DNA from: an uncultured Gammaproteobacteria bacterium
GTDB taxonomy: Bacteria; Patescibacteriota; Microgenomatia; Daviesbacterales; UBA10151
Assembly: GCA_964522265.1 (NCBI GenBank)
Contig: CAZFVS010000029.1
Span: 4,842 to 11,467, forward strand
Direction of reading: 5' to 3'
Length of the DNA: 6,626 nt
Under the pieces are notes generated by a model. It was given only the letters and a program-made list of their open reading frames with translations. It was not told the DNA's origin and did not search any database. Numbering within the stretch: position 1 is the first letter of the stretch; each line of letters begins with the position of its first letter. Below, one piece after another: positions 1 to 6,626 of the stretch. Made by a program: the position numbers and the translations under genes.

Positions 1-147
1 TATCAAGAGGAAGAGGCAGGAAAAAACGGCCGAACATAATGATCAGGAATCCTGCCAGTATCATCAGGATCCCTGGAATACTATGGAAAGGTTTTTTAAA
101 AAGTCTGTTAGCCAGCTCTCCGAGGTAAAAGAATGATACTGCACCAA
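1..147 (-). CDS. possible 5' part of a small membrane protein (partial, runs off the left edge)
   Basis: The minus-strand frame is open from TTG 147..145 (GTG 144..142; internal ATG 64..62 preceded by AGGGA) to the window edge. The translation ..HSIPGILMILAGFLIIMFGRFFLPLPLD contains one clear hydrophobic helix. It is not in the supplied track because it has no stop in the window. A competing plus-strand frame (2..136, highly charged, ends TGA) looks like the antisense shadow of a TM segment but cannot be excluded. Confidence 0.3.
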
Positions 148-176
148 TGAAAAAAGCTAAAATTATTCGCATTAGT

Positions 177-368
177 AAGCTTAAGTGTAAGGAATTTGAA
201 GCTGGAATGCAAATTGTACTGAGGTAACCGTTCAGGAGTTAACAAAACTTTTATCGTTCGAGGCTGGAAGCCGAGAACTAAATAAGTTTTTTACTTCTCT
301 CCGGCTTCGCCCGCCTTTGGCGTGGCTTCGCCGGATCGAAGAATAATATCCTTCGTCAAAGCTTAAGT
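177..368. repeat. 10-bp direct repeats AAGCTTAAGT (177-186 and 359-368) bracketing a 172-bp non-coding segment
   Basis: The exact 10-mer is read twice, 182 bp apart, in the intergenic region. The enclosed segment holds the only strongly GC-rich hairpins in this AT-rich window. Only a weak AAGGA-containing inverted match exists near the inner ends. Confidence 0.35.
301..355 (+). other. GC-rich nested stem-loop followed by a second hairpin (possible structured RNA or regulatory element)
   Basis: CCGGC(301-305)/GCCGG(330-334) forms an outer stem. A symmetric TTC/TTC internal loop separates it from the inner stem GCCCGCC(309-315)/GGCGTGGC(319-326), which has one bulged T and a TTT loop. The motif GGCTTCGCC occurs twice (303-311, 324-332). 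A second hairpin is CGAAG(337-341)/CTTCG(351-355) with a 9-nt loop. No U-tract follows on either strand, so it is not a canonical intrinsic terminator. Confidence 0.4.
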
Positions 369-379
369 TTGCAAACGAG

Positions 380-408
380 TTGCCTATACAGATATCTTAT
401 AGTACAAT
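380..408 (+). promoter_or_regulatory. sigma70-like promoter giving a near-leaderless transcript for the 416 ORF
   Basis: -35 TTGCCT (380-385), 17-nt spacer, -10 TACAAT (403-408), then 7 nt to ATG 416. There is no Shine-Dalgarno. The TTG at 380 that opens the supplied ORF coincides with the -35 hexamer. Confidence 0.4.
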
Positions 409-415
409 TATCCCC

Positions 416-997
416 ATGGCAAAACTATTAGAACTTGAAGGAACGTCCAAAATGTTAATTGATAACGCGGGGTCTTTTTCTGTATTTGATCCTTTCGCTA
501 ACTCAAGAAGAACAATAGGTCAAAGAGCAATTGCACTTATTCTTCGGCCTTTAATGCTAGCGGTAGCTTCGGGAAAGAGTACCCATTGGTTTGATTATCA
601 GGATCTAGAAGCTCCAGAATATTATGAAGGCTTAAGAATTCCAGGGGATTATAAAGCTTTTGACATTGGTCATCCCGATATTATCTTAAGACGACTTAGG
701 CATGTCCACATGAGCTTAGGAGGCTGGAAAGAAACTGTTCTAATAGGGCCAGATCCAGGCCGGGCTAACGCGGAAAGATTAGGAAAAACTGGATGGCTTT
801 ATGGATTTCGTGTATTAGGACCGGAGGGAACGGTATTAAAATCTCAGTACAGTCGGTTACTAAATCCTGGTTTTACCTCAATCCTTATCCTTAGAGGTCC
901 GAGAGAATTTGACGCGATTGGATTGGATCCGGAAACCTTGGATGAAATTCCTTTAGCTGGAATGAGACTCATTAGACGAGGGATAAATATTCAGTAG
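416..997 (+). CDS. hypothetical protein, 193 aa, no family recognised
   Basis: This is the supplied ORF 380..997. I prefer ATG 416 (MAKLLELEG..) because of the promoter geometry. ATG 452, preceded by AAGGA at 9 nt, is an alternative. The protein is soluble-looking and G/P/R-rich, with no TM segment, and the region is visibly higher in G+C than 2000-5400. Confidence 0.75.
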   Translation: MAKLLELEGTSKMLIDNAGSFSVFDPFANSRRTIGQRAIALILRPLMLAVASGKSTHWFDYQDLEAPEYYEGLRIPGDYKAFDIGHPDIILRRLRHVHMSLGGWKETVLIGPDPGRANAERLGKTGWLYGFRVLGPEGTVLKSQYSRLLNPGFTSILILRGPREFDAIGLDPETLDEIPLAGMRLIRRGINIQ

Positions 998-1063
998 GAC
1001 TTAGTCTTTGTACAAACCTCATCTTGATTTCGGGTAATATTTGGGGTAATGTAGAGTTATTCT

Positions 1064-1900
1064 ATGGAAAATAGTTTGGCAATCTTCGAAGATTATAAAA
1101 TCCGCCGCCTTTGGGATGAAAAAAAGGAGAAGTGGTATTTTTCTGTTGTGGATATTATCGCGGTTTTAACAGAGCGGCCTGGACATAAAAGAGCCCAAAG
1201 TTATTGGACAACACTAAAAAATCGCTTAAAAGAAGAAGGAAGCGAGGTCGTCACAAAATGTGACCAACTGAAAATGATGGCTTCTGATAGGAAATATTAT
1301 TTGACGGATGCTGCCGATGTGGAAACTATTTTACGGCTTATTCAATCAATTCCATCGCCAAATGTAGAACCATTCAAATTATGGCTTGCAAGAGTGGGTT
1401 ATGAAAGGATGCAGGAAACGGTTGATCCTGAAAGATCTCTAAACCGCGCCCGGGAAAACTGGCACAAGTTAGGCCGAAGCGAAAAATGGATCCAGCAAAG
1501 GATGATGGGCCAGGAGACCCGCAACAAACTAACAGATTATTGGAGTACTCATGAAATAAAAAAAGGAGAACAGTTTGCCGTATTAACCAATATTATTCAT
1601 CAGGAGTGGGCAGGATTAACTGTCAAAGAACATAAGGGTTTAAAAGGACTGAAGAATCAAAATTTGCGGGACCATATGAGTGAGGCAGAACTGATTTTTA
1701 CAGCCCTTGCGGAATTATCAACAAGACAAATAGCGCAAAGCAACAAAGCCACTGGTATGAAAGAAAATAAACAGGCAAGCAAAACAGGTGGCGGTATTGC
1801 CAAAAAAGCCAGGTTGGAACTGGAAGGGAAAACCGGCAAAAAAGTTATTTCTAAGGAAAATTATTTGGCATATAGGAATAAGGAGCTAGATATTAAATAA
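1064..1900 (+). CDS. Bro-N domain protein, DinD-like (DNA-damage-inducible protein D family)
   Basis: The N-terminus IFEDYKIRRLWDEKKEKWYFSVVDIIAVLTE..YW..LKNRLKEEGSE...LKMMASDRKYYLTDAADVETILRLIQSIPSPNVEPFKLWLA matches my recollection of the Bro-N fold family. The C-terminal FAVLTN..KEHKGLKGLKNQNLRDHMSEAEL resembles the E. coli DinD segment ..HQRKGLKKNQKILDHMGSTEL. The last 5 codons (1886-1900) are antisense to tatD fragment 1. Confidence 0.9.
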   Translation: MENSLAIFEDYKIRRLWDEKKEKWYFSVVDIIAVLTERPGHKRAQSYWTTLKNRLKEEGSEVVTKCDQLKMMASDRKYYLTDAADVETILRLIQSIPSPNVEPFKLWLARVGYERMQETVDPERSLNRARENWHKLGRSEKWIQQRMMGQETRNKLTDYWSTHEIKKGEQFAVLTNIIHQEWAGLTVKEHKGLKGLKNQNLRDHMSEAELIFTALAELSTRQIAQSNKATGMKENKQASKTGGGIAKKARLELEGKTGKKVISKENYLAYRNKELDIK

Positions 1901-2014
1901 TTGCTGAAAATTTTGGGCCGTTTGCTCTGCGACTTTTTCAAAAGGCTCGTTTTTAATGTCTGCAATTGTCTTGGCGATTTCTAAAACTGAAGCTGGTTCA
2001 TTTCTTGGGCCTAT
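1886..2014 (-). pseudogene. displaced 3' fragment of tatD (copy 1, last 42 codons plus stop)
   Basis: The minus-strand translation is GPRNEPASVLEIAKTIADIKNEPFEKVAEQTAQNFQQLFNI*. The real TatD end is GKRNEPSSVREIAQVVAEIKNKPLEKVASQTTDNVKKLFNI*. By hand, 26/41 aa and 92/126 nt are identical with no gaps. The fragment has no start codon or upstream ORF, and an in-frame TAA lies a few codons upstream. Confidence 0.8.
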
Positions 2015-2034
2015 TTTGAATAGTTGGTGGTACA

Positions 2035-2328
2035 ATTATTTCACAAGAATACGATTTATCTTCACATGCTCATCAGGAGCGGCAAGAAGAACAAATTACA
2101 ATAGATGAAATCGAGAGAGCAATCCTAAAAGGTGATATAATTGAAGAGTATCCGCAAGACCCAAGAGGGAAAAGCTGTTTGGTTAGCAGCAAAGCTGAGA
2201 GCAAGTCGCTCCATGTGGTTTGTGGATTTAGAGGAGAAAGATTGTTGATAGTGACAGTTTATCGTCCAAAACCACCGGTTTGGAAAGATTTTAAAACAAG
2301 AATAAAGGAGGTAAAAGATCGTGTCTAA
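2035..2328 (+). CDS. DUF4258-like putative toxin lacking a canonical start codon (possibly a pseudogene)
   Basis: The frame is open from after TGA 2017-2019 to TAA 2326-2328. The translation is IISQEYDLSSHAHQERQEEQITIDEIERAILKGDIIEEYPQDPRGKSCLVSSKAESKSLHVVCGFRGERLLIVTVYRPKPPVWKDFKTRIKEVKDRV. It fits the remembered DUF4258 pattern: S-x-HA..R.I near the N-terminus, LHVV, and TVY.P....W. The first in-frame ATG/GTG/TTG is TTG 2179, so the ORF fell below the track cutoff. Only ATT 2035/2038, downstream of GGTGG 2026-2030, could serve as a start. The stop overlaps the next gene's GTG by 8 nt. Confidence 0.65.
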   Translation: MISQEYDLSSHAHQERQEEQITIDEIERAILKGDIIEEYPQDPRGKSCLVSSKAESKSLHVVCGFRGERLLIVTVYRPKPPVWKDFKTRIKEVKDRV

Positions 2329-2563
2329 ATGTTTCTTTTGTAAAGGTAAAACTCAAATAAAAAAGATTAATGTTGATTTTAGATGGAGAGATCAACTATT
2401 TGTGGTAAATAATGTGCCAGTAGAGGTATGTACTCAGTGTGGTGAAAGGTATTATTCAGTAGAAGTGTCTAAAAAACTTGACCAGTTGGTTAAAAAACAA
2501 ACCAAGAATAACAAAATTAAGCCTAAAGAAATTATTGAAGTCCCTGTTTTTAGCTGGCAATAA
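2321..2563 (+). CDS. YgiT-type zinc-finger protein (MqsA N-terminal-like), putative antitoxin partner of DUF4258
   Basis: Two CxxC pairs (CFFC and CTQC) flank ..VVNNVPVEVCTQCGERYYS.EVSKKLDQL, the typical YgiT-type layout. The GTG start at 2321 has GGAGG (2307-2311) 9 nt upstream and overlaps the upstream stop. Confidence 0.85.
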   Translation: MSKCFFCKGKTQIKKINVDFRWRDQLFVVNNVPVEVCTQCGERYYSVEVSKKLDQLVKKQTKNNKIKPKEIIEVPVFSWQ

Positions 2564-2567
2564 TTTA

Positions 2568-3185
2568 ATGTCCCAAAAAGGTTTTGCTCCGATTGTTTTT
2601 ATTTTAGGAATTTTACTTGTTTCTGCTGGGATAATTGGCGGAGCATATTATTACAAAACAACTACAGAAAAGTCTAAGATTTCAGAACAAAAAAATATTA
2701 CTTCTAAAACCACACCAATCTCTACCCCAACAGACGAAAGTGCAAATTGGAAGATCTATACAAATAGTGATTGGCAAATAAGTTTCAATTATCCTTCAGG
2801 ATGGGAGATAGGATCTAATGGGCCTACTTCTATAGAACTAAATGTGAACTCAGCGCCCTATGTGAATTTTTCTTATATTGAGAACTCAAAAAACCTAACC
2901 CTGCAACAAATTGATCGAGAAAATACTAAAAAAGATAAAGAACGAGGGATGGGTGTTAACAGTCCTGCTGTCGCTCCTTCAAATTACACCATAATTACAA
3001 CCAAAAATGATTATAACACTTATTATGAAAAAGAATACTTCTGTGAACCTTCGGTATGTGAGAGATATACAATCGTTGTCTCAAACAAGATTATTCAAAT
3101 AGTGATATTCCCAAGGATGAAAGAACTTAAAGATTATTCTAAAATAATTGATCAAATTCTTTCTACCTTTAAATTTTTAGATTAA
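2568..3185 (+). CDS. N-terminally anchored secreted protein, 205 aa (paralog of the first 230 aa of 4231..5373)
   Basis: The in-frame ATG 2568 lies 4 nt after the zinc-finger stop. The supplied 2478 start would overlap that gene by 86 nt. The protein has MSQKGFAPIVFILGILLVSAGIIGGAYYY as a TM anchor, a T/S/P linker, an NWKIYTNSD..IS..YP motif, and ends IIDQILSTFKFLD*. The stop lies inside tatD fragment 2. Confidence 0.85.
   Translation: MSQKGFAPIVFILGILLVSAGIIGGAYYYKTTTEKSKISEQKNITSKTTPISTPTDESANWKIYTNSDWQISFNYPSGWEIGSNGPTSIELNVNSAPYVNFSYIENSKNLTLQQIDRENTKKDKERGMGVNSPAVAPSNYTIITTKNDYNTYYEKEYFCEPSVCERYTIVVSNKIIQIVIFPRMKELKDYSKIIDQILSTFKFLD
2600..2693 (+). repeat. 94-nt direct repeat, copy 1 (92/94 identical to 4269-4362)
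   Basis: Hand comparison finds only two mismatches (T/C in AATT[T/C]TAC and A/G in TAAG[A/G]TTT). The repeat covers the TM anchor and the start of the linker of the two paralogous genes. Confidence 0.9.
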
Positions 3186-3284
3186 AAAGCCTTTTGACAT
3201 TTCAGTTGTTTGATTGACAACTTTTTCAAACGGGACGTTTTTAATTGCCTCAACAGTTTGTGATTTCTCTACTGGAGGAGGTTT
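3177..3284 (-). pseudogene. displaced 3' fragment of tatD (copy 2, about 35 codons plus stop)
   Basis: The minus-strand translation is KPPPVEKSQTVEAIKNVPFEKVVNQTTEMSKGFLI*. The TatD end is ..VREIAQVVAEIKNKPLEKVASQTTDNVKKLFNI*. About 61/93 nt are identical by hand with one codon gap. It has no start and abuts the abiEii stop (3295-3297) in a different frame. Confidence 0.7.
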
Positions 3285-3294
3285 ACTGTTTGAA

Positions 3295-3966
3295 TTATTT
3301 AAATATATCACCTTTGAGTGATTTTGCTAAATTCAGGAAAAATTCTTCTAAAGCGGTTTTATTAAAGGGAGTAAGCATTTTTGGAAGATCTTCATCTTTA
3401 ATCTCCTTTGCCTTTACAAATTGGCTTGCTAAAGTTATTTTATCAATGTGCCAATCAAATTTTACTTTCGCATCTTTGATCAGCTGACCCAATTGATAAT
3501 TGAATGTTTTCATAATGAAGTAAATGTCAATAAAATCCCTGCCCCTTGTCCGCATAAACATGGTATGTATTTTATTAACTGCAATATCATAAATACTGTC
3601 TATCTCTAAATTTTTGTATTTTTTACCCTTTTCAATCCTGGGAAATGGATAATAGTTAAAGTCTACTTTTAAGTACTGATTATCCTTAAAAATCAAAATA
3701 TAGCTGACTAAACCTAAAAATTGGCTTTTTTTAACCTCTTTTATTTTAAGGGGGTGTGAAATTTTTCTTAGGAAGGTATCAATTAAAGTTTGGTCAACTT
3801 CTTCAGTTTCTGTAAAAAGGTCTATATCTTCTGATAATCTGTGATGCAGGTAAAACTCTGAAAGGACAGTTCCACCAGTAAAATAGAAGCGTTTAGTTAT
3901 TTGTGGCTCTTGTTGTATAAGCTCCAAAAAGTTAAGTTGTTGGGTAGTGAGTATAGTTTTCCCCAT
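3295..3966 (-). CDS. abiEii: nucleotidyltransferase AbiEii/AbiGii toxin family protein (DUF1814)
   Basis: FYFTGGTVLSEFYLHHRLSEDIDLFT carries the NTase hG[GS]..D.D signature. Together with ..RGRDFIDIYF.. and the 223-aa length, this is typical of AbiEii-family toxins as I recall them. Confidence 0.9.
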   Translation of the reverse strand: MGKTILTTQQLNFLELIQQEPQITKRFYFTGGTVLSEFYLHHRLSEDIDLFTETEEVDQTLIDTFLRKISHPLKIKEVKKSQFLGLVSYILIFKDNQYLKVDFNYYPFPRIEKGKKYKNLEIDSIYDIAVNKIHTMFMRTRGRDFIDIYFIMKTFNYQLGQLIKDAKVKFDWHIDKITLASQFVKAKEIKDEDLPKMLTPFNKTALEEFFLNLAKSLKGDIFK

Positions 3967-4160
3967 AGTAAATATTCAAGCAGCCTGGCTTTATATGGAT
4001 CAAGTTGACCCTTGATTTTAGGCCAGGCTTTTTTAACCTCCTCCCTATCCAGTTTTTCCCCATCCAGGCCATAATTTATAAGTTGAGTCAGTCTCCAAAG
4101 CTTATACCCTTTGGGATTTTCTTTTTTAAATCTTTTTTCATCAACAGACCAATTATACAT
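3897..4160 (-). CDS. small protein upstream of abiEii, putative cognate antitoxin (atypical: 87 aa, not a full AbiEi)
   Basis: This is the supplied ORF MYNWSVDEKRFKKENPKGYKLWRLTQLINYGLDGEKLDREEVKKAWPKIKGQLDPYKARLLEYLLWGK.. It is in the same operon position as AbiEi. Its final 23 codons overlap abiEii by 70 nt in another frame. An extended -10 lies 6 nt upstream of its ATG. Confidence 0.7.
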   Translation of the reverse strand: MYNWSVDEKRFKKENPKGYKLWRLTQLINYGLDGEKLDREEVKKAWPKIKGQLDPYKARLLEYLLWGKLYSLPNNLTFWSLYNKSHK

Positions 4161-4166
4161 CCTCTA

Positions 4167-4175
4167 ATTATACCA
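4167..4175 (-). promoter_or_regulatory. extended -10 promoter (TGGTATAAT) for the small-ORF/abiEii operon, near-leaderless
   Basis: The reverse complement of 4167-4175 is TGGTATAAT, followed by TAGAGG (6 nt) and ATG 4160. The -35 is weak (ACCTAA at 17-nt spacing). Confidence 0.4.
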
Positions 4176-4194
4176 AAATTTAGGCAGTTTTAGG

Positions 4195-4223
4195 TTGTCT
4201 ATTACCTGATCTTTTGCTATCTT
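4195..4223 (+). promoter_or_regulatory. sigma70-like promoter for the 4231 gene, near-leaderless
   Basis: -35 TTGTCT (4195-4200), 17-nt spacer, -10 TATCTT (4218-4223), then 7 nt to ATG 4231. There is no Shine-Dalgarno. Confidence 0.3.
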
Positions 4224-4230
4224 TAAATTA

Positions 4231-5373
4231 ATGCCATATTTTCAAAAAGGCTTTGCGCCAATAATAATTATTTTAGGAATTCTACTTGTTTCTGCTGGGA
4301 TAATTGGCGGAGCATATTATTACAAAACAACTACAGAAAAGTCTAAGGTTTCAGAACAAAAACCTGCCACTCCTAAAGCCACGCCAATTCCTTCCCAAGC
4401 AGATGAAACTGTAAATGAGGCAAAGCCTCTTTCCTCCGGAAATTGGAAAACATATACCAATTCAGATTTTGGCATTTCATTGGAGTATCCAGCAGATGCA
4501 GTAGTTAGCACAAAAACTCTTTATAGTATGCTGTCAAAATCGTCAAATGGTTTAGATATTGCCCCTCCTTATCAAGAACCATACTCAAAATACTACACCT
4601 TTGATTTAGTAGTACAAGATAATCCACAAAATCAGGATGCAAAAACAATAATCAACAACTATATAGCAGATATTAAGAAAAATTGTACCCCTCCTGCTTG
4701 TAGCACACCAAAAATGATTACTGATACATTAAAACCATATAAAAACGGAGAAATTAATGGGTATATCTTCCATATCGGAGCAGAGACTGATTCGGCAATG
4801 GTTGTACAAGTCAAAAGTAATAAAACTTATATTTTCAGAATGAGCGGAGATCAAGGAAATGTTTCCGATTACGGCCTGAATATTTTTGATCAAATCCTCT
4901 CTGCTTTTAATTTTTTAGATAAAGACATTTCAACTGAGAGAATAGTTATTAAGGATGATTATTGGTTTGAGTTTAATATTCCTAGGGGATACAGGTTAGA
5001 TCGTAATAAAATAGGTAGCTACTTAGGGTATATAGTAGATGAAAAAGGTAATAAATTATTAGGGTTTGGTTTTAATTCTGCGGGAGGCGAACTGTCTCCT
5101 AAGGGAAAGACGATTATAGATGGTGTTCCTTTTACTATTGAGTATGATACTGAAGTTAGTTGTTCAGTAGCTGTCTATCCTACAAATCTTAAATTTTCTT
5201 TAGATAGATTGTATTTTTTTGTTTCTACTTGGTGTAAACCCGGAGAAGAGGGGAAAAATATATCCAATAAATCTTTATATACAGATGTTATAAGCAGTAT
5301 AAAATTTAGTGATAAATTAAAAGATATTCTATTTGGGAAAACCCAACCACCGTTATTAAAAGAAATTGATTAG
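4231..5373 (+). CDS. N-terminally anchored secreted protein, 380 aa (paralog of 2568..3185 plus a 150-aa C-terminal extension)
   Basis: The protein has MPYFQKGFAPIIIILGILLVSAGIIGGAYYYKTTTEKSK as a TM anchor, a P/T/A linker and the NWKTYTNSDFGISLEYP motif. IFDQILSAFNFLD at residues 218-230 aligns with the paralog's C-terminus, and the ORF then continues for 150 more codons. The stop TAG 5371-5373 overlaps the tatD stop convergently. Confidence 0.85.
   Translation: MPYFQKGFAPIIIILGILLVSAGIIGGAYYYKTTTEKSKVSEQKPATPKATPIPSQADETVNEAKPLSSGNWKTYTNSDFGISLEYPADAVVSTKTLYSMLSKSSNGLDIAPPYQEPYSKYYTFDLVVQDNPQNQDAKTIINNYIADIKKNCTPPACSTPKMITDTLKPYKNGEINGYIFHIGAETDSAMVVQVKSNKTYIFRMSGDQGNVSDYGLNIFDQILSAFNFLDKDISTERIVIKDDYWFEFNIPRGYRLDRNKIGSYLGYIVDEKGNKLLGFGFNSAGGELSPKGKTIIDGVPFTIEYDTEVSCSVAVYPTNLKFSLDRLYFFVSTWCKPGEEGKNISNKSLYTDVISSIKFSDKLKDILFGKTQPPLLKEID
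4269..4362 (+). repeat. 94-nt direct repeat, copy 2 (92/94 identical to 2600-2693)
   Basis: See copy 1. Looser similarity extends upstream to about 4243 (matching about 2574). Confidence 0.9.
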
Positions 5374-6233
5374 ATATTAAAAAGTTTTTTAACATTATCT
5401 GTAGTCTGACTTGCAACTTTTTCCAAAGGCTTGTTTTTAATTTCTGCAACTACCTGTGCGATTTCGCGGACTGAGGATGGTTCATTTCTTTTACCCCGGA
5501 TTGACTGGGGAGGTAAAAATGGGGAATCTGTTTCCAAAACAATCCTTTCTAAAGGTAATATCCTAACCGCTTCTTTTAAATAATCATTCTTGGGATAAGT
5601 TAAGTTTCCGGCAAAAGATACATAAAAATTAGTATTAAGTAGTAAGTATTTAGTAGTAAGCGAAAGGCCGGAATAACAGTGATAGACGCCTTTCCAGTCT
5701 TTGGTCATTTCTATAACTTCATCCCAAGCCTCAGTGTTCTCCGGGTTTTTAGTCCTGTCATCGCGGCAATGTATTAATAAAGGTAGGTTTAGCTTTTTTG
5801 CCAGGTCGATTTGGGATTGAAACAACTTTCTCTGTAAATTTTTCGCTTGTTCAACTGATAAGCCGAGAGGTAAATATCCTTCCCTGTTAAAATATGCAAA
5901 GTCCAGCCCGCATTCGCCGATTGCAATCACAGTTTCTCTGTTTTCGAGATAAATTTTTTCCAGAGCCGCGAGATCTTTCCCCATAATACTTGATACTTGT
6001 CCCTTGTCCCAGTATTTAACCGCTTCTTCAGGATGGATTGCAATGGAAGAATAAAGTTTAAATTCAGCGGAAGATTCCTTTTTAGCCTGTTCGGTAGCAG
6101 TCCGGCTTAAATTAACATCCACACCGACATTTATCGCAGCTGTGACCCCGGCTTCAATGGCACGGTTTATCACATCTTTAATATCGTTTTTGTATGAGTC
6201 CCAAAATAAATGTGCATGGGTATCTATAAACAT
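5370..6233 (-). CDS. tatD: TatD-family metal-dependent hydrolase/DNase
   Basis: The ORF shows the classic TatD motifs: MFIDTHAHL, IAIGECGLDF, LLIHCRD, YHCYSG and LETDSPFLPPQSIRGKRNEP. It is 287 aa long. Confidence 0.95.
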   Translation of the reverse strand: MFIDTHAHLFWDSYKNDIKDVINRAIEAGVTAAINVGVDVNLSRTATEQAKKESSAEFKLYSSIAIHPEEAVKYWDKGQVSSIMGKDLAALEKIYLENRETVIAIGECGLDFAYFNREGYLPLGLSVEQAKNLQRKLFQSQIDLAKKLNLPLLIHCRDDRTKNPENTEAWDEVIEMTKDWKGVYHCYSGLSLTTKYLLLNTNFYVSFAGNLTYPKNDYLKEAVRILPLERIVLETDSPFLPPQSIRGKRNEPSSVREIAQVVAEIKNKPLEKVASQTTDNVKKLFNI

Positions 6234-6240
6234 AAAGATA

Positions 6241-6246
6241 ATTATA
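6241..6246 (-). promoter_or_regulatory. -10 hexamer TATAAT 7 nt upstream of the tatD ATG (near-leaderless)
   Basis: The reverse complement of 6241-6246 is TATAAT, followed by TATCTTT and ATG (6233..6231). I found no convincing -35 and no Shine-Dalgarno. Confidence 0.35.
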
Positions 6247-6307
6247 CAACTGTTGTTTCTAAATACTCTATCTTGTTTTGTTATACAAGCTATGTTATTA
6301 AATATAT

Positions 6308-6626
6308 ATGAATCTGCCTAAGCCACAAAAGGGGATTGCAGCCATTCTTATATTAGGGTTGGTAGTTGCGGTAGCTGCTGCGGTTTATTTTTTTGTACTT
6401 AATAAACCAGGCGTTAACCCTCCTCAAAATCAAGTTATTAAAACTTTACCTAAACCACTCTTTCTTAATTTAGAAAGCCCAAGCAGTCAGACTGTGGCAA
6501 TTGATGACAATATTTTGATTAAAGGTAAAACATTACCCAATAGCAGGGTAGTGCTGTTTAATGCAACAGATGAGGAGGTTTTGGAGAGTGATTCTGAAGG
6601 TAAATTTATGGGGAAATTGCAACTTG
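6308..6626 (+). CDS. N-terminally anchored protein, partial (runs off the right edge)
   Basis: I translated from ATG 6308 to the window end and found no stop. The translation is MNLPKPQKGIAAILILGLVVAVAAAVYFFVLNKPGVNPPQNQ..ILIKGKTLPNSRVVLFNATDEEVLESDSEGKFMGKLQL. It has a TM anchor with the same QKG[FI]A opening as the other two anchored proteins. The beta-rich G.T.P...V.LF....ESDSEGKF pattern resembles Ig-like or carboxypeptidase-regulatory-like domains. Confidence 0.6.
   Translation, partial: MNLPKPQKGIAAILILGLVVAVAAAVYFFVLNKPGVNPPQNQVIKTLPKPLFLNLESPSSQTVAIDDNILIKGKTLPNSRVVLFNATDEEVLESDSEGKFMGKLQL

Follow-up and report, generated by a model that had tools for sequence, protein, structure and literature searches.

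The island behind tatD and its genes

The window analyzed here, a stretch of 6,626 nt, contains an intact tatD gene on the minus strand (5370..6233), whose 287-aa product matched Pfam TatD_DNase over the whole profile (positions 1–253 of 253, E = 3.7e-64) and was 66–76% identical to TatD of Daviesbacteria/Patescibacteria MAGs. At the other end, a minus-strand gene (2..172) encodes the N-terminus of a conserved 588-aa membrane protein and runs off the window after 57 codons; it was 47% identical to the corresponding protein of the related locus L001 over 57/57 residues (E = 2e-6). These host genes border, in the expected orientation, an island that carries defense, toxin–antitoxin, and surface-protein genes.

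The island module farthest from tatD is a plus-strand ORF of 193 aa with unassigned function and no adjoining tatD fragment (416..997, ATG start, GC 0.41; 205 aa if read from a TTG at 380). It had no match in Pfam, PHROGs, NCBIfam, or PADLOC, and its AlphaFold single-sequence model (pLDDT 32) was unusable. Next comes a plus-strand Bro-N/DinD-like gene of 278 aa (1064..1900; Pfam Bro-N 4.8e-6, phrog_15286 9e-91, PADLOC PDC-S13 1.2e-119), with homologues about 75% identical across several phyla; its product is a candidate anti-phage defense protein. A DUF4258 toxin-like gene follows on the plus strand (2020..2328; Pfam DUF4258 2.7e-22, whole domain at residues 13–82), and a gene for an 80-aa YgiT/MqsA-type zinc-finger antitoxin-like protein overlaps it by 8 nt (2321..2563, plus; TIGR03831 YgiT_finger 1.1e-12; a Pfam MqsA_antitoxin match at 1.3e-5 fell short of the family cut-off).

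Two plus-strand genes encode membrane-anchored PsbP_2-like proteins, one of 205 aa (2568..3185; Pfam PsbP_2 1.6e-4, sub-threshold) and one of 380 aa (4231..5373; 1.9e-3, a weak match). They are paralogues with 39% amino acid identity (E = 3e-27), and a stretch of ~96 nt is nearly identical at 2600–2695 and 4269–4364. Past the residues FNFLD (from 4924), the 380-aa protein appears to continue into a second PsbP-like unit, truncated at its N-terminus and fused in frame, the internal repeat being weak (E = 0.048). On the minus strand, a gene for a 223-aa AbiEii-type nucleotidyltransferase toxin (3295..3966; Pfam AbiEii 9.4e-19; 21 matching PADLOC AbiEii models, best 1.4e-12) is overlapped by an upstream 87-aa ORF taken from the ORF list (3897..4160, minus), which matched no family in Pfam, PHROGs, NCBIfam, or PADLOC and is presumed from its position to be the AbiEii partner or antitoxin.

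Three copies of the tatD 3′ end

The preliminary description had reported the tatD 3′ end three times in direct orientation, and our alignments confirmed this. The last ~120 nt of the gene, now joined to it as copy A (5370..5490, minus strand, contiguous with tatD), recur on the same strand as copy C (1886..2012), whose translation ends in PRNEPASVLEIAKTIADIKNEPFEKVAEQTAQNFQQLFNI and a stop, and as the most diverged copy B (3177 to ~3290), which ends in NSKPPPVEKSQTVEAIKNVPFEKVVNQTTEMSKGFLI and a stop. The ~73% identity given for the fragment 2014..1886 was reproduced in an ungapped comparison of A (5370–5492) with C (1886–2008; 90/123 nt, 73.2%). For the fragment 3284..3177 the similarity stood, but the figure of ~66% was slightly high: A and B (3177–3290) agreed at 69/114 nt (60.5%), with two one-codon gaps in the codon alignment. 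When local nucleotide alignments of the tatD-end segments were compared with 2000 shuffles, z was 30 for the gene end against 1886–2006, 19.5 for the gene end against 3177–3283, and 9.6 for fragments B and C with each other, and the observed score was reached by 0/2000 shuffles in every comparison. The 26-nt block ACTTTTTCnAAnGGnnnGTTTTTAAT lies exactly where it had been placed (1932–1957, 3220–3245, and 5416–5441), with a shuffle expectation of 0 matches. A protein profile of 117 TatD C-termini from relatives detected fragment C at E = 1.5e-19 and fragment B at E = 5e-5, and an nhmmer search with a nucleotide profile built on the final 136 nt from 13 tatD genes detected C at 2012–1887 (E = 2e-25), B at 3281–3179 (E = 4e-12), and no copy beyond A, B, and C in the window. 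Both fragments are closed by an in-frame stop, after LFNI and GFLI; as previously stated, they lack the catalytic part of tatD and begin at, or a few codons from, the RNEP motif.

Within the modules, the cassette gene converges on its own tatD copy and overlaps that copy's stop codon: the Bro-N gene stop overlaps copy C by 15 nt, that of the 205-aa PsbP_2-like gene overlaps copy B by 9 nt, and that of the 380-aa gene overlaps the tatD stop by 4 nt. The displaced fragments adjoin the far end of the next module at 5–8 nt, with the upstream edge of copy B (~3290) ~5 nt from the AbiEii stop at 3295, and with copy C ending at 2012 and the DUF4258 ORF beginning at 2020. The earlier module sizes of ~1.2 and ~2.1 kb were right (2007–3283, 1277 nt; 3284–5490, 2207 nt). 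No ATG, GTG, or TTG occurs between the stop upstream of the DUF4258 gene (2017–2019) and 2179, so the 5′ end of this gene abuts copy C, and it may have been clipped at the junction.

An assembly artefact would make the array a chimeric contig, joined via repeats of different strains and present in no single cell. The source is indeed a metagenome-assembled contig of 11.5 kb, the near-identical ~96-nt repeat could mislead an assembler, and several related contigs (e.g., L009 and L030) break right at the tatD 3′ end. However, the tatD copies are too diverged for mis-joins, the flanking host genes are oriented as expected, and independent assemblies from other samples (L024, L025, and L003) also show tatD fragments beside cassettes, which leaves this explanation very improbable.

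Empty and occupied tatD sites in related loci

In at least seven distinct related loci (L001, L002/L005, L008, L010, L018, L019, and L023), tatD is followed after 10–110 nt by a gene for a membrane protein of 588–591 aa, and no extra tatD fragment was found in any of these empty-site loci. The start MRIIL.F.. is common to this gene and to the gene at 2..172. The 588-aa membrane-protein gene thus normally comes directly after tatD, and in the window it marks the island's far edge. Since this neighbor starts at 172 in the window and lies 10–110 nt away in relatives, the whole of ~173–5369 is inserted DNA, an island of 5.2 kb, which bears out the earlier view that the DNA behind tatD had been inserted. 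Other sites are differently occupied. In L003, two other genes are accompanied by short tatD-end remnants (11990–12037 translates as KIATGNFLKLFHLQS and a stop), and in L011–L017 a radical-SAM gene lies at the tatD site, in an interval of unrelated genes with no tatD remnant.

The Bro-N gene, ~40 nt of sequence upstream of it, and copy C (1019..2012) are shared with L024 and L025. Identity was 90.6% between L024 559–1500 and window 1019–1957, and 85.2% between L025 926–1894 and window 1023–1988. Outside these limits the sequences are unrelated in all three contexts, and the left limit is constant (window 1019/1023, ±4 nt). The Bro-N gene and copy C form a discrete unit of ~1 kb that recurs with different neighbors. 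In L025, a gene whose 211-aa product is 70% identical to the 205-aa PsbP_2-like protein is likewise followed by a tatD fragment; this PsbP-like unit is distal to the Bro-N unit there and proximal in the window, demonstrating that discrete units have been re-ordered. The preliminary description had proposed only two insertions, with 1886..2014 as the oldest, original gene end. That part has to be abandoned: more than two modules are present and their order differs in L025, another 1.7-kb insert (173–1885) separates copy C from the native neighbor, and copy C belongs to a unit recurring in two other metagenomes. Identity between the window and L024 is also mosaic, at 100% over 1121–1420 and 72–73% over 1841–1960, which shows that homologous recombination is active at this locus.

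Origin of the copies

The tatD-end copies are mutually 60–73% identical and have kept their reading frame and stop codon. Their dN/dS is 0.39–0.48, and the differences between A and C at codon positions 1/2/3 number 14/4/15. Among 115 TatD ends of other species, 24 resemble A more closely than C does, and 12 resemble C more closely than A does. Divergence with the frame kept, dN/dS, the codon pattern, and the closer foreign ends together indicate that the copies changed while serving as functional gene ends, each in another lineage; they behave as ends with separate histories rather than as local copies in decay.

These results bear on a local tandem duplication, in which unequal crossing-over would have doubled, in place, a segment reaching from the tatD end across its convergent PsbP-like neighbor, the copies then diverging and the toxin–antitoxin and Bro-N genes being inserted between them later. 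The modules M1 and M2 do have the same architecture, a tatD end with convergent PsbP-like paralogues; they share the ~96-nt stretch, and the 380-aa gene seems to hold a third, truncated PsbP-like unit. Against this, A and C are each nearer to some other species' TatD ends than to one another, and their substitutions fit coding sequence under constraint and not a decaying pseudogene. Moreover, related genomes of this degree of divergence carry no duplication at all, the units are found elsewhere in other order and context, and copy C is joined to an unrelated Bro-N gene, not to a PsbP-like gene. We consider such a duplication improbable.

The repeat boundary

The longest exact match between A and C, AAGAAATGAACCA (13 nt), codes for the RNEP motif and lies exactly at the 5′ edge of the A–C repeat (1994–2006 = 5478–5490). 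Similarity sets in at 5490 with 13/13 matches, against 7/30 in the 30 positions upstream. An exact run of at most 13 nt is too short for efficient RecA-dependent crossover and favors a site-specific mechanism with a short core, although RNEP is invariant in TatD and the 13-nt identity therefore stems partly from protein constraint and AT-biased codons. In the short ORFs P0246, P0265, and P0267, unrelated N-termini are followed by TatD homology from (P)YRG[KQ]RNEP. Fragment starts in related loci are uneven (positions 7, 23, 32, 36, and 62 of the 136-nt profile) and fragment extent varies from 126 nt down to ~20 nt, with an internal piece in L024 (profile positions 36–75 only) and remnants in L003 much shorter than other fragments. 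As the starts are not all identical, a precise att site at the tatD end is likely rather than proven.

The uneven extents, including the internal L024 piece, would be expected if insertion was recombinase-free. The tatD end of other strains, with the DNA behind it, would have arrived by natural uptake and left the resident end behind. It would have been joined by illegitimate recombination that homology within tatD anchored and facilitated, or as a circularised fragment by a single RecA-dependent crossover, and the interval from tatD to the 588-aa gene would be a hotspot of the minimal-mobile-element type. Such a route also accommodates the undetectable recombinase, the seemingly clipped DUF4258 gene, the frequent homologous exchange seen in the window–L024 mosaic, the L011–L017 interval, and cassette genes that overlap a tatD copy stop as a native convergent neighbor would. 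Yet with copies this diverged and exact A–C runs this short, a RecA crossover would be very inefficient. Illegitimate joints are expected to be random, whereas both window fragments begin within a few codons of RNEP, fragment 1 of L024 and the three short ORFs possibly begin near it too, and a constant Bro-N left limit in three contexts is unexpected. On balance we regard recombinase-free insertion as unlikely, while taking it more seriously than duplication.

Recombinase search and comparison with known systems

Searches of the island ORFs against Pfam, PHROGs, NCBIfam, and PADLOC detected no tyrosine or serine recombinase domain; one of these ORFs, of 193 aa, matched nothing. For none of the cassettes did a complete relative with an integrase come to light, and TatD, Bro-N, and PsbP-like queries against viral contigs returned nothing relevant. 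The cassettes also leave almost no space for a phage-type attP arm, an observation that counts against site-specific integration.

The locus had been likened to E. coli icd, where e14 and phage 21 insert. The proposed insertion behind the tatD 3′ end holds in part; the analogy fails on a defining feature, the recombinase, and host genes lie on both sides of the island within the window. As in those elements and in islands at tRNA/tmRNA genes, the target stays intact because the element brings a diverged 3′ end of its own, the end that it displaces forms a far-side direct-repeat fragment, the similarity has an abrupt edge, and empty sites exist. Unlike e14 and phage 21, the island has no detected integrase gene, either beside the rebuilt tatD or elsewhere, and its units measure 1–2 kb rather than being prophage-sized. 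Literature searches found no description of the tatD 3′ end as a target, or of a CPR host, for such integration. The streptococcal IME_SanC238_tatD inserts at the tatD 5′ end (PMC5704250 table, PMC7563491), and tatD-targeting streptococcal IMEs encode their own integrase and occur in Firmicutes (PMC5704250, PMC7563491). They likewise use tatD as a specific integration target, there of tyrosine integrases, whereas the present array is integrase-less, lies at the 3′ end, and belongs to a CPR host.

Chromosomal integron arrays resemble the island in their compact units of one or two genes, each closed by a ~100-nt repeat, in their toxin–antitoxin and defense-candidate cargo, in a unit order that differs between genomes, and in the proximal entry expected for new units. 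Unlike them, the island has no intI, attI, or Pc, and its cassette genes run in both directions; the tatD-end repeat, moreover, is the end of a protein gene and gave no sign of a hairpin-forming attC (fold z +0.24 to −1.64). In Neisseria, minimal mobile elements fill the space between two conserved genes with variable cassettes that are exchanged through homologous recombination; they replace one another and are not known to leave repeated copies of the flanking gene end. The island likewise occupies a fixed interval, here from tatD to the 588-aa gene, with strain-variable genes, no dedicated mobility genes, and evident homologous exchange, but its units pile up in tandem.

A further precedent is offered by integrase-less CIMEs, which accrete in tandem at a target gene's 3′ end; in Streptococcus thermophilus, elements related to ICESt1 do so at that end of fda (PMC5704250, section 2.3). 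The proposed cassettes share with CIMEs the tandem build-up at one site and would likewise depend on a recombinase supplied by another element. They differ in that neither a complete related ICE or IME nor a cognate integrase was found, in their diverged repeats of ~120 nt in place of short identical att sites, and in their much smaller units of single defense or toxin–antitoxin genes.

A possible route of accretion

The explanation that we favor, tentatively and at slightly less than even probability, is that mini-cassettes with no integrase of their own accreted in tandem, through site-specific recombination supplied in trans and with later homologous reshuffling, in a Daviesbacteria-like (Patescibacteria/CPR) genome. 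For it we count the empty sites, direct copies, sharp boundary, tight junctions, moving units, and other occupied sites, together with the independent origin of the copies, the three short ORFs, and the CIME precedent. Against it we count the lack of an integrase and of a complete relative, the uneven fragment starts, the window–L024 mosaic, and the DUF4258 gene, which has no regular start codon where it meets the junction, as though the event had been imprecise.

Under tandem accretion, a cassette would comprise one to a few genes and its own copy of the last ~40 tatD codons, and its circular form would recombine with the resident tatD at a short core within the invariant (K)RNEP codons, the 13-nt block. 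The incoming end would turn into the working end of the gene, and the former end would be displaced downstream as a start-less fragment; repeated at the re-formed site, this reaction would leave the newest cassette adjoining tatD. Since the island ORFs hold no detectable recombinase domain, the enzyme would have to act in trans, as a host tyrosine recombinase or as the product of a complete element located elsewhere. That would make the modules cis-mobilizable units of the CIME type, and homologous recombination between cassette alleles would later reshuffle and patch the array.

Three tatD 3′ ends in direct orientation

The tatD gene of the window (5370-6233, minus strand) is intact and matches the Pfam profile TatD_DNase at 3.7e-64 over profile positions 1-253 of 253. 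Its last ~120 nt (copy A, 5370-5490) recur in two further copies within the window, both in the same orientation as in tatD. Copy C (1886-2012) aligns with the gene end without gaps across 123 nt, at 73.2% identity (z = 30 against shuffled sequences), and it was recovered by a protein profile of 117 TatD C-termini (E 1.5e-19) and by a nucleotide profile (E 2e-25). Copy B (3177-~3290) is more diverged, with 60.5% identity over 114 aligned nt and two one-codon gaps (z = 19.5; E 5e-5 and 4e-12 with the same two profiles). The preliminary description had proposed this threefold, directly oriented arrangement, and the alignments with shuffled controls and both profiles confirmed it; of its hand-counted identities of about 73% and about 66%, the first was accurate and the second slightly optimistic. 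Copies B and C keep the reading frame and the terminal stop but, as had also been described, have neither a start codon nor the catalytic part of the gene. The 26-nt block common to the three copies lies exactly where it had been placed (1932-1957, 3220-3245 and 5416-5441), and no such block is expected by chance. The 5′ edge of a tatD copy reads …AAGAAATGAACC, and end A runs directly into island DNA, where a convergent gene overlaps the tatD stop by 4 nt.

Empty, occupied and broken tatD sites in relatives

The closest TatD proteins (66-76% identity) come from Daviesbacteria and Patescibacteria metagenome bins. In at least seven distinct related loci (L001, L002/L005, L008, L010, L018, L019 and L023), the next gene, 10-110 nt behind tatD and co-directional with it, encodes a 588-591-aa membrane protein starting MRIIL.F, and no extra tatD end was present in any of these loci. 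The window has the same gene (588 aa), which starts at 172 on the minus strand and leaves through the left edge, with 47% identity over all 57 residues. Because relatives join tatD to this gene, the 5.2 kb at ~173-5369 is, on this comparison, inserted DNA, and host genes lie on both of its flanks inside the window.

Differently occupied sites were found among the relatives as well. Loci L011-L017 carry a single convergent radical-SAM gene at the site without a tatD remnant. The Daviesbacteria locus L003 has a different insert of 2 kb (10829-12843) with two genes convergent with tatD, one J-domain-like (385 aa) and one encoding 186 aa. Between them lie short tatD-end remnants, at 11990-12037 (KIATGNFLKLFHLQS, then stop) and, as a shorter repeat, at ~12666-12695. 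Fragments of tatD also occur in the short contigs L024 and L025.

Several further observations concern the surroundings of tatD. Contig L009 ends 55 nt past tatD, and contig L030, the source of protein P0005, ends at the tatD stop codon; such independent breaks would be expected if strain-level variation starts at the 3′ end of the gene. Upstream of tatD (6234-6626), the window has a divergent gene for a membrane-anchored protein in the place where most relatives have metG (for example L008, L009, L010, L018 and L030), so by this comparison the upstream side is likewise rearranged in the window genome. The motif AAGCA(A/G)AGCTTGC, often within a small hairpin, occurs downstream of tatD in L003 (12690-12720) and in the tail of L009, as well as at both ends of contig L025 (1-50 and 1940-1990). 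This motif may belong to the native sequence behind tatD or to the borders of units.

Anatomy and cargo of the island

Reading away from tatD, the first module (M1, 3284-5490) consists of copy A, the overlapping convergent gene, which encodes a 380-aa membrane-anchored PsbP_2-like protein, an 87-aa ORF and an AbiEii toxin gene (Pfam 9.4e-19). The second (M2, 2007-3283) begins with copy B, overlapped by 9 nt by the gene of a 205-aa PsbP_2-like paralogue, and continues with a YgiT/MqsA-type zinc-finger gene (TIGR03831 1.1e-12) and a DUF4258 gene (2.7e-22). The third, the Bro-N unit (1019-2012), holds copy C and, with an overlap of 15 nt, a Bro-N/DinD-like gene that matches phrog_15286 (9e-91) and the PADLOC defence candidate PDC-S13 (1.2e-119). 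In fourth position is a 193-aa ORF that had no match in any library and whose predicted structure reached a pLDDT of 32. Earlier reading of the locus as two successive insertions therefore has to give way to a 5.2 kb island of at least four modules. Searches of Pfam, PHROGs, NCBIfam and PADLOC linked no island ORF to an integrase, resolvase or transposase, and the window contains no tRNA gene. M1 and M2 are lower in GC (0.33-0.34) than the body of tatD, the Bro-N unit and the adjacent host gene (0.39-0.41). We rejected GC as a sign that end A is foreign, as the last 121 nt of tatD in relatives are also GC-poorer than the gene body.

Some cargo genes show signs of remodelling. Over 2017-2179, from the upstream stop to codon 54, the DUF4258 frame has no ATG, GTG or TTG, although the Pfam domain begins at residue 13; the gene either starts at a rare codon (ATT or ATA) or lost its 5′ end at the copy-C junction. 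About 96 nt coding for the membrane anchor are nearly identical between 2600-2695 and 4269-4364 in PsbP-like paralogues that otherwise share 39% protein identity, which suggests recent gene conversion; this repeat could also drive deletion of the intervening 1.67 kb. The 380-aa gene contains, after ..FNFLD, a second, weakly PsbP-like domain (4924-5373, E 0.048). At the junction (4915-4945), TTTTTAGATAAAGACATTTCAACTG matches the end of the M2 gene and the start of copy B (TTTTTAGATTAAAAAGCCTTTTGACATTTCAGTTG), except for a deletion of ~10 nt that takes out the stop codon. The resemblance may reflect a gene fusion together with a fourth, nearly erased tatD-end remnant; the nucleotide profile gave no detection of tatD at ~4918-4940.

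Near the other border, the reverse complement of 274-293 reads ..AAAAAACTTATTTAG (KKLI, then stop) and resembles the very end of tatD, with 80% identity over 20 nt. It may be all that is left of the original gene end beside its native neighbour, or a chance similarity, and the nucleotide profile gave no detection here either. A supposed tatD-derived stretch upstream of Bro-N (window 980-1066) was dismissed, its similarity being non-significant. In the AT-rich intergenic region between the start of the 588-aa gene and the 193-aa ORF lies a GC-rich, strongly structured segment at 250-360 (hairpin core 300-336, TCCGGCTTCGCCCGCCTTTGGCGTGGCTTCGCCGGA), whose DNA fold scored z = -4.5 on the minus strand and -3.0 on the plus strand. 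No T-run follows this hairpin and no Rfam family matched it; the sole Rfam match was a sub-threshold chance similarity to a snoRNA family.

Mobility of the units and origin of the tatD ends

The Bro-N unit was found in two short contigs, L024 and L025, from other metagenomes, the samples SRR12113430 and SRR22388098. Window positions 1019-1957 correspond to L024 559-1500 at 90.6% identity, and 1023-1988 to L025 926-1894 at 85.2%; both contigs pair the Bro-N gene with the tatD fragment that overlaps it. On the left, similarity ends at the same point to within 4 nt in the window, L024 and L025, and the sequence beyond this limit differs: the 193-aa ORF in the window, an internal piece of another tatD fragment and then an unrelated gene in L024, and in L025 a spacer, then one more tatD fragment and a PsbP-like gene. 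Since that PsbP-like gene (70% protein identity to the M2 gene) and its tatD fragment lie beyond the left limit of the Bro-N unit, L025 has, as judged from gene order, two units of the kinds present in the window, in the opposite order relative to tatD. On this comparison fragment 1886-2014 is part of a mobile Bro-N unit, and its earlier designation as the oldest gene end of the array does not stand. Identity between the window and L024 is a mosaic, 100% over 1121-1420 and 72-73% over the gene end and tatD fragment, from which homologous recombination among cassette alleles is judged to be frequent. An assembly artefact, in which the tandem arrangement would be a product of mis-joining, is very improbable, because the copies are too diverged for mis-joins and the same kind of structure appears in independent assemblies.

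More distant Bro-N homologues (L026-L029) occur in other contexts, for example in a type I restriction-modification operon, and none has a tatD fragment nearby. Those in L027-L029 (79% protein identity) lie between hsdM and hsdS of such operons, a location that fits a defence-linked role of the Bro-N/DinD-like family (PADLOC PDC-S13). Among viral contigs, the window TatD, the 26-nt block and the PsbP-like protein found nothing as queries, and no tatD fragment was detected near viral-contig Bro-N homologues. The TatD C-terminal profile identified 21 proviral contigs with a full tatD at their edge, none with a second tatD end within 8 kb. Integrases in two contigs, L035 and L036, were discarded as candidates for targeting tatD: they adjoin tRNA-like repeats and therefore probably target a tRNA gene instead.

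We then compared the ends themselves. Differences between A and C are distributed 14/4/15 over codon positions 1/2/3, and dN/dS is 0.48 for A-C and 0.39 for A-B. Similarity to A is higher for 24 of 115 TatD C-termini of other organisms than it is for C, and similarity to C is higher for 12 of them than it is for A. Given this codon-position pattern, the dN/dS values and the closer ends elsewhere, the three copies resemble functional TatD ends from separately evolving lineages that were later brought together, and not in-place duplicates decaying as pseudogenes. Local tandem duplication would account for the repeated architecture of a tatD end followed by a PsbP-like gene. We nevertheless consider it improbable in view of where the copies fall phylogenetically, their coding-type substitutions, the relatives without any duplication and the occurrence of the units elsewhere.

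Junctions at or near the RNEP codons

A 13-nt run (AAGAAATGAACCA, 5478-5490 = 1994-2006) is the longest exact match between A and C and sits exactly at the 5′ edge of the repeat; upstream of it, the match drops to 7/30 positions. Copy B starts a few nucleotides from the same point, directly after the AbiEii stop codon. The AAGAAATGAACCA block encodes (K)RNEP, which is invariant in TatD, so part of the 13-nt identity reflects protein constraint. Such a sharp edge of identity on highly conserved sequence would nonetheless fit the core of an attachment site. Against a fixed crossover core speak the invariance of RNEP in the protein and the differing fragment starts in L024, L025 and L003.

Searching 1.8 billion representative proteins with the 49-aa copy-C ORF gave 23 matches. 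Among them were three ORFs of 66-87 aa (P0246, P0265 and P0267) that begin with unrelated N-termini and become TatD-homologous from (P)YRG[KQ]RNEP onward. In the proviral contig L051 (410-1249), TatD homology stops directly after RNEPSYV, and in another, L043, a large serine recombinase gene lies 62 nt beyond tatD. The three ORFs and L051 are possible integration junctions at the RNEP motif in other lineages, and together with L043 they would fit a recurrent target there. A census of TatD C-terminal fragments by word-indexed protein search with a 41-aa query gave no candidate.

These junctions bear on two readings of how the array grew. The best-supported one is tandem accretion with a recombinase supplied in trans, the situation of a cis-mobilizable element (CIME), to which we would give slightly less than an even chance. 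Each unit, in circular form, would recombine with tatD at or near the RNEP codons, donate its own tatD end and displace the previous one, and the rebuilt gene would become the target for the next unit. The enzyme would act in trans because no island ORF has a detectable recombinase domain. Accretion would explain the direct orientation of the copies and the intact gene, the displaced fragments tightly abutting the far end of the next unit, and the empty sites in relatives. It would also explain why strongly diverged ends are juxtaposed, since a short core suffices and long homology is not needed.

The main rival, which we regard as rather unlikely, dispenses with a recombinase: foreign tatD-downstream DNA would have been added by homology-facilitated illegitimate recombination or by a single crossover. 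It is favoured by fragments of variable extent in L024, L025 and L003, by a DUF4258 gene that appears clipped at its start, by evident homologous exchange and by the L011 site, which is occupied and has no remnant. It is disfavoured because the junctions in the window cluster at RNEP, the Bro-N unit keeps a constant limit and long identical stretches are absent. The central idea of the preliminary description, that insertions at the tatD 3′ end each brought a substitute end, is borne out.

Comparison with known systems

The locus had been likened to e14 and phage 21 at icd. The analogy holds for the target kept intact by a substitute 3′ end (tatD is full length here), for the displaced direct-orientation 3′ copies (1886-2012 and 3177-3290) and for the unoccupied site in relatives. 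Membership in that group fails because no integrase is encoded: e14 and phage 21 have their own tyrosine or serine integrase, whereas none was matched in the island. Relative to islands at tRNA genes, the island works alike but differs in encoding no integrase.

Variable content between fixed flanking genes without mobility genes recalls the minimal mobile elements of Neisseria. In the stretch from tatD to the 588-aa gene, some relatives have nothing, L011 has a radical-SAM gene, L003 has two other genes, and the window has 5.2 kb. The Neisseria elements are exchanged by replacement through their flanks, without duplicated flank ends; in contrast, the window has three direct tatD-end copies, and fragments occur in L003, L024 and L025. 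Integron arrays share the compact units, the ~100-nt terminal repeat, the toxin-antitoxin and defence cargo, and the reordering of discrete units, here the Bro-N/PsbP-like swap in L025 and the three different neighbours of the Bro-N unit. However, intI, attI and the promoter Pc are absent and the proximal gene is tatD itself. An attC-like folding of the repeat was rejected, as the three copies, taken as single-stranded DNA on both strands, folded no better than shuffled sequences (z +0.24 to -1.64).

Among the systems compared, the island most closely resembles CIME accretion. The CIME situation, with the integration enzyme acting in trans, has been described for streptococcal elements (PMC5704250). 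As in a CIME, M1 (3284-5490) and M2 (2007-3283) are bounded by tatD-end copies and lack mobility genes. The difference is that a complete parent element with its cognate integrase was not found for the island units, either in the window or in 56 related or viral loci. The tatD gene is a known integrase target of streptococcal integrative mobilizable elements, although the described example inserts at its 5′ end (PMC5704250, PMC7563491). Within the partial literature coverage, which makes this weak evidence, we found no report that the tatD 3′ end is targeted or that Patescibacteria have such arrays.

Implications for gene flow in Patescibacteria

Mobile DNA and gene flow are poorly understood in CPR/Patescibacteria, whose genomes of ~1 Mb contain few recognisable mobile elements. 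The features that stand out here are the CPR host, the tatD target, the integrase-less mini-cassettes and the defence-type cargo. A broader and rather doubtful generalisation is that Daviesbacteria-like CPR capture genes in an integron-like but non-integron manner. The last ~120 nt of tatD would then be a portable cassette recombination site, entered at RNEP and always restoring tatD; the stacked arrays would vary in order between strains and carry defence, toxin-antitoxin and surface cargo, and the recombinase would be encoded elsewhere or not exist. If the accretion reading is true, repeated insertion at one housekeeping gene would provide a compact store of accessory genes without a resident integrase, holding the PDC-S13 defence candidate, AbiE-type and DUF4258/MqsA-type toxin-antitoxin pairs and variable surface proteins. 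The tatD 3′ end would join the list of protein-gene integration targets, and start-less TatD C-terminal fragments would serve as a sequence signature for finding such arrays in metagenomes. Should recombinase-free addition be the true mechanism, homology to a conserved gene end alone would be able to build cassette arrays. If accretion through a recombinase is true, the RNEP codons would offer a concrete site for asking which recombinase serves these organisms.

Follow-up and report, generated by a model that had tools for sequence, protein, structure and literature searches.

How did a run of small, tightly packed genes come to lie between tatD and a membrane-protein gene, interspersed with pieces of the tatD 3′ end and accompanied by no recombinase gene? 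The question is raised by a stretch of 6,626 nucleotides, here called the window, from an ultra-small, Daviesbacteria-like bacterium (CPR). The window carries an array of small units, three or more in number and each about 1–2 kb long, none with a recombinase gene. Our best explanation, to which we give a probability of roughly 0.55, is that DNA has been inserted again and again between tatD and the membrane gene in this lineage, which makes the site an insertion hotspot, and that the array in the window grew by accretion, through one single crossover in the tatD tail after another, with every incoming unit supplying a substitute tail. The window is laid out as follows:

2–172, minus strand: start of a membrane-protein gene (N-terminal 57 codons of a 590-aa protein with a weak Pfam GT2-like match), the distal chromosomal flank of the insertion site
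250–350, no strand assigned: GC-rich multi-hairpin with a weak 20-nt tatD-tail relic at 274–293, the distal edge of the inserted block
380–997, plus strand: orf205, the most distal inserted gene, encoding a protein without a family
1019–1900, plus strand: Bro-N/DinD unit, with about 45 nt of conserved upstream sequence and a 278-aa gene at 1064–1900 (Pfam Bro-N; PADLOC PDC-S13)
1887–~2045, minus strand: tatD 3′-end fragment 1, with about 44 intact codons and then a frameshifted stretch (nhmmer; translation)
2020–2328, plus strand: DUF4258 toxin-like ORF of unit A (Pfam, E = 2.7e-22)
2321–2563, plus strand: YgiT-type zinc-finger gene of unit A, MqsA-like antitoxin (TIGR03831, E = 1e-12)
2568–3185, plus strand: anchA, anchored protein of unit A (AlphaFold/Foldseek; weak Pfam PsbP_2 match)
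2600–2710 with 4269–4379, plus strand: direct repeat within the part of the anchored-protein genes that encodes the N-terminus (102 of 111 nt identical)
3177–3290, minus strand: tatD 3′-end fragment 2, with 1 nt deleted from the tail and the upstream part decayed (nhmmer; alignments)
3295–3966, minus strand: AbiEii-family nucleotidyltransferase toxin of unit B (Pfam PF08843, E = 9e-19; 21 PADLOC AbiEii models)
3897–4160, minus strand: 87-aa AbiEii upstream partner of unit B, putative antitoxin (ORF list)
4231–5373, plus strand: anchB of unit B, anchored paralog of anchA with an extra C-terminal domain (BLASTP against anchA, E = 3e-27)
5370–6233, minus strand: live tatD (Pfam, E = 4e-64)

Comparison with relatives identifies the DNA between the two flanks as an insert. 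Five of them (L001, L002, L004, L008 and L012) have an empty site, in which tatD is followed after 44–106 nt by the gene for the 590-aa membrane protein. The product of window positions 2–172 is 47% identical to the 590-aa protein of L006 (E = 1e-15) and represents the start of that gene, so that positions 173–5369 (5.2 kb) are inserted DNA; the GC content of units A and B is 30–33%, against 38–39% for tatD and the membrane gene. The site is occupied, with differing content, in six loci (the window, L003, L006, L007, L043 and L044), and where both flanks are visible it is empty in five loci and carries different cargo in four others. Inserts at the same spot in other relatives include ParE/Phd with an anchored protein, MazEF with an unrelated membrane protein, a DnaJ-domain protein, and Bro-N/DinD alone. 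With unit order reshuffled as well, the region is variable, and not the fixed block that would have spoken against the mobility proposed in an earlier note on this DNA. The relatives are short metagenomic contigs (those of L005 and L009 stop short of the live tatD) from lineages whose tatD genes are only 53–76% identical, which prevents the events from being placed in order on a tree.

At the distal edge of the insert, the hairpin at 250–350 has fold z-scores of −5.5 on the minus and −3.9 on the plus strand and no Rfam family. The relic within it is 80% identical to the live tail at 5372–5391 and aligns locally with the L001 tail at p = 0.007. In L043 a 16/16-nt relic of a native tatD tail survives at the distal edge of the insert; the corresponding relics of L003, L006 and the window reach only marginal significance (p~0.01–0.05). 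The adjoining orf205 has no match in Pfam, NCBIfam, PHROGs or PADLOC and occurs in none of the relatives examined.

The tatD 3′ end occurs three times in the window, in direct orientation and always on the minus strand: the live end (5370–5503; E = 5e-31 with nhmmer against a tatD-end profile), fragment 1 (matched over 1887–2012, E = 6e-30, and reaching ~2045 with a frameshift) and fragment 2 (matched over 3177–3282, E = 4e-13). They share a 26-nt block, ATTAAAAACNNNCCNTTNGAAAAAGT, which has exactly three exact occurrences, at 1932–1957, 3220–3245 and 5416–5441, against none expected from 200 shuffles. The block has no inverted-repeat symmetry or hairpin, and it encodes the conserved tatD motif EIKNxPxEKV, so that no att function need be invoked to explain why the live copy is conserved. 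Directly oriented tatD-end copies delimit both unit A and unit B, whose outermost genes converge into them: the anchA stop (3183–3185) falls inside fragment 2 and the anchB stop (5371–5373) overlaps the tatD stop, both overlaps having been described in the earlier note. That note counted two cassettes, which stand as bounded units; since the Bro-N gene also terminates within a tatD-end copy (fragment 1), there are at least three units, Bro-N being the third.

The tails of these copies are linked to their neighbours. Across genomes, tatD tails cluster by the converging gene to which they are joined, not by genome or by tatD body. The live tail in the window is 80–83% identical to anchored-protein-linked tails elsewhere, against 61% for the tail of L008, whose tatD body is the closest, and the last ~14–22 codons of the live gene (5370–~5441) appear to have been supplied by unit B. 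In three fragments (W_f2, L005_fA and L009_fL) decay is asymmetric, the sequence upstream of the 26-nt block being 41–56% identical to tatD and the block and tail 72–83%, as would be expected if the crossover lay near the block.

The Bro-N/DinD gene behaves as a discrete unit of ~1 kb, recurring in five contigs with different neighbours and with a constant left boundary at window 1019, where its homology to L005, L009 and L007 begins. Its position varies: distal in the window and in L007, beside the live tatD in L044, and after an anchA-like unit in L005. Copies of the tatD end flank it on either side in L005 and L009. The protein matches Pfam Bro-N and PADLOC PDC-S13 (E = 1e-119), which makes it a candidate single-gene defence system. 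It is 73–80% identical across phyla, so that high identity between loci is no proof of recent transfer.

The remaining cargo comprises toxin–antitoxin or abortive-infection pairs together with variable membrane-anchored proteins of PsbP fold. Unit A consists of DUF4258, YgiT/MqsA and an anchored protein, and unit B of AbiEii, its 87-aa partner and the anchored paralog; ORF calls, Pfam, NCBIfam and PADLOC bear out the gene content first described for the two cassettes. The DUF4258 frame lacks an ATG, GTG or TTG start and is probably 5′-truncated; the gene has been deleted in L007. It is overlapped by 8 nt by the YgiT finger gene, whose product is 81% identical at the amino-acid level to its L007 homolog but, beside a toxin-like ORF with no start codon, scores below the MqsA-family cutoffs (25.8 against 30 bits and 23.1 against 61.8 bits). 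The 87-aa gene overlaps AbiEii, the nucleotidyltransferase toxin of type IV (AbiE) toxin–antitoxin systems, by 70 nt on its upstream side, an arrangement that would fit an antitoxin gene; its product matches no AbiEi (winged-helix) or other model in Pfam, NCBIfam, PADLOC or PHROGs. Such pairs plausibly protect the units from deletion between the direct repeats formed by tatD ends and anchored-protein N-termini.

The anchored proteins are, as had been proposed, paralogs, with 39% identity between them. AnchA has an N-terminal membrane anchor, a Pro/Thr linker and a PsbP/Mog1-like ectodomain with QILSTFKFLD at its end; its AlphaFold model (pLDDT 74) matches PsbP and BT_1490 in Foldseek with E = 8e-6 to 1e-3. 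The N-terminal coding DNA of the two genes is 87% identical over 150 nt, including a run of ~65 identical nt within the 111-nt repeat. Only in that segment do the two copies resemble each other more closely than either resembles orthologues from other genomes, which points to local gene conversion. The N-terminus of anchB is 62% identical to an L006 anchored protein that also adjoins tatD. The earlier plan of a distal toxin–antitoxin pair with an anchored protein beside the tatD end is common, four of the five anchored-protein homologs with known context adjoining a tatD end, but it is not universal: the Bro-N unit has neither component, MazEF lies next to tatD in L043, and L003 carries the DnaJ-domain protein.

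We propose that each unit would enter as a circular molecule carrying a tatD-tail-like segment and would insert by a single (Campbell-type) crossover within the last ~20–50 codons of tatD. The new tail from the incoming unit would keep tatD intact, with the unit's outermost converging gene overlapping it, and the earlier tail would be displaced and persist as a fragment. Because each insertion displaces the earlier tail, the newest unit would adjoin tatD, and the order of arrival in the window would be orf205/Bro-N, then A, then B. The L044 arrangement, with Bro-N adjoining the live tatD, would be the predicted precursor state: the tail of fragment 1 resembles the L044 live tail, and fragment 1 may be the former live tatD end, displaced when unit A inserted. 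As for the enzyme, insertion may be driven in trans by a site-specific recombinase whose gene lies elsewhere, at somewhat under even odds; RecA-dependent recombination between tatD-end segments is a doubtful candidate, and an enzyme once encoded by the units themselves, now decayed, an improbable one.

No window ORF has a recombinase domain in Pfam, NCBIfam, PHROGs or PADLOC, as the earlier note had held for the two cassettes, and none between 173 and 5369 has a transfer-gene domain in the same libraries. No recombinase or integrase occurs among the annotated or scanned genes of the occupied relative contigs; searches of IMG/VR, JGI metagenomes, plasmids and phages yielded no recombinase, no circular form and no free element bearing attP; and an integrase-bearing relative at tatD is absent from these collections and from the occupied loci, within limited sampling. 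An integrase-bearing prophage or genomic island was rejected, as none spans the region: only 5.2 kb separate the two core genes, with no integrase or structural genes.

It is possible, though unlikely, that no dedicated recombinase is involved and that the site is a core-gene-flanked hotspot whose content is swapped by homologous recombination. DNA taken up from relatives could be exchanged by double crossover through tatD and the membrane gene, or circularised fragments with a tatD end could insert by RecA-dependent single crossover and so leave tatD-end repeats. The conserved flanking genes and the lack of a recombinase on any contig are in keeping with this. The fragment boundaries, which vary from ~19 to 52 codons, with upstream parts well preserved in W_f1 (about 100 nt) and L005_fB, agree with variable crossover points at least as well as with a single fixed core, and the anchored-protein N-termini are clearly homogenised within the genome, so that recombination between short repeats is active here. 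The tatD ends of different loci are, however, only 57–83% identical, with no long identical tracts, and would be a poor RecA substrate unless donor and recipient were near-identical strains. The same units, moreover, adjoin tatD genes that differ by 29–47% at the protein level, and the fragments with decayed upstream parts change sharply in conservation at the same 26-nt block.

Decay from larger elements is less probable still. The units would then be remnants of ordinary islands or prophages that inserted at the tatD 3′ end with an integrase of their own and later lost it. This would make them cis-mobilizable elements (CIMEs) in the strict sense, whose architecture of att-like repeats from a gene 3′ end, tandem accretion and no integrase is exactly that seen here (PMC5704250). 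Decay is visible in the lost DUF4258 start, the toxin deleted in L007 and the frameshifted fragment 2. Yet the 5.2 kb of packed ORFs contain no integrase pseudogene or mobility-gene remnant, no integrase lies beside any occupied site, and the minimal Bro-N unit recurs with one left boundary among different neighbours, which random decay of larger elements would not be expected to reproduce. A segmental duplication in situ of anchored gene and tatD end, followed by independent toxin–antitoxin acquisition, would explain why this converging module occurs twice with N-termini so alike in DNA, but it is already disfavoured and very improbable. AnchA is much nearer to the L005 protein (70% amino-acid identity) than to anchB, and the N-terminal likeness is explained by gene conversion. 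The window tatD-end copies, 57–76% identical to one another, are not each other's nearest relatives and group instead with copies from other genomes that have the same kind of neighbour gene (up to 83%), which argues against the simple tandem duplication that the earlier note had kept as its main alternative. In addition, a third tatD end is tied to the unrelated Bro-N gene, and Bro-N units with tatD-end copies on both sides are found elsewhere in other orders.

An accretion array at the tatD tail has close analogues, although the earlier note knew of no described element type with this architecture; they include core-gene-flanked defence hotspots and CIMEs, defined as att-flanked elements without integrase that accrete in tandem at a gene 3′ end (PMC5704250). 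Those at fda in Streptococcus thermophilus (related to ICESt1/ICESt3) likewise show att-like repeats from a housekeeping-gene 3′ end, no integration or transfer genes and tandem stacking, with the target gene kept intact by an element-borne replacement end (PMC5704250). Direct repeats that include the target-gene 3′ end flank A, B and, in L005 and L009, Bro-N, and no integrase, excisionase or transfer gene lies between 173 and 5369. Unlike CIMEs, the tatD units are far smaller (1–2 kb, one to three genes), are hosted by a CPR bacterium, lack homology to any ICE or IME module, and recur as the same minimal units in different orders, which suggests that they move as such and are not decay products. 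Residual homology to an integrative element sharing the same att was absent from the occupied loci, IMG/VR, JGI metagenomes, plasmids and phages, as far as limited sampling goes, and we know of no cognate integrase-bearing element.

Phage 21 and e14 insert within the 3′ coding end of icd in E. coli, supplying a diverged replacement end and leaving the displaced original as a pseudo-fragment. The tatD units would likewise insert inside a housekeeping-gene 3′ coding end, bring a replacement end and leave the displaced one as a fragment, but these two are integrase-encoding prophages of 15–40 kb, and the units have no integrase or phage genes. Integron arrays, and the attC clusters lacking integrase known as CALINs, collect cassettes of ~1 kb at a single place in the chromosome, where the latest arrival lies by the insertion point, and their cargo is rich in small secreted or unknown proteins and in toxin–antitoxin pairs, thought to stabilise the arrays. 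The tatD array resembles them in its ~1-kb cassettes at one site, the newest presumably next to the insertion point, and in its wealth of such pairs and proteins; it differs in that its repeats are gene coding-end copies and not attC sites, its gene orientation is mixed, and its units may hold two or three genes. Folding each tatD end as either strand reveals no attC-type hairpin: the z-scores range from +0.5 to −2.0, and five of the six are about 0, within 1.4 sd of shuffles. The gene beside the array is tatD, with no IntI or attI and no integrase in the window. Like defence hotspots, the site has variable content between conserved flanks, here tatD and the membrane gene, and lacks mobility genes; its cargo includes AbiE, the PADLOC candidate system and four different toxin–antitoxin families at the same spot in four lineages. 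To our knowledge typical hotspots have no repeated flanking-gene-end copies between individual systems; here these repeats give a footprint of each unit's insertion. IMEX (integrative mobile elements exploiting Xer), finally, carry no integrase, integrate at dif by means of the host-encoded recombinase Xer, supplied in trans, and may stand in tandem arrays; the units described here target the tatD coding end and not dif, and no obvious dif-like sequence was seen by eye.

The tatD site thus looks like a miniature, and possibly new, kind of cassette-collecting site. A bolder reading, which we hold only tentatively and think unlikely, is that Daviesbacteria-like CPR bacteria possess an integron-like cassette system, in which the ~26-nt stretch in the tatD 3′ coding end, in place of an attC hairpin, would serve as the recombination site, and a recombinase with its gene elsewhere in the genome would bring about the capture, reordering and loss of free cassettes of ~1–2 kb, each with its own replacement tatD tail. 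If that were so, the site would provide a compact, toxin–antitoxin-stabilised reservoir of genes for defence and surface variation, in genomes otherwise regarded as poor in mobile elements.

Between the start of a membrane-protein gene and the stop of an intact tatD, the window carries three groups of genes and two partial copies of the tatD 3′ end, arranged as follows.

2-172, minus: start of the gene for a 590-aa membrane protein, N-terminus MRIILAFFIGAVSFFYLGE...
1064-1900, plus: Bro-N gene, its stop at 1900 lying inside tatD fragment 1
1887-~2045, minus, same orientation as tatD: tatD fragment 1, ~44 uninterrupted codons, then a frameshift
2020-2328, plus: DUF4258 (E=2.7e-22), an ORF without an in-frame ATG, GTG or TTG start
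2321-2563, plus: YgiT/MqsA zinc-finger protein
2568-3185, plus: anchA, a membrane-anchored protein
3177-3290, minus, same orientation as tatD: tatD fragment 2, with a 1-nt deletion in its tail and a decayed upstream part
3295-3966, minus: AbiEii
3897-4160, minus: 87-aa partner of AbiEii, without a family match
4231-5373, plus: anchB, a paralog of anchA
5370-6233, minus: tatD, complete (Pfam TatD_DNase, E=4e-64)

All of the genes that the earlier note had named between the tatD ends were recovered by ORF calls and family searches, and its statement that no recombinase is encoded held for every ORF of the window in Pfam, NCBIfam, PHROGs and PADLOC. It had missed that the Bro-N gene, to the left of unit A (DUF4258, YgiT/MqsA and anchA) and unit B (AbiEii, its partner and anchB), also stops within a tatD-end copy. 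The open codons of fragment 1 read GPRNEPASVLEIAKTIADIKNEPFEKVAEQTAQNFQQLFNI*, and past the frameshift tatD is still recognizable (VPPTIQNRPKK vs LPPQSIRGKRN). Scored against a profile of the tatD ends of relatives, the live end gives E=5e-31, fragment 1 E=6e-30 and fragment 2 E=4e-13. A 26-nt block, which encodes a conserved TatD motif in the live copy and lacks inverted-repeat symmetry, occurs exactly three times in the window, at 1932-1957, 3220-3245 and 5416-5441, all on the minus strand, where chance predicts none. The GC content of the window is 36%, with units A and B at 30-33% vs 38-39% for the flanking core genes. Neither a tRNA nor a credible Rfam family was found in the window, a snoR64 match (E=0.06, below its gathering score) being dismissed as chance.

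The TatD proteins of relatives are none closer than 76%, the closest with genomic context (L008) being at 75%. At five empty sites (L001, L002, L004, L008 and L012) a gene for a 590-aa membrane protein, ~70% identical between these loci, lies 44-106 nt after tatD on the same strand. Because the window holds the start of this gene at 2-172, positions 173-5369 (5.2 kb) represent extra DNA. A scan of GTDB genomes with tatD returned four loci at 55-71% identity, at first sight without a match to any other window gene; with the membrane-protein gene taken into account, these proved to be empty sites. Inserts in five other relatives sit exactly where the window carries its extra DNA, and two short contigs (L005 and L009) expose the interior of arrays.

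L003: DnaJ-domain protein and 186-aa protein
L006: ParE-like/Phd-YefM pair and a 313-aa anchored protein converging on tatD
L007: Bro-N, short tatD fragment, MqsA, 232-aa anchored protein, then tatD
L043: MazF/MazE pair and an unrelated 218-aa membrane protein
L044: Bro-N abutting live tatD directly
L005, array interior: anchA-like gene (70% aa), tatD fragment, Bro-N (91%), tatD fragment, other DNA
L009, array interior: 153-aa gene, decayed tatD fragment, Bro-N (97%), tatD fragment

The earlier note, which proposed mobile mini-cassettes at tatD, had named fixed content and a spanning integrase-bearing prophage as grounds against that view; content differs among relatives, and no such prophage spans the region. 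The left boundary of the Bro-N unit (window 1019) is identical in all copies, tatD-end copies stand on both of its sides, and its place among the other units and with respect to tatD varies, so that it constitutes a discrete cassette of ~1 kb. Its product matches PDC-S13, a candidate defence family of PADLOC, over its full length (E=1e-119), and it also matches phrog_15286. For an accessory gene Bro-N/DinD is unusually conserved and widespread: family members from Omnitrophota, Acidobacteria, Proteobacteria and Patescibacteria, some of them annotated as DinD, share 73-80% identity, and because of this an argument for horizontal transfer of the unit, from 90% identity in Bro-N vs 56% in tatD, was dropped.

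The tails of the tatD-end copies, their last ~50 nt, group with the converging gene and not with the host genome. Those linked to anchored proteins (W_live and W_f2, the live end and fragment 2 of the window, with L005_fA, L006_live and L007_live) are 72-83% alike and those linked to Bro-N (L005_fB, L007_f and L009_fR) 78-85% alike, the three tails of the window are 57-76% alike among themselves, and between the live tail and that of L008, the nearest relative by TatD body, identity is only 61%. The tail of fragment 1 resembles the live tail of L044, whose arrangement, with Bro-N against tatD, is the state expected before the arrival of unit A. Upstream of the 26-nt block, fragment 2, L005_fA and L009_fL have decayed to 41-56% identity to tatD, whereas their block and tail are still 72-83% identical, as expected if the upstream arm came with the new element and never experienced selection, while both block and tail were live coding sequence until the next insertion. 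These footprints fit a model of serial single-crossover insertion, in which repeated Campbell-type events would have entered the 3′ end of tatD, each bringing a replacement tail with it, and the unit beside tatD would be the newest. The simple in-situ duplication put forward in the earlier note as the alternative does not fit the relationships among the tatD-end copies, and we consider it very improbable.

At the far edge of the L043 insert, beside native spacer, lies a 16/16-nt relic of the native tail (GTTTAATTTGCAAACT, with the LFNLQT end as in L002); tail relics in L003, L006 and the window are marginal (p~0.01-0.05). In the window a GC-rich multi-hairpin lies distally in the insert, at its edge (250-350), in an AT-rich region; it has fold z values of -5.5 (minus strand) and -3.9 (plus strand), belongs to no Rfam family and overlaps a weak 20-nt tatD-tail relic at 274-293. 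A strong hairpin (z=-6.0) is also found in L005 at 1930-1990, just inside the unit after the second tatD fragment, and the motif CGCAAGCTYTGC is common to it and to the opposite end of that contig (1-40), so that a small repeat element or a structure at cassette ends may be involved. The upstream flank of tatD (6234-6626) contains a divergently transcribed membrane/secreted protein gene (from 6308) where most relatives (L003, L007, L008 and L044) have methionyl-tRNA synthetase, and this flank has therefore also been rearranged. Among TatD homologs (P0139-P0157, L001-L004), some empty sites have longer C-termini (L002/L012 ...LFNLQTVN, L008 ...LFGLQ), shorter ends (...LFNI, ...LFNF) occur where an inserted gene converges, and the empty sites L001 and L004 end differently; in this small sample of sequences, tail type might partly predict site occupancy from the protein alone.

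What drives the insertions is a matter of probabilities. A site-specific recombinase acting in trans is our leading reading, at roughly 40%; no recombinase is encoded in the window, nor does one appear among the annotated genes of the occupied relative contigs. Homologous recombination through RecA is a less probable agent, one that accommodates variable crossover points, the fragments ranging from ~19 to 52 codons and two having fresh upstream arms; as sole agent, however, it is disfavoured, since it would have to act on tatD ends of different loci that are 57-83% identical without long identical tracts, and to place the same units beside TatD proteins differing by 29-47%. A single crossover nucleotide could not be pinpointed, since boundaries vary from fragment to fragment and divergence among the copies is too great. 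That the units are decayed elements which once had an integrase seems unlikely. Searches of IMG/VR, JGI metagenomes, plasmids and phages revealed neither a free form nor one with an integrase. The 26-nt block pattern gave 0 matches in IMG/VR, where relatives of Bro-N are at most 67% identical and without tatD ends; the block returned 33 loci from JGI metagenomes, with no arrays and only one close tatD (L012, laid out as L002), and plasmid and phage collections yielded only weak Bro-N matches, in Bacteroidales plasmids.

Four toxin–antitoxin families, DUF4258/YgiT, AbiE, ParE/Phd and MazEF, occupy this one site in four lineages, a variety that fits a putative stabilizing (addiction) or defence role. 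The DUF4258 ORF starts within tatD fragment 1, and in L007 the toxin is missing (405-480), the fragment and the ribosome-binding site of MqsA being joined there at AAAGG microhomology, so that the antitoxin is an orphan; the unit A module is decaying, the toxin start being lost in the window and the toxin deleted in L007. The 87-aa partner overlaps the start of AbiEii by 70 nt (3897-3966) and has no match in AbiEi or any other family; either a new kind of small antitoxin or mis-set gene starts may account for this.

In the anchored proteins a transmembrane helix at the N-terminus is joined by a Pro/Thr-rich linker to an ectodomain with a predicted PsbP/Mog1-like fold (pLDDT 74) and the C-terminal motif QILSTFKFLD, anchB and the L006 protein having an extra C-terminal domain. 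The second domain of anchB (residues 231-380; window 4921-5373) ends in ISSIKFSDKL, degenerate vs QILSTFKFLD, and the two-domain layout recurs in the proteins P0013 and P0017, which suggests that the PsbP-like domain was duplicated in tandem. A search of 5.8 billion clusters yielded only 17 homologs. Four of the five with readable context abut a tatD end, and the fifth adjoins a BrnT/BrnA pair: this protein, P0003 (48% identity), lies away from any tatD on an ENA contig, with a PIN-domain pair, a Gp49/HTH pair, a TraG/DUF87-like ATPase and a XerC/D-like recombinase also adjacent, and its neighbourhood looks like another accessory region rich in toxin–antitoxin pairs. The ectodomains of anchA and anchB differ strongly (39% identity). 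Their N-terminal coding segments are 87% identical, rising to 92% over 2600-2710 vs 4269-4379 with an identical run of ~65 nt, and either segment is only 72-79% identical to orthologues elsewhere, below the identity within the window; this pattern indicates homogenization within the genome by local gene conversion. The direct repeat, spaced 1669 bp apart, could cause loss of the anchA body together with fragment 2 and the AbiE genes.

Among described architectures the cis-mobilizable element, which accretes in tandem at a gene 3′ end, comes closest (PMC5704250). Like such elements the window units have att-like flanks and no integrase, but they were not found to derive from a known ICE or IME. 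Chromosomal integron arrays follow a similar logic, with small cassettes, stabilization by toxin–antitoxin modules and the newest cassette beside the site, although the array has neither attC nor IntI; an attC-like identity of the tatD ends was rejected because they show no hairpin folding. The site also qualifies as a core-gene-flanked defence hotspot, and differs from the usual kind in the insertion footprint left by each unit.

The genomes of CPR/Patescibacteria are tiny and generally regarded as poor in defence systems and mobile elements, and it is because the host belongs to this group, and because the units are very small and recur as discrete cassettes, that the array is noteworthy. 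The order of acquisition is recorded by the tatD-tail footprints, which is unusual among defence hotspots. If a trans-acting recombinase exists, the system would represent a new and very compact mechanism of cassette capture, one that might also serve to insert DNA site-specifically; if RecA drives the process, this would still be a clear natural case of hotspot turnover in uncultivated bacteria. A fixed chromosomal site that gathers ~1-kb units, with toxin–antitoxin or Abi modules, variable surface proteins and a candidate defence gene as their cargo, would illustrate how streamlined episymbionts maintain a cheap and flexible gene pool.
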